Of a stretch of 64,000 nt of DNA, positions 1 to 64,000 are shown one piece after another. Both the position numbers and the translations under genes were made by a program. This stretch comes from Pseudomonadota bacterium. Its GTDB lineage: Bacteria > Desulfobacterota > Desulfobacteria > Desulfobacterales > RPRI01. Position 1 is the first letter of the stretch, and every line of letters starts with the position of its first letter. The stretch lies in NCBI GenBank assembly GCA_043825875.1, contig JBDRRF010000049.1, positions 27,904 through 91,903 on the forward strand, written 5' to 3'. The notes beneath the pieces are model-generated. The model had not been told where the DNA came from. It saw only the letters and a list, made by a program, of their open reading frames with translations, and ran no database searches.

Positions 1-1220
1 TTCAGGGATTTTTTTCCGGATCTGAAATGGTCATTTTATCTTCAAATAAAACAAAGATCAGGCAGTTGGCAAGAAGGGGTAATAAAGGCGCTGCCCGTTT
101 TCTTAAATTAATCGAAAGACCTGATTGGTCTCTTGCAACAACAAGTACCGGCACAAATTTATTTGTTATCATCTCATCTGTTTTCACTGCTGTTTGGTTT
201 GATAATATATTTCAGAAAAACAGCGAATTATGGTCCATTATTATTATAACTCCATTTTTATTAATTTTGGGTGAAATTCTGCCCAGAACAATTTTTCAGC
301 AAAAAGCTGATGAATTGGCTTTAAAGATTGCACTTCCTTTTAAATATATTTCCCACATTATCTTACCTGTTACTTACGTTGTCTTTTATGCCAGCAAGCT
401 TTTTTATAGCTTAATTAAACAAGATGCCGCCGGACAAAATCTTTATATTTCGAAAAAAGAACTGGAGCTTGCTCTTTCTGTCGAGGGAGAAGAAAGCGAT
501 TTGGAAACTGGAGAAAAAAAACTTATACGAAGAGTCTTCCACTTTTTTGAATCAAATGTATCTGATGTTATGGTTCCTCTTGTAAATATTACTGCATTAT
601 CATCCAAGGCTAGTGTAGAAAAAGCAATAGATGCAATTAATAAAACCGGTTATTCAAGGCTTCCTGTTTATAAAAGCAGAATCGATAATCTGATAGGCAT
701 CATTCATCCTATTGATTTAATTCATGTTAACGATTACAATACTGTTATAGGCCCATTTGTTCGTGAAGTTCCTTATGTTCCTGAATCAATGAAAGCTCAT
801 GACCTTTTAACATTATTGCAGAAAACAAGAAACTCAATTGCTATAGTGCTTGATGAATATGGTGGAACTGTAGGTATAATTACTATAGAGGATGTACTCG
901 AAGAAGTTGTGGGTGAAATTAAGGATGAATATGATGATGATACAAAGCAATATATTAAAATTGGGTTAAATAAGTTTATTGTAAATGCCAGAATGGAAAT
1001 TGAACATGTAAATGAATTTATGAATTTAAATATTCCCAAAGAAGATTATGAAACTATAGGAGGTTTTTTGCTCAAACTTATGGGGCAAATTCCAAAACAT
1101 GGGGAAGCTATAATTCATGATAATATAAAATTTACTATCCGATCCTCAAGCAAAAAATCCATTCATTCTATTATTGTTGAAATAATTGATAAAATCAATA
1201 ATAGTCCGGAAAACTCATAG
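1..1220 (+). CDS. Hemolysin-family/CorB-like CNNM-CBS-CorC membrane protein (5' end outside window)
   Basis: The frame is open from the window edge (..FFSGSEM). It has a GEILPRT CNNM motif, a CBS pair ([31 protein letters not shown]) and a CorC-HlyC C-terminus (ETIGGF). Confidence 0.88.
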
Positions 1221-1243
1221 TAGGCATAAAATAACCATTATAA

Positions 1244-1813
1244 TCAGTTTTTATTTTTTACCCTTTCAACATATTGACCTGTACGGGTATCAATTCGTAT
1301 ATATTCCCCTTCATCAATAAAGGGAGGAACCTGAAGAACATATCCTGTTTCGAGTGTTGCGGGCTTGGTGCTTCCGGCTGCCGTATCACCTTTTGCCCAT
1401 GGGTCTGCTTTAATTATTTTAAGATTTAAAAAATTTGGAAGAGAAAGTTCGATTGCTTTTTCTCCAAAAAACAATACATTACATACTGTATTTTCTTTTA
1501 AGAGATTTATGGCATCGCCAATTTGTTCAGAACTAAGAAATTCCTGGGAATAAGTTGAAGTGTTCATGAAACAAAAACTACTGCCGTCAGAATATAAATA
1601 TTCCATTTCATGTTCTTCAAGCTGTGCTTCATGAAATTTTTCTCCGGATCTGTATGTGCGGTCAAATTGCGAACCATTAATCATATTTTTCAATTTGCAT
1701 TTGTAAAGAGCCTGCCCTTTTCCGGGCTTTACAAATTCAAATTGCACAATAACATACGGATCGCCATCTATTTCAATCTTAAGACCTTTTTTCAGATCAC
1801 TGCTATCATACAT
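1244..1813 (-). CDS. efp: Elongation factor P
   Basis: VKPGKGQA loop and KPATLETG..VPPFI..GE.IRIDTRTGQYVER C-terminus. Confidence 0.97.
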   Translation of the reverse strand: MYDSSDLKKGLKIEIDGDPYVIVQFEFVKPGKGQALYKCKLKNMINGSQFDRTYRSGEKFHEAQLEEHEMEYLYSDGSSFCFMNTSTYSQEFLSSEQIGDAINLLKENTVCNVLFFGEKAIELSLPNFLNLKIIKADPWAKGDTAAGSTKPATLETGYVLQVPPFIDEGEYIRIDTRTGQYVERVKNKN

Positions 1814-1899
1814 CTTATTTGCTTATCCTCCATTTTTTTGTTTATTTACAGTAAAGTTTAAATAACCGGCCTGTTATACAATGAAGCGATTAATAAAAT

Positions 1900-2673
1900 T
1901 TAACCAGGGTCATTTTTTAAATGTTTTTCAGCTTTTTTTGCCTCTTTTACAAAATGTTTTACTTTTGTTAGATCTTTTTTAAATCTAACAGGTTTACCGT
2001 AAATATCACAAGCATTTGTTTGTGTGCAACTGTCAACACCAGCAGGTTTTACATTAATTATTCCATCAAAGACATTATCAGGTGAAAGTCCACCTGCCAG
2101 TATCACAGGAATAGTAACCGAATCAACAAGAATTCTTGCTTCTTCCCAATTACAAGTCAGGCCGGTAATTCCTACAAATCCGTTTACTGGCTGTGCATCA
2201 GAAGCTGAATTTGAATCATTTATTATAATTGTATCAGTTAAAAAAAAATCGCTGACATGTTCAAATTTTTTTGCAAAAAAAACAGGAGAAATGAATTTGA
2301 CAACTCCGGGTGGAGAAATGGGGATTGAGCGCATTATTTTAATTTCAGGAAATTTTATTTTTATAGTTTCCTGTAAGTTTATAAGCATATTTAAAAAACT
2401 ATCGTCCTTTAAATATTTTGTTAAGTCTTCGCAAAAATGTATGATATCGGGTTTGTAATAATCTAAAGCCTGCGAGATAGAATATAAGTCTGAAAAAAGT
2501 GGAATCAAAGAACTCATAGAAGTCGATTTTTTAACAATATCAATTGTATCTTTTATCAATGGTTGTTTTAATGATTTTTCAGAAGTTATTACACTGCCAA
2601 TATTATCAACACCTGCTTCAATTAGTGCTTCGGCTTCATAAGGTGTCTGAATTTCATATATCTGAATGATCAT
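1900..2673 (-). CDS. Phosphoribosylanthranilate isomerase (TrpF)-like TIM-barrel protein
   Basis: FLTDT...GITGLTCNW, PVILAGGLSPDNV and PAGVDSCT motifs. Confidence 0.7.
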   Translation of the reverse strand: MIIQIYEIQTPYEAEALIEAGVDNIGSVITSEKSLKQPLIKDTIDIVKKSTSMSSLIPLFSDLYSISQALDYYKPDIIHFCEDLTKYLKDDSFLNMLINLQETIKIKFPEIKIMRSIPISPPGVVKFISPVFFAKKFEHVSDFFLTDTIIINDSNSASDAQPVNGFVGITGLTCNWEEARILVDSVTIPVILAGGLSPDNVFDGIINVKPAGVDSCTQTNACDIYGKPVRFKKDLTKVKHFVKEAKKAEKHLKNDPG

Positions 2674-2742
2674 TTATGGATTCTTTCGTAAGAATTTTTA
2701 ACCATTTTATATCCCAGCTGGTATTTTGTTTTCAAAATAGAG

Positions 2743-2772
2743 TTGACAATTTTACCGTCTCTAACATATTCT
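2743..2772 (+). promoter_or_regulatory. Putative sigma70 promoter of guaA
   Basis: TTGACA-18 nt-TATTCT, about 85 nt upstream of the guaA start. Confidence 0.45.
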
Positions 2773-2856
2773 CTTTTTCTAAGCAAATTGTTATTAAAAA
2801 CAAGGTGATTAAGCAATTAACAGACAAACCGGATTCTACATAAAAGGCATAACACT

Positions 2857-4386
2857 ATGATACTGATAATTGATTTCGGATCTCAATATAACCAGCTGAT
2901 AGCCCGCAGAGTCAGGGAAAGTCGAATATACTGCCGAATTGAACCGCCTGATATCAATGTTTCATATATAAAAGACTTAAAACCCGAAGGTATAATTTTA
3001 TCCGGAGGCCCATCCAGTATATATGAAAAAAACAGCCCTAAAATAAATAAAGAAATATTTGATCTTGGAATTCCGATCCTGGGTATTTGTTATGGCATGC
3101 AATTTATGATTTATTCCCTTGGCGGAACTGTTGAAAGAGCTAAAAAAAGAGAATATGGTTTTGCCAAACTATATATAAAAAACCAGAAAAGCATATTAAA
3201 AGATATAGAACAAAATACATGGTGCTGGATGAGCCATGGGGATTCAATTAAAAAGTTACCTAAAGATTTTATAGTTACTGCCTCAACAGATAATACTGAA
3301 ATAGCAGCAGTTTCGAATGAAAATAAAAAACTTTACGGCCTCCAGTTTCACCCCGAAGTAGAACATACTCCTTTGGGCAAAAAAATGCTTAAAAATTTTC
3401 TCATAGATATATGCGGATGTAAACGTTCCTGGACCATGCAATCATTTGCCAAATCAGCAATTTCCGAAATAAGAGAGACTGTTAAAGATAACAAGATAAT
3501 ACTTGGATTAAGCGGAGGTGTTGATTCCTCGGTAACGGCAATGCTTATTCATAAAGCCATTGGGAAAAATTTAACATGTATTTTTGTTGATAACGGGTTG
3601 CTTAGAAAAAACGAAGCCGAAAAGCTGAAAATCACTTTATTGCAAAATCTTGATATCAATATCAAATTTGTCAATGCTTCAAACAAATTTTTAAAAGCGC
3701 TTTTTAAAGTTACAGATCCTGAAAAAAAACGCAAGATCATCGGTAAAGTTTTTATGGATGTTTTTGAAGCAGAAGCAAAAAAAATAAAGGATGCAAAATA
3801 TTTAGCACAGGGGACCCTTTATCCTGATGTTATTGAATCCAGGTCTGCTTTTGGAGGCCCAACTGCAGTAATCAAATCTCATCATAATGTAGGGGGCCTT
3901 CCTAAAAATATGAAGCTTAAGCTTGTTGAACCTTTAAAATATTTATTTAAAGATGAAGTACGTAAACTGGGAAAAACAATTGGTTTGCATCAGGATCTGA
4001 TATGGAGGCAACCATTTCCCGGCCCTGGTCTTTCCATAAGAATAATCGGGGAAATAACAAAGCTAAGACTTACAATTTTAAGGGAAGTAGATGATGTTTT
4101 GATATCCGAGATTAAAGATGCCGGTTTGTACAAAAAACTTTGGCAGTCTTTTGCAATTTTACTTCCTTTAAAAAGTGTAGGAATCATGGGTGATCAGAGA
4201 ACATATGAAAATATTATAGCTATAAGAGCCGTAACAAGCAAGGATGCCATGACAGCAGACTGGGCAAAAATCCCTTATTCACTTTTAGGTAAAATTTCTA
4301 ACAGGATAATTAATGAAGTTGCAGGTGTAAACAGAGTTGTATATGATATTAGTTCAAAACCTCCAGCAACCATTGAATGGGAATAA
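2857..4386 (+). CDS. guaA: GMP synthase (glutamine-hydrolysing)
   Basis: [30 protein letters not shown] and [10 protein letters not shown] motifs. Confidence 0.98.
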
Positions 4387-4392
4387 TTATAT

Positions 4393-5301
4393 ATGGAAGA
4401 AGAAAACGATCCTGAATTCAAAATTAATTTCGATGGCTTACGTCCTGATTCTATTATCTCTGAAGATAAACAGGAAGGCAAAAGTGATATTCATATTAAA
4501 AGATTGAACCAAAAAATTACTGTTATTCTTATACTGTTTCCTGTTGTGACGGCTTTGATGATTATGTTTATTTATTTTAACATAAACAAAAAAATCGTTG
4601 GCGTTCATAATTCAGGATCTATGGAAGTTAAAAATCTGTCAAAAACCATTGACAGCAAAACGGCTGAATTTTCCGCACTATATTCCAAACTTGAAGAATC
4701 ACTTGAAAAGAAAATATCTGCTGTCAACAATATGGAGCGTTCACTTAAAAAAGAACTGGATAAAACTGTAAATCGAATAAAAAAAGAAACAACAAAATCA
4801 GTAGATGAGATAAAAAAAGAAGCCAAGAATAATGAATCAAAATTAACCAATTCTATTACACAGATAAGCCAACAAATAAATACGGCACAAAAAGACATAG
4901 CTGTAGTTACGAGTAAAATAAAAAACACGGATAATGATTTATCCTTAAAGATATCAAGTATAAATCAAAAATTAAATACAATAGAAAATGATTTTGCAAA
5001 ATTTCGCACATCAATAAGTGCGGCTGTTTCTGAAAAAATAAACTCAAAAGCAGATAAAGAAGAAATTGAACTGGCAATAATAAAAGAGCAAAAACGTTTT
5101 CAGTACGAATTAAGCGAGTTGGAAAAAAATATTGAACAAAAAATAAATACCATAAAAAGACAGCTCTACGATCTGGAGCATAAACCCATTAAAACAAATC
5201 CTTCGCAAAATTTACCTTTAAAATCTGAGAATTCGTATAGTAAACCAACTATAAAAAAAACAACTCCGGAATCCGGTAAAATCATCGAACAGGATCTATA
5301 A
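4393..5301 (+). CDS. Hypothetical single-TM coiled-coil protein
   Basis: 302 aa ORF 6 nt after guaA. It has one hydrophobic helix followed by a long K/E-rich heptad region. Confidence 0.7.
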   Translation: MEEENDPEFKINFDGLRPDSIISEDKQEGKSDIHIKRLNQKITVILILFPVVTALMIMFIYFNINKKIVGVHNSGSMEVKNLSKTIDSKTAEFSALYSKLEESLEKKISAVNNMERSLKKELDKTVNRIKKETTKSVDEIKKEAKNNESKLTNSITQISQQINTAQKDIAVVTSKIKNTDNDLSLKISSINQKLNTIENDFAKFRTSISAAVSEKINSKADKEEIELAIIKEQKRFQYELSELEKNIEQKINTIKRQLYDLEHKPIKTNPSQNLPLKSENSYSKPTIKKTTPESGKIIEQDL

Positions 5302-5313
5302 ATATTTTTCAAC

Positions 5314-6066
5314 ATGAATGAAAAATCTTTAATAAAAATTCTTTCAAGTGTTTCCAATGGTAAAACTTCTGTTGAAAATGCTTTAAAAGAGCTTGCCCAT
5401 TTTAATCTGGAAGATATAGGATATGCCCATATAGACCATAACAGGTCGCTTCGCAAAGGGTTTCCGGAAGTAATATTCGGTGAGGGGAAAACTGCCAATC
5501 AAATTACCGGCATTATGGAAAAAATGGCATTACAGGAAGAAAATATCTTGGTAACACGCATTACTCAAGATAAAGCTGACGCGGTACTTTCAAGATTTAC
5601 CGAAGCTGTTTATCATGAAGATGCAAAAATGATTGTCTGGAAGAAACAAAATAAAATAGATAATAACGGACGCGGAAAAATACTTGTGATTTCTGCCGGA
5701 ACATCAGATATTCCTGTTGCTAAAGAAGCGTATATTACTGCTCAAACAATGGGAAATGAAGTAGAGTCGGTTTTTGATGTAGGAGTTGCTGGCATTCACA
5801 GGCTATTTGATCACAGCAAGATGATTCATGAAGCTTCTGTTTTGATCGTTGTTGCAGGAATGGAGGGAGCGCTTCCCAGTGTTGTTGCCGGACTGGTAAG
5901 CCGCCCCGTAATAGCCGTTCCAACAAGTGTGGGCTATGGGGTCAGTATGGGTGGTCTTACAGCACTTTTTGCCATGCTTAACAGCTGTAGCTCAAATATA
6001 GCTGTAGTAAATATAGACAATGGTTTTGGAGCAGGTTATATGGCTTCAATTATTAACAGGAATTAG
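5314..6066 (+). CDS. larB: Nickel-pincer cofactor biosynthesis protein LarB (PurE/NCAIR-mutase-like)
   Basis: GFPEVIFGEGKT, SAGTSDIPVA, DVGVAGIHRL, AGMEGALPSV, PTSVGYG and VVNIDNGFGAG motifs. Confidence 0.9.
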   Translation: MNEKSLIKILSSVSNGKTSVENALKELAHFNLEDIGYAHIDHNRSLRKGFPEVIFGEGKTANQITGIMEKMALQEENILVTRITQDKADAVLSRFTEAVYHEDAKMIVWKKQNKIDNNGRGKILVISAGTSDIPVAKEAYITAQTMGNEVESVFDVGVAGIHRLFDHSKMIHEASVLIVVAGMEGALPSVVAGLVSRPVIAVPTSVGYGVSMGGLTALFAMLNSCSSNIAVVNIDNGFGAGYMASIINRN

Positions 6067-6092
6067 GTGCCACAAATGAGATTTTGCTAAAA

Positions 6093-7292
6093 TTAATCGG
6101 ACAAATTAGCTTGTAATAACTTTAATGCCAAAGCAGTTTTTATATCAACAATACTCTGAAGCCACTGTGTGCCCAAATCGCTTTCTTCATCTGTTAAATT
6201 TTTTATTACCAATAGATATTCTTTCCCATATTTCTTAATTGCAGAATCTACTATATTAAGAAAACTGTTTTTAATATTAATCATGTCAGAAGAAATATCT
6301 TCTTCAGTTGTAAAACATCTTTTTATTTCAGGCCATATCAGGCTGGTTTCTTTTTTATTATCAGTCTTGTCGATTAATTCTTTTAATCTTTTTATTCTTT
6401 CTAAGATAGCAAGGTTCAATTTTTCTTTAAGGCCTGTTAAAAGTGTTTCCGGAAAATCTGAAGAAACGAATTGTGATCTTACATTATTATACCATGACAT
6501 AAGCGCTGTAAGATTTGCAATGTAAAATATATTATTAGATACTATTCTTGGGATATTGCCGCTTATGCCCGGGTAAAAAGGTATGTTATTATTTTTCCCT
6601 GATCCGCCAATTATGAAACGACCAGAGCGAAGTTCATCTTTTCTGCAAATTGTGCCGGCAGCGATTATCGTTCCGTAACTCAGCCTGCATGGCCCTACAA
6701 TGCCCCCCTGCCCTCCTAAAAAAATCGGTCTTTGTTTCAGCATCACCCCTTTTGGCACATCTCCGATCAGAGAGGGTGTGGCTTTATCCTGATTAGGAGT
6801 ATAGTTAAAATGGATATAAGAACTTCCTACTTCGCTATGATCTTTGCGACTTGTGCCTCCGGACATAAAGCAGTCACAAAAATTAATAAGACTGCCAAGA
6901 GTCACATATGGGAAAAGTATCGTGTGCTTTAAGCCTACCGTATGGGCAATACTTGCTTCTTCTTCTATGATAGTTCCTTCTCTTACATGGGAACCGTAAC
7001 CTAAAACAGATCCTTTTAGAAAAACGGAATCTTTAAAAAAACCGCCTTTTAGATTAACACCAGAAGCAACTTGGCAACTTTCCAATGTAACAGGGCCTTC
7101 ATATCCGATTTTTACACCATCAAGAATTAGTGTCGAAGAGCCATATATTTTGCATCCCGGATATATTATTACATCATTTCCGGAAATCCTGTCTATTTCA
7201 ACCTCATCACCTATAGATACATTATAAGGATCGGGGAAAACGACTCCTTTGTTTATCAGCTGCTCGATTTTTTTTGCTATGCTTCTATTCAT
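6093..7292 (-). CDS. GlmU-like left-handed beta-helix (hexapeptide) acyltransferase-type protein
   Basis: LINKGVVFPDP and hexapeptide repeats resemble the GlmU C-terminal domain; no N-terminal uridyltransferase motif is visible. Confidence 0.65.
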   Translation of the reverse strand: MNRSIAKKIEQLINKGVVFPDPYNVSIGDEVEIDRISGNDVIIYPGCKIYGSSTLILDGVKIGYEGPVTLESCQVASGVNLKGGFFKDSVFLKGSVLGYGSHVREGTIIEEEASIAHTVGLKHTILFPYVTLGSLINFCDCFMSGGTSRKDHSEVGSSYIHFNYTPNQDKATPSLIGDVPKGVMLKQRPIFLGGQGGIVGPCRLSYGTIIAAGTICRKDELRSGRFIIGGSGKNNNIPFYPGISGNIPRIVSNNIFYIANLTALMSWYNNVRSQFVSSDFPETLLTGLKEKLNLAILERIKRLKELIDKTDNKKETSLIWPEIKRCFTTEEDISSDMINIKNSFLNIVDSAIKKYGKEYLLVIKNLTDEESDLGTQWLQSIVDIKTALALKLLQANLSD

Positions 7293-7304
7293 TATTTTTA
7301 GTAT

Positions 7305-9203
7305 TTAATTTATATTTGAAGGAATATATTCCGGTACAATTATTTTTAGAGTTTTTTTAATATTTTCATAATCCTGTTCTTCTGAAAGCCTGGATAATTT
7401 TTCTATATTTCCATTTAGCATATTAATATTACAATCTACTCCTTTTAATGCCATTATTTTTTTGTGGCTTGTCGGAATTACGTTTTCACCCTCTGTAATA
7501 AGTTCTTCATAGAGTTTTTCTCCAGGCCTTAAACCTACATATTCAATTTTAATATCTTCATCCGGCACAAAGCCTGAAAGTTTTATAAGATCTCTTGCCA
7601 TATTGTCTATTTTAATCGGAGTTCCCATATCAAGCAAAAAAATCTCACCTCCATTTCCCATTGCGCCTGCCTGAAGAATCAGCTGACATGCTTCAGGAAT
7701 AGTCATAAAATACCTTGTCACATCCTGATGTGTAACCGTAACCGGCCCGCCCCTTTCAATTTGTTTTTTAAACAATGGGATCACACTGCCCACACTTCCA
7801 ATAACATTGCCAAAACGTACAGTTATAAACTGAGTTGGAAAGAGCTTGTCCCCGTTTTGGCTTTGTATGAGCATTTCAGCAACGCGTTTTGAAGCGCCCA
7901 TAACATTTGACGGACGTACTGCTTTATCTGTTGAGACAAAGACAAAACGTTGTACATGATGCTTCCTTGAAACATCAATCAGATTAAACGTTCCCTGAAC
8001 ATTGTTTTCGATTGCTTTCCATGGCTGCAATTCCAGCATTGGTACATGTTTATAAGCTGCAGCATGAAAAACTACTTCAGGGTGATATTTTACAAACGTT
8101 TTTTCAAGATGAATAGTGTCCCTAACATCTGCAAGAAGTGTAATACATTTTATGTCAGGAAACTTATGCTTAATATCAAGTTCTATTTCATACAAAGGGC
8201 TTTCAGCTCTTTCATAAAGAATAATGCTATCCGGTTTAAACCTGCATATCTGCCTGCAAAGTTCAGAACCAATAGATCCGCCTGCGCCTGTAACAATAAC
8301 TTTTTTCCCTTTTAAATATTCACCGATTTTATCAGTATCCAATTGAATTATATCACGCCCAAGAAGGTCGCAGTAAGACACTTCACGAATTGTATTTACA
8401 GTGACCCTGCCATCAATTAACTCACTATAGCCGGGAATGGTCTTAAATTTTATGTTATTGTTGTTACATATATCTACTATCTTTCGAATTTGTTTTGAGT
8501 TTGCAGAAGGAATAGCAATTAGCGCCTCATCAGCTTTGGCTTTTATAAATATCTTTCCGATTTTTTGAATAGTACCAAGAACAGGAAGACTGTGTATTTT
8601 TTTACCCATTTTTTTAGGGTCATCATCTAAAAAACCTACCACTTTTTGGTTTAATTTATAATTATTATTAATTTCCTTACAGATTTTCTCACCGCAATCT
8701 CCTGCCCCGATAATAAGTATTCTTTTCTTTTTCAGTATACTTCTGTTAAAAGGGTTGAATAAATTATATATGGTTGTAAAACATGAATTATCAAAACTTA
8801 ATTGTTCGTAATACAGTCGTATTGCCAAACGATATCCGGTAATCAGGAAAACAGTAAAACACCAATCAATAATAAAAACCGACCTGGAAAAACCTTCAAA
8901 TCTTGTTCTAAAGAGAATAAGAGTAACTATTACAAGGCTGCTTATAGTTGAAGCTTTTATTATATTAAGAAGATCTTTAATGCCTGTGTATCGCCACATA
9001 CCACGATAGAGACCAAAAGCATAGAATAAGAGTATTTTTGTAAGGATTACAGCCGAAAGAATTGCATAGAAAGAAGTAATATAATTTGGAGGAATAGAAA
9101 ATTCAAAGCGAATAAGATGTGCGCCATAAAATGAAGCAGTTATCAGAATAATATCAATTGCAATAATTATAAAAAAATTGATATAAAGATGCCTGAATTT
9201 CAT
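7305..9203 (-). CDS. Nucleoside-diphosphate sugar dehydratase, PglF/CapD/WbpM family
   Basis: N-terminal TM helices, then TGAGGSIGSEL, HAAAYKHVP, STDKAV, RFGNV and GLRPGEKLYEEL. Confidence 0.93.
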   Translation of the reverse strand: MKFRHLYINFFIIIAIDIILITASFYGAHLIRFEFSIPPNYITSFYAILSAVILTKILLFYAFGLYRGMWRYTGIKDLLNIIKASTISSLVIVTLILFRTRFEGFSRSVFIIDWCFTVFLITGYRLAIRLYYEQLSFDNSCFTTIYNLFNPFNRSILKKKRILIIGAGDCGEKICKEINNNYKLNQKVVGFLDDDPKKMGKKIHSLPVLGTIQKIGKIFIKAKADEALIAIPSANSKQIRKIVDICNNNNIKFKTIPGYSELIDGRVTVNTIREVSYCDLLGRDIIQLDTDKIGEYLKGKKVIVTGAGGSIGSELCRQICRFKPDSIILYERAESPLYEIELDIKHKFPDIKCITLLADVRDTIHLEKTFVKYHPEVVFHAAAYKHVPMLELQPWKAIENNVQGTFNLIDVSRKHHVQRFVFVSTDKAVRPSNVMGASKRVAEMLIQSQNGDKLFPTQFITVRFGNVIGSVGSVIPLFKKQIERGGPVTVTHQDVTRYFMTIPEACQLILQAGAMGNGGEIFLLDMGTPIKIDNMARDLIKLSGFVPDEDIKIEYVGLRPGEKLYEELITEGENVIPTSHKKIMALKGVDCNINMLNGNIEKLSRLSEEQDYENIKKTLKIIVPEYIPSNIN

Positions 9204-9970
9204 TATACATTCCCTCTAATTTTCAACCAAAATAGTCCAAGATACTCATGAACAGCAAGTTCCATTTTTTTAATTTCAGTTGAATCCGGAAAATACATAA
9301 AAGGATTTATCCTCTCTGCTTTTTTAACAAGGTGGCCAACAGGTGCAGGTATCGGATTCATTCCCGCTTTCTGAAAAATAGCCATAGAACGTTGCATATG
9401 AAAAGCTGAGGTAACTAAAATAAATTTATCATCCCCAACTATTTTTTTTATAAATAAAGCCTGACTTTCAGTATCCAAGCTTTCCGATTCCAAAATTATC
9501 TTATTATTATCTACACCAAGATCAAGAGCCGCATTAGCCATAACTTTCGATTCCGGAACAGAATCGAAAGCACCTCCTCCTGAAAATATTATTTTGCTTT
9601 TTGGCATTTTATTGTAAATTGAAATTCCTTCAACGAGCCTGAATAAAGACTGAGGGGACAAGCTGCTGATTACCGGCAGCATGGAATCTGCCAAATATCC
9701 TCCACCAAGAACAACTATCCACCTTATCTCAGATATAGAATTCGTATTTAAAAGAGGTTTATATTTGCGTTCTAAATTACCCAATATTTTATCAGGTAGC
9801 AAATTAAAACTCATAAATATAAGAGACATAACCCCAACTATAATAATAATTTTGCCAATTTTTTCTTTTTTTTTAAAGGAAAGTAACAATAAACCCAAAA
9901 CGAGAAAAGAGATGCATACAGTCAAAGGAGAGAGCAATAATCCTGCAATTTTTTTAAATAAAAACATCAT
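9203..9970 (-). CDS. elyC: Envelope biogenesis factor ElyC (YdcF/DUF218 family)
   Basis: Two N-terminal TM segments, IVVLGGG, LVTSAFHMQRS and HEYLG. Confidence 0.8.
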   Translation of the reverse strand: MMFLFKKIAGLLLSPLTVCISFLVLGLLLLSFKKKEKIGKIIIIVGVMSLIFMSFNLLPDKILGNLERKYKPLLNTNSISEIRWIVVLGGGYLADSMLPVISSLSPQSLFRLVEGISIYNKMPKSKIIFSGGGAFDSVPESKVMANAALDLGVDNNKIILESESLDTESQALFIKKIVGDDKFILVTSAFHMQRSMAIFQKAGMNPIPAPVGHLVKKAERINPFMYFPDSTEIKKMELAVHEYLGLFWLKIRGNV

Positions 9971-9982
9971 TTATTAACCTGC

Positions 9983-10125
9983 GAGCCACTTTCAAAACGT
10001 TTCAGTTTGGTCAAGCTCAAGGCGGGAGAAAATTTCAACCGCAGGAATACATTAAGTATTTCGAGGATTGAAATTTGAGCCCAACGCTTAAGATCGGCCG
10101 AAATGGGGCATTTTGAAACTGGCCC
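9983..10125 (+). mobile_element. MITE copy 1 (143 bp)
   Basis: TIRs GAGCCACTTTCAAAACG / CATTTTGAAACTGGCCC, flanked by the 4 bp direct repeat CTGC. Confidence 0.92.
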
Positions 10126-10423
10126 CTGCTATTGCATTTAAAAGATCGATAGTCATTTGCCATAAGTCATTAACACAATATATAGTTAGCATTATACATT
10201 ATGTTTTATACTCCATCAACTATCTTCTTGTTGTATCTAAACCCGATAAGCCTATGTTAATTCTTGACTTAGACAGATTGTTGTTATATTCGTTACCAAT
10301 AATTATTCCTATCACAGCTTAAGTTTTATCTCTTCTGAAATAAAACTTAATGAATTAAATTTTATATATATTAATAAACATTGAGTGATAGAATCATTTG
10401 TCCGTTAAATAGGGAGAACTTTT

Positions 10424-10885
10424 ATGTTAATAGTAAAAGACATAATGAAAACCAACGTAATAACAGTTATACCCGAAACTGAAATTGTACAAGCTACAAA
10501 ACTTCTTCTTGAAAACCATATAAATGGAGTTCCTGTTATAGATTTGAGTGGAAAACTTGTAGGTATTTTATGCCAAAGTGATATAATTTCGCAACAAAAA
10601 AAATTCCCTATTCCAACTTTATTTACATTCCTTGATGGTTTTATACCACTTACTTCAATGAAACACATAGAAAAAGAAGTACAAAAAATTGCAGCTATAA
10701 CTGTTGGAGATGCTATGACTGTTAATCCGGTAACAGTAAAACCCGACACAAGTATCGAGGTTGTTGCAGCACTCATGGTTGATAATAATTTTCATACGCT
10801 TCCGGTTGTAGATGATGGTAAACTTATAGGAATAGTTGGAAAGGAAGATGTTTTAAGAACTCTTATTCCGAAAAACGGAACATGA
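10424..10885 (+). CDS. CBS-domain pair protein
   Basis: VKDIM..NVITV, GVPVID..GKLVGIL, LPVVDDGKLIGIV; GGAG RBS upstream. Confidence 0.9.
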   Translation: MLIVKDIMKTNVITVIPETEIVQATKLLLENHINGVPVIDLSGKLVGILCQSDIISQQKKFPIPTLFTFLDGFIPLTSMKHIEKEVQKIAAITVGDAMTVNPVTVKPDTSIEVVAALMVDNNFHTLPVVDDGKLIGIVGKEDVLRTLIPKNGT

Positions 10886-11034
10886 AAAGTACTATATAAT
10901 ATGTTAAATTTCAAAACACTAAAATCATATGAACCCAGCATTGTATCTGATCTAAACCATCTGTATTTGTTTAGCCCACTTCATTAATTTCATATATACA
11001 CAAAAGGTTTTTTAAGATCTGTTAGGATTAATAA

Positions 11035-12069
11035 ATGAAATTTGGAATTACCGGACTTTCCGTTTCCGGAAAATCAACAATATTTGAGACTCTGACCCAA
11101 AATATTTTAGGTGAAAAACATAAAACAGAAAACTCTATGGGAACAATTGACGTGCCTGATACACGAGTTGATGTTTTATCAGAGATGTATAAACCGAAAA
11201 AAACAATTCATGCAAAAATAGAATATTTTCTTCCCGCTGTTCATAATCAAAAAAGTGATATAAAAAAAGATCAGAATATATGGACATCTGTAAGAGACTG
11301 TGATGCTCTCATACATGTTGTAAAGAATTTTACAGAGTACGGACAAGAGCCACCAATACCTTGCAAAGATTTTCTTCAGCTTGATCAGGATATTATTCTT
11401 GCAGACTATTTTACTATAGAAAAACGAATCGAGCGAATTGAAACCGATAAAAAAAGAGGGAAAAAAATCGATAAAGAAGAGATTGATCTACTGACTGACT
11501 GCCATAAAAATCTTGAAGATGGAATCCCTTTGAGAAGAATACCCGAAATAGCATCTGCTCAGGTACTAAAAGGGTTTGCTTTTATATCGGCAAAACCCAC
11601 GCTTGTTTTATTTAACAATAATGACGAAGACCCGGAATTTCCGGATTGTAAAGATATAATGGCAAAAGAAGATTGTATGGTTATAAGAGGAAAGCTGGAA
11701 CAGGAACTTTCGCACATGAGTGCAGAAGATGCGGGTGATTTTCTTTCCGAATACGATATTAAAGAAGTAGCAAGAGAAAGAGTAATAAAAAAATCATATG
11801 AACTTTTAGGACTCATCTCTTTTTTTACGGTTGGTGAAGATGAAGTGCGGGCATGGACTATTAAAAAAGGAACGAGCGCCCTTGATGCAGCCGAAGTGAT
11901 TCATTCAGATATTAAAAAAGGGTTTATCAGAGCCGAAGTTCTTGCATATGATGATCTGATGGATGCAAAAACATATAATGAGGCAAGGAAAAAAGGAACA
12001 GTAAGACTTGAAGGCAAAACTTATTTTGTAAACGATGGAGATATTATAAATTTTAGATTTAATGTCTGA
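11035..12069 (+). CDS. YchF-family (Obg-like, DUF933) P-loop NTPase
   Basis: GLSVSGKST P-loop; FFTVGEDEVRAWTI, IHSDIKKGFIRAEV and GDIINFRFNV C-terminus. Confidence 0.88.
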   Translation: MKFGITGLSVSGKSTIFETLTQNILGEKHKTENSMGTIDVPDTRVDVLSEMYKPKKTIHAKIEYFLPAVHNQKSDIKKDQNIWTSVRDCDALIHVVKNFTEYGQEPPIPCKDFLQLDQDIILADYFTIEKRIERIETDKKRGKKIDKEEIDLLTDCHKNLEDGIPLRRIPEIASAQVLKGFAFISAKPTLVLFNNNDEDPEFPDCKDIMAKEDCMVIRGKLEQELSHMSAEDAGDFLSEYDIKEVARERVIKKSYELLGLISFFTVGEDEVRAWTIKKGTSALDAAEVIHSDIKKGFIRAEVLAYDDLMDAKTYNEARKKGTVRLEGKTYFVNDGDIINFRFNV

Positions 12070-12085
12070 TGGTTTTCAATAAAAT

Positions 12086-12799
12086 CTATTTTACTGTATA
12101 GCCTGAGATTTTATCAACATCGTCTGTAATTTCATTCAGTATATTTTCGGTATTGGCTCTAAGTCGTTCCAGTTCATCTTCTGAAATATCTTTTGGAATC
12201 ATAATCGGTTCGCCAAATTTAATAATCATCCGGGAAAAAGGGTAAGGAATAATTGTTTTGTCCCATGCTTTATGAAAAGTAATAACCTTTGTGCCGGAGC
12301 AAGCCATAGGAATAAAATATGACCCGGTACTTTTTGCAAGAACAAGTAAGCCTTTTTTTAATACACGGGCTGGGCCTTTCGGCCCGTCAACAGCCGTGCC
12401 GCAAAATATTGTTTCTCCGCCGGCCTTCTTAACAAAAGTAATAATGGTACGCAGAGCATCCCTTCCGCCTTTTGAGGAAGAACCGCGTGCAGTTGCATAT
12501 CCTAACCGGTGTCCTACGCGGGAAATAAGTTCGCCGTCTTTGCTGCGGCTTACCATGATAATACCGTTTTTAATTTTCCGGAAGAAATAAAAAACAAAGA
12601 TTATATGTCTATGCCATGAACCTAAAATAATATTGCCTTTATTCTTATTATTTACAAAATATTCCTCGTAGATTTCCTTGTTTATAATTTTGACACGAAC
12701 CGTTCTAAACCATAATTGAACAAGCCATGAGGCAAGCAGGGAAAGAACAGAGAGCTTAAAACGTTCTGTTAATGTTAAGTCTTTTATGAATTCAGCCAT
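12086..12799 (-). CDS. Lysophospholipid acyltransferase-like protein (DUF374)
   Basis: SWH, VSRSKDGE, RGSSSKGG and VDGPKGP motifs. The start was moved to the ATG at 12799 (GGAGAG RBS) because the track start lies inside the MITE. Confidence 0.85.
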   Translation of the reverse strand: MAEFIKDLTLTERFKLSVLSLLASWLVQLWFRTVRVKIINKEIYEEYFVNNKNKGNIILGSWHRHIIFVFYFFRKIKNGIIMVSRSKDGELISRVGHRLGYATARGSSSKGGRDALRTIITFVKKAGGETIFCGTAVDGPKGPARVLKKGLLVLAKSTGSYFIPMACSGTKVITFHKAWDKTIIPYPFSRMIIKFGEPIMIPKDISEDELERLRANTENILNEITDDVDKISGYTVK

Positions 12800-12828
12800 T
12801 TCTCTCCATTTATCAGTACAATAACTTT

Positions 12829-12970
12829 GAGCCAGTTTCAAAACGCCCCATTTTGGCCGATCTCTGCGTTGGGCTCAAATTTCAATCCTCGAAATACTCA
12901 ATGTATTCCTGCGGTTGAAATTTTCGCCCGCCTTGAGCTTGACCAAACTGAAACGTTTTGAAAGTGGCTC
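12829..12970 (-). mobile_element. MITE copy 2 (142 bp)
   Basis: Same family in reverse orientation; TSD CTTT. Confidence 0.92.
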
Positions 12971-13052
12971 CTTTGAAATAGTTTTATTTCAAAAAATATC
13001 AATATAAAAACAGGGATGTGTTATAATAAAACTGCAAAACACATTACGGAAA

Positions 13053-13075
13053 GAGCCACTTTCAAAACGTTTCAG
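13053..13075 (+). repeat. Isolated MITE terminus (23 bp)
   Basis: GAGCCACTTTCAAAACGTTTCAG is identical to the MITE end; the element body is absent. Confidence 0.8.
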
Positions 13076-13094
13076 ATCAGAAAGACATAGTATT

Positions 13095-15812
13095 ATGCCC
13101 CGTTATCGTAAAACACTATATATCATACTCTGCTTGTTAATATTTTTTACAGGTTATATCTCAATAACTTATTTCTATAAATTTATCTTAAACTATGTCG
13201 AGTCAAAATTACTTCCCGAAACGGCAAAAGAAATCGGAATTGATAACCTGCGTTTTAAAATTCAAAAGGCAGGCTTATTTGGGGCCGATATAGCCTATAT
13301 ATCTACAGGACGGGATAACATAGACTCACCATCAATTGATTCGCTTCATATTGAATATGATCCCATAGGGCTTTATAAAAAATATATCAAAAAAGTTGTC
13401 ATAAATGGAGTCCGTATTGAATGCGAATTTAACAATGGAAAATTTAATATCCGCGGATTCGATTGGCAAAATTTTATACGAGCACTTCAATCAAAAAAAA
13501 GTACTCCATCAGAAAATATCAAATCCTTTCCTGTAGAAAGTATTGAATTACGCAATTCAACTATTTCCGCGCATTTAAAAAACCAAAACATAGATATTCC
13601 GATTGACTTAAAAATTGTTCCTCATAATATAAATAAAAGCTTGATCGATTGTCTTCTTAATCTATATCCACGTGATACACATATTAAGATAGCATCTAAG
13701 ATCAATCTGGATACAAATCAAGCAGAAATCTTTTTTGGCACAAAGCAAATTTCTTTCGAGCGCTTTTCCGATTTCTCAAGTTTTATTCCTGATACAACTA
13801 TTTCAGGTTCTGCCGATATCGATGGAAAGATGCAAATAAAATTATCTCCATTTAAGATATCTTCCATGTCATGTTCCACATCTGCTTACAACCTTTCTGC
13901 ATCTTACAATAACATTAATCTGATAAATTCTATAGATGAAATAAGCGGTAAAAAGATGCCCGTTATTTTTGATATCAGAAACAGTGGAGATAATAAATGG
14001 ATTTTTTCCGCAACCACTTTTTTAGTTAATTCGCCTTTTACGATGAATATATCAGGTATAAAATGTAATATTGTTAAAAGTGAGGATATGGTTAATGCCA
14101 GTGGCAATTTTTATGCACTTGCCGGAGGGAAAACTCCTGTCCGAATTAAATCGGATTACTACCTGAGTTTATCAAATAAAGGAAAATGGAATTTTAAGAT
14201 ATCCGGTGCTTCCATAAAAGGCCGGAATGCTTCTCAAATACCCATAAATATTAAAGGCCTTGATATTTTATCAAATAATTTAAATTTTGTTGTATCAGGA
14301 AAAGGAAACGATAAAAAAAGTTATTTAAAATATTTAGCGTCAATTTCAGGACTTGGCGCATCTAATAAAAGACTTTCTTTAAAAACACCCAAGATATCTC
14401 TTAGCGGAAATGCAGATATAGTTAAATCTAATGTAAGAGGGTCTCTTAATATAAATTCCGACAATACCATAATAACAACTGATTCGTTAAAAACCACCAT
14501 TCCTGCGTTTTCAATATCCGGAAATTTTAAAAAGGATTTGAAAACGGATTTGCAGTGTAACGGGAAAATACAATTCAATGATGTAAATATCACAGATCAG
14601 AAACTACAAGTAAATATATCCGGTATCGGCGGAATATTGCCTTTTAAATGGCCTTTTGTGGATACAAAATCCGAGGGCACCGTTTTTGCAAAAACAATTT
14701 TGTGGAAAAATATAGATCTTGGCTCGTTTTCAGGATCAGTAAGACAAAATAATTCAGGCTTAATCTATAAAGGCCGGTATACGAACATTCCGTTTAAAGG
14801 AATGAATCTTGATTTTTCAGGGTATACTGATTTGCTTTCCCCAAATAGTTATGAAACCGAAATCAGCATTAACATGCATAAATATAAACTGTCTTCAGGA
14901 AGTGATATAAACAGATTATTCCCACAGGCAAAAGGTTTGTCTTTCGGAGGTGAAGCGCAATTAAACGGCAAACTAAGGTTTAAAGAAAACAAGTTTACAG
15001 GATTTATTAAAGCAAATATTGAAGAAGGATTGTTTAACTACAAAGACAAGGGAATTCTTATTGAAGGAATTAAAATTAATCTTAATTTGCCGAATCTGCC
15101 TTCTGTATCAAGTGCTCCTAAACAACAGCTTGCTTTCGGCAAGGCATCAATAGGATCGATTCAATTATCAGATGGCAAACTTGATTTTCAAATTGAATCG
15201 GCCGAATCCTTTTTTATTGAAAAATGCCGTTTTAAATGGTGTGATGGGTCTGTAAACACTAATTCTTTAAGAATTTCGTCTCTGAATAAAGATTTGAGCC
15301 TTATATTATTTTGTGACCGGATTAATCTTGCAAAGTTGATTGAACAATTTGGTGTTGCCAAAGCAGAAGGAATAGGAGCTGTAAACGGCACCATACCTAT
15401 TGAATACAGCGATGGCAAATTGATTTTTGCAGATGGGTTTCTTTATTCTACCCCCGGAGATGGCGGCATTATTCATCTTGCCGAAGCTAAGATTCTTGCT
15501 CAAAACCTGATTCCAGGTACCAATCAATTTGCACAAATAGAGCTTACGATAGAAGCGCTCAAAAATTATAAATACGATTGGGCTAAACTGAAATTTTCAA
15601 GTGCAGAAGAGAATCTTTTGTTAAACTTGCAGTTTGACGGAAAGCCGGTTAACACTTTGCCGTTTATTTATGATAAAAAAACAGGTGGTTTTGTGCGAGT
15701 TAAATCAGCAGAGGAAGGCTCAAATTTCCAGGGAATACGTCTTGATATAAACCTTACTATTCCTCTTGACAAAGTTTTATATTACAAGGATGCTATAAAT
15801 AAAAACCGATAA
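13095..15812 (+). CDS. ydbH: YdbH-family AsmA-like intermembrane bridge protein
   Basis: N-terminal TM, long beta-rich body and C-terminal G.G.VNGTIPI / ALKNYKY; upstream of ynbE- and ydbL-like genes. Confidence 0.78.
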   Translation: MPRYRKTLYIILCLLIFFTGYISITYFYKFILNYVESKLLPETAKEIGIDNLRFKIQKAGLFGADIAYISTGRDNIDSPSIDSLHIEYDPIGLYKKYIKKVVINGVRIECEFNNGKFNIRGFDWQNFIRALQSKKSTPSENIKSFPVESIELRNSTISAHLKNQNIDIPIDLKIVPHNINKSLIDCLLNLYPRDTHIKIASKINLDTNQAEIFFGTKQISFERFSDFSSFIPDTTISGSADIDGKMQIKLSPFKISSMSCSTSAYNLSASYNNINLINSIDEISGKKMPVIFDIRNSGDNKWIFSATTFLVNSPFTMNISGIKCNIVKSEDMVNASGNFYALAGGKTPVRIKSDYYLSLSNKGKWNFKISGASIKGRNASQIPINIKGLDILSNNLNFVVSGKGNDKKSYLKYLASISGLGASNKRLSLKTPKISLSGNADIVKSNVRGSLNINSDNTIITTDSLKTTIPAFSISGNFKKDLKTDLQCNGKIQFNDVNITDQKLQVNISGIGGILPFKWPFVDTKSEGTVFAKTILWKNIDLGSFSGSVRQNNSGLIYKGRYTNIPFKGMNLDFSGYTDLLSPNSYETEISINMHKYKLSSGSDINRLFPQAKGLSFGGEAQLNGKLRFKENKFTGFIKANIEEGLFNYKDKGILIEGIKINLNLPNLPSVSSAPKQQLAFGKASIGSIQLSDGKLDFQIESAESFFIEKCRFKWCDGSVNTNSLRISSLNKDLSLILFCDRINLAKLIEQFGVAKAEGIGAVNGTIPIEYSDGKLIFADGFLYSTPGDGGIIHLAEAKILAQNLIPGTNQFAQIELTIEALKNYKYDWAKLKFSSAEENLLLNLQFDGKPVNTLPFIYDKKTGGFVRVKSAEEGSNFQGIRLDINLTIPLDKVLYYKDAINKNR

Positions 15813-15902
15813 ATCCCGTTAAAGAAATACATAATATTTCTTAACTTCTGACAACTCCATTAATATAGACCATTCAAAAAATAACAATTAACCTGTAAGG
15901 AT

Positions 15903-16094
15903 GTGCTTATGATAAAAAAAATCATGATTCTTTTTGGCGTATTATCTGTTTTTTTAATTCCGGCATGTTACACTCATCATGAAGTAGCTCTGGCGCCTGT
16001 TGAAATTAAACCTATACACATTGTAATTGATGTTAACATAAAAGTTGACAGAGCGCTTGATGACTTTTTCGGAGATATTGATAAAGCTAAATAA
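15903..16094 (+). CDS. ynbE: YnbE-family lipoprotein
   Basis: Lipobox-like IPAC and KPIHIVIDVNIKVDRALDDFF. Confidence 0.82.
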   Translation: MLMIKKIMILFGVLSVFLIPACYTHHEVALAPVEIKPIHIVIDVNIKVDRALDDFFGDIDKAK

Positions 16095-16131
16095 TAAATC
16101 AATTATGTATCATATGAAGGAGATAAAACAA

Positions 16132-16518
16132 ATGACAACCAATAAAAGTATAGGAATAACTGTTTTTGCTATGGTGATGATTTTTACCTGCTGTGTTTCG
16201 TTTGCTCTTGACGCAAAAGAAATAAAAGCGAGAATGCTCGAAAGGGTTCCCATTATCCAGACTTTAAAATCAAATGGAACAATTGGTGAAAATAATCTTG
16301 GATATCTTGAAATAATGCCGGAAAGCAAAGCAGGCGATAATGATAAGATTATTGCAAATGATGAAAACAGCGACAGAAAAGCTGTTTATACAGCTATAGC
16401 AAAACAACAGGGAACAGATGTTTCCCTTGTCGGTAAACGCCGGGCATTGCAAATCATCGAAAACGCAGAACCGGGTGAATGGCTGCAAGATGCAGCAGGA
16501 AAATGGTTTAAGAAGTAA
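16132..16518 (+). CDS. ydbL: YdbL-family (DUF1318) periplasmic protein
   Basis: Signal peptide; GTIGENNLGYL, ENSDRKAVYTAIA and GEWLQDAAGKW. The start at 16132 follows AAGGAG. Confidence 0.85.
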   Translation: MTTNKSIGITVFAMVMIFTCCVSFALDAKEIKARMLERVPIIQTLKSNGTIGENNLGYLEIMPESKAGDNDKIIANDENSDRKAVYTAIAKQQGTDVSLVGKRRALQIIENAEPGEWLQDAAGKWFKK

Positions 16519-16547
16519 TGGTAAAAAAAGATAAATGGAGAATAAAC

Positions 16548-17054
16548 ATGAGTTATAAGAATATTTACCCTAAGTATTTTTTGATGATAGCATTAATGAT
16601 TTTAACCATAACCTTCTTTCCTAAGGCAGCACATTCAGGGCATACGGATATACTTCTTCTAAGCTGTATGGATTATCGCCTTATAAATGAAACTGAAAGT
16701 TATATGACCAATCGCGGATTACGTGATAAATATGACCACGTCATTTTAGCCGGGGCCTCTTTAGGCGCAACAACGGACAAATATCCTGCCTGGAATCAGA
16801 CATTTTGGGATCATCTGGATGTGGCGATTAAACTTCATAGTATAAAAAAAGTTGTAGTCCTGGATCATAGGGACTGTGGGGCATATAAGGTAATCTTAGG
16901 TGAAGATTTTTCAAAAGATCCTAAAAAAGAAAAATCAGTTCACATAGATAAGCTATCAGCTTTGGCAAAACAGATAAAAGCAAAATATCCAAACCTTGAA
17001 ATTGAACTACTTCTAATGGATCTGTCCGGTAATGTCGAAACAGTTTCTGATTAG
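16548..17054 (+). CDS. Secreted beta-class-like carbonic anhydrase
   Basis: Signal peptide and zinc ligand motifs SCMDYR and HRDCGA. Confidence 0.8.
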   Translation: MSYKNIYPKYFLMIALMILTITFFPKAAHSGHTDILLLSCMDYRLINETESYMTNRGLRDKYDHVILAGASLGATTDKYPAWNQTFWDHLDVAIKLHSIKKVVVLDHRDCGAYKVILGEDFSKDPKKEKSVHIDKLSALAKQIKAKYPNLEIELLLMDLSGNVETVSD

Positions 17055-17117
17055 GATAACTTGTATGAAATAATGCTCATTTAATTCAAAGCATAAACAG
17101 GCTTTTTTAAAACGCCG

Positions 17118-18134
17118 TCAGCTTTTTCGAATTTCTTCTTTAAGAAGACAGCAGGCTATTTTGTATTCAGAACTTCCGTTTTCTTTATAGCTTAAATTGC
17201 CTGGTTGTATAAGTTTATTCATTACACAGCCTTCGGGAATAGACAGATTAAAAAGGTCTGTTTCATTTATTTTGGCAGTTTTAACCAGCTCATTACCGTT
17301 AAATTCCATACCATGGACAGGATAATCCTCGCACAAAGGACATCTGTATACTCTTCCGTTTGGAAAAATAAAATAATTTTCAGCCACAAGTCCGGCACAC
17401 TCAAATTTATCATCGGGCCCTAAAAACACTTTGGGATAAGTTACAGTGATGCCTTTTTGCGCAATCTTGTCAGCGATTTTCGGGATAATATCAAGCCACT
17501 TTTCCCGTGAAACTTGAGGATTATCTATTCCTACTAAAGATTCATCCTTTGCTGTCTTACCCCTTATTCCAATAACCTGGATAAAAAACCTTCCTATTTT
17601 AAGATCAGACAACAACGGTTCCATTTTTGCGAGTTCATCTATATTGGCACTGCTTACAGTATATATCAGGCTTGTATTAAATCCTTTTGATACCGATGAC
17701 TTTATTCCCGAAATACATCTGTCATAAGAACCCTTTCCTCTTATCTTGTCATTTGTCGTACTTGTTGCACCATCAAGGCTGAAGCTGATATAGTCAATAT
17801 CTTTGGGCTCTATTTTTGACAAAAACTCATTAAATAGATAGCCGTTTGTATCAACAGTTACAGATTTATATCCGATTTTTTTTGCGTACTTTACAGCTTG
17901 GGATAAGTCGGGGTGCAGGGTGGGCTCACCGCCTAAAAAAACAACGTTTGCTATTTTGCTTTTTACAGCAAATGCATCAAGCCAGGCTTTTATTGTGTCT
18001 ATAGAAAGTGTGATATTTCCGTGCTGTTTTTTATTGATATAACAGTGCAGGCAGTTAAGGTTACAATTTGTAAGAATATGAAAAAAAATATTGGTAGAAT
18101 TTTTTGAAAATGAAACAGTTTTTTTTTCTTTCAT
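17118..18134 (-). CDS. Radical SAM protein with Cys-rich C-terminal (SPASM/twitch-like) region
   Basis: CNLNCLHC, GGEPTLH and DTNG; C-terminal C..CPLC..C..CC. Confidence 0.88.
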   Translation of the reverse strand: MKEKKTVSFSKNSTNIFFHILTNCNLNCLHCYINKKQHGNITLSIDTIKAWLDAFAVKSKIANVVFLGGEPTLHPDLSQAVKYAKKIGYKSVTVDTNGYLFNEFLSKIEPKDIDYISFSLDGATSTTNDKIRGKGSYDRCISGIKSSVSKGFNTSLIYTVSSANIDELAKMEPLLSDLKIGRFFIQVIGIRGKTAKDESLVGIDNPQVSREKWLDIIPKIADKIAQKGITVTYPKVFLGPDDKFECAGLVAENYFIFPNGRVYRCPLCEDYPVHGMEFNGNELVKTAKINETDLFNLSIPEGCVMNKLIQPGNLSYKENGSSEYKIACCLLKEEIRKS

Positions 18135-18640
18135 TGAGCTTTTCTTTTAAGGCTTTCTGTCTCCTTTTTGGCTTTTATAAGCTCTTCGTTTGTCAGGCGT
18201 AGCCTAATGGACATATATTCCGCAAAAATTCTGTATAACAACAAAAGAAAATCAAGCTGTTCATCTCTATCGCCGTCTTTTAGTTTCTTTTGCGCCGATG
18301 TATCAACCGCCAGGCATACAGTTTTACCAAGAGCGTAGACAGAAGCCGAACGGCTAAGAGTGTCGATAATTCTCATCTCTCCGAAAATTTCGCCTTTTTT
18401 ATCAATTACTACAATATCAAAATTTTCTTTCGCTACTCTTACGCTTCCGCTGAGAAGGAAATAAAGCCAAGTGTCTTTTTCCCCTTCCATAATTATCAAC
18501 TCACCATCTTCATACTCCCTGATCTTACTAAGGCGTAAAAGCTTTGCAAGGCTTTGTATTTCAAAATGCTTTAGCGTTGGAATGTTCATCAGCTTTTGAA
18601 TATTCTGCATATTATCCTGAAGATACTTCGACTCAATCAT
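18131..18640 (-). CDS. Cyclic nucleotide-binding domain protein
   Basis: LYFLLSGSVRV, GEIFGEM and RSASVYA; 4 nt overlap with the radical SAM gene. Confidence 0.88.
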   Translation of the reverse strand: MIESKYLQDNMQNIQKLMNIPTLKHFEIQSLAKLLRLSKIREYEDGELIIMEGEKDTWLYFLLSGSVRVAKENFDIVVIDKKGEIFGEMRIIDTLSRSASVYALGKTVCLAVDTSAQKKLKDGDRDEQLDFLLLLYRIFAEYMSIRLRLTNEELIKAKKETESLKRKAQ

Positions 18641-18722
18641 AACGCCTCCTGCATAAGAAGATCATATAATATATATATAGAATTTGTTTACATATAACAT
18701 TTGGCTAATAACATGCAATAAT

Positions 18723-20180
18723 TTATTTTTCAAGACAGTCTTTTGATAAATATTCATCGAATTCAACCGGATAACAACCGTCAAAACAAGCTTTGCAAAA
18801 ACTGTTTTCAGGGTTTTTAATTCCTGTTGATTGCAAAAGTCCGTCTATGCTCAAATAGTAAAGAGAATCAAGCCCAAGAATATCTTTAAGCTCAGAAACT
18901 GAATTGGTGGCGGCTATAAGTTCTCCACTTGTAGAAAAGTCTATACCATAATGACATGGAAATCGATGCGGTGGACCGCTTACACGCATATGCACCTTAT
19001 TTACTCCAAGTGCGCGAAGTGATTTTACTCTGGTTTTAACGGTAGTTCCTCTTATTATTGAATCTTCTATAATTACTATATCTTTGCCTTTAAGAATCTC
19101 TTTTACAGGATTTAGTTTTACTCTTACTCCAAAATCACGCATACTTTGTGTGGGCTGTATAAAAGTTCTTCCGATATAATGGTTTCGTATCATTCCCATC
19201 TCAAACGGAATTCCCGATTCTTCCGAAAACCCTAAAGCAGCATAAGTTCCTGAATCCGGAAAAGGCATAACCAAATCGGCATTGGTAGGATACTCTTTGG
19301 CAAGACGGCGTCCATGGGCCTTTCTTATCTGATAAACATTTTTACCGAATATAGTGCTGTCGGGCCTTGCAAAATATATAAATTCAAATATGCAAAGAGA
19401 CTTGTTCCTGCAATCTGTAGTTTTAATGCTTTTAAGCCCGTCCTTATTTATTATGACGATTTCGCCGGGTTCAAGTTCTCTTACAAACTCAGCTTCAATA
19501 AGGTCAAGCGCACAAGATTCAGATGAAAGAACATAGCTACCATTAACTTTACCTAAACACAAAGGACGAAAGCCATTTGGGTCTTTTATTCCTATTACAT
19601 CACCCTCATTTGTAAGTGCTATAAATGAAAATGCGCCTTTTAATTTTGAAACCGTTTCAACAAGAGCCTTCTCAAGTCCTAATTTGAGATTTTTTACAAG
19701 AAGATGGAGAAAAATCTCACTGTCTATTGTGGTTTGAAAAATAGAACCGTTTTCTTCAAGCTCATTTTTCAAAGCTAACGCATTGACAAGGTTGCCATTA
19801 TGGGCAACAGCAAAAGACTTTTTCTTATGAAAAACAACAAATGGCTGGGCATTTGAAAGGATGGAACTTCCTGTAGTAGAGTATCTTACATGGCCTATGG
19901 AATTAAATCCTTTAAGATGTTCAAAATGGTGAATATCAAACACTTCAGGCACTAGCCCCATACCCTTGTGGTCAAATATTTTATTGTCTCTTGCAACAGC
20001 AATGCCGGCGCTTTCCTGGCCTCTGTGCTGAAGAGCATACAAACCGAAATATGTAAGTTTTGATGCTTCCGGATGACCATAAATTCCAAATATTCCGCAC
20101 GCCTCACGAGGTTTGTCATCAAAACGAGAGTCATCTTCCATAGTATTTGAATCCGGGTTATTTGTCACTTGATTTAACAT
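18723..20180 (-). CDS. purF: Amidophosphoribosyltransferase
   Basis: EACGIFG, LQHRGQESAG, GHVRYST, HNGN and EDSIIRGTT. Confidence 0.97.
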   Translation of the reverse strand: MLNQVTNNPDSNTMEDDSRFDDKPREACGIFGIYGHPEASKLTYFGLYALQHRGQESAGIAVARDNKIFDHKGMGLVPEVFDIHHFEHLKGFNSIGHVRYSTTGSSILSNAQPFVVFHKKKSFAVAHNGNLVNALALKNELEENGSIFQTTIDSEIFLHLLVKNLKLGLEKALVETVSKLKGAFSFIALTNEGDVIGIKDPNGFRPLCLGKVNGSYVLSSESCALDLIEAEFVRELEPGEIVIINKDGLKSIKTTDCRNKSLCIFEFIYFARPDSTIFGKNVYQIRKAHGRRLAKEYPTNADLVMPFPDSGTYAALGFSEESGIPFEMGMIRNHYIGRTFIQPTQSMRDFGVRVKLNPVKEILKGKDIVIIEDSIIRGTTVKTRVKSLRALGVNKVHMRVSGPPHRFPCHYGIDFSTSGELIAATNSVSELKDILGLDSLYYLSIDGLLQSTGIKNPENSFCKACFDGCYPVEFDEYLSKDCLEK

Positions 20181-20192
20181 TCCTTGTAAATT

Positions 20193-23100
20193 TTAATTTT
20201 TAAGATTGTAGTCTTGTAAAGCTTTTACTGATAGTTTTTTACCTTTTAGTTCTTCTATTCCTCTGCAAATAGCCAAGGCTCCCGGAATTGTTGTGATGCA
20301 AGGAACATTGTATTTAATAGCCGCACGGCGTATTTCATAGCCATCGCGCATCGGTTCTGCTCCTGTTCCGGTATTTATGATAATATTAAGCTGCTTGTTT
20401 TTGATAGCATCAACTACATGAGGGCGTCCCATAGATACTTTATTAATAATTTCATTAGCTATTTTATGTTCGGAAAGATATTTGGAAGTTCCCTTTGTTG
20501 CAATGATATTAAACCCCATATCATAAAATTTTGAAGCAACGGGAATTACCGCTTTCTTGTCCGAATCCATCACGCTTATAAAGACATTTCCGGTTGTAGG
20601 TATATTCTGCCCTACCGCAAGCTGTGATTTAGCAAATGCAAGTCCGAATGAAGTATCTATTCCCATAACCTCCCCTGTGGACTTCATTTCAGGCCCAAGA
20701 AGAGTATCAACATCAGGAAATCTGTTAAAAGGAAGTGCAACTTCCTTTATAGAAATATGTGTCGGTACTTTTTCGGAAGTTATGCCAAGACCGGAAAGGC
20801 TGCGTCCCAGCATAACTTTTGTGGCAAGTTTTGCAAACGGTATGCCTGTAGCTTTGCTGACAAACGGTATTGTTCTTGAGGCTCTTGGGTTTACTTCAAT
20901 AACATAAAGCTTTTCTTCTTTGATGGCATATTGTACGTTCATAAGGCCAACAACTTTTAGCTCGGATGCCATAGCTTTTGTGGCAGCAGTAATCTGATCG
21001 ATAATAGACTGATTGATACTGTGAGGTGGAAGAACGCATGCGGAATCGCCCGAATGAACTCCGGCCGCCTCTATATGTTCCATTATTCCACAAATAATAG
21101 TTGATTTCCCGTCACAGATTGCATCCACATCAACCTCAACGGCCTCTTCCAGAAACTTGTCTATCAGCACAGGATGCAAGGGAGATGCTTCAATGGCAAT
21201 CCTTGTGAAATTTTCAAGATCCTTTCTGTTATACACTATTTTCATGGCTCTACCGCCAAGGACAAAAGATGGTCTTACAATTACGGGGTATCCAATAGTT
21301 TCGGCTATCCGGGCGGCCTCTTTTATATTTAATGCAGTTCCGTTTTCAGGTTGAACCAGGCCAAGTTTTTTCAACATGACCGTAAATTGTTCCCTGTCTT
21401 CCGCTCTGTCTATGCTTTCCGGCTGAGTGCCAATGATTGGAACACCCGCATTAAAAAGAGGTGTCGCAAGATTAAGAGGAGTTTGTCCGCCAAACTGTAC
21501 TATAACCCCGAATGGTTTCTCGGTTTCAACTATATTTAAAACATCTTCTTTTGTCAGAGGTTCAAAATAAAGTTTATCGGAAGTATCATAGTCGGTGCTG
21601 ACCGTTTCCGGATTACTGTTTACCATGATACTTTCAAGGCCTTCTTCACGGATACCAAATGATGCCTGAACACAGCAGTAATCAAATTCAATCCCCTGCC
21701 CTATTCTGTTCGGACCGCCACCAAGGATCATAATTTTTTTTCTATCCGATACTCTTGCTTCGTTTTCCTCTTCGTAAGTAGAATAATAGTATGGTGTTGC
21801 AGCCTTAAATTCGGCAGCGCAGGTGTCTACAAGTTTATATACCGGCCTTATATTAAATTTTTCACGAAGAACTTTAACGGCATCTTCTGTTGAATCTGTA
21901 AGATACGCAATCTGCACATCGGAAAATCCATAAGATTTTGCCATACGCAAAAGTTCTTCCGAAATATTTGATCCGGCATCTGCGATCTCGGCCTCAAGAT
22001 CAACTATTTGTTTTATCTGGTATAAAAACCATGGGTCAATATCTGTCAATTCAAATATTGACTGAACTGACATGCCGTTTAACAGTGCATACCGGATATA
22101 AAAAATTCTTTGTGAATTTGGGGTTGAAAGTTTTTTCTCAATTTCATTTATAGATATTTTATTTTCTTCTAAGTCGCATATATCTTTTCCATCTGCGCCA
22201 AGACCGAATCTACCGATTTCAAGTGATCTTAATCCTTTTTGCAGGGCTTCCTTAAAAGTTCTTCCGATAGCCATAGTTTCGCCGATTGATTTCATGGCGG
22301 TAGTCAAAAAATCTTTTGTTTCAGGAAATTTCTCGAAAGTAAACCTTGGTATTTTCACAACACAATAATCAAGAGTTGGTTCAAAAGAAGCAAGCGTTTC
22401 TCCGGTTATATCATTAGGTATTTCATCCAATGTGTATCCTACAGCAAGTTTTGCGGCAATTTTTGCTATTGGAAAACCGGTTGCTTTTGATGCAAGAGCT
22501 GAACTGCGTGAAACACGGGGATTCATCTCAACTACAATCATGTCTCCGTTTATTGGGTTTATTGCAAACTGCACATTAGACCCGCCGGTATCAACACCTA
22601 TTTCTCTCATGATTGCAATAGATGCATTTCGCATTATCTGGTATTCAGCATCGCTTAATGTCTGGGCCGGAGCTACCGTAATACTGTCTCCTGTATGTAT
22701 TCCCATTGGATCAAGGTTTTCAATCGAACAAATTATGACAACATTGTCATTTTTGTCCCGCATTACTTCAAGTTCATATTCTTTCCAGCCCAAAACGGAT
22801 TCTTCAAGCATTACTTGCCCGATTAAACTTGCATCAAATCCTGATTTTGCTATTAACTCAAGATCTTCAAAATTATAAGCTACTCCTCCTCCTGTGCCTC
22901 CTAAAGTAAAACTTGGCCTTACAATAACCGGAAACCCTATTTGATCCACAATTTCTATTGCCATTTCCATGTTTGTGGCAATTCCGCTTTCCGGTATCCT
23001 AAGCCCTATTCTATTCATGGCTTGGCGAAACAGGTCTCTGTCTTCTGCTTTATTTATAGACTCGACAGATGCACCGATCATCTCAACTCCGAACTTGTCC

Positions 23101-23429
23101 AAAACACCCATTTTTGCTGTTTCAATAGCTGTGTTAAGACCGGTTTGCCCGCCAAGTGTTGGTAATAGTGCATCAGGGCGTTCTTTTTCTATTATCATGG
23201 CAAGTATTTCAGGAGTGACCGGCTCAATATATGTCCTGTGGGCCATGTCAGGATCGGTCATAATTGTAGCCGGATTGCTGTTTACCAGTACAACTTCATA
23301 CCCGTCTTCTTTTAAGGCTTTACAGGCTTGAGTTCCTGAATAGTCGAATTCGCAGGCCTGGCTGATTATTATAGGACCTGCGCCAATAATAAGAATTTTC
23401 TTTATATCTGTGCGTTTAGGCATTTTCAA
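20193..23429 (-). CDS. carB: Carbamoyl-phosphate synthase large subunit
   Basis: [18 protein letters not shown], duplicated ATP-grasp domains and an MGS domain. Confidence 0.98.
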
Positions 23430-24582
23430 TTAACTTTATAAAATCATTAAAAAGATAACGGGAATCGTGAGGACCCGGAGATGCCTCCGGATGATACTGA
23501 ACGGCATAAAGAGGAAGTTTTCGATGCTTAAAGCCTTCCAGGGTATTATCATTAAGATTTATATGGGTTGGTTCTATATCTTTCGAATTTAAGCTTTTTA
23601 TATCCACAACAAAACCATGATTCTGCGAAGTTATTTCCACTTTGCCGGTTATTAGATTTTTAACAGGCTGATTGGCTCCCCTGTGCCCGAATTTCAATTT
23701 GTATGTTTTTCCTCCAAGAGCAAGCCCCAAAAGCTGGTGCCCCAGACAAATGCCAAATATCGGCCTGTATTCCAGAAGTGACCTGATTGTATCTATTGCA
23801 TACGATACAGGTTCAGGATCTCCCGGACCATTTGAAAGAAAAATTCCATCAGGAGAAATCGCCTTGACAACCTTTGCATCAGTTGAAGCAGGCACAACCA
23901 ATACTTCAAAGCCTGCATTTTCAAGACATCTTAAAATGTTATATTTTATTCCAAAATCAAAAGCCAATACACAATATTTCTTATTCTTCTTCCATATAGA
24001 TTTATCTAATTTTGTGGTTTCCGGATTTAAGGGATAAATTTTTCCTTCAGACCAGAAATAAGGTTTATTAGTTGCAACTCTTTGAACAAGATCTATTCCA
24101 ACCATGCTTGGTATGCTTTTAGCTTTTTTTACAAGAGAAGACGGATCCGTATCAAGCGTTGAAATATAAGCTCTCATAGCCCCGGTGTCTCTGATATGTC
24201 TTGTAACGGCTCGGGTATCAACATCTTCAATTCCAAGTATGTTTTCATGAATAAGATAATCCCTTAAAGATCCTGTGGATCTGAAATTGCTTGGAATATC
24301 CTGATATTCCTTAACTACAAATGCAGACACCTGTATTTTGGCGGACTCAATATCCTCATGATTTACACCATAATTTCCTATCAGAGGATATGTCATAGTA
24401 ACCATCTGGCCGCTATATGAAGGATCTGTAATTACTTCCTGGTATCCGGTCATGCTGGTATTAAACACAATTTCTCCAAAGGCCTCACCTTCTCCTGTAA
24501 AACTTCTACAGGCAAAGGTTCTTCCGTCTTCAAGAGCAAGCAGTGCTTTTTTTTTGTTTTCTTTCATATTATTATCAAACAA
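23416..24582 (-). CDS. carA: Carbamoyl-phosphate synthase small subunit (start may be the ATG at 24567)
   Basis: [25 protein letters not shown] and [12 protein letters not shown]. Confidence 0.98.
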
Positions 24583-24649
24583 GATTTTAAGGGTTGAACG
24601 GTTTTATAAAAAACCTGGCAATTTCTATCACGTATAATTATTTAATCAA

Positions 24650-24791
24650 GAGCCAATTTCAAAACGTTTCAGTTTGGTCAAGCTCAAGGCGGGAGAAAAT
24701 TTCAACCACAGGAATACATTTAGTATTTCGAGGATTGAAATTTGAGCCCAACGCAGAGATCGGCCAAAATGGGGCGTTTTGGAACTGGCTC
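24650..24791 (+). mobile_element. MITE copy 3 (142 bp)
   Basis: Same family; TSD TCAA. Confidence 0.92.
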
Positions 24792-24800
24792 TCAAGACTT

Positions 24801-25217
24801 TCATTTAATGATTTTTATAATTTCATCAAGTAAAGGAGGTTTTAAAATCCTCCATTTAGGTTTGATTGCCATACCGTCATGCCACATGAACTCAACAGCC
24901 TCAAAGGTTTCAGGTATAATATGTTCGTTTTTTTCTCCATAATATTTTACCGGATAATATTCAATCCAGAGCATACGGTGATAATCTATTTTAAAATCAT
25001 ATGTCACCATTGTAGCGATATGACCTGCACAGCTTCTAACCGACATTTTGCTTTCAGGGACATCCGATACAATAATGATGATCGGGTGTAAAAGCAAAAC
25101 CCCTTTTTTCGCCCCTTTTTTCAGGTCATATATGCGAAGCCAACACTTGCCGCTTGCAAGATTCAGCTTGCCGCCCCAACCCTTCCATGAATATATTTTA
25201 TCATGTATAAGCATCAT
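24801..25217 (-). CDS. Hypothetical protein
   Basis: 138 aa ORF, co-oriented with its neighbours and with protein-like composition; no recognised motif. Confidence 0.65.
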   Translation of the reverse strand: MMLIHDKIYSWKGWGGKLNLASGKCWLRIYDLKKGAKKGVLLLHPIIIIVSDVPESKMSVRSCAGHIATMVTYDFKIDYHRMLWIEYYPVKYYGEKNEHIIPETFEAVEFMWHDGMAIKPKWRILKPPLLDEIIKIIK

Positions 25218-25222
25218 ATCTG

Positions 25223-25238
25223 ATTTTGAAACTGGCTC
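25223..25238 (+). repeat. Isolated MITE terminus (16 bp)
   Basis: ATTTTGAAACTGGCTC matches the MITE right TIR. Confidence 0.65.
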
Positions 25239-25311
25239 TATTGTTTATAGTGTTTTTAACAATATAATTATGCATTATATATTGGTCAACTATTTGAGGT
25301 CTATCCTGTAT

Positions 25312-25572
25312 TTAAAATCCAAGGTCTTTTATCAGATCTCCCCAGGGAATTGGCTCATCAGGTTCATTGATTTCATTTTTATCTTTGTTTGCGTCTTTAA
25401 TATCAATTTGCTCCTTAATTTCCTGAAGCAGTTTAAGTTCTTTCATTGAAACAAGAGCAGCTATAGGCTCACCTCTTTTTGTCAGAACAAAAGACTCATC
25501 ATTATATGCTACGCGGTTAATAATATCAGAAAATTGTTTTCTGGCATCAGCAATTGTTATTTTATTAAACAT
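25312..25572 (-). CDS. Phd/YefM-family antitoxin (no adjacent toxin)
   Basis: ITIADARKQFSDIINRV..ESFVLTKRGEPIAALVS. Confidence 0.9.
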   Translation of the reverse strand: MFNKITIADARKQFSDIINRVAYNDESFVLTKRGEPIAALVSMKELKLLQEIKEQIDIKDANKDKNEINEPDEPIPWGDLIKDLGF

Positions 25573-25592
25573 ATAAATATCCTCATAACCGG

Positions 25593-28406
25593 CTATTGTT
25601 TGGTCAATGTCCCGTATATTTTCAATAATCTGTCCGGAAGATCACGGACATCAGATATGATATTGTGATTATATTGACCGTAAAGATCATCCAGTCTCAT
25701 ATCCATAGCTGCATCAACTGTAATTGCCCTGACACATATATTTTTCGACTGGGCTTCAAACACGGCCTTGCGGGTATCTTCAATTGCATAGTTTTGTTTA
25801 TAATCGGTATCATTTGGGAAACCATCACTTATTATTACAAGAAGACGTGTTTTAGATGCCGTATTTTCAAGCCTTGATACCCCATGACGTATAGCAGCAC
25901 CCATTCTGGTTCTTCTTTGTGGAAAAATCGCATTAATTTTGTTAATTATATTTTCATCCATGTTTTCGGAAAATGTTTTTATATTAAAATAATCCACTCC
26001 CGATCTCCCTGTTCCCGAAAACCCGGCGATAGCAAAATTATCCTGTGCCGTAGTAAGTGCTTCGCAAAAAAGAACAACTGCTTCTTTAATTATATCATGA
26101 ACAGTTTTAGATGATTGAGCTATAAGAGTTGAAGTGGAACGTGAAAGATCTACAAGAAGAAGTACTGCTATATCCCTTTGATGTTTTATCCGCTTTAAAT
26201 ATAATTTGTCTGTTGGAATCATACCTGCTTTTTTATCAATTACATATTCGGGAAGAGCACACAAATCAAATTCATCTCCTTCAATCCATCTCTTTAAGAT
26301 TTTTATTTCATCAGGCCTTAAATATTCAAACTCTCTTCTAATCCTTTTTACCGTTTTCGGATAGGCATTTAAAACATTTGAATAAAAAGCGCTTTTAAAC
26401 CCTTCCACTTCTCTTTCATGTACTCTTACATGATCATGAAGATAATCGCATAAATTAGCATCCCATTCACGATATTTAAAAACGGTTGAATCATTATAAT
26501 CATCGAAAGAATACTGATACTTCTCCCCTTCATTTAACCCTGAGATTAAATCAAAAGGTAAATCGGCGGGGTCTTGTGTGTATCCGGTTTGGTTTTGTGC
26601 AGATAAAGTTTTAGAAGAAGTTATAATATCTTTAAGATCATCATTTGAAACAGCACCTTTGTTTTTTATAAGCTTTTTCATTATCTCGGATTTAAAAACG
26701 CGTATTTTTTTCTTTTCAAGTGCGGACTTTATGGCAAGGCTTATCTCTTCATATTTTTTATTTGAAGTAAAATACATGTCCTGCCTTAAAGAAAGACCAA
26801 AGGGCATTTTGAGCTTTTTATAATCATTAAGGTTTTCTTTATTGGGCTTGTTTTTTTTCAGGAATCCTTCAACTAAGTTATACGTATGAAAAACGCTCAC
26901 AGCGCATGCTTCGATACAATTATTTTTTTCAACTTCATTTTTAAAAATATCGGAAATTTCCGATATCAAATTTTTTATTTTATCTTCTGCTTCAAATACA
27001 TCAAAGTCAATTTGTCCCAAAGCCATACGGATATATAACAGAAGAAGAAATGGTTCCGGATATTTGTTTTTTAATAATATTTTTAATTCATTATAGATCA
27101 AAGGATATGAAGTTCTTACAAGGCCAGGGTATGTTTCAAGATTAAGGATTCTTATACGGCCATGTTCAAATATATTAAAAAGATCTGATGCAAGTTGCTT
27201 TACAGGAAAAAGCATGAAAAATTTATCAAGATCGTGGCAATCATAATTTTGCGTATTATCAGTTAATTCATAATTTTTCTTTTCCGAAATATTGTACATT
27301 TCTTTCAGAAGAAAAGATAACTCCATGGCTTTTTCTATATCGAATTCAAATGAGCCGTACTCATAATAACCTGATTCAAGTCTTACAAGGCATTTATAAA
27401 GGTTGCGGTTCTTATCAAAAGTATCGCAAATATTTATTTCATCGGGGAGATAAATTGTTTTTCCATCGGAAAAAACAAATGGTCTGTCACCATACTCATT
27501 TTTTATTTCATTACGCAAAATTTTCGGAAATTGAGAAAGCTGACGAATAGATATCCCGCGGCCTGTTTTAGCCTTTAAGTACATTGTAAGTTGTAATCTA
27601 ACATCTGCAAGAACAGCAGAGGTTTTCAGGTTTTGACAGACATCTTTTCCGAACTTGGATTTAAGAGCTATAAATTTTGCGCCAAGAAACTTATCTATTT
27701 CATATTTGTTTAATCCTATGGATATAAATTCTTCCAGTGCTTCATCCGATAAAATATATAGCCCTTGTTCAAGGCCGTCAAAGTATGAATCTATAAGATT
27801 ATAATCTATACAAAGTATTTTTTGAAGCTGCTTGATCTGGACAAGTCTTTTTGATGGAAGAAAAGACAAAACCGCTTTAGGCAGGGTATGAGCGAAATTA
27901 CGGCATTCATTGTATGTTAAGTCTTTTAAAAAAAAGGTTTTAAGGATTTCAAAATATACCGAACATGCATCACCGTCTTTTTGATCAAGCAAAATATTAA
28001 CAGCTTTAAGCGGCTCTGTTAATGTATAAGTCCCTTTTTTATGCATTATTTTTATTGCTTCAAGATAGTTTTCAAGAAGACTTTCATCAGCATATGAAAG
28101 AACGGGAACAAGATGCTCGGCCATTATCCGCGCAAATGTCGGACCATCTTCGGCGCTTTTGCGCACAAGTTCTTTGTATATTTGAATTTTATCAGATTCT
28201 ACACTTCCCAAAAGCTTGACATAACCTTCAGATACAACAACTCCGAAAGAATATTCAACAGATAGCGCCCAGATTATTTCATCAATAAAAATTCCGGCAA
28301 TCTCTTCCGATATACTTATCTGTTTTCTGCTCAAACCTTCATTTACAACCTTAGCAATTTCAGGATCAGCAAAAGCAATTTCTTTTACAATATTTTGTAT
28401 CTGCAT
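25593..28406 (-). CDS. NorD/CbbO-like vWA-domain protein
   Basis: SDGKTIYLP, FEHGRI, YREWD, MIDAS DLSRS, TRMGAAIRH, ISDGFPND and AIEDTRKAV. The ATG at 28406 is preferred over the TTG at 28415. Confidence 0.85.
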   Translation of the reverse strand: MQIQNIVKEIAFADPEIAKVVNEGLSRKQISISEEIAGIFIDEIIWALSVEYSFGVVVSEGYVKLLGSVESDKIQIYKELVRKSAEDGPTFARIMAEHLVPVLSYADESLLENYLEAIKIMHKKGTYTLTEPLKAVNILLDQKDGDACSVYFEILKTFFLKDLTYNECRNFAHTLPKAVLSFLPSKRLVQIKQLQKILCIDYNLIDSYFDGLEQGLYILSDEALEEFISIGLNKYEIDKFLGAKFIALKSKFGKDVCQNLKTSAVLADVRLQLTMYLKAKTGRGISIRQLSQFPKILRNEIKNEYGDRPFVFSDGKTIYLPDEINICDTFDKNRNLYKCLVRLESGYYEYGSFEFDIEKAMELSFLLKEMYNISEKKNYELTDNTQNYDCHDLDKFFMLFPVKQLASDLFNIFEHGRIRILNLETYPGLVRTSYPLIYNELKILLKNKYPEPFLLLLYIRMALGQIDFDVFEAEDKIKNLISEISDIFKNEVEKNNCIEACAVSVFHTYNLVEGFLKKNKPNKENLNDYKKLKMPFGLSLRQDMYFTSNKKYEEISLAIKSALEKKKIRVFKSEIMKKLIKNKGAVSNDDLKDIITSSKTLSAQNQTGYTQDPADLPFDLISGLNEGEKYQYSFDDYNDSTVFKYREWDANLCDYLHDHVRVHEREVEGFKSAFYSNVLNAYPKTVKRIRREFEYLRPDEIKILKRWIEGDEFDLCALPEYVIDKKAGMIPTDKLYLKRIKHQRDIAVLLLVDLSRSTSTLIAQSSKTVHDIIKEAVVLFCEALTTAQDNFAIAGFSGTGRSGVDYFNIKTFSENMDENIINKINAIFPQRRTRMGAAIRHGVSRLENTASKTRLLVIISDGFPNDTDYKQNYAIEDTRKAVFEAQSKNICVRAITVDAAMDMRLDDLYGQYNHNIISDVRDLPDRLLKIYGTLTKQ

Positions 28407-28457
28407 ACTATACAACGCCGTCAGGGGGTGTTAAATTTATTTTGAGATAGTTTGTTT

Positions 28458-29993
28458 TTATATTATTGAAGGCAGCCCTTTCACATTCGGAAGGCAGAAG
28501 GAAAACTCGCTTTCGATACCGCACTTTGCACATATATACTTTACAACTACGGATCTGCACTTTAGTGCATCCTGAATATCGGATTCTGGCTTTAAAGATC
28601 CGCCGCATAAACACGTACAAGGAACCACAAGTATGCATACAATCCCTGCTATATCTTCCTCAATGATGTTAAATTCGCCAAGTCCGAGCATCTTCCATTC
28701 TTCTAAAAGCTCTGTGTAAAACCTGCGAGTCCTGATGCTTCGTTCCCGTGCGATGAATCTGCCGGTTGCAGTTGTTAATGTATCCGGAGCATGATAGGCA
28801 TATGTCAACTCTATACTGGTTCGAATTAACAAATCATCATCCAAAAACTGCCGCCTCAGTGCATTCTTTGCGAAAAACTGGGCAACCCCCATATTTCCCA
28901 GTTTATCTATACGATCCGCATCGTATAAGACTCTGCCGATATCATTGGTTGCCTCACCCTCCAGATATGTTGATAGTATGGCTTCTCTGATTTCAGGAAT
29001 CCATTTTTCATAGATTGTACCTGAAAGGATTGTTGCTGCAAATTGAACCGCATTTTCTTCTTCAGGCATATCGTTTTCATGATAGCTTCCGTGTGCAAAC
29101 TTTCCAATATCATGCAACAGGCCGGCAAGCAGGGCCGGCTCTACTTCCAACCCTTCGGCTTTTGCGATGTAATGGGCTATACGACCGACTCTGGAGCCGT
29201 GGGACCAAAGACTGGAAAATACTTCATCTGTAATATTATTTTGATAAGTGGTTTCCTGTTCTATCAATGTCCTGCGAATTTCCTGTAAAACATCAGGTGT
29301 TATGGATTTTAGAGTGTCCTGCCCCCATTCACCTCTTTTAAGTTGAAAGTAATTATTGTGTTCAGGGTCTTGCATCTTTTTACTTTGTGTAAGACAGTGC
29401 TGATAGTCTTCTATCGTATTTATATTAATAAAGGCCGTATCGGTTTCTTTTAACAGGCCTTTTTCTATGAACCAGTCTTTGTCCAGATAAAGAGTATTAT
29501 ATCGATGTGTCAGCATTTCGACTTTTAAGAGATTGGCTTCAAGATTTTCCCGCATCCCCGGCAAACAGTGTTTACTGTAAAAAGCATGCAGGAACTCTGG
29601 TCTTATCCCCGGACAGGGAATAATGATGTCGGATTTACCAAGTTCAAGAGACATTGACAAAATGATCTCTTTGCTCAGAAAAGGCATATCCGCTGCACAC
29701 ACAAACGCTGCTTCATGCTTTGTCTTTTGCAATCCGCTATAGATACCCATCAGAGGGCCGCAGCCCATACGTTCATCGGAAACATATGGTAGATTTAGCA
29801 TTTCATATTTTTCCGGAGTATTGGTAACTATAAGAACTTCTTCAAACAGCAAAGTAACCAGATTTGCCGTCCGTTCAATAATCGATTTCCCGTTTATCTC
29901 CAGAAGAGGTTTATCCGGCGAAAGCCTCCTGCCCTGCCCTCCTGCCAGGATCAAGCAAGCGGCGTTTATTTTTTTCGTATTTGAATCAATCAT
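28458..29993 (-). CDS. Fusion of MobA-like NTP-transferase, HD hydrolase and Cys-rich tail
   Basis: ILAGGQGRRL..DKPLL, GPLMGIYSGL and CAADMPF; H..RV...LLHDIGK...LYDADRID; CTCLCGG...CAKC. Confidence 0.82.
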   Translation of the reverse strand: MIDSNTKKINAACLILAGGQGRRLSPDKPLLEINGKSIIERTANLVTLLFEEVLIVTNTPEKYEMLNLPYVSDERMGCGPLMGIYSGLQKTKHEAAFVCAADMPFLSKEIILSMSLELGKSDIIIPCPGIRPEFLHAFYSKHCLPGMRENLEANLLKVEMLTHRYNTLYLDKDWFIEKGLLKETDTAFININTIEDYQHCLTQSKKMQDPEHNNYFQLKRGEWGQDTLKSITPDVLQEIRRTLIEQETTYQNNITDEVFSSLWSHGSRVGRIAHYIAKAEGLEVEPALLAGLLHDIGKFAHGSYHENDMPEEENAVQFAATILSGTIYEKWIPEIREAILSTYLEGEATNDIGRVLYDADRIDKLGNMGVAQFFAKNALRRQFLDDDLLIRTSIELTYAYHAPDTLTTATGRFIARERSIRTRRFYTELLEEWKMLGLGEFNIIEEDIAGIVCILVVPCTCLCGGSLKPESDIQDALKCRSVVVKYICAKCGIESEFSFCLPNVKGLPSII

Positions 29994-30023
29994 ATATATT
30001 TATCACCAAAAAAAAAGAACACA

Positions 30024-30165
30024 GAGCCAGTTTCAAAACGCCACATTTTGGCCGATCTCTGCGTTGGGCTCAAATTTTAATCCTCGAAATACTAAATGTA
30101 TTCCTGTGGTTGAAATTTTCTCCCGCCTTGAGCTTGACCAAAATGAAACGTTTTGTAAGTGGCTC
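30024..30165 (-). mobile_element. MITE copy 4 (142 bp, no TSD)
   Basis: Same family, but the flanks CACA and CTTA do not match. Confidence 0.9.
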
Positions 30166-30186
30166 CTTAGTTTCATAAAGTTGGAC

Positions 30187-30474
30187 TCATGCAGCTTCAA
30201 TCCGTTTTAAATTTTCAATATTAATAGATTTTCTTGTTTTCCAGAGATCGTATTGAATCTGGAGTCTGAGCCATCCTTCAGGTGTGCGGCCAAATACTTT
30301 TGATAATCTTAATGCCATTTCAGGGCTAATGCCTGATCGACCATTTAACAGCGCTGAAAAAGTTTTTCTTGTAACCCCAAGTTCTCTGGCTGCATCCGTT
30401 ACATTAATTTTTAGTGCCTCAACACAAAACTCTCTTATGATCTCGCCCGGATGTGGCGGATTATGCATAGCCAT
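30187..30474 (-). CDS. higA: HigA-family antitoxin
   Basis: [38 protein letters not shown]. Confidence 0.93.
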
Positions 30475-30483
30475 TTTTTCTCC

Positions 30484-30762
30484 TTAATTATGACCTTCAT
30501 AATTTACATCAAAGGCATCGCCGTTTTGAATCTTAAACGTAATACGCAAATACCTGCTTACATTAACTGCCCAAGTATCTTTCTTCTTATCTATAACCGG
30601 ATGCAATCCAAGGCCAGGCAAATCCATATCTTCGACAGTTTCAGCTGTTTCAAGGAGAGCTATAATTTCCCTGACTCGCGTTATATGCTGAGGAATGATA
30701 TAATTCGATGTATCAGATTCGTAAATTAACCAAAGCCCTTTGTATGTGAAATTTTTAATCAT
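30484..30762 (-). CDS. higB: HigB-family (RelE-like) toxin, diverged
   Basis: MIKNF..KGL, DMDLPG..LHP and W.V.V...RITF; lies upstream of higA. Confidence 0.85.
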   Translation of the reverse strand: MIKNFTYKGLWLIYESDTSNYIIPQHITRVREIIALLETAETVEDMDLPGLGLHPVIDKKKDTWAVNVSRYLRITFKIQNGDAFDVNYEGHN

Positions 30763-30770
30763 ATTGCATC

Positions 30771-30799
30771 AATGTAACCAGGTACGTGGCAGGTGTCAA
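30771..30799 (-). promoter_or_regulatory. sigma70 promoter of higBA (near-leaderless transcript)
   Basis: Minus-strand TTGACA-17 nt-TACATT ending 8 nt before the higB ATG; no SD sequence. Confidence 0.65.
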
Positions 30800-30845
30800 G
30801 GAAAAATATTGGGCTTTACTCCACCCATTCCCAATGAAGTTTTCT

Positions 30846-30922
30846 TTATTTATTTCCTTTATCAGGCAAACCCGATTTGCCGCCCAGACCTTCGCTGGCT
30901 ATAGGTTGGACATCGCGGCAGC
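30846..30922 (-). pseudogene. 3'-end remnant A of an unidentified gene (att-like)
   Basis: Encodes CRDVQPIASEGLGGKSGLPDKGNK*; homologous to 32422-32498. Confidence 0.7.
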
Positions 30923-31109
30923 TTGTTGTTGATTCCGAAATAGATAGAAAGTTTTTGATTTTAAATAAATATTGATATAAATATAAGTTATCTTAGTTAC
31001 AGATTTCCTGGAACTGGATATTAAATACCATTTTGAACTGTGATTGATAAGACTACACGACCGAATAAATAAAATTTGAGCTAAATACACTTTAGTAAAG
31101 AAAAACACA

Positions 31110-31416
31110 ATGAATGATAAATATGGTCGGAATGAAATTCTTTCATACCTGCAAGAAAACAAAGACCGGCTTTGCAGTAAATTTTCTCTCGAACGAATTG
31201 CCCTTATCGGTTCTATTGCGCAACGACTATACGGATGGAAGCGATGTGGATTTAATCATACGGTTCCGGTCTGGTACGGAACGGATTCATGATTTAAAGC
31301 AACAGTTAAGAGAAGAACTTGAATTGGTGTTTGGTCGGCCGGTCCAGCTTGCATCAGAAAAATACTTGAAACCATATTTTCTACAACAAATTTTAAAGGA
31401 TGCCATGAATGTTTAA
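31110..31416 (+). pseudogene. Frameshifted minimal nucleotidyltransferase (MntA-type antitoxin)
   Basis: One frame reads ..ERIALIGSIA and continues in another as RNDYTDGSDVDLII..LELVFGRPV (GS..D.D motif split near 31218). Confidence 0.82.
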
Positions 31417-31509
31417 AAATGATCTGAAGTTTGACAAATCATTCAGGACGATATCCTGCCACTTAATACAAACATCAAAAGCCCAATAGAAGCTTTTCAA
31501 AACACTTGA
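31409..31509 (+). pseudogene. Internally deleted HepT/DUF86 toxin remnant
   Basis: An overlapping start MFKNDL joins directly to EV*QIIQDDILPL, a DUF86-type C-terminus with W changed to stop. Confidence 0.55.
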
Positions 31510-31544
31510 AAAGGAAACTTCCGAACACAGGGAACTTTACATTT

Positions 31545-31582
31545 TTAATCATGTATGATTTTCTCCGGCAAACCGGTTTTGC
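31545..31582 (-). pseudogene. 3'-end remnant B of the same unidentified gene
   Basis: Encodes KTGLPEKIIHD*, matching KSGLPDK and KQGLADK of the other remnants. Confidence 0.5.
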
Positions 31583-31676
31583 TTTCAATAGTGAATGAAA
31601 ATTATTGAGATTGAATACCGGAATTCCGTTTACAGAATACATTTAAATTAATTTTTTCAGCAAAAAGGACTCAGGA

Positions 31677-32063
31677 ATGGACAAAGGACATGAAGAATGG
31701 TTAAAGCAATCAGAATACGACATAAAAACTGCAGAAGCCATGTTTGTTGCCAAAAGGTATATTTATGTTGTTTTTATGTGCCATTTATCCATTGAGAAAT
31801 CCCTTAAAGGTCTGTATCAGAAGAAGCTTGAAAAGCTTCCACCGAAAGTTCATAATCTTCTTTTTCTTATTGAGACTGTTGGTTTGAAATTGCCGGATAA
31901 TTTATACGAGGCGGTTTTTTCTCTCAATCGGGCAAGCATTCCGACACGTTATCCTGAAGATCTGAAAAAAATGCAAAAAGACTATCCAAAGCGTATAACC
32001 GAAACATTACTTGTCCAGAGCAAGGAGGTGTTGAAATGGCTCAAAAAAGAGCTGAAGAAGTAG
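31677..32063 (+). CDS. HEPN-domain protein
   Basis: EWLKQSEYD..TA, FMCHLSIEKSLKG, PPKVHNL..L and TRYP; overlaps the downstream MNT gene. Confidence 0.9.
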   Translation: MDKGHEEWLKQSEYDIKTAEAMFVAKRYIYVVFMCHLSIEKSLKGLYQKKLEKLPPKVHNLLFLIETVGLKLPDNLYEAVFSLNRASIPTRYPEDLKKMQKDYPKRITETLLVQSKEVLKWLKKELKK

Positions 32064-32368
32064 TCCAATTTTTATTTGATTGCTTAGAAGAAAAAAAACT
32101 GAATATCTCCAAGATTATTATCTTCGGTTCACAGGCTAAAGGCACAGAAACGGAAGAAAGTGATATCGACATTATTATTGTTTCAGAAGATTTTAAAAGG
32201 AAGAATATTTTTAAGCGCGCTGATATGACAAAAGATGCCGAAATCAGGACAATCAGGAAATTCATGGTTCCTCTCGACATTATTACTATAACACCGGAAG
32301 AGTATGAGAATAAGACATCTCTTATCGCAGAATATGCGCATACAGGGAAAATTGTATATGCAAATTAA
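32036..32368 (+). CDS. Minimal nucleotidyltransferase (HEPN-MNT pair)
   Basis: IIFGSQAKG...ESDIDIIIVSEDF and PLDIITITPEE. Confidence 0.9.
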   Translation: MAQKRAEEVVQFLFDCLEEKKLNISKIIIFGSQAKGTETEESDIDIIIVSEDFKRKNIFKRADMTKDAEIRTIRKFMVPLDIITITPEEYENKTSLIAEYAHTGKIVYAN

Positions 32369-32421
32369 ACTTTAGATTAGAGCATTATTGTAAACAGTCC
32401 CATATCCTCTTTCCTATTTAA

Positions 32422-32583
32422 TCAGTTATTCCCTTTATCCGCCAAACCTTGTTTGCCGCCAAGTTCATTGCTTGCGATAGGTTGGACATCACGACAGCAT
32501 TTATCTATTTGATGGACAATGCGGGTAATCATGCTTTTATCAAGCGGTTTGCTTTTGTTTGACTTAATTTTAATTTTCTGCCG
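32422..32583 (-). pseudogene. 3'-end remnant C of the same unidentified gene
   Basis: Encodes ..KPLDKSMITRIVHQIDKCCRDVQPIASNELGGKQGLADKGNN*. Confidence 0.7.
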
Positions 32584-32585
32584 AA

Positions 32586-34019
32586 TTAGCGACCAAGGCG
32601 AAATTCAACTACTTCGCCTTTTGATTCTTTAAGCGTCTCGGAAAATTGAAGATACGGTTCCTGAGAATCCTGGCCGGTATCATACCCTATTCTCTGAGTT
32701 TCATTCTCAGGATTTTTGCCTCGAACTGCAAAATTTTCAATTTCCTTTTGCATAGAAGATTGATTCTGTTTGGATGCAATTGCAACATAGAAGCGTTCCT
32801 CGTTTAACTCTTCGTCAAAAAAATATTCAGCCGGAGATGGTGGAATCTCAACAACTTTGCCCTGTTTTACAGGATAGTCTTGGCGGCCTGATAATATTTC
32901 TTCAGGTCTTGGCCATAGCAGTTCAATATTTTTACCGGGTTTTTTATGGAATATATAAAGGTTCCCGTCCTGACCGGGCATAACCTCAAAACGGAATTTA
33001 TCTCCCTTCACAAATGGGTGGTCAAATTTTACTATGCGAGTACCATTTTTCCGGATCAATTGGACTGCAATCTTTGACCTGTCACCATGTGGTTTCTTGG
33101 TATCAGTTTCCCCGGAGATCATATTTACCTGCGGTTTATCCTGTTTTCTGTCACCCGTTGCCGAAAAATTATTTTGAGCCGTGTTATTCAGCTTATCAAG
33201 CGGACGAAATTTGTAAGCAAGAACTACAATGCCCTTGGCCTCTATTACCATTTTCTTATCAGTATCAAGCCGAAGCTCGCTGCTGATCTCCGCAGCCTGC
33301 TCATTCTTATCATTTGATTGGAAAATTTTGTCAATTTTTCTAAGAGCATTTTCTTCAATGTTTTTTCGTGCTTCGGCAGAGGTGCCGCTTTTCCAGTTGA
33401 TTTCAAAAATGATAGAATCGGCAACAACTGCTTCCTGAATCACCTTAATCCAGCCAAGCTTGTCTCCATCAGCTAAAGCATTTCTCAAATCATTTACACA
33501 TTGGTCGGAAAATTTCCTTGATATATCAAGCTTTGCAAAAACTATCGATTGTATGTTGCCAAATTTGAGCGAATAATCTGCTACTGTTTTACTGTCAAGT
33601 GCAAGATCAGGTAAGAGCGCTGCCATACTTTTAGCGCCTGCTTTAAATTGTGCAGAAGATGATCCAATATAGTCAGGAAGAGTAAAAGGCGCTTTAACAG
33701 GTTCTTTGTCAGGAAAACAGTCCTTTCCGGAAAGAACAAGGATAGGAATATCAAGCGGCACTTCCTTGCCGTCTTGCATTTGTATAACCTGAATTATATT
33801 TCCCGGCAGATATATTCCTGAAAAACCATGGTTGACGGTATAGCCCTTTTGCTCCAAAAATTCAAAAACATCATCAAGTCCCTGCTTTTGAACGTTTATT
33901 TTCATCGAATAAAACAGATATAGAACAATGAACAGCATTATAATTCCGCCCCAGATCAACAAAACCTTACGGATCTTATTTGTATTTTTTTTTGAACTTG
34001 ATTTATCCTTTCTTGCCAT
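32586..34019 (-). CDS. Membrane-anchored gasdermin-like domain protein with C-terminal DUF4384-like domain
   Basis: Basic N-tail and TM (aa 19-37). Aa ~47-275 carry bacterial gasdermin-like motifs (FLEQKGY..YLPGNII; KVIQEAVVADSIIFEI; MVIEAKGIVVLAYKFRPL). Aa ~316-417 match DUF4384 (F..GDKFRF....DG.LYIF......LLWP, EIP, E.FYV). GGAG RBS present. Confidence 0.68.
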   Translation of the reverse strand: MARKDKSSSKKNTNKIRKVLLIWGGIIMLFIVLYLFYSMKINVQKQGLDDVFEFLEQKGYTVNHGFSGIYLPGNIIQVIQMQDGKEVPLDIPILVLSGKDCFPDKEPVKAPFTLPDYIGSSSAQFKAGAKSMAALLPDLALDSKTVADYSLKFGNIQSIVFAKLDISRKFSDQCVNDLRNALADGDKLGWIKVIQEAVVADSIIFEINWKSGTSAEARKNIEENALRKIDKIFQSNDKNEQAAEISSELRLDTDKKMVIEAKGIVVLAYKFRPLDKLNNTAQNNFSATGDRKQDKPQVNMISGETDTKKPHGDRSKIAVQLIRKNGTRIVKFDHPFVKGDKFRFEVMPGQDGNLYIFHKKPGKNIELLWPRPEEILSGRQDYPVKQGKVVEIPPSPAEYFFDEELNEERFYVAIASKQNQSSMQKEIENFAVRGKNPENETQRIGYDTGQDSQEPYLQFSETLKESKGEVVEFRLGR

Positions 34020-34046
34020 GAAAATCTCCTCTCTAAATCTTCAGTT

Positions 34047-37000
34047 TTATAACCAGTTACCCATGAGTATAAATGGCGCCCAGTAATATGGATGCGAATA
34101 TGAAGTAGCTTTACTGGTTTCGTCTGAAGTATTTGCAACTTTCTTGCCGGTTGAATATCCGATTCGTTTTTCTTTGGAACCGCTCTTTTCCTGTCCGGCC
34201 AATCCCCTGATAAACTGAATCTGTGTTTTTTGAAGAGCTTCAGCCTTGGTAAGCCCTTCTGAGGTTCGCAGGGCATACATGGTCTTCATAAACAATCCAG
34301 TACTTCGATCCGCCACCGGCCAGAGAGTAGCAAGCACTCCTTTTGCACCTTTGTTTTGTGCCATAGCGCCAAACCCTTCGATTTCCTGGCCTTTGGCATT
34401 TGAACCCATGGCTGTATTGCAGGCGGAAAGAGTAAGTAGATCCACATTCGGGAAAGCATATGTATTTCTGATTTCTAACAGACTTAACTTTTTACCATCA
34501 CCCAGAATCAGGTTGGAAAGCGACTCATTGCCTGGTTTGAAATCAAAATGACTGGCAATATGCAGAACCGGATAAGCCTCTAATAATGCATCCTGCAATG
34601 CCTGGATAGTAAATTTTTCATCAAGAGAAATAGTACCGGCAAGTACGCCATCCTGATCAGTATTGTTTTCGCGGACTATCCCCTCTAACTCGTTTTTGAC
34701 AGATGGCAGGGCACAAAAGCCTGGAACCGCTTTTGTTATCCCTAATCCTGCTACTCGCCATTTTATTTGCTTTTGATCATTTTTCAATTTATCTCTTGCT
34801 GCTTCGGTAAATAACACCAGTTGAAACTCTTCGGCCAGATACTTATTGCCGTCATGCAGAGCAGCCATCGGCATATAACGCAGTGCTCCGTCCAGGGAAA
34901 GCATGATAGTACCAGCCTTGGCCTGATGCAGATCATCAATTACCGGCCCCAATAGGTATCCGTATAATTCCCTGGCTGATGGTAGTGGATCACTTTTGGG
35001 ATTGCTGATAGTGTCTCGGAAGGAAAATATCTTTCGATTCAAATCTTTTTCGCTAATAGGATACTCTCGTGCAAGCTGAACATTCGGTGTTGTGAGTAAA
35101 ATTCTAAGCTTATCTTTCAACATAAAAAAATGAACCAGCACAGCTCCATGACCAAGATCTTTCAAAGTAGACTGAAGCCCGGTAAGAGTTTTTAAATTTC
35201 TGGCAAGAATCTCATCTCTTTGCTCCTGGCTTATATTGCCAATACCTGCTATAAGTTCATCCACACATTTATTAAAAGCCTTAATAGCATCCGGAAGGAT
35301 TTTGAACTTTAGTGTACGTAACTGTTCTTTTTCATCAGCAGACAAATTTCCTTTTTTCTGTTTTTCCTCAAGCTCACCAACCTTATGTCCCAATGCAGCC
35401 AAATGGTCGCTTATTTTTTCATATCTCTTCTTAAAACTTTCTTCCTCTTCGGTATATTGAACTTGCGTCAGCCTGTTGTCACTTGTTGAATCCCGCCGGA
35501 TAAAATCAAAATATTCCTCTTCCTTGAGAATAGCCAATACCTGAGATGCTTCGGCCAGCCTCCCCTGATCAATGAGCAGGTCAGCAAGGCCCTTATAGAC
35601 ATACTCCTTCGTGAGCAGGAAACTTTTTTGTGTTTCTTTCTCAAGGGATGCAATATTCTGACGCATTTGTTGTATGCTATTAACCGACTGTTTGCCAAAA
35701 AAGATAGCTGCTTCGGGTTTATCAATACCTGCGAAAACAATACATAACCATTCTTGAATTACTCTAAGCGTATCTGGCTCTCCTCCTTGCTGTGCAATTA
35801 GAAGAGCTTTTTTCAATAGTATTTCTGCTTCTAAAAAGCGGTCAGTATGATAATACAATACAGCCAGATTGATCATGCTACAAACTATATCCGGATGATC
35901 TTCACCAAAAACCTTTTTATTAATTTCCAATGCTTTCTTATACATGTGTTCAGCCTCATCGTAATGACCTATATTACTATAGAAGATAGCCAGATTATTC
36001 ATGCCTGTAGCTACATCCGGGTGTTCTTCACCAAGGATTCTCTTTCGAATCTCCAAGGAATTCTTTAATAAGGGTTCCGCATCCTCAAAGCGTTCCATTT
36101 CAACATATAATAAGGCCAGATTATTCATAGTATAAGCTACATTCGGATTCACTTGACTGTATATTTTGTTACATAGTGCCAGAGATTTCTTAAATAAGGA
36201 TTCGGCATCCACATAGCGGCCCATTTCATGATATAACAAGGCCAGATTATTCAATGTATTAGCTACATCCGGGTGTTCTTCACCAAGAGTTTTCCTGCGA
36301 ATTTTCAAAGCTTTCCTAAACAAAGGTTCTGCATCACCGTAACGTCCTGTTGCATAATACAGTGATGCCAGATTATTTATACTATGAGCTACATCCGGAT
36401 GTTCTTCGCCAAGAGTTTTCTTGCGAATCTCCAGGGCCTCCTTAAGCAAAGATTCGGCATCACTATAACGTCCTTTATGCATATTAATAGCCAAATGCGA
36501 ATGTTTATCTCCAAGAACTTTCTTGCGAATCTCCAAGGCCTGTTTATACAATGATTCAGCTTCATCATAGCGGCCTGTTTGATAATACAATGCTGCCAGA
36601 TTGCACATACTTTCTGCTATGTCCGGGTGCTCTTCACCAAGAGCTTTCTTGCGAATCTCCAATGCCTGTTTATACAATATTTCAGCTTCATCATAGCGAC
36701 CTGTTGAATCATACAACACTGCCAGATTATCCATACTTGTAGCTACTTCCAGGTGCTTACTACCGAAAACTTTCTTGCGGATCTCCAGAGCCCGCCTTAC
36801 CAATGACACCGCTTCATCATAGCGGCCTGTTGAATCATATAACCTTGCCAGATTACTCATGCTTTCTGCTACATCCGGGTGATCTTCACCAAGACTTTTC
36901 GTGCGAATCTCCAAACCCCTTTTCGCTAAAGACTCACCCTCAGCATAACGCCCCATTGAATCATATAATTTTGCCAAATTATTCAAACTGGCAGCTACAT

Positions 37001-37430
37001 CCAAATTATTATCTCCAAGAAGCTTTTTACGCATTTCTAATGCACTTTTATGCAAAGTTTCAGAATCACTATATCGGCCGGTTTTTTCATACAACACCGC
37101 CAGATTGTTCATGCTGGCAGCTACATCCGGATGCTCATTGTCAAATATTTTCCTACGAATATCCAGAGCATGCTTATACAAGGGTTCAGCTTCGCCGTAA
37201 TGGCCTGTTGAATAGTACATTTGTGCCAGATCATCCATGCTTTTAGCTACATCCGGGTGTTTATCCCCGAGGGTTTTCTTATTAAGTGCCAAGGCTTGCT
37301 TCAATTCTTTAATTTTTTGTTGTGAAGAAGGAACAATACCTCTACTGGATGATTCCTGAGCCTTTGCATATAACGGTATTAAAAAGATAATAAGAATTAT
37401 CAAACCAAATGAGTTGAATACTCTTTTCAT
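34047..37430 (-). CDS. Signal peptide + TPR array + CHAT (caspase-like) protease
   Basis: Sec-type leader ending AKA-Q; 42 aa TPR repeats; CHAT motifs SLDGALRYMPMAALHDG, LHIASHF (His), LTLSACNT (Cys), LATLWPVAD and HPYYWAPFILMGN. GAGGAG RBS. Confidence 0.93.
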   Translation of the reverse strand: MKRVFNSFGLIILIIFLIPLYAKAQESSSRGIVPSSQQKIKELKQALALNKKTLGDKHPDVAKSMDDLAQMYYSTGHYGEAEPLYKHALDIRRKIFDNEHPDVAASMNNLAVLYEKTGRYSDSETLHKSALEMRKKLLGDNNLDVAASLNNLAKLYDSMGRYAEGESLAKRGLEIRTKSLGEDHPDVAESMSNLARLYDSTGRYDEAVSLVRRALEIRKKVFGSKHLEVATSMDNLAVLYDSTGRYDEAEILYKQALEIRKKALGEEHPDIAESMCNLAALYYQTGRYDEAESLYKQALEIRKKVLGDKHSHLAINMHKGRYSDAESLLKEALEIRKKTLGEEHPDVAHSINNLASLYYATGRYGDAEPLFRKALKIRRKTLGEEHPDVANTLNNLALLYHEMGRYVDAESLFKKSLALCNKIYSQVNPNVAYTMNNLALLYVEMERFEDAEPLLKNSLEIRKRILGEEHPDVATGMNNLAIFYSNIGHYDEAEHMYKKALEINKKVFGEDHPDIVCSMINLAVLYYHTDRFLEAEILLKKALLIAQQGGEPDTLRVIQEWLCIVFAGIDKPEAAIFFGKQSVNSIQQMRQNIASLEKETQKSFLLTKEYVYKGLADLLIDQGRLAEASQVLAILKEEEYFDFIRRDSTSDNRLTQVQYTEEEESFKKRYEKISDHLAALGHKVGELEEKQKKGNLSADEKEQLRTLKFKILPDAIKAFNKCVDELIAGIGNISQEQRDEILARNLKTLTGLQSTLKDLGHGAVLVHFFMLKDKLRILLTTPNVQLAREYPISEKDLNRKIFSFRDTISNPKSDPLPSARELYGYLLGPVIDDLHQAKAGTIMLSLDGALRYMPMAALHDGNKYLAEEFQLVLFTEAARDKLKNDQKQIKWRVAGLGITKAVPGFCALPSVKNELEGIVRENNTDQDGVLAGTISLDEKFTIQALQDALLEAYPVLHIASHFDFKPGNESLSNLILGDGKKLSLLEIRNTYAFPNVDLLTLSACNTAMGSNAKGQEIEGFGAMAQNKGAKGVLATLWPVADRSTGLFMKTMYALRTSEGLTKAEALQKTQIQFIRGLAGQEKSGSKEKRIGYSTGKKVANTSDETSKATSYSHPYYWAPFILMGNWL
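35800..37262 (-). repeat. About 12 tandem 126 bp TPR-coding repeats (kinesin-light-chain type)
   Basis: HPDVA.S.NNLA.LY...GRY.EAE.L.K.ALEIRKK.LGE recurs; GCTACATCCGG and TTGCGAATCTCCA recur at 126 nt spacing. Confidence 0.9.
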
Positions 37431-37520
37431 TTTGACTTTTCTCCTCTGCGTTATTTCAATTACAAATAGAAAGAAGATTTATTTACATTTAATCCGTAGT
37501 CTCTATTGGAATCTGCGCTA

Positions 37521-37565
37521 CAAACACAAAAGCCCCGTACTTCAATTATATGAAGATCGGGGCTT
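37521..37565 (-). terminator. Intrinsic terminator-like hairpin in the leader of the CHAT operon
   Basis: Minus strand AAGCCCCG-ATCTTCA-TATAAT-TGAAGTA-CGGGGCTT followed by TTGTGTTTG. Confidence 0.6.
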
Positions 37566-37826
37566 AATTGTATCCGGCCATATTAAATCCTTTTAAAAGT
37601 GTAGAATTAAAATGAGATAGCGGATTATATACTCCTGGAAATACCTAATAACTCAACTTGTATAGTGAACAACAATACATGATTTTCGCTAACACTTTGC
37701 TTTGGTTAAATCAACTGTATTTTATATAGAACTGTAGAATTATTGATTCACTATTTTGATTAGATAGCCTGAATAATCTGAGATTTCATATAGACTGATT
37801 TGTGTTTTGTATTGTAAGGATATTTT

Positions 37827-37908
37827 CTATGGAAAAAGCTTATATAAATCTCTTTGGTGGGCAATTCGGTTGCAGATTACAATTTTATTATGTTTATATA
37901 ATGTAATC
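37827..37908 (-). pseudogene. RelE/ParE-type toxin C-terminal remnant
   Basis: Encodes ITLYKHNKIVICNRIAHQRDLYKLFP*, compared with the RelE-type R..HR.DIY..FP; the N-terminal part is missing. Confidence 0.6.
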
Positions 37909-38104
37909 TGTATTTTAACGACTGATATAATTGTTTCGCCTCATGTATGGAAAGCTGTTCATCATCGGCTATTTCATCCATCAGCTTTACCAAACCATGG
38001 TTTTCGATGATTACCTCTATAAGTTCAAATTCCCTGATAGGAATCTGAACTGCTATGGGTTTTTGATTTTTATCAAAAACGATATTTTTATGTAGTTCAA
38101 GCAT
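37877..38104 (-). CDS. Putative antitoxin (RelB-like partner), C-terminus altered
   Basis: IVFDKNQKPIAVQIPIREFE...LMDE..DDEQLS..EAK; directly upstream of the toxin remnant. Confidence 0.6.
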   Translation of the reverse strand: MLELHKNIVFDKNQKPIAVQIPIREFELIEVIIENHGLVKLMDEIADDEQLSIHEAKQLYQSLKYRLHYINIIKL

Positions 38105-38277
38105 TCAGACCTCTGATTTAGGATTTTTTTATCATGTTTTTATTACACCGCTTATATTAATCTTAAATACTTATAATATGTTTACAGATATTTTGCAATA
38201 TTGAAGAATATTTTACGACAAATCATGGATTTTGAAGAAGAAAAAATAAATCCTAACATTCGTTAAAATGCTCAATG

Positions 38278-39780
38278 CTATCGATCAAGCTTTGATTTCA
38301 ACATCGCCAAATTGCGGCGTGCACCGGGATCCTTTGGACTTAGCTGAATGGCCTTGTTGTAATCAGCAATCGCCTCATTGATATTGCCCTTCATTCCCAA
38401 ATAGAGTCCTCGGCCAGAATACGCCCTGAAATCATTCGGTTTCAATTGAATGGCTTTACTAAAATCACTTATCGCCTCGTCAATATAGCCGTCTTCACCA
38501 AAAGAACTTCCCCTGGCATAGTATGCTTCAACATATCTTGGATTTATTTGAATGGCTTTACTAAAATCACTGATAGCTTTATCAGTATATCCTTTTATTT
38601 GTAAATAATAACCCCGAGCATAATACGACATAGCATAATTTGGTTTTAGTTGAATAGCTTTGCCATAGTCAGCTATTGCCCGGTCATATTCTCCTTTTTT
38701 ACCCCAAGAGTTCGCCCGGCCGTAATATGCTTTTTCAAATTTTGGATTTATTTGAATTGCCTTGTTATAATCAGCGATCGCCTCATCAAAATCGCCCTTT
38801 TCATCAAGATAGAAACCCCGTCCGTAATATGCTTTAACATAATTTGGTCTTAACTGAATGGCCTTACCATAATCAGTGAATGCCTGATTGTAATCGCCTT
38901 TTCTACCCCAGGCGTTTGCGCGATAGTAATATGCCTCAACATAATTTGGATTTAACTGGATGGCCTTGCTATAATCAGTAATTGCTTTATCATAATTACC
39001 TTTTCTGCTCCAGGAGTATCCACGGCCATAATATGCCTTGGCATCATCTGGATTTAATTGAATAGCTTTGTCATAGTCAGCGATTGCCTGGTTAAAATCA
39101 GCTTTTTTGCGCTGGAAGAAATCCCGGCTATAATATGCTTTTGCATAATTTTGATTAATTTGAACGGCCTTGTCATAATCAGTTTTTGCCTTGTTATTAT
39201 TACCAGTGTTTAGCCAATATAATCCACGGTTGTAGTATGCATGAGAGTACTTTGTGTTTATTTGAATGGCCTTGCTGTAATCGGCAAATACCTTGTTGAA
39301 TTGATTCGTAAGCAGGTAACTGTTGCCCCGGTACAAATAAAATGCGGGGATCTCTACTATATTAATGGCTTTATCAAAGTGTTCAACAGCCATATTAAAC
39401 TCTTTGTTTCTATATGCATTAACGCCTCTTTTATATATATCAAGGGCTCTTTCTTTGTCTTTTACTAGCTTACCTTTATATTTCTTGTCTATTTCACTTT
39501 CTACTTCTTGCTGAGTGGGCAAGTATAATTTGCTCAGTAATATATTATTCTTTTGAGCATTATATCTTGCGGAGGAACTTTCGATTAATATGAATTTATC
39601 AATCAAAGGATAGGCTGCATTCAACAAAATAATGATTCCGGCAAAAATAAAAATTCGTTTAGTTAATATTTTTGTTGCGGCTTGTTTGTCTATCTTTATA
39701 TTTTTATTGTAGCCGAGCCATAAAATCAGAGTGCCTGTAACAATAACTGTAAAATTAATTATTAAGATAATTACGTTCAT
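38278..39780 (-). CDS. Membrane-anchored TPR protein (2 TM + about 11 34-aa TPRs)
   Basis: Two hydrophobic N-terminal helices; repeats AYY.RG..W..KG.YD.AIADY.KAIQLNP. Confidence 0.9.
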   Translation of the reverse strand: MNVIILIINFTVIVTGTLILWLGYNKNIKIDKQAATKILTKRIFIFAGIIILLNAAYPLIDKFILIESSSARYNAQKNNILLSKLYLPTQQEVESEIDKKYKGKLVKDKERALDIYKRGVNAYRNKEFNMAVEHFDKAINIVEIPAFYLYRGNSYLLTNQFNKVFADYSKAIQINTKYSHAYYNRGLYWLNTGNNNKAKTDYDKAVQINQNYAKAYYSRDFFQRKKADFNQAIADYDKAIQLNPDDAKAYYGRGYSWSRKGNYDKAITDYSKAIQLNPNYVEAYYYRANAWGRKGDYNQAFTDYGKAIQLRPNYVKAYYGRGFYLDEKGDFDEAIADYNKAIQINPKFEKAYYGRANSWGKKGEYDRAIADYGKAIQLKPNYAMSYYARGYYLQIKGYTDKAISDFSKAIQINPRYVEAYYARGSSFGEDGYIDEAISDFSKAIQLKPNDFRAYSGRGLYLGMKGNINEAIADYNKAIQLSPKDPGARRNLAMLKSKLDR

Positions 39781-40001
39781 CGAAATACCTCTGGGTTGTA
39801 TATGGGAAGGGAAATATAACGATTATATGTTGTAGGCAGCTCCTTCTTCAAAAGTCTCTTTTGTGATAGAATGTAATCTCTTATCCACTGCATAGCCACC
39901 CATTACCTATAATCAAAATCTTCCCGCCTCAATTCCACTTGATTTTCATATGCCATCCCCTACCCGGAGTTCATGAGTTAAAAATATTTTCTTTTTCTTC
40001 T

Positions 40002-40167
40002 TTATACTGTTGCCGGCATTTCCTTCGGATTCGGCCCGTATTGATTACTGCCTGGGTTACTGTCCGTTGCTGCAAGCACTGTAATCCAAATTGCTCCGAC
40101 AATCGGAATTAATAAAACTAAAATCATCCAGCCATTTTTTCCGATATCGTGAAGCCTTCTTACTATT
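40002..40167 (-). pseudogene. DUF805 (YhaH-like) C-terminal fragment
   Basis: VRRLHDIGKNGWMILVLLIPIVGAIW...DSNPGSNQYGPNPK, with no N-terminal half or start. Confidence 0.85.
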
Positions 40168-40188
40168 ATGGTTTATCTTTAACTGCTT

Positions 40189-40533
40189 TCAACACGTTAG
40201 ATGAAAGCAGGCTGCTACAAATTCGGATTCTTTTTTCAGTTTATTGAATGTGATAACGGCATGCTCTGTTGGCAAAACTACAACACGGATGTTTTTTGCC
40301 TTAAGATCGGCAGTGAAACCGCGTACAGGCTTCATCATTCCCGGATCGCCTGTTCCAACAACAAGAACGCCTGGAGTTGATTTGACAATCTCTTCTATAT
40401 CAGAAACTGCAAGTACATGGCTGGTCTTTCGCCACCAGGGACTGATAATTTTACCATCGGCCATGATAATTATATCCCTGGTATATGGATGACCGTTGAT
40501 TATTATTTTACCAAATGAATAGGATTCAATCAT
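40189..40533 (-). CDS. Mth938-like (DUF498) protein
   Basis: MIESYSFGKIIING..Y..DIII, WWRK.SH, LVVGTG and ACFHLTC. Confidence 0.88.
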   Translation of the reverse strand: MIESYSFGKIIINGHPYTRDIIIMADGKIISPWWRKTSHVLAVSDIEEIVKSTPGVLVVGTGDPGMMKPVRGFTADLKAKNIRVVVLPTEHAVITFNKLKKESEFVAACFHLTC

Positions 40534-40557
40534 AGTGTATACCACTATCAATTATTA

Positions 40558-40699
40558 GAGCCAGTTTCAAAACGTCCCATTTTGGCCGATCTCTGCGTTG
40601 GGTGAAAATTTTAATCCTCGAAATACCCCATGTATTCCTGCGGTTAAAATTTTAACCCGCCTTGACCTTGACCAAACTGAAACGTTTTGAAAGTGGCTC
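40558..40699 (-). mobile_element. MITE copy 5 (142 bp, most diverged interior)
   Basis: Same family; TSD ATTA. Confidence 0.92.
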
Positions 40700-40726
40700 A
40701 TTAATATGAAGACCATTCAACAAGGT

Positions 40727-41278
40727 TCAACCTGTATGCTTTTTAATCCATGCTACATACTTGTCTATCCAGTTTTGAAAAAATGGTTTGCTGTCTGCAC
40801 TTATATCGCCTGTATTGTCAAACAAACCATCTTTTACATGAATAAAGGCTTCGGGTTGGCCAAGCACAAATACATCCAGACATGCAAGAACATTGCGCAA
40901 ATGTTGTTGTGCCAGTGCTGTGCCAATAACTCCGATTGAAGCCCCTATAACGCCGGCAGGCTTTTTTGCCCATGCGCTTTGTCCATAAGGACGTGAAGCA
41001 TGGTCGATTGCATTCTTGAGCACACCGGGTATTGAACGGTTATATTCCGGCGTAACGAACAAAAGACCATCGGAGCCTTTAATTTCGTTTTTCAGACGTT
41101 TGACGGATTCGGCTTGATTAGCGTCATCATCCTGGTTGTAGAGCGGAAGATCGCCTATTTGAAGTTGTTTGAATGAAAACTCAGACGGAGCCAACTTTGC
41201 TATAGCATTTGCCAATTTACGGTTGAATGAATCTTGACGAAGGCTTCCTATGAAAACGGCAATATTGTATTTGCTCAT
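40727..41278 (-). CDS. NAD(P)H-dependent FMN reductase (ChrR/YieF family)
   Basis: GSLRQDSFN, DLPLYNQD and FVTPEYNRSIPGVLKNAID. Confidence 0.92.
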   Translation of the reverse strand: MSKYNIAVFIGSLRQDSFNRKLANAIAKLAPSEFSFKQLQIGDLPLYNQDDDANQAESVKRLKNEIKGSDGLLFVTPEYNRSIPGVLKNAIDHASRPYGQSAWAKKPAGVIGASIGVIGTALAQQHLRNVLACLDVFVLGQPEAFIHVKDGLFDNTGDISADSKPFFQNWIDKYVAWIKKHTG

Positions 41279-41452
41279 AACTTTACTCCTTTATGTGATT
41301 TTATCAAATTAAAAGGATTCAATCATAGTACAATGCAACAAGCAGTTATAAATATATACAGAATTTAAGTTGAAGGTTTGATATTTGATATAGATTAAAA
41401 GGCCTGATAAAAACAATAAGCCTGATTATTATGAAATTGAATATAATCTATT

Positions 41453-41594
41453 GAGCCAGTTTAAAAACGCCCCATTTTGGCCGATCTCTGCGTTGGGCTC
41501 AAATTTCAATCCTCGAAATACTCGATGTATTCCTGTGGTTGAAATTTTCGCCCGCCTTGAGCTTGACCAAACTGAAACGTTTTGAAAGTGGCTC
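41453..41594 (-). mobile_element. MITE copy 6 (142 bp)
   Basis: Same family; TSD TATT. Confidence 0.92.
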
Positions 41595-41645
41595 TATTGA
41601 AAGATATTTTGCAATAAAAAGTAAGATTCTGAAATGATTTATTAT

Positions 41646-41674
41646 TGTGCGGCCCTTTTATTAAAGGCCGCACA
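41646..41674 (-). terminator. Hairpin terminator downstream of the decarboxylase gene
   Basis: 9 bp stem TGTGCGGCC...GGCCGCACA, 10 nt past the stop codon. Confidence 0.6.
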
Positions 41675-41684
41675 TGTTTTTATA

Positions 41685-43418
41685 TTACCCTTTTATGCTT
41701 CTTGGCAAAATCATATGATTTTGCGGGCAGATTGATTTTGGATTCTGATATGCTGAACCTGCAAAAGCTATAAGATACTTTCTTAATTCATTTAACTGAA
41801 CAATTTCGTCAAGAAGGCCGGTTTTTGCACAAAAATCAGGTCTTGAATAATCATAATATTTTTTTGCCAGCTCATTCATTTTATCAATAATCGGCTCAAG
41901 AGGTTTTCCAGCAGCTTTATCTTTTACCAATCTTCGCGAATATGTGGCTGCTGCTGCTGTTTCTCCATGCATAACATAAATCTCGCTTGTAGCTGTTCCA
42001 AGCGTGAAGGCATTATGATCGTTTCCGGTCGGGCCACCCATAAGATAGTGAGCTGCGGCCGAACCCTTTCTTAAGACAACAAGAATTTGCGGAACATCAG
42101 TTTGCTGTATGGAATAAATAAGAGACTGGCCAAGGCCAAGGAGTTCCGCTTTTTCTGCAAGATCGCCTACATCAATGCCGGTTGTATCCTGGAACCATAT
42201 GATAGGAAGCCTGTCACGGCCGCAAAGTGTCACAAACTCATTCATCTTTATAAGCCCCTGCCTATAAAGCTTTCCGCCTATGCCCGGATAAGGGGCATAT
42301 TCAGGATAATGTTCCCTTAAAAACCCCTGGTTATTTCCTATACAGCCAACAGGAAAACCATCAACTTTGCAAATACCTGTATATACTTCCGGGCCATATT
42401 CCGGACGATATTCCATATGCTCACTGCCATCAACAAGACGGGATAAAATATCCTTAAAATCATATGTTCTTTTTTGATTGAAAGGAAGTAAATAGTAGAG
42501 CTCATCAGTAGAATATTTAGGAGATTTAGGTTCTGCCACCCTGAAAAATTTTGGATTGTATGAGGGCATGTCTCTCATATAATCTTTAAGACCATCCAGT
42601 ACTCCTGTTTCTTCTTCAAAAACATACCGGAAGAAGCCAGTTTCATTATAATGAATATCAACAGATCCGGGTGGTTTTTCTTTGAATTGCTTTGCTGCCG
42701 CTATCAAAGCTTCAGCACCTTCCAGATCAAAGTTACCCTTGGGCGACATTCCGCTTAATATGCCTCCTCCTCCGACCGCAATATTACAATTTTTATGAGC
42801 AAATAAAACAGTAGGGCTTATTCCCTGGTAGCCGCCTCCCGCAGGATTAGTGCCATATATACCGGCTAAAACAGGTATTCCCATTGTTTCAAGCTCGGCA
42901 TGTCTGTAAAATGGTGTTCCAGAGCCACGACGGCCTCCATAAAATTTTTCCTGTTCGGGCAATTGGACACCGCTACAGTTTACTAGCCAGACAAGAGGGA
43001 TATTAAGTCTTTTTGACAGATCAGTCACACGAAGTATATTTTCAGATTGTCCCGGAAGCCATGCTCCTGCCATCACTTTATTGTCAAACCCTATGATTAC
43101 CGCCCATTTGCCGGATATTTTCCCAAGACCATCAATAACATTGGTTGTTCCCTCAGGGATATTCATAGGATTATATATTGTGTGCAGAGGGCACCATGTT
43201 CCAGGATCGACCAGATATGCAAGTCTTTGCCAGACAGTCATCTCGCCTCTCTGATTAATTTTTTCGGTTGGGAAGCCTGCGTTTTTTACCTTTTCAACCT
43301 CATCCCTGATCTGTTTTTCAACATCTTTTATCTGTTCAACATTATCCTTGCTGCTTTTTTTATGCCCTTCTGTAAGTTCTTTGCCTAAATCGGGCATTTT
43401 TTCAAAATAAGGTCTCAT
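41685..43418 (-). CDS. gcdA: Glutaconyl-CoA decarboxylase alpha (carboxyltransferase) subunit
   Basis: DNKVMAGAW, GTNPAGGGY, FQDTTGIDVG, RKGSAAAHY, VMHGETAA and YQNPKSICP; adjacent to an acyl-CoA dehydrogenase. Confidence 0.85.
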   Translation of the reverse strand: MRPYFEKMPDLGKELTEGHKKSSKDNVEQIKDVEKQIRDEVEKVKNAGFPTEKINQRGEMTVWQRLAYLVDPGTWCPLHTIYNPMNIPEGTTNVIDGLGKISGKWAVIIGFDNKVMAGAWLPGQSENILRVTDLSKRLNIPLVWLVNCSGVQLPEQEKFYGGRRGSGTPFYRHAELETMGIPVLAGIYGTNPAGGGYQGISPTVLFAHKNCNIAVGGGGILSGMSPKGNFDLEGAEALIAAAKQFKEKPPGSVDIHYNETGFFRYVFEEETGVLDGLKDYMRDMPSYNPKFFRVAEPKSPKYSTDELYYLLPFNQKRTYDFKDILSRLVDGSEHMEYRPEYGPEVYTGICKVDGFPVGCIGNNQGFLREHYPEYAPYPGIGGKLYRQGLIKMNEFVTLCGRDRLPIIWFQDTTGIDVGDLAEKAELLGLGQSLIYSIQQTDVPQILVVLRKGSAAAHYLMGGPTGNDHNAFTLGTATSEIYVMHGETAAAATYSRRLVKDKAAGKPLEPIIDKMNELAKKYYDYSRPDFCAKTGLLDEIVQLNELRKYLIAFAGSAYQNPKSICPQNHMILPRSIKG

Positions 43419-43554
43419 GTTCTAACTCCCGTTAAAAACTTTCACATTTATACAATAAGTGCAATAACTGCACGACTCGTTAATATCGTCTGCATTTAAC
43501 AAAGATATTATTGAAAGATTCCCCACTGAAAAAAATCGGGGAATTTTCGACCAT

Positions 43555-43950
43555 TCATTTAATAGGCCACATTTCTTTTTCTTCCAGAACAGCTCTTAAT
43601 ACTTTCAAAGCCGAATTCATTGCCGGAACACCTCCGTAAGTACTTGTCTGAAATATTACCTCAGCAATTTCTTCCGGAGTACATCCGACATTAAGCGCAG
43701 CCTGTATATGAAGTTTTAATTCATCCAAGTGCGATAAAACAGTAAGTGCTGCAACTGTAACAAGCTGTCTTGTGGTATGGGGAATCTTTTCCCTTGCGTA
43801 CATCCGACCTGTAATAAAAAGAGAAAGTTCATTTGCAAGCTTTTTATCAAAAGACTTCCAAAGCTCATAAGGCCTTTCTCCTTCTACATCTTTAAAATAA
43901 AGAGCGGCGGTTTGTTTTGTTTTTTCAAAAACATCGTCTTCCAAGATCAA
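43555..43950 (-). CDS. Carboxymuconolactone decarboxylase/AhpD-family protein
   Basis: TRQLVTVAAL..L...ELKLHIQAALNVG..PEEI.EVI.Q...YGG.P. Confidence 0.88.
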   Translation of the reverse strand: MILEDDVFEKTKQTAALYFKDVEGERPYELWKSFDKKLANELSLFITGRMYAREKIPHTTRQLVTVAALTVLSHLDELKLHIQAALNVGCTPEEIAEVIFQTSTYGGVPAMNSALKVLRAVLEEKEMWPIK

Positions 43951-43967
43951 ATTCCCCTTTTAAAATA

Positions 43968-45131
43968 CTATCTGTTTGCCTTTCTAATTCCAAGCTGATC
44001 CTGAGCTATTATCCATTTGCAGATATTCGCCGATCCTTCAACCATTGTATATGTCGGAGCATCTCTGTAGTAACGGGCAACTGGATATTCGGTTGAATAA
44101 CCGTAAGCGCCTAATATCCGCATAGCATAATTTGCACATTTGCTTGCGGTTTCGCCTGCAAAATATTTAGCCTGCGCCACCTCAAGCCCATTATTCAAAT
44201 TACCTTCATCTTTTGTGCAGGCCGCTCTATAAACCAGAAAGCGTGCAGCCTCTATCTCAGCATTCATCTGGCCTACCATATCCTGATTCATCTGGAATTT
44301 GCCGATTTCCTGGCCAAACTGTTTTCTCTCCATAGCATATTTTGTCACAACATCAAGACATGCCTGAGCCAGACCGACTCCACCTGCTGCTGCAGAAAGA
44401 CGTGTCTGATTGAGTGATCCGAAGACAATCTTTGTACCGTCACCGGCTTTTCCAATTATATTTTCTTTGGGCACTTTTGTGTCTGTAAGATAAATTTCTC
44501 CGGTGGGTGAAGATCTTGAGCCCATCTTATCCAAATCTGTTGTACGGATACCATTAAAATTCTTCAGCTCAACCACAAATGCCGAAAGGCCCTTAGCCCC
44601 GGCAGCTTTATCGGTATAGGCATAATAGATTACAGCATCGGCAACATTGGCATTTGATATCCATGTTTTGGAGCCGTTTAACAACCAATGATCGCCTTTG
44701 TCTTCCGCTATGGATTTGATAGCCATTACATCCGATCCGGCATCAGGCTCAGTAATTGCAAATCCGCCCACATATTCGGCGCTGACAAGTTTGGAGATAT
44801 ATTTCTTTTTGACTTCTTCATTTCCATATTTAAATATGGTGTAAGCACATCCAAGAGTCTGCATGTTGACCTGAACCCGAAGCGAGCTTGATGCCCTTGC
44901 AATCTCTTCAGTTACAATCATTGCGGCCAGCCAGCCCATTTCCGATCCGCCGTATTCTTCCGGAATAACCGTACCAAAAAAGCCAAGTTCACCCATTGGT
45001 TTTACAACTTCATTATATGGGAAATAATGATTCATATCCCACTCATCTGCAAACGGGGCGATTTTTTCATCTGCGAAATCACGCACCGTGTCTTTAAGCA
45101 TTTGAAGTTCTTCTGATAACTTAAAATCCAT
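43968..45131 (-). CDS. acd: Acyl-CoA dehydrogenase, probably non-decarboxylating glutaryl-CoA dehydrogenase
   Basis: FAITEPDAGSD, NGSKTWISN, ERKQFG and YRDAPTYTMVEGSANI; clustered with gcdA. Confidence 0.8.
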   Translation of the reverse strand: MDFKLSEELQMLKDTVRDFADEKIAPFADEWDMNHYFPYNEVVKPMGELGFFGTVIPEEYGGSEMGWLAAMIVTEEIARASSSLRVQVNMQTLGCAYTIFKYGNEEVKKKYISKLVSAEYVGGFAITEPDAGSDVMAIKSIAEDKGDHWLLNGSKTWISNANVADAVIYYAYTDKAAGAKGLSAFVVELKNFNGIRTTDLDKMGSRSSPTGEIYLTDTKVPKENIIGKAGDGTKIVFGSLNQTRLSAAAGGVGLAQACLDVVTKYAMERKQFGQEIGKFQMNQDMVGQMNAEIEAARFLVYRAACTKDEGNLNNGLEVAQAKYFAGETASKCANYAMRILGAYGYSTEYPVARYYRDAPTYTMVEGSANICKWIIAQDQLGIRKANR

Positions 45132-45251
45132 TTTTTCCTCCTGACAATAATTATTTTACATATTTTAAATTAAGTCTTCCATAAATTATAAATATTTATC
45201 ATATGACAGAAAAAAGCATGTCCTGTCAATGCACTTTTTCCTGTTGTTTTA

Positions 45252-45653
45252 TCATGCAATCTTTTTTCCGGGCAATGGCGCTCCTACCGTGTAAACCTCA
45301 TCAACTTTTATGGTTCCAACCGCTTTTACATTCATCTTCTTTTGCCTTGCATTTTCAGAAAATTTATCAAAAAGTTCTCCGCTGGTCAAAAATCCCTGAA
45401 ATATTCCCTTTACCTGAAAGCCTACACCAGGCTCTGCTCCAAGTGCAAGAACCGCCACTTTATTATTTAATTCTAGATTCTTATTTGTTTTACCGCCAAA
45501 TATATCGGCAAAGGCTATTGTTTCTTCATCTATTGCTCTTAAACTACCCTTTGGCACTACATTTATTTCCGAAAGCGTGCCGGCTGTGGCCAGAACTTTA
45601 GTGCTTTTAAGGTCATTAAATACATCCATAACTTCTTTGGGCATTTTAGCCAT
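45252..45653 (-). CDS. Pyridoxamine 5'-phosphate oxidase-like flavin-binding protein
   Basis: KVLATA...INVVP, FADIFGGKTNKNL..N.KVA and GFQVKG. Confidence 0.8.
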   Translation of the reverse strand: MAKMPKEVMDVFNDLKSTKVLATAGTLSEINVVPKGSLRAIDEETIAFADIFGGKTNKNLELNNKVAVLALGAEPGVGFQVKGIFQGFLTSGELFDKFSENARQKKMNVKAVGTIKVDEVYTVGAPLPGKKIA

Positions 45654-45702
45654 AATATTTGTCTCCTTATTTTTTTAATAATCAATCACCATTGTCTTTA
45701 TT

Positions 45703-46500
45703 TTATTTATCAAGAATTTTTACAATTCTCCTATTTATTTTATTCTTGTTTTTCATATTTTCATCCGCACTGATTATTTTAAGTCGATTTTGCGCAAATA
45801 GCTGTATACATTCAGGATATAGTTCCCATTCAAGAGCAAGCCCCTTTTTCTTAATTGAATCTAAAGTATCATCTTCTTTTATATCAAAAGCTTTTTGGCC
45901 GATGATAGGTCCTGAATCTTCGCCATAATCTATAAAATGAACTGTGCATCCACCCACTTTTGCTCCATACCGGAATGTATCACCATAACCGTCAACACCC
46001 GGAAAAGAAGGAAGTAAAGCAGGATGTATGTTCATAATACGCGGACTTTTCGGATCTATGTTTATCCTGTCGATAAAATATGGAGTCAGATTTCGCATAA
46101 AACCGGCAAGAACCAAAAGATCAAAAGGATAATCTTTCATTTTTTCAAGAAGCTTTGCTTCGGCAATTACCCTTGTATAAATAAAATTCTTTATCTTCTG
46201 CAAATCCGTATTTTCGGAAAATATGGACAGTTTGTAAATAACATCCTTTTCGTCAAAATCATCAGGCAAATTCATACTATCCGGGTTTTTCATGAAATTC
46301 TTGATAATGGAATCGTAATCAACCTCAAATGTCGGGATATTATGCTTTGAAGCCCTTTCAAGACCCTTTGCTAAAGGATTGTCAGAGCCAACAAACACCA
46401 TTTCACCTTCAATCATGCCCTGCTCACAAGAATCAATTATAGCTTGCAAATTTGTTCCGCTTCCTGATATTAAAGCGCCTATACGGATTAAATTCCCCAT
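45703..46500 (-). CDS. purN: Phosphoribosylglycinamide formyltransferase
   Basis: LISGSGTNLQAI, LAGFMR, MNIHPALLPSFPG and GCTVHFID.GED.GPII. Confidence 0.95.
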   Translation of the reverse strand: MGNLIRIGALISGSGTNLQAIIDSCEQGMIEGEMVFVGSDNPLAKGLERASKHNIPTFEVDYDSIIKNFMKNPDSMNLPDDFDEKDVIYKLSIFSENTDLQKIKNFIYTRVIAEAKLLEKMKDYPFDLLVLAGFMRNLTPYFIDRINIDPKSPRIMNIHPALLPSFPGVDGYGDTFRYGAKVGGCTVHFIDYGEDSGPIIGQKAFDIKEDDTLDSIKKKGLALEWELYPECIQLFAQNRLKIISADENMKNKNKINRRIVKILDK

Positions 46501-46573
46501 GTAAAAGCCTCCAATGCAAATACGACAACAACCGGTTGGTTATTAATTAGAATTTTATTTTAAAATGACACTG

Positions 46574-46602
46574 TTGACAAGATCAAAACATAGAAGTATA
46601 AA
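46574..46602 (+). promoter_or_regulatory. Putative sigma70 promoter of trxA-trxB-bamD
   Basis: TTGACA-17 nt-TATAAA, 42 nt upstream of trxA. Confidence 0.55.
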
Positions 46603-46644
46603 TTAATAAATCAATTTTTTATTTTTATAGAAAGGAAAAATGCC

Positions 46645-46971
46645 ATGTCGGAAGAAATTCTTGAAATAAGCGATGAAAGTTTTGAGTCGGAAGTCATGCA
46701 ATCAGAAAAACCTGTACTGGTCGATTTTTGGGCTCCATGGTGCGGTCCATGCAAAGCTATCGGTCCAATAGTAGAAGAACTTGCCACAGATTTTGCTGAT
46801 AAAGTCAAATTCGTAAAATGCAATATCGACAACAATCCTCTCTCTCCTGCAAAATTTGGAATAAAAGCAATTCCTACCCTTATTGTCTTCAAACAGGGAA
46901 AAGTTGTTGATCAAATTACCGGCATGACAGCAAAGTCCAAGCTTGAAAAAACGATAAACAGCATTTTATAA
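46645..46971 (+). CDS. trxA: Thioredoxin
   Basis: VDFWAPWCGPCK. Confidence 0.97.
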   Translation: MSEEILEISDESFESEVMQSEKPVLVDFWAPWCGPCKAIGPIVEELATDFADKVKFVKCNIDNNPLSPAKFGIKAIPTLIVFKQGKVVDQITGMTAKSKLEKTINSIL

Positions 46972-46986
46972 CAGATTAATACAACT

Positions 46987-47913
46987 ATGGAAAAAGCTGA
47001 CTATGACCTTGTTATAATAGGTGGGGGTCCTGCCGGACTTACGGCCGGAATTTATGCCGCTCGTGCAAAACTTAATGTCGTTCTTTTTGAAAAGCTTGTA
47101 CCGGGTGGGCAGATAATAATTACAGATTGGATCGAAAATTATCCAGGCTTTCCTGATGGAATAAGCGGAACAGATCTTATTGACAAAATGGTAGAACAGG
47201 CTAAAAGGCTTGGCCTTAAAATAGAAAGCAATGAAGTACTTTCAATGGATCTTTCTCAAAAAGTTAAAAAAATAATTTTAGATGATAAAGAAGTGAAATC
47301 TCATGCCGTGATAATAGCCACCGGCGCTCATCCCAGAAACCTTGATGTGCCGGGAGAAGATCTTTTCCATGGCAGAGGAATCTCTTTTTGCGCCACCTGT
47401 GACGGTCCGTTTTACAGAGACAAAATAGTAGCAGCTGTTGGTGGCGGGGATACTGCCGTACAGGAAAGTATATTTCTTACAAAATTTGCCAAAAAAGTAT
47501 ATCTTATTCACAGAAGAGACAGCTTAAGAGCAACAAAAATTTTGCAGGAGCGGGCTTTTGCCAATGAAAAAATAGAATTCATATGGGATTCTGTTGTAAC
47601 CGGCATTAAGGGTTCAAACGGTCTTGAAAAAATAGTTGTAGAAAATGTTAAAACAAAAGATGTTAACGAGCTTGTTGTTGACGGATGTTTTGTGTGGATT
47701 GGGATTTTACCCAATACCGATTTTATTAAAAATGCATTGGAACTTGATGATTACGGGTTCATAATAGCAAATGATAAAATGGAAACTTCGGTTCCGGGTG
47801 TTTTCGCTGCGGGCGATGGTCGAAAAACTCCTTTGCGTCAGGTTGCAACCGCTGTTGGAGATGCTGCAATAGCCGCATTTTCTGCTGAACAATATATTGA
47901 AAGCATTAAATAG
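46987..47913 (+). CDS. trxB: Thioredoxin-disulfide reductase
   Basis: GGGPAGL, CATCDG, GGGDTA and FAAGD. Confidence 0.96.
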   Translation: MEKADYDLVIIGGGPAGLTAGIYAARAKLNVVLFEKLVPGGQIIITDWIENYPGFPDGISGTDLIDKMVEQAKRLGLKIESNEVLSMDLSQKVKKIILDDKEVKSHAVIIATGAHPRNLDVPGEDLFHGRGISFCATCDGPFYRDKIVAAVGGGDTAVQESIFLTKFAKKVYLIHRRDSLRATKILQERAFANEKIEFIWDSVVTGIKGSNGLEKIVVENVKTKDVNELVVDGCFVWIGILPNTDFIKNALELDDYGFIIANDKMETSVPGVFAAGDGRKTPLRQVATAVGDAAIAAFSAEQYIESIK

Positions 47914-48572
47914 TGATTAATAAAATCAAATACGTAATTTTGTTATTTTTGGTTATAGCTTTTGCCTGCCAGGGATGCGCATCTATTGATACCAAGAAAG
48001 ATAAACCTGCTAAAGAATACGCAGATGAAGGCATGGAATTTTATAAGGATAAAGACTACAAATATGCTATAGAGTCTTTTCAAAAAATAAAAGACTGGTA
48101 TCCTTTCAGCAAATATTCTGTTCTTGCAGATCTTAAAATAGCAGATTCACACTACAATTTAAAACAATATAATGAGGCAGTTGCAGCATATGAAGAGTTT
48201 GAAAAACTTCATCCAGCTAATGAATCAGTACCATATACGATCTTTCAGACAGGCTTGTGTTATTTTGAACAGGTCGACACTCCTGACAGGCAACAGGCAA
48301 CAGCAAGAAAAACTATTGAAACATTTAATCGTTTAAATAAACTTTTCCCGAAAAATACATACTCATTAAAAACCAACAAATACATAAATAAATGTTATAA
48401 AAGTATCGCGAAATCAGAATTGGGGATCGGCCTTTACTATTATAAATCAAAACACTACAAGGCTGCTTTGCATCGTTTTAAGAATGTAATCATAAGATAT
48501 CCCGATACAGGAGCCCACCACAAGGCTATTACATACATAGCCAAGTGTGAAACCGCCATAACAAAAAAATAA
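47913..48572 (+). CDS. bamD: Outer membrane protein assembly factor BamD
   Basis: Lipobox, YPFSKY, A...YEEF.KLHP and TPR helices. Confidence 0.88.
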   Translation: MINKIKYVILLFLVIAFACQGCASIDTKKDKPAKEYADEGMEFYKDKDYKYAIESFQKIKDWYPFSKYSVLADLKIADSHYNLKQYNEAVAAYEEFEKLHPANESVPYTIFQTGLCYFEQVDTPDRQQATARKTIETFNRLNKLFPKNTYSLKTNKYINKCYKSIAKSELGIGLYYYKSKHYKAALHRFKNVIIRYPDTGAHHKAITYIAKCETAITKK

Positions 48573-48677
48573 CAAAAAAACGCTTTACACTCAATCGGTT
48601 TTGGTGTATCAGCGCATATCCTGTTTTAAAATGGGATATAAGCTATAATATCATATAAGTTTCAAGGAGAAATATTA

Positions 48678-48869
48678 ATGTCTAAAATGTGTGAAATATG
48701 TGGCAAAAAACCTATGGCCGGCAAAAATGTCAGCCATGCTCATAATGTAACAAACCGCAGGTTTAATCCTAATCTTCAGAATGTAAGGGCAATCCATAAT
48801 GGTCAGGTTAAAAAAATGGTTGTCTGTACAAGTTGTATAAAATCAGGCCTTGTGGTCAAAGCTCCATAG
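48678..48869 (+). CDS. rpmB: 50S ribosomal protein L28
   Basis: [24 protein letters not shown]. Confidence 0.96.
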
Positions 48870-48878
48870 CTTATTTTT

Positions 48879-51020
48879 CTATTCATTGATTCGCTTTGCA
48901 TCTATAATAAGTTTTATTTTCTTCATTTCCGATAATAATTTTTTTAAATGATCGGTATCTTTAATTGTAAGTGTAAAAAAGCAATCAACGATTTTATTTT
49001 CCTTTGTAACAGTATTTGCACTCAATATATTTGCGGCATTTTTGCTTATATTTGAAGCAATATCTGCAAGAAGGCCCACCCTGTCATAAGCAGCAATATG
49101 AATTTTAACCGGATAGAATTCAGAGGAATCTATATTCCACTCAACATCTATCTGTCTTTCCGGATTCATTTTCAGGGCATTAGAGCAAATAGTTCTGTGA
49201 ACGGTAACCCCATAACCCTGAGTAATATATCCTGTTATCGGATCACCCGGTACCGGCTGACAGCATTTTCCGAATTTTATTAAAATATCATCAAACCCTT
49301 TAACAACAACACCTGACACCTGCTTTTTCTTTTTTACCTTTCCTATTAATTTATCTAATATTGATTCATCATTTTCCTCCTCCGGTCTTGATATAAATTT
49401 TCTTACAATCTGGAGCGGAGTGGTTTTTCCATAACCTACACTTTCAATCATATCCTCTACGGTTTTAAACCCTAATTGTTCAACGACCATGCCCATCTCT
49501 TCAGTTTTTATAAGAGCCGAAAAATTCAAACGCTCTTTTCTAAAAGCTTTTTCGCATATTTCACGTCCAAGCGTTATGCTGCGATCTTTTTCCTGAGTTT
49601 TAATCCATTGCCTTATTCTTGACCTTGCTTTGACCGTTTTTACAAACTTAATCCAGTCCTTGCTTGGATGATGACCCTTGGATGTTATTATCTCAATAAT
49701 ATTTCCTGTTTGAAGTTCATAACTTAACGGAACCATACGCCCGTTTACTTTTGCCCCTGAACACTGATTTCCGACTTCGGTATGTATCTGATAAGCAAAA
49801 TCAACAGGTGTAGCCCCTTTAGGAAGTGATTTGATAGCTCCTTTAGGAGTAAACACATAAACCTCATCCGGATAAAGATCTATGCGGACATTTTCAAGAA
49901 ATTCAACCGGGTCATTGGTTTCCTTCTGATTATCTACAAGATTTTGTATCCATGAAAATTTATTACTCACATTTTCGTCAATTTGCTTTCCCTCTTTGTA
50001 GCCCCAATGCGCTGCAATACCTGACCTGGCAATTTTGTCCATTTCCCATGTTCTGATCTGTATTTCGATACGCTCGCCTATCGGGCCAACAACAGTAGTA
50101 TGCAACGACTGATACATATTCGGTTTTGGGAAACCGATATAATCTTTAAACTTATGAGCTATGGGTTTCCATAAAGCATGCACAAGTCCTAAAGCCTCAT
50201 AACATTTCGGGATCGTATCTAAAATTATTCTGAATGCAATGATATCATAAATCTGATCAAAAGTGAGATTCTGATTATTCATCTTCTGGAATATGCTGTA
50301 GTAATTTTTATACCTGCCCGACACCTCGCATTTTATGTTATTTTCATCCATTTTTTTCCGGATAAAATCCTTAACGGTTTCAACATATTTTTCACGGTCT
50401 TCTTTATCTTTACTTACCTGATTTTTTATTGTTAAAAATTCATCCGGATAAATATTCATAAATGCGATATTTTCAAGATCCTGTTTTATCCAGTATATTC
50501 CAAGACGGGCCGCTATCGGAGTATATATATCAAGGGTTTCTTGAGCTATTTTTATTCTTTTTTCTTTTGTTTGGTATTGAAGGGTTCTCATGTTATGGAG
50601 ACGATCGGCAAGTTTTATTAATACTACTCTTATATCGTCAGCCATAGCAAGCAGCATTTTTCTTATACTCTCAGCTTCGCGGGTATGTGAATCGCTAAAA
50701 GGAATTTTGCTTAGTTTTGTTACACCTGAAACAATGTGTAAGACTTCTTCTCCGAAAATCTCTTTTATGTCTTCAACGGTAGCATGTGTATCCTCAATAA
50801 CATCATGTAATAAACCTGCAGCGATACTTACAACATCCAGCTTCATATCAGCAAGAATTCCTGCTACCTCAAGAGGATGTGAAAGATATGGTTCTCCCGA
50901 TAAACGTACCTGGCCATCATGAACCCTTGCTGAATATACATAGGCGCGGTCAAGTATATCAAGATCGGCATCAGGATTATAAGCGTTAACCTTATCAATT
51001 ATATCTGTAATTCTGATCAT
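48879..51020 (-). CDS. spoT: Bifunctional (p)ppGpp synthetase/hydrolase
   Basis: HD domain (LLHDVIED), YQSLHT, EIQIRT, TGS and ACT domains. Confidence 0.95.
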   Translation of the reverse strand: MIRITDIIDKVNAYNPDADLDILDRAYVYSARVHDGQVRLSGEPYLSHPLEVAGILADMKLDVVSIAAGLLHDVIEDTHATVEDIKEIFGEEVLHIVSGVTKLSKIPFSDSHTREAESIRKMLLAMADDIRVVLIKLADRLHNMRTLQYQTKEKRIKIAQETLDIYTPIAARLGIYWIKQDLENIAFMNIYPDEFLTIKNQVSKDKEDREKYVETVKDFIRKKMDENNIKCEVSGRYKNYYSIFQKMNNQNLTFDQIYDIIAFRIILDTIPKCYEALGLVHALWKPIAHKFKDYIGFPKPNMYQSLHTTVVGPIGERIEIQIRTWEMDKIARSGIAAHWGYKEGKQIDENVSNKFSWIQNLVDNQKETNDPVEFLENVRIDLYPDEVYVFTPKGAIKSLPKGATPVDFAYQIHTEVGNQCSGAKVNGRMVPLSYELQTGNIIEIITSKGHHPSKDWIKFVKTVKARSRIRQWIKTQEKDRSITLGREICEKAFRKERLNFSALIKTEEMGMVVEQLGFKTVEDMIESVGYGKTTPLQIVRKFISRPEEENDESILDKLIGKVKKKKQVSGVVVKGFDDILIKFGKCCQPVPGDPITGYITQGYGVTVHRTICSNALKMNPERQIDVEWNIDSSEFYPVKIHIAAYDRVGLLADIASNISKNAANILSANTVTKENKIVDCFFTLTIKDTDHLKKLLSEMKKIKLIIDAKRINE

Positions 51021-51031
51021 TAGCTTTTATT

Positions 51032-52552
51032 CTAATAGGCTTTGGCAAATATTACTCTACATCTGCTTGGCCTGCCGCAACATACACATTTGCCTTTTTC
51101 TTCTTCCTGATTAAGAGGAATACATCTTATTGTTACACTTAAATCTTCTTTTATTTTTGCCTCACATTCATTTGTGCCGCACCAGTGAGATAAAGCAAAA
51201 CCACCGTGAATTTCCGGTTTATCTTTGTTTAAAGGAGTAAAGAATTCATAAAATTCTGTTCCGCCATCTATCGATACAGTATTTTTTTCCTTAAAATCAT
51301 AAGCTTTTTCATAAAGATTATTTTGCATTTCATCTAGAATATTTACAATTTCATTTATAAATTGATTCTTTGTCATAGAAATTTTTTCCCTGTGCGGTTT
51401 ATCTCTTCTTCCAAAGTAAACAGAATCTTTGGCGATATCTCTAGGACCTATTTCAACTCTTAAAGGTATACCCTTTTTAATCCAATCCCAGCCTCTTGCT
51501 CCTCCAATATCTCTGTCATCAATTTCTACACGAATTTTGCGGTGGTGGTAGAAAATGTTTCTTAGTTCTAGTGCAAGCTTATCAGTATATTCCATTACAT
51601 TTGATTTATCATCAGGTGATCTGTATATTGGAATCAGTACAATATGGGACGAAGCCACTCTAGGAGGAAGAATTACTCCGTCGTCATCCCCGTGTGTCAT
51701 TATTATTCCACCTATAAGGCGTGTTGAAACGCCCCATGAAGTCGTCCATGCGTATTCTTCTTTTTCTTCAAATGACTGGAATTTTATCTCTGATGCTTTT
51801 GCAAAATTCTGCCCGAGAAAATGTGACGTTCCGGCCTGAAGTCCTTTTTTATCCTGCATCATTCCTTCTATGCTAAATGTTTCTACAGCTCCGGGAAATT
51901 TCTCGGCTTCGGTCTTTCTACCCTTTGTAACGGGCATGGCAAGATATTCTTCGGCAAACTTAGTATATATATCAAGCATCATTTTTGTTCGTTCCAAAGC
52001 TTCTCTTTCCGTTGCATGGGCAGTATGGCCTTCCTGCCACAAAAATTCGCTGGTCCTTAAAAAAATACGTGTTCTCATCTCCCACCTGACAACATTGGCC
52101 CACTGGTTTATAAGAAGCGGAAGATCTCTATAGCTGCTTATCCACTTTGAAAAAGCATCGCCTATAATAGTTTCAGAGGTAGGTCTGACAACTAATGGTT
52201 CGGTTAAAGGTCCAGCAGGAGTAAGACCTCCTTCTTCATTCTTTTCCAGCCTGTGGTGAGTAACTACAGCACATTCTTTTGCAAAACCCTCCACATGGGC
52301 GGCTTCTTTCTCAATAAAACTAAGAGGTATAAAAAGAGGGAAATAGGCGTTTTTTACACCCGTATCTTTAAACATATCATCAAGTTCACGAACTATGTTC
52401 TCCCACAAGCTATAACCCCAAGGCTTTATGACCATACATCCTCTTACGGGAGATTTTTCTGCCATATCCGATACTTTAACCGCTTGTTGATACCACTCTG
52501 AATAATCTTCTTCTCTTGAAGGAGTTATTGCAGTTTTATCCTCTTTTCCCAT
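51032..52552 (-). CDS. proS: Proline--tRNA ligase (archaeal/eukaryote-like type)
   Basis: VRPTSET, NQWANVVRWE, EFLWQEGHT, QAGTSH.LGQNF and C-terminal FAKAY. Confidence 0.96.
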   Translation of the reverse strand: MGKEDKTAITPSREEDYSEWYQQAVKVSDMAEKSPVRGCMVIKPWGYSLWENIVRELDDMFKDTGVKNAYFPLFIPLSFIEKEAAHVEGFAKECAVVTHHRLEKNEEGGLTPAGPLTEPLVVRPTSETIIGDAFSKWISSYRDLPLLINQWANVVRWEMRTRIFLRTSEFLWQEGHTAHATEREALERTKMMLDIYTKFAEEYLAMPVTKGRKTEAEKFPGAVETFSIEGMMQDKKGLQAGTSHFLGQNFAKASEIKFQSFEEKEEYAWTTSWGVSTRLIGGIIMTHGDDDGVILPPRVASSHIVLIPIYRSPDDKSNVMEYTDKLALELRNIFYHHRKIRVEIDDRDIGGARGWDWIKKGIPLRVEIGPRDIAKDSVYFGRRDKPHREKISMTKNQFINEIVNILDEMQNNLYEKAYDFKEKNTVSIDGGTEFYEFFTPLNKDKPEIHGGFALSHWCGTNECEAKIKEDLSVTIRCIPLNQEEEKGKCVCCGRPSRCRVIFAKAY

Positions 52553-52615
52553 ATTACCCTTCCCTAAGTTTTGTCTTCAATGTCAAAAATATTATAATTC
52601 TTCTTAAAGTCTCTG

Positions 52616-53677
52616 CTATAGTTTTGCAATTTCTTCAAGAAGAATATCTACAAGCATTTCCTGCGGAAATTTCTTTACTACCCTGCCCTTTTTAAAAAGA
52701 ATGCCTGTTCCGTCACCTCCGGCAACCCCTATATCAGCCTCTTTAGCCTCTCCAGGGCCATTAACAACACACCCCATTATAGCAAGTTTTATATTGGCAG
52801 AACTTGTTAAAAGCTCTTTTTCAACACGTTCCACAATCTCAAAAAGATTTATATTGCACCGTCCGCAGGTAGGGCATGAAATAATCTCAGGCCCCCGCTT
52901 TCTTATATCAAGTGCTTTTAAAATTTCATATCCCGCCCTTATTTCCTCTACCGGGTCTCTTGTTAAAGAAACCCTGATAGTGTCACCAATACCTTCAGCA
53001 AGTAGCATCCCGATACCAAGAGTTGATTTAACAAGACCCGGAAAAAGAGACCCGGCTTCAGTTACACCAACGTGTAAAGGAAAATCGGTTTTTTTAGAAA
53101 GAAGCCTGTATGCTTCTACAGTGCGGAATACATCCGATGCCTTGATTGAAATTTTCAGTTCATGAAAATCCAGCGATCTTAAAATATCAATATTACGCAT
53201 TGCACTTTCAACCATTGCCGCAGGAGTTGCGCCATTATATTTTTTCAGCAGATCCTTTTCAAGCGAGCCGGCATTTACTCCAATTCTTATCGGTATATTA
53301 TATTGTTTTGCACAGTCAACAAGCTTTTGTATCTTTTTTGTTCCTCCGATATTGCCGGGGTTTAATCGTAAACCATCGGCTCCCGCCTTTGCAGAAGCGA
53401 TAGCAAGTTGATAATCAAAATGTATGTCGGCTATTAAAGGAATTGAGATCTGCTTTTTAATCGAAGCTATTGCAACAGCTGACTCTTTGTCCGGAACCGC
53501 AACCCTTACAATCTCACATCCGGCCTGTTCAAGATTTTTAATCTGTGCAACAGTTGCTTGTATGTCAGATGTAAATGTATTGGTCATGGATTGCACCGTA
53601 ACCGGAGACATTCCACCTACCTTAACACCACCGACAGATATCTGGCGAGTTTCTTTTCGTTGAATTGGAAATGGCAT
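52616..53677 (-). CDS. ispG: HMBPP synthase
   Basis: VQSMTNT, ADIHF, RLNPGNIG, GVTEAG, SCPTCGR and MGCVVNGPGE. Confidence 0.97.
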   Translation of the reverse strand: MPFPIQRKETRQISVGGVKVGGMSPVTVQSMTNTFTSDIQATVAQIKNLEQAGCEIVRVAVPDKESAVAIASIKKQISIPLIADIHFDYQLAIASAKAGADGLRLNPGNIGGTKKIQKLVDCAKQYNIPIRIGVNAGSLEKDLLKKYNGATPAAMVESAMRNIDILRSLDFHELKISIKASDVFRTVEAYRLLSKKTDFPLHVGVTEAGSLFPGLVKSTLGIGMLLAEGIGDTIRVSLTRDPVEEIRAGYEILKALDIRKRGPEIISCPTCGRCNINLFEIVERVEKELLTSSANIKLAIMGCVVNGPGEAKEADIGVAGGDGTGILFKKGRVVKKFPQEMLVDILLEEIAKL

Positions 53678-53726
53678 AAAATATCACAAATTTTAGATTG
53701 TTTGCGAAGGTATCAATGGGTGATAA

Positions 53727-54362
53727 TTATAGAAATACCGATGCGTTTTGCTGCATTATCTTGAAATCATTCTCAGTCAGGCCTGCCCCACATACAACTT
53801 TTACTGCCTGATTGCTGCCGATAAAATCTGAAGGGTCATGAGAATCAGTATTTATTACAAGCTTTGCCCCTACCTTTACTGCAAGCTTGGCAACATGGCC
53901 ATTTGTAAGGCTGTGTCCCTTGCGGGCAGAAATTTCAAGAAGTATTCCTTTCTCTTTTGCAATCAAAACTTCTTCTTCCGATATAAGCCCGGGATGAGCT
54001 AAAATATTTATATCCGCATCAAGAGCAGCCCTGTTTGTACCCGGAGCAACCGGCTCAACAATTGTTTCCCCATGTACTATTATTATTCTTGCTCCAAGGC
54101 TGCGCGCTCTTCTTGCACATTCCGATATCAAAGGCGGAGGTACATGGGTAAGCTCTATTCCGGGAATAACCTTAATGCCCATGAATCTGTTCAAGTCTAT
54201 CGCAACAGAAACAATCCTTGGGATTATATAATCTATGTTTGAAGAATCTCCGTGATCGGTAATCCCTATTCCTTTAAGGCCAGCATCTTCAGCTCTTCTT
54301 GCAAGTTCGGACGGAATTAAAGCACCATCGCTGAATAACGAATGTGTATGAAGATCTATCAC
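53727..54362 (-). CDS. PHP-domain (histidinol phosphate phosphatase-like) protein
   Basis: DLHTHS.FSDG, ITDH, ILAHPG and NTDSH. Confidence 0.88.
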   Translation of the reverse strand: MIDLHTHSLFSDGALIPSELARRAEDAGLKGIGITDHGDSSNIDYIIPRIVSVAIDLNRFMGIKVIPGIELTHVPPPLISECARRARSLGARIIIVHGETIVEPVAPGTNRAALDADINILAHPGLISEEEVLIAKEKGILLEISARKGHSLTNGHVAKLAVKVGAKLVINTDSHDPSDFIGSNQAVKVVCGAGLTENDFKIMQQNASVFL

Positions 54363-54418
54363 TTTGTATCTCCTTTTACTCCTTACATATTTACATAAAA
54401 ATCAATTCTATAAGTCTG

Positions 54419-54916
54419 TTATACTTTGAATTTACCAAAATCTTCGGGTGAAAGATTTTCAAGATAATCTGCCCACATCTTGCCTTCCTCACTTGTATCT
54501 ACCATTTCCGGTTTTTCTTCAATCCCCTTTGATTTTTCAATAACCTTATCATCTAAATAGATAGGAGCATCAAAACGAATTGCTATTGCAATCGCATCGC
54601 TTGGCCTGGAATCCATATCAAAATGTCCCGAATCGGAAATAAAATGGATCTTTGCATAATATGTATTTCCTATCAAATCAAATACCTCTATTCTGGAGAC
54701 TTTAATGTTCATAAGCTCGACAAAATTTTTAAAAAGATCATGTGTCATTGGACGCTCGAACTTAATTTTCTGAAGCGCAGAGGCTATTGATGTTGCTTCA
54801 AGCAACCCGATCCAGATGGGAACAGCATGCTCCCCATCTTCAGATTTCAATATTATTATCGGTGTATTTGATGCCGGATCCATAGCCAGTCCTGCAATAC
54901 TTACTTTAAGCAGCAT
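54419..54916 (-). CDS. Bifunctional nuclease family protein (DUF151)
   Basis: VPIWIG..EA..I, RPMTHDL and DSRPSDAIAIA. The start was moved to the ATG at 54916 after AGGAGG. Confidence 0.9.
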   Translation of the reverse strand: MLLKVSIAGLAMDPASNTPIIILKSEDGEHAVPIWIGLLEATSIASALQKIKFERPMTHDLFKNFVELMNIKVSRIEVFDLIGNTYYAKIHFISDSGHFDMDSRPSDAIAIAIRFDAPIYLDDKVIEKSKGIEEKPEMVDTSEEGKMWADYLENLSPEDFGKFKV

Positions 54917-56318
54917 AATTTTCCTCCTTTTTTGAATCAAACGGCTTTGGTTTAAAATCAACCGGTTTTCCGAAAAGAGAATGCAAAAATGCTTTTTCAA
55001 TCTTAACGCCAAGTTTCTTGCCTATAAAAACATCATCAAAGGATTTTTCGCAGGCAAAATTTACAATTTTGTTTGTTGAAGTTCTTCCTGACCAGCAAAT
55101 ACCTTCAAATTCATTCCGTTGATTTACAATTTCTTGTTTTTTACTGAATCCGTCAACAAGTATAAGCTCATTTGATCCAATAAGAGCCCGATTCTTTTTT
55201 GTAGTATAATACTCCTGAATTTCCAGCAGTTCCCTGAGTCTGCTATTCTTTATGTTATCAGAGATTTGATTTGTAAATTTTGATGCGGGCGCTTTTATTC
55301 TGTTAGAATACTCGAATGTAAATAGGCTGTCAAATTCCACTTCCTTAACAAGATCAAGAGTATCTTTAAAATCTTCATTTGTTTCTCCCGGAAAACCGAC
55401 AATCACATCAGATGTTATAGAAATGCCGGGGGATATATCCCTGAGCTTATAGATTTTTTCAAGATATTGTTCTCTTGTATATTTCCTGTTCATTTTTTTT
55501 AATATCTTATTTGAACCGGACTGAACCGGCAGATGTATATGATTGCATAGTTTTCCAAGATCTTTAAAGGTATACATAAGCTCATCCGAAAGATCCTTAG
55601 GATGAGAAGTAGTAAATCTGATTCTAAAAAGTCCGTCTATTTCACTTACAAGTTTGAGAAGTTCAGTAAACGAGCAAAGACCTTCTTTCATGCCATAACT
55701 GTTAACATTTTGGCCTAAAAGCGTGATCTCCTGCACTCCGGTATTAACAAGTCTGCAAATCTCTTCAATAATACTTTCAGGTTTTCTGCTTATTTCAGGA
55801 CCTCTCACATGGGGAACCACACAATAAGTACAGTAATTATCACATCCGCGCATAATAGTCACAAACCTTGTAACTCCGTTATCAGCAATCGGAAATACAT
55901 CAGATGAAATCTCTATAATCTCATTATTCATTTCAATATCAGATATTCTGCGCTTTTTTATTGAAATATTTTTAATATGTTCCGGCAACCTGTTTATGGC
56001 ATGTGTACCAAAAACAAGGTCAATATATGTAAAGCGTTTAAGTATGTTCAAACCTTCCTGCTGGGCTACACAACCTCCCACACAAATAATAAGGCCGGGC
56101 TTTTTTCTTTTCAGATTTGCAAGACGTCCCAAAAAACTGAAAGCTTTCTGCTCTGCTTTTTCTCTTATTGCACATGTGTTTATAATTATAAGATCAGCTT
56201 CATCAAAAGAATCGGATAATTTATAGCCCAAAGGACTTAATTGCCCTATTATCTGCTCTGAATCATAAACATTCATCTGGCAGCCGAAAGTATTTATATA
56301 CAGGTATTTTGTATTCAT
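54906..56318 (-). CDS. miaB: tRNA ms2i6A37 methylthiotransferase
   Basis: TFGCQMN..DSE, NTCAIRE, GCDNYCTYC, LPVQSGS and a TRAM domain. Confidence 0.96.
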   Translation of the reverse strand: MNTKYLYINTFGCQMNVYDSEQIIGQLSPLGYKLSDSFDEADLIIINTCAIREKAEQKAFSFLGRLANLKRKKPGLIICVGGCVAQQEGLNILKRFTYIDLVFGTHAINRLPEHIKNISIKKRRISDIEMNNEIIEISSDVFPIADNGVTRFVTIMRGCDNYCTYCVVPHVRGPEISRKPESIIEEICRLVNTGVQEITLLGQNVNSYGMKEGLCSFTELLKLVSEIDGLFRIRFTTSHPKDLSDELMYTFKDLGKLCNHIHLPVQSGSNKILKKMNRKYTREQYLEKIYKLRDISPGISITSDVIVGFPGETNEDFKDTLDLVKEVEFDSLFTFEYSNRIKAPASKFTNQISDNIKNSRLRELLEIQEYYTTKKNRALIGSNELILVDGFSKKQEIVNQRNEFEGICWSGRTSTNKIVNFACEKSFDDVFIGKKLGVKIEKAFLHSLFGKPVDFKPKPFDSKKEENYAA

Positions 56319-56330
56319 TATATTATTATT

Positions 56331-56600
56331 TTAATTATCGTCCGTAATATATTCTTCAACCCAAATATTTTTTTTAAGATCCTGCAAAACCTCATCAACA
56401 TCATTTTCACAGCCGGGAGGTATTCGAAACATTATAATTCCATCAAACCGGTCAATAGTAGTAATTATGGCAATTCCATCATATGCCTCAAAAATAAATT
56501 TCAGGAAAGAGATGTTTTTTCTGTCTGTACGGTAATATTTCTCTGTAATTTTCAATATTATTCTCTTAAAAAAACCTAAAGTCTGATAATAAATATTCAA
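56331..56600 (-). CDS. DUF4911-like small protein
   Basis: I.FLKFIFEAYDGIA..TTID...PPG; upstream of miaB; start uncertain. Confidence 0.7.
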   Translation of the reverse strand: MNIYYQTLGFFKRIILKITEKYYRTDRKNISFLKFIFEAYDGIAIITTIDRFDGIIMFRIPPGCENDVDEVLQDLKKNIWVEEYITDDN

Positions 56601-56697
56601 TATTTAATCTGAACATTATATATCATTATGTTTTGCGCATTATCAATAAAAAAGGCTTTTTTCTTATTGTTAGATTTAACATTATAGCGTATGTATT

Positions 56698-58416
56698 TTG
56701 CCGATGAAAAAAAAATTGCATATTCTTCAACCTGATAAAAACCTTGTCGATAAAATCTCGAAAGCTGTAAAATGCACCCCCTTTATTGCATTATTACTGG
56801 TTAACCGGAGAATTTTTACTGCTAAAGAGGCTCATGCTTTTTTAAATATTTCCATTGATAATCTAAGGCCACCTTTTTTCATGAAAGACATGGAAATAGC
56901 CGTAAATCGTATTTGTAATGCAATTATGAGCCGTGAGAAAATACTTGTCTTCGGTGATTATGATGTTGACGGTGTAACTTCAACCGCACTTCTTGTTGAA
57001 TTTCTGCTGCACACCGGAGCTGCTGTTTCATATTATATTCCGGACAGGCTAAAAGAAGGATACGGCCTACGCGAAAAACATATACCCGAAATCGCCATAG
57101 CAACTAATATTAACCTGATTATCACGGTTGACTGCGGTTCAAGCAGCCATGAAGCTGCAACAGCCGCTAAAGATGCCGGCATAGATATAATTATAACCGA
57201 TCATCATAAAGTTTCTGAAGAGCTTCCTGAAGCGTTAGCTATTATAAGCCCAAAACGTCCCGATTGCAGTTCGGGCCTTTACGATCTTGCAGGTGTAGGA
57301 GTTGCTTTTTATCTTGTTATTTGTCTCAGGAAACATTTGCGCGACATGCATTTCTGGGATACGCATCCGGAACCAAACCTTAAGAACCTTTGCGATCTTA
57401 TTGCTCTTGGCACCGTTGCAGACATGGTACCTCTATTGGGAGAAAACAGAATTCTCACAAAAACCGGGCTTGATCTTATCAATTCAGGCAACAGACTCGG
57501 AATTAATGCTTTATTGAAGGCAAGTAATTGCAAAAACAGTATTGATTCAGAGGATATTGCCTTCAGGCTTGCCCCCCGCATTAATGCAATGGGAAGAGTT
57601 GATAATGCAAAAGACGCAGTCAAACTTCTTTTGACAAATAATCCTAATACTGCTGATAATATCGCCCGGCAAATGAATTCGATGAATATAAAAAGACAAA
57701 ATATAGAAAAAAAGATCTTTAATGAAATTTTAGAATATATACAAAATAATCCCAACATACTTTTAAAAAAATCCATTGTTCTTTCACACCATAGCTGGCA
57801 CGAAGGAGTTCTTGGCATAATTGCTTCAAAGATTGTTGAAAAATATAACCGCCCAACCATACTTTTTGCACAAAAAGATGACATAGCAAAAGGTTCCGGA
57901 AGAAGTACTTCTTATTTTGATTTATACGAAGGCCTTGCGGCTTGTTCTAATATTTTAGAATCTTTTGGCGGTCATTCAATGGCGGCAGGGGTAACAATAA
58001 AGATACAAAACTTAATCTTGTTTGAGCGTGAATTTGAAAATACTGTTTTACAAATATCTCATTCCAAAGATCTGTTGTCAGAAATATGTATAGACTATGA
58101 ACTTGCTTTTAATGAAATATGCGCAGATTTTGTTAATGAGATTGAGTCTTTAAAACCTTTTGGGGCAGGAAATCCTGAGCCGGTTTTTCTTGCACGAAAC
58201 ATTAGTGTAATTTCTTCAGATATAGTCGGAGAAAATCACAGGCGTATGGTTTTAAGTGATAAAACAGGAAATAATAATCATGTTTACAATGCTATACATT
58301 TTAATATCAATAAAAATATGCCTGAAATAGATTTTTATGAACAAATTGCATTTAGGCTTCGATGGAACCGGTGGAACGGAAATAAATCTATCCAGCTTGT
58401 TATAGAAAATATATAA
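56698..58416 (+). CDS. recJ: ssDNA exonuclease RecJ
   Basis: GDYDVDG, TVDCG, TDHH, GTVADMVPL, PRINA.GR and FGGH.MAAG. Confidence 0.96.
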   Translation: MPMKKKLHILQPDKNLVDKISKAVKCTPFIALLLVNRRIFTAKEAHAFLNISIDNLRPPFFMKDMEIAVNRICNAIMSREKILVFGDYDVDGVTSTALLVEFLLHTGAAVSYYIPDRLKEGYGLREKHIPEIAIATNINLIITVDCGSSSHEAATAAKDAGIDIIITDHHKVSEELPEALAIISPKRPDCSSGLYDLAGVGVAFYLVICLRKHLRDMHFWDTHPEPNLKNLCDLIALGTVADMVPLLGENRILTKTGLDLINSGNRLGINALLKASNCKNSIDSEDIAFRLAPRINAMGRVDNAKDAVKLLLTNNPNTADNIARQMNSMNIKRQNIEKKIFNEILEYIQNNPNILLKKSIVLSHHSWHEGVLGIIASKIVEKYNRPTILFAQKDDIAKGSGRSTSYFDLYEGLAACSNILESFGGHSMAAGVTIKIQNLILFEREFENTVLQISHSKDLLSEICIDYELAFNEICADFVNEIESLKPFGAGNPEPVFLARNISVISSDIVGENHRRMVLSDKTGNNNHVYNAIHFNINKNMPEIDFYEQIAFRLRWNRWNGNKSIQLVIENI

Positions 58417-58556
58417 ATTTCCCTTGCATTTCTGTCTGTGCGCAATTATTATAAAATAATTTTTTAGCTTGTAATAAAATGCAATACAAAAAAATATGCA
58501 GTTTTAAGTAAAGTTATTTTTGTAAAGCTGCCAATATTAATCAACAATATAGGGGA

Positions 58557-58985
58557 ATGCAAATGGCCAAGGTATTCCGGGTAAGTACCAGAGAATCAAG
58601 TATTTTATCAAAAATTGAATCTTCAAAAGAATATGCTCGGAGACAAGCAATTAACACTGTTAAAGAGTGTTATGAGCCACTTTCCAATGCTATTACTACA
58701 AAGCTTTTAGAAGATAACCTCATAGAAACTACCAACAAAAACAGTTCTGAAGAACAAATTCGGATGTGTCTTGAAAAATTAACCCGGTCTGAAGATTTCG
58801 ATATAGATTTCGTTATTGCTCCCTATAGGAATCTGATTTCTCAACCAAATGTAGTTTCACTTTATGTAACATCTTTTGTAATTGAAGAACTTATAAAACA
58901 TAAAGATATTATCGAAATTTTTGGTTCTGATGAAGATCTGTATAATTGCATTAACAGACAGGTTATGAAGTTTCTATCAGCATAA
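58557..58985 (+). CDS. Hypothetical protein
   Basis: 142 aa helical ORF coupled to the next gene by a TAATG overlap. Confidence 0.7.
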   Translation: MQMAKVFRVSTRESSILSKIESSKEYARRQAINTVKECYEPLSNAITTKLLEDNLIETTNKNSSEEQIRMCLEKLTRSEDFDIDFVIAPYRNLISQPNVVSLYVTSFVIEELIKHKDIIEIFGSDEDLYNCINRQVMKFLSA

Positions 58986-59983
58986 TGCGTCCCATTTTTC
59001 ATCCAAGGACAGTAAACGGTCCTTTCGGTGATCCCGGATTATTTATTTCTTTTCTCTTTGATAAACGGGCTGTGTTATTTGATCTTGGAGATGTTTATTC
59101 TCTTTCATCGAAAGATATACTTAAAATCAGTCATGTTTTTGTATCACATACCCACATGGACCACTTTTCAGGTTTTGACAGGCTGCTGCGTCTTTCTCTG
59201 GGAAGAAACAAAGATATTCATCTTTATGGACCGGAAGGTTTTTTAAATAATATCGAAGGCAAACTCGCAGGGTATTCATGGAATCTTGTTCAAAATTACA
59301 CTAATTCCTTAATTCTGCATGCAACAGAAATCAAGCCGGACCAACAACTAACAAAAACATACCGCTGTATTAACAAATTTCATCCCGATCCCAAAGTAAT
59401 AATAACCGGGTTTAATAAAATCCTTTTTGAAGAACCGGTTTTTAGCATCTCTGCTTTAATCTTAGACCATGCAATACCATGCCTTGGCTTTTCAATAAAA
59501 GAGCGCTTTCATATAAACATAATTAAAGAAAATGTTGAAGCTTTAGGACTTGAAATCGGCCCCTGGCTTAAAAATTTAAAAGATGCTCTATTTAAGCAAC
59601 AAGATCCTGATTCGGAAATTGAGGTTTGTACAAATGAAAACAAAAAGAAATTTATACTTGGTGAGCTTTCCAAAAAGATAGTATTAATTACCGAGGGCCA
59701 GAAAATAACCTATATTGGAGATGTAGCATTTAACAAATACAACATAGATAAAATAATTGAATTTGCAAAAGATTCTGACCATCTTTATATAGAGGCGAGT
59801 TTTATGCACAAGGATTGTGCACTTGCGGAAAAGAAATTCCATCTCACTGCAAGACAGGCCGGCTATCTGGCAGCTATGGCAAAAACCAAACAATTTACCA
59901 TTTTTCATTTTTCTCCCCGAAATTTCGGGTATGAAAAAGATTTATATAATGAGGCAAAAGAGGAATATGAAAAATATATATAA
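58985..59983 (+). CDS. Ribonuclease Z-like metallo-beta-lactamase
   Basis: NGPFGDPGL, SHTHMDHF.GFD, HLTARQAG and FHFSPR. Confidence 0.85.
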   Translation: MRPIFHPRTVNGPFGDPGLFISFLFDKRAVLFDLGDVYSLSSKDILKISHVFVSHTHMDHFSGFDRLLRLSLGRNKDIHLYGPEGFLNNIEGKLAGYSWNLVQNYTNSLILHATEIKPDQQLTKTYRCINKFHPDPKVIITGFNKILFEEPVFSISALILDHAIPCLGFSIKERFHINIIKENVEALGLEIGPWLKNLKDALFKQQDPDSEIEVCTNENKKKFILGELSKKIVLITEGQKITYIGDVAFNKYNIDKIIEFAKDSDHLYIEASFMHKDCALAEKKFHLTARQAGYLAAMAKTKQFTIFHFSPRNFGYEKDLYNEAKEEYEKYI

Positions 59984-60069
59984 AGTAAGTTAAGTGCAGG
60001 TTCAAGGTTAAGGGCAAGAAGAAATTATAAGTGAATAGAGCCAATTTCAATATGTTGGTAAATAAAATT

Positions 60070-60114
60070 ACAGCGAATAGCAGTAAGTAAATCATGACAT
60101 ATGCTATTCGCTGT
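60070..60114. terminator. Hairpin between convergent RNase Z-like gene and rpsI (probable bidirectional terminator)
   Basis: Perfect 13 bp stem ACAGCGAATAGCA / TGCTATTCGCTGT, with A-rich left and T-rich right flanks. Confidence 0.6.
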
Positions 60115-60197
60115 TTATTTTTTGAATTGGATTAAGATTTATATAGCTTAAGATGGCATCTTAAGCAAAGGCATATAAATAATACAAGCCTGATATT

Positions 60198-60593
60198 CTA
60201 ACGTTTCGAGAACTGAAATCTTGCTCTTGCGCCTTTTTGACCATATTTCTTTCTTTCTTTTATTCTTGGATCTCTTTTTACAAAACCTGCTTTTTTCAAA
60301 ACCGGCCTTAAATCAGGGTTTGATTGGATAAGAGCTCTTGTTATGCCCAGTCTGACTGCGCCTGATTGTCCGGTAATCCCACCACCCAAAACGCTGACTT
60401 TAACATCAAATGTTCCAAGCGTATTGGTAATTACAAAAGGCCTGATTAAATTAATTCTTGCTGATTCAATCTTAAAATAATCTTCGATAGGTTTATTGTT
60501 AATTATAACCTGTCCCGTTCCCGGTTTTAACCAAGTTTTAGCGATAGCGCTTTTTCGTCTTCCGGTGGCATAAAATATGTTTTGTTTCTCCAT
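60198..60593 (-). CDS. rpsI: 30S ribosomal protein S9
   Basis: YATGRRK, GGG..GQ.GA and [19 protein letters not shown]. Confidence 0.98.
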
Positions 60594-60619
60594 TTATTTC
60601 CCCAATAAAAAAAGTATTA

Positions 60620-61054
60620 TCAAAGTGTAATTATCTCAGGCGTCTGGGCTTCATGAGGGTGCTTATCTCCGGCATAAACTTTGAGTTTTTTATAAAGCTT
60701 AGCTCCCAGCTTGTTTTTGGGCAACATACCTTTTACTGCAAACCGGATAATATCTTCAGGCTTTTTTTCAAGAAGTTTTTTTGCATTAATTTCTTTAAGA
60801 CCACCTACATATCCGCTATGTCTATAATAGCGTTTCTGTTCCAGTTTTCTTCCGGTAAGAGCAATTTTATCCGCATTAATTACAATAACGCTTTCGCCCA
60901 TATCTACATGAGGGGTAAACAAGGGATTGTTTTTACCTCTTAGACGTGAAGCTACATTCGTTGCAAGCCTTCCAAGTATAGCCCCGTTTGCATCAATGAT
61001 TACCCATTTATCTTGATTATCTGTATCTTTTGCACTGTATGTATATTTTTTCAC
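60620..61054 (-). CDS. rplM: 50S ribosomal protein L13
   Basis: DA.G.ILGRLA, FTPHVD.G, YYRHSGY.GG and HPHEAQ.P. Confidence 0.98.
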
Positions 61055-61349
61055 AACAAAAACTCCTGTATTTTTAGAATCTGATACTTTTAAATAAATT
61101 AACTGAATGTGTCAAGAAAAAAGTATTTATTTTGAATAATTAAATTGTATCAAACCGATTTTTCTTTGTCAAAAAATGAATGCCATATATCAACATTTAA
61201 TATAATAGTCGTACAGTAACATCAAGGTCTTGACGAAAGATCTCCGTATGTGGTTTACTCCAATTTCACTTTGCAACGGCAAGGTAAAATTTTAAACAGA
61301 TTAATAACATGAATTGTTTTTGGCAATAAAAATATGATCGTAGCGAAAG

Positions 61350-62132
61350 ATGAAATATATAGAATTAGATAATATTGATAGCCTGTCAGAAGGCATGCTC
61401 AAAAAAGATGAGGTTTTTTCTTTTCAATGCCATAGCGAACTTGCATGTTTTAATAAATGCTGCCGTAATATCAATCTGTTTTTATATCCATATGATGTTT
61501 TAAGGCTTAAAAATAAGCTTGGAATTTCTTCGGATGAATTTCTTGAAAAATATATCGACATAGTTATGCGTCCTTCAGGGTTTTTCCCTGATGTGCTTTT
61601 ACGAATGTCTGAATCTTATGAGAAAACATGCCCTTTTTTAACTGAAAAAGGTTGTTCCGTTTATATTGACAGACCCGATACCTGCCGGACTTTTCCAGTT
61701 GAGCAGGGTATCTTTTATGATGCGAAGAGAAAAGAAAATATGCCAATCTATTTTTTTAAACCGCCCGATTTTTGTCTGGGACAACATGAAAACAAAAAGT
61801 GGACAGCATCTTCATGGGCAAAAGATCAGGATGCATCTATACATAATCAAATGACCGCCCAGTGGGGTGAGCTTGTAAGCCTTTTTAAAAACAACCCTTG
61901 GGGAAGCGAAGGTACTGAAGGAACAAAAGCAAAAATGGCTTTTATGGCTACTTATAATATTGACAGGTTCAAAGATTTTGTATTCAAAAGCAGCTTTTTA
62001 AAGCGCTACAAAATCAAATACGATCTTTTATCAAAAATAAAAACCAATGATACGGCATTATTAAAATTAGGCTTTACCTGGATTAAATATTTTTTATGGG
62101 GGATAAAAAACAAAAATATCCAGCAAAGATAA
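61350..62132 (+). CDS. YkgJ-family (CxxCxxCC) cysteine-cluster protein
   Basis: FQC....CFNKCC and CPFL...GCSVY.DRP.TCR.FP. Confidence 0.88.
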   Translation: MKYIELDNIDSLSEGMLKKDEVFSFQCHSELACFNKCCRNINLFLYPYDVLRLKNKLGISSDEFLEKYIDIVMRPSGFFPDVLLRMSESYEKTCPFLTEKGCSVYIDRPDTCRTFPVEQGIFYDAKRKENMPIYFFKPPDFCLGQHENKKWTASSWAKDQDASIHNQMTAQWGELVSLFKNNPWGSEGTEGTKAKMAFMATYNIDRFKDFVFKSSFLKRYKIKYDLLSKIKTNDTALLKLGFTWIKYFLWGIKNKNIQQR

Positions 62133-62135
62133 ATT

Positions 62136-62468
62136 TTAAAATATCATTCTTGACCCCGGCCTTCTTTCAGGAACATATTCATGTTCATCGGTATCTTCGT
62201 TCCATTCTTTTGAGACATATAGACCGCAATAGCAACTCCCGTATTGTTTCACATCCTTAACCCTATATACGCAAGGACATATTATATCTTCATCATTTTT
62301 TCTGTCTCCGGATGCGAGCCTGCACGGACATGCCATATACCCATATCTCTCCTTATTAAAAGAAAGGGACTTAAGCAGATCCAATACCACTTCTTTATCT
62401 TTATTAAAATAATACCCCTTGGGTTCCTGAACTTTTTTTAACATTTCATATAGTATTTCAGGTTCCAT
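62136..62468 (-). CDS. Ferredoxin-thioredoxin reductase catalytic subunit
   Basis: CPCR, CPC and CYCGLY motifs. Confidence 0.92.
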   Translation of the reverse strand: MEPEILYEMLKKVQEPKGYYFNKDKEVVLDLLKSLSFNKERYGYMACPCRLASGDRKNDEDIICPCVYRVKDVKQYGSCYCGLYVSKEWNEDTDEHEYVPERRPGSRMIF

Positions 62469-62717
62469 TTATATTCCTAACGCCTCCTTGATTTCTTCTT
62501 TTTTAAAACCGGCAACTACTTTATCACCTATCATTATTGTAGGAAAAGAACAATCGGGATTAATTTTTTTTATCTCTTCAAGGGTTTCATTTCTTTCTTT
62601 TTTCTTTAAAAGATCTACATCAATAAAATCATATTTTATTGTGCATTCATCAAAATATTTTTTGGCGTCTTTACAATGTCTGCAAGTACTAAGCGAATAC
62701 ATTTTTACCGGAGGCAT
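62469..62717 (-). CDS. Glutaredoxin/NrdH-like redoxin
   Basis: LSTCRHCK and SFPTI; abuts the FTR gene. Confidence 0.9.
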   Translation of the reverse strand: MPPVKMYSLSTCRHCKDAKKYFDECTIKYDFIDVDLLKKKERNETLEEIKKINPDCSFPTIMIGDKVVAGFKKEEIKEALGI

Positions 62718-62851
62718 GTTATTTTCCTTTCATATTAGTTTATTATCTATAATTATACCTGTAAAAATAATATTATTAAACATTTAAAAACTAAGACTCC
62801 TTTCTAAAAAGTCAACAAACATACTTTTTCTGTGCCAAAATGAATTCTTTA

Positions 62852-62994
62852 GAGCCACTTTCAAAACGTTTCAGTTTGGTCAAACTCAAGAAGGGAGAAA
62901 ATTTCAACCACAGGAATACATTGAGTATTTCGAGGATTGAAATTTGAGCCCAACGCTTAAGATCGGCCAAAATGGGGCTTTTTGAAAGTGGCTC
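62852..62994 (+). mobile_element. MITE copy 7 (143 bp)
   Basis: Same family; TSD TTTA. It shares the CAACGCTTAAGATC variant with copy 1. Confidence 0.92.
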
Positions 62995-63027
62995 TTTATA
63001 CTGTCGTTTGAAGTATATAACACCATT

Positions 63028-63834
63028 TTAACTGACATGGCTCTCAGATACAACCAGCACAGGGCAGGTTGAAGATAAAACTACTTTTTCAATGGTATCT
63101 TTGAAAATTAAATTCCTTATGCTTTTTTTGAATAAAGAGCTCATGATAATTAAATCAGTATTATTTTCAAAAGCAGCATCTAAGATTACTTTCGGGCTAT
63201 TTCCATTTTTTATAATTGTTTTACATACAATTTTGGAATAAAGTTTATTTATTCCATTAATAACTTCTTTTTTATTTATATTATGATCCAGAACAAGTAA
63301 TTCACCACCATATGCTTTTGTAATTTCAATTGCTTTTTTTACTGCAATTCCATCATGTTGGGATTTATCTATTGAAACAAGGATTTTGTCCCAACCGATT
63401 GAAGTGTTTTGCGGTATTACAAGAATATCCTTTGAACCATAACGGATTATTTTTTCCGCAACCCCTTTAATTAGCGTCCTGTATAAGGTATTTTTCTTTT
63501 CAACCCCGGCAACTATAAGATCAAAACCCTCTTTTTCAGCATATTCCATTATTTTCTTAAAAGGTTCACCTTCCAAGCACAAAGCCTGAATGGAGGCATC
63601 AATTTGTTCTACCGTTTCTCTTATCTTTGCAAGAACATTTTCACAGGGCTCAGTTAATATCGTTTCCAGATTTTTAACACCCGTTAAACTCAAATCACCT
63701 TCATATGAAGGGGCAACAAATATTGCGCAAACACTTCCCCTTACCCAGTAAGAAAGTTTTATAGATTCAGATAGTGCATGAAGACTTGCATCGGAACCGT
63801 CAACTGCTACTAGTATTTTGTCATATAAACCCAT
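63028..63834 (-). CDS. Universal stress protein (tandem USP domains)
   Basis: KILVAVDGSD.S..AL, DLIVAG and a second domain ending CPVLVV. Confidence 0.9.
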   Translation of the reverse strand: MGLYDKILVAVDGSDASLHALSESIKLSYWVRGSVCAIFVAPSYEGDLSLTGVKNLETILTEPCENVLAKIRETVEQIDASIQALCLEGEPFKKIMEYAEKEGFDLIVAGVEKKNTLYRTLIKGVAEKIIRYGSKDILVIPQNTSIGWDKILVSIDKSQHDGIAVKKAIEITKAYGGELLVLDHNINKKEVINGINKLYSKIVCKTIIKNGNSPKVILDAAFENNTDLIIMSSLFKKSIRNLIFKDTIEKVVLSSTCPVLVVSESHVS

Positions 63835-63871
63835 AATCTACGCTAAATATACTTTATAAATACAGCCTGAT

Positions 63872-64000
63872 CTAATCGGTATATACGGTAAATGGCAAAA
63901 CTTTCATTTTGATACCTTTGACACCATTTACTCTTTCTGCTTTTGATATCAACTCGGGAGAAATATTTGATCTCTGATATTCGTGAACTCTGGCTACCAC
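63872..64000 (-). CDS. 3' end of a gene continuing beyond the window (BON-like C-terminus)
   Basis: Open frame VVARVHEYQRSNISPELISKAERVNGVKGIKMKVLPFTVYTD*. Confidence 0.45.
   Translation of the reverse strand: MVARVHEYQRSNISPELISKAERVNGVKGIKMKVLPFTVYTD

Follow-up and report, generated by a model that had tools for sequence, protein, structure and literature searches.

Systems in which a bacterial gasdermin (bGSDM) is encoded together with a caspase-like protease have been described (Johnson et al., bioRxiv 10.1101/2021.06.07.447441; PDB 7N50-7N52), as has the bGSDM pore (PMC10153256). The bGSDM of these systems is a soluble cytoplasmic protein with a palmitoylated cysteine and an inhibitory tail of 20-30 residues, and the available part of the first report places the cleavage of the Runella gasdermin after L247. 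Some prokaryotic metacaspases are also known to have an N-terminal helix or signal peptide (PMC3501461), and DUF4384, present in Csx30, is often fused to proteases and makes up the C-terminal part of certain CHAT substrates (bioRxiv 10.1101/2022.08.17.504292); the accessible portions of these two papers draw no link to a gasdermin-fold effector. The literature searched, which included few subscription papers and no supplements, did not describe any gasdermin family that is anchored or periplasmic. Unannotated gasdermin-like clusters in PMC10584675 could include members of the family presented here, and the available text of that paper does not mention an anchor.

The locus analysed lies on the minus strand of a 64,000-nucleotide stretch of DNA (the window). 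The first-pass annotation had recognised in it a gasdermin-like protein beside an exported protease, an observation that extends to a whole family (the gasdermin domain has 113 relatives), and had proposed a Sec-type leader for the protease and a Lys/Arg-rich tail with one transmembrane helix for its partner, both of which are borne out below. The interval assigned to the pair (33498..37430) needs correction at its left end, as position 33498 belongs to the codon of C174 and the gasdermin-fold gene extends to 32586.

The protease (1127 aa, 34047..37430 in the ORF list) consists of an array of TPR repeats (ten Pfam TPR_12 matches) followed by a CHAT domain (residues 817-1125, 34056..34982; PF12770, E 4e-52). 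The His-Cys pair of the CHAT domain is intact in the motifs HIASH (H961) and LSAC (C1004), which we take to be the catalytic dyad after the pattern of the CHAT family. Its N-terminus, MKRVFNSFGLIILIIFLIPLYAKA followed by Q, is a predicted Sec signal peptide (residues 1-24, 37359..37430) with cleavage between AKA and Q; the best 19-residue hydropathy is 2.34 at residues 4-22, all later segments reach at most 1.35, and AGGAG precedes the ATG by 10 nt. A similar leader opens the homologous protease of another locus, L002. The closest CHAT relatives are exported as well and have other partners, with a gasdermin-fold domain in none of their four loci, so that CHAT is one recruit among several and the pairing is no proof of cleavage.

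The gasdermin-fold gene (477 aa, 32586..34019) starts 27 nt past the stop codon of the protease, and its ATG is preceded by AGGAG 6 nt upstream. The first 19 residues of the product contain eight Lys/Arg and one acidic residue, and they lead into the only hydrophobic segment, a predicted transmembrane helix at residues 19-37 (33909..33965; hydropathy 2.56, runner-up 1.13). A stretch of about 10 residues, in which no cut site is conserved, separates the helix from the gasdermin-fold domain (residues 43-279, 33183..33893), containing the only two cysteines of the protein, C101 in KDCFP (33717..33719) and C174 in DQCV (33498..33500). The C-terminal partner domain spans about residues 315-477 and includes a DUF4384 core (residues 336-417, 32769..33014) whose Pfam match (PF14326, E 4.7e-6) stands at the cut-off. 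Within it, the loop R443-I-G-Y (32682..32693) is a candidate cleavage or docking site, aligned with an R-G-[VIL] motif of the relatives. This motif occurs in 25 of 31 aligned partner tails, the window protein carrying R-I-G-Y and not R-G, and cleavage at R-G by a bacterial caspase has been reported in the accessible part of PMC12642450.

The gasdermin assignment is carried by structure. Modelling of the whole protein gave low confidence (pLDDT 49.4, and below 50 over most of the DUF4384-type domain), and the gasdermin domain was therefore refolded using 28 sequences, giving an AlphaFold model with pLDDT 82.1 and pTM 0.79. Foldseek placed gasdermins at ranks 1-17 (7n52: E 7.2e-7, TM 0.45) and VIA at ranks 1-12 (Z 9.6, rmsd 4.9, 188 aligned residues), which confirms the suspected fold, the TM-scores to bGSDMs (0.38-0.45) indicating distant similarity. 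Sequence methods saw little of this relationship. Profile comparison with bGSDM gave E 0.053, sequence searches of the PDB returned nothing useful, and a Pfam scan with a library without PF26164 gave no gasdermin family match. The window protein gave no hit with the bGSDM models NF051890 (NCBIfam) and PADLOC bGSDM; 3/28 members matched the former weakly (best E 1.8e-4) and 2/28 the latter (best E 1.7e-3), and the bGSDM models had no match in the protein's own genome. A PADLOC Cas6b match (E 4e-4) in one of the 28 members is regarded as chance, given the fold results.

The predicted membrane-inserting regions depart from bGSDM in part. Finger 1 keeps the bGSDM pattern of an alternating strand, a helical tip and a second alternating strand, with 35 residues in 28/28 members versus 44 in all three control bGSDMs. 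Finger 2 is longer (52-64 versus 48 residues) and holds a helix with a hydrophobic residue at every fourth position and charged residues between, which fits a membrane strand poorly. Prediction of a three-copy complex scored 0.12 against a mark of 0.42 and counts neither for nor against assembly. Both cysteines are placed in palm helices of the model, a position that suits a structural bond, and since they lie outside the fingers, the redox gating suggested earlier ranks low. The disulfide itself is predicted and likely: both cysteines are invariant in the 28 sequences, and 86 of 88 relatives retain the pair. A search of the genome for DsbB found none, but two VKOR proteins are encoded there, one of them sharing an ORF with a DsbA-like domain.

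A profile search yielded the 113 relatives at 50% clustering; the profile included the helix and may favour anchored matches. An anchor precedes the domain in 74 of the 78 scorable representatives (60 of helix or signal type and 14 with a lipobox pattern), a count that left out 35 of the 113 as truncated or late-aligning. Three of the four without an anchor do show a hydrophobic helix outside the scoring window, and the fourth starts inside one; P0113, among the 14 lipobox calls, probably has a helix behind a cytoplasmic domain. A DNA pattern taken from inside the domain, and thus blind to the anchor, found 30 matches, 27 of which were family members, also anchored, and three (L038, L042, L050) were dropped as chance. 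The helix is kept in all 28 scored sequences, with a 15-residue hydropathy of at least 2.0 in 27 of them versus 2 of 140 background segments, and Lys/Arg are more frequent before than after it in 24 members and equal in four; these 28 domains form 22 clusters at 70% and seven at 50%, and their loci are not independent. Three canonical bGSDMs of the same phylum lacked a hydrophobic leader (0.89-1.41), as did two caspase-like ORFs seen beside the control bGSDMs. Hydropathy, the bias in charge and the lipobox patterns together predict a periplasmic location for both proteins, on the outer side of the inner membrane, in agreement with the extracytoplasmic placement proposed by the first-pass annotation.

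That annotation overlooked a conserved third component. A DUF4384-type domain is fused to the gasdermin domain or encoded by the next gene in 27 of 30 loci, and in most relatives it is a separate exported protein with its own leader. A tail of at most 15 residues follows the gasdermin domain in 70 of 91 representatives; the three control bGSDMs have 55-60 residues beyond the last strand. It had likewise missed that the protease is interchangeable and that some relatives carry TIR or other cytoplasmic modules before the helix. Caspase-family proteases, C14 caspases at most loci, lie near the gasdermin domain in 14 loci strongly and one weakly out of 30, and in 8/8 loci with 4 kb visible on both sides, against a background of 10 caspase/CHAT matches in the 4.77 Mb genome of the window. 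An export-like leader is present in each of the 11 proteases whose N-terminus is visible, and the His and Cys residues are kept in all except the decayed copy in L002. The exported proteases bear repeats, which fits the envelope surveillance proposed at first pass. The loci show at least six distinct gene arrangements, with the caspase in some of them convergent or 2.8 kb away on the opposite strand.

Occurrence is patchy. The locus occurs in 2 of 401 genomes of the class, its own included, and the protein had no match in 60 related genomes; word-index homologue searches returned three and four proteins only, automatic pattern scans of genomes gave a single locus, those of metagenomes and viral contigs gave none, and a plasmid search gave no match. 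In L002 both genes have decayed together, and toxin-antitoxin-type neighbours surround the window locus (ORF list, Pfam). Patchy occurrence, joint decay and such neighbours suit a costly defence locus.

Taking together the gene anatomy, the fold, and the anchor, cysteine pair and three-part gene set found across the family, we favour a periplasmic switch, in which the exported protease would cut the DUF4384 part and the anchored gasdermin would then breach the inner membrane (probability about 0.5). The helix, or the lipoprotein cysteine of some relatives, may replace the palmitoyl anchor of bGSDM just before helix 1, so that the protein would be pre-docked in an inserting orientation. The end of the domain model aligns with Runella residue 232 (VIA), and since most members end where a cleaved bGSDM ends, restraint would come from the DUF4384-type domain, fused here and acting in trans elsewhere. 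Through its repeats (TPR, WD40 or others), the protease may sense an envelope cue, for example a phage ejection protein or damage, and a cut at the Arg-containing partner loop or in the linker 280-315 would lift the restraint. Once released, the gasdermin would likely form oligomers that break through the inner membrane from its outer side, and membrane depolarisation may follow, then death or arrest of the attacked cell. More generally, the protease, acting at the outer face of the inner membrane, would likely switch on either a pore or a signal. A bolder version, somewhat short of even odds, is that the family represents a widespread, undescribed periplasmic pyroptosis, in which a pre-docked, disulfide-stabilised gasdermin, restrained by a separately exported inhibitor and set off by exported envelope-watching caspases, would perforate the cell's own inner membrane from its outer leaflet, some members also coupling this event across the membrane to cytoplasmic TIR enzymes.

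The most serious competitor, unlikely but of real weight, is trans-membrane signalling: after proteolysis, periplasmic arcs or rings would cluster the helices together with whatever they carry in the cytoplasm, be it TIR, CHAT or EAD1-type adaptors or else a partner that the basic tail binds, and no lethal pore would form. Among 35 long representatives, TIR/SEFIR (6), CHAT (1) and EAD1 (1) modules stand before the helix, a position occupied in another group by a conserved, unnamed domain some 120 residues long; the departure of the fingers from bGSDM and the precedent of DdvA for periplasmic TPR-CHAT signalling (PMC11506125, as far as its available text goes) point the same way. Most members, the window protein included, nevertheless have a short basic tail alone, the family loci contain no conserved cytoplasmic effector gene, and it is equally conceivable that the N-terminal modules feed cytoplasmic input into a pore.

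A non-lethal envelope channel or scaffold, with the caspase as maturation enzyme and a ring serving export, uptake or envelope remodelling, which for the lipoprotein members would lie in the outer membrane, we consider improbable. The absence of a cis inhibitory tail in the 70 of 91, the lipobox-pattern members and the shortened finger 1 would suit it, but the patchy distribution, the decay in L002, the TIR/EAD1 fusions and the lack of a conserved cargo or transporter gene in the loci do not. Slightly more improbable still is an outward weapon modelled on pyroptolysins or CDC-like proteins, the protease shedding the gasdermin domain to perforate competitors, predators or eukaryotes and DUF4384 serving as binding domain. 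Externally acting gasdermin-fold toxins exist (bioRxiv 10.64898/2026.10.05.756811, available part), and a few relatives bear signal-type instead of anchor-type leaders; however, the short stretch between helix and domain offers no conserved cut site, the cytoplasmic fusions imply a membrane-spanning resting state, and the loci showed neither an immunity gene nor a secretion gene that is conserved. Outward action, the alternative named in the original proposal, is weakly supported because an uncleaved-type helix is kept and no receptor-binding domain was recognised. A misread topology, with downstream starts (internal ATG codons are present) or a helix oriented N-out in an ordinary cytosolic gasdermin system, is the least probable, given good SD sites at both first ATGs, a helix kept in 28/28 sequences with its charge bias, the existence of lipobox members, the leaders that partner and protease each have of their own, and an invariant cysteine pair.

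If the periplasmic switch is true, sensing and execution in bacterial immunity shift to the envelope, the site of first contact for predators, injected effectors and phage ejection. A concrete candidate substrate is gained for the exported caspases of bacteria, on record since 2012 but lacking substrates, DUF4384 gains a testable role, and the family may exemplify gasdermin restraint in trans. The three-gene sets are small.

Several described systems resemble parts of this one. DdvA of Myxococcus xanthus, a periplasmic TPR-CHAT protein tied to anti-phage defence, is according to the available text an anti-sigma factor of the membrane for which self-cleavage has been proposed, and the word gasdermin is absent from that text (PMC11506125). 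Factors of the DdvA type have a cytoplasmic zinc anti-sigma domain, a membrane helix and a cognate ECF sigma gene. The CHAT protein of the window differs in its cleavable-type leader, which begins at residue 1 with no cytoplasmic domain, and in its gasdermin-fold neighbour; no sigma-like ORF was recognised at 26-45 kb (ORF list read, eight ORFs Pfam-scanned). CDCL proteins are likewise extracytoplasmic, protease-activated pore formers of related fold, but are secreted toxins against bacteria that consist of two components and have their activation loop at the N-terminus (PMC11952106), and CDCL 8g33 matched the model more weakly than gasdermins did (VIA Z 6.3, rmsd 5.4, 149 aligned). Pyroptolysins share a bacterial gasdermin fold outside the cytoplasm and a second C-terminal domain; as presented in the accessible text (bioRxiv 10.64898/2026.10.05.756811), which does not contain "periplasm", "lipoprotein" or "DUF4384", they are chimeras of gasdermin and CDC whose target membranes contain sterol, the CDC-like part being a C-terminal beta-sandwich for membrane targeting. 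Unlike these soluble proteins, the present family is anchored in its own membrane by a basic tail and helix, with cytoplasmic fusions in relatives, and is accompanied by exported caspases; its C-terminal domain, poorly modelled in the window protein, matches DUF4384, no CDC domain having been recognised. With bGSDM systems it has in common the gasdermin fold, an anchor just before helix 1 and an adjoining protease of the C14 or CHAT type that also carries TPR or WD40 repeats, in the window the CHAT protease 27 nt upstream. It differs in having a helix or lipobox in place of the palmitoylated cysteine (C101 and C174 are its only cysteines, whereas two of three controls start with MC), in a linker plus DUF4384 of about 200 residues instead of the short inhibitory tail, in its predicted periplasmic, anchored state beside an exported protease, and in adding the DUF4384-type component and the invariant cysteine pair. 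If true, the family would be a second, different exception among gasdermins, anchored in the producer's membrane, periplasm-facing and with exported caspases of its own. A predicted extracytoplasmic gasdermin with a caspase-family protease, recurring in many bacteria, sets it apart from the gasdermin death systems so far described.

Within the window, the ORF list places a TPR-CHAT protease of 1127 aa (34047-37430, minus strand) and a 477-aa gasdermin-fold protein with a fused DUF4384 (32586-34019, minus strand) 27 nt apart, with an AGGAG site before the first ATG of each. Pfam assigns to the protease ten TPR_12 repeats and a CHAT domain (residues 817-1125), in which HIASH and LSAC motifs are present, and its residues 1-24, the sole strongly hydrophobic stretch in the protein, resemble a Sec leader. 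The partner carries 8 Lys/Arg within residues 1-19, a single helix at 19-37, DUF4384 at 336-417 (Pfam), and cysteines at positions 101 and 174 only. The first-pass annotation had described both ORFs accurately, as the leader, the basic tail with its helix, and the C101/C174 pair were all re-found. One TPR unit of the protease (approximately residues 312-322; window about 36460-36500, minus strand) is shortened in frame, as if partly deleted.

Upstream of the protease, 100 bases from its start, is a terminator-like inverted repeat (aagccccg ... cggggctt, 37530-37567), with a T-rich run after it on the minus strand. On the same strand, 850 bases upstream of the protease, a 500-aa protein (38278-39780) that combines two hydrophobic stretches at its N-terminus with about ten TPRs is possibly a membrane sensor; it was not seen as a conserved neighbour. 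The setting directly downstream (30187-30762 and 31114-32368) is rich in toxin-antitoxin genes, with a lone nucleotidyltransferase and a HEPN-nucleotidyltransferase pair beside a pair that we take to be HigBA-like.

The earlier proposal that both components are extracytoplasmic is well supported by sequence comparison, with location judged from hydropathy, charge bias, lipobox patterns, and conservation. A HMMER search covering 1.84 billion representatives found 113 proteins, 35 of which were set aside from anchor scoring as truncated or aligned from too late a start. The predicted anchor was found in 74 of the 78 scorable relatives (in 60 the domain is immediately preceded by a helix or signal-type segment, and 14 show a lipobox pattern), and three of the four scored as having none show a helix on inspection. 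Because the HMMER profile included the helix, an anchor-blind check was added, in which metagenomes were scanned with a DNA pattern taken from within the domain; 27 of its 30 matches were family members. All 28 sequences scored (22 DNA-pattern loci, the window, two genome loci, and three proteins) had a hydrophobic segment, reaching a hydropathy of at least 2.0 in 27 as against 2 of 140 background segments, and Lys/Arg were commoner before the helix than after it in 24 and equal in four. Three canonical bacterial gasdermins (bGSDMs) from the same phylum, taken as controls, have no hydrophobic segment, start at helix 1, and end in tails of 55-60 residues; the two caspase-like neighbours seen are without a leader. 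Among 401 genomes of the class, the domain was found in two, one being the own genome. Eight relatives (P0099, P0107, P0108, P0109, P0113, P0115, P0118, and P0121) form a divergent subgroup sharing a conserved N-terminal domain of ~120 residues before the helix, where a Pfam scan of five of them matched nothing; helix 1 also seems to be missing from their gasdermin domain.

Residues 43-279 matched no named family in the sequence libraries searched, and the ESM Atlas pointed toward bGSDM. Foldseek with a domain model built from 28 sequences (pLDDT 82.1, pTM 0.79) returned gasdermins at ranks 1-17 (top E 7.2e-7, TM 0.45), and exhaustive structural alignment against 48,161 chains placed them at ranks 1-12 (top Z 9.6, rmsd 4.9, 188 aligned). 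Three of 28 family members gave weak NCBIfam matches, and profile comparison with the three control bGSDMs reached E 0.053, covering finger 1 only. The kinship with gasdermins is real but distant.

A DUF4384-type domain is fused or encoded by the next gene in 27 of 30 loci, the separate form having a leader of its own; among the other three, the flank of one covers 234 bases, and the remaining two are a near-duplicate pair in which a Sel1-repeat gene comes next. A caspase-family protease lies in the fetched DNA of 14 of the 30 loci, with one more weak, and in all eight loci with at least 4 kb of flank on both sides, against a background of 10 matches in the 4.77 Mb of the own genome. It is an upstream TPR-CHAT protein in the window and L002, an upstream WD40-caspase in L052, a convergent one in L005 and L043 (caspase ends also in L063 and L037), an upstream caspase in L059, two downstream caspases in L061, and a caspase with a divergent M48 peptidase in L036, L035, and L058. 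All 11 proteases with a visible start have an export-like leader. The loci are not independent of one another, the 28 domains falling into 22 clusters at 70% identity and 7 at 50%. The divergent side of L036, L035, and L058 is a conserved operon of exported proteins: an M48 peptidase with TPR, a C14 caspase, and a small TPR protein. Divergent to the gasdermin operon of L061, a protein of the lipoprotein type carries a phage lysozyme domain (L061:2287-2982). In L002, the closest paired locus (Desulfobacteraceae MAG; L002:1729-5924), both genes are broken: the protease by a stop and a frameshift, with its catalytic Cys lost, the gasdermin gene by a frameshift near the start. The four closest CHAT relatives adjoin other exported proteins, none of them beside a gasdermin-fold domain, and show a leader at 3/3 visible starts, so that exported CHAT is a general module recruited by the gasdermin-fold system. 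In close CHAT relatives (L013/L033, L014/L034, L029/L032), which are exported or lipid-anchored, the same C-terminal loop contains an Arg-hydrophobic motif (RGV, RGI, RAT; RIG in the window protease).

The palmitoyl group that bGSDM carries just before helix 1 is proposed to insert into the membrane and to drive the formation of the pore (PMC10153256). With a helix or lipobox cysteine in its place, the protein would sit docked on the inner membrane's outer face, oriented for insertion. A short C-terminal peptide is described as restraining bGSDM, the Runella protein being cut after L247 (bioRxiv 10.1101/2021.06.07.447441). Since the domain model ends at the equivalent of Runella residue 232 and 70 of 91 relatives stop within 15 residues past the domain end, they look pre-cleaved; if they can form pores, they must be restrained by something else, most obviously the constant DUF4384-type partner. 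Of 31 sequences of this partner, 25 have R-G-[VIL] in the tail, and a bacterial caspase that cleaves at R-G has been reported (PMC12642450). At this position the window protein has R-I-G-Y, the same four letters as the protease's own C-terminal loop. This scheme of anchoring, restraint, and cutting is what we infer, and we give the pore model roughly even odds (about 0.5).

The fingers speak against a pore: finger 1, though patterned as in bGSDM, spans 35 residues versus 44, and finger 2 is longer than in bGSDM and holds a helix, hydrophobic at every fourth position with charges between. TIR/SEFIR, CHAT, or EAD1 precedes the helix in 8 of 35 long relatives, and a further group has an unnamed domain there. 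TIR or SEFIR, one helix, and the gasdermin-fold domain follow each other in P0032, P0053 (also with DUF4384), P0054, P0091, P0097, P0102, and L062:286-1596, a receptor-like layout predicted to span the membrane. Modules of these kinds act in the cytoplasm, so the fusions support an N-in, C-out topology. They also allow receptor-like signalling by clustering, a reading that we regard as somewhat unlikely and less probable than the pore.

The suggested C101-C174 disulfide can plausibly form, as both cysteines are kept in 86 of 88 relatives spanning both columns and the own genome has two VKOR genes, one in a 422-codon frame with a DsbA-like domain (G000:C58:2359-3480) and the second on C22. Redox gating, raised together with it, is not favoured, because the model puts both cysteines in short helices outside the fingers, where a structural role seems preferable.

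Periplasmic TPR-CHAT (DdvA, PMC11506125), exported metacaspases (PMC3501461), outward-acting pyroptolysins, and CDCLs (PMC11952106) are on record, with further related work (PMC10907252, PMC13475620, PMC10584675) and a listing of membrane-tethered perforin-2. In the literature search, no paper came up that describes a gasdermin anchored in the periplasm together with exported caspases, although supplementary lists may hold members. The system shares the build of bGSDM yet is not a member of that family; it is a real and conserved extracytoplasmic variation on the gasdermin-caspase theme that is apparently undescribed so far.
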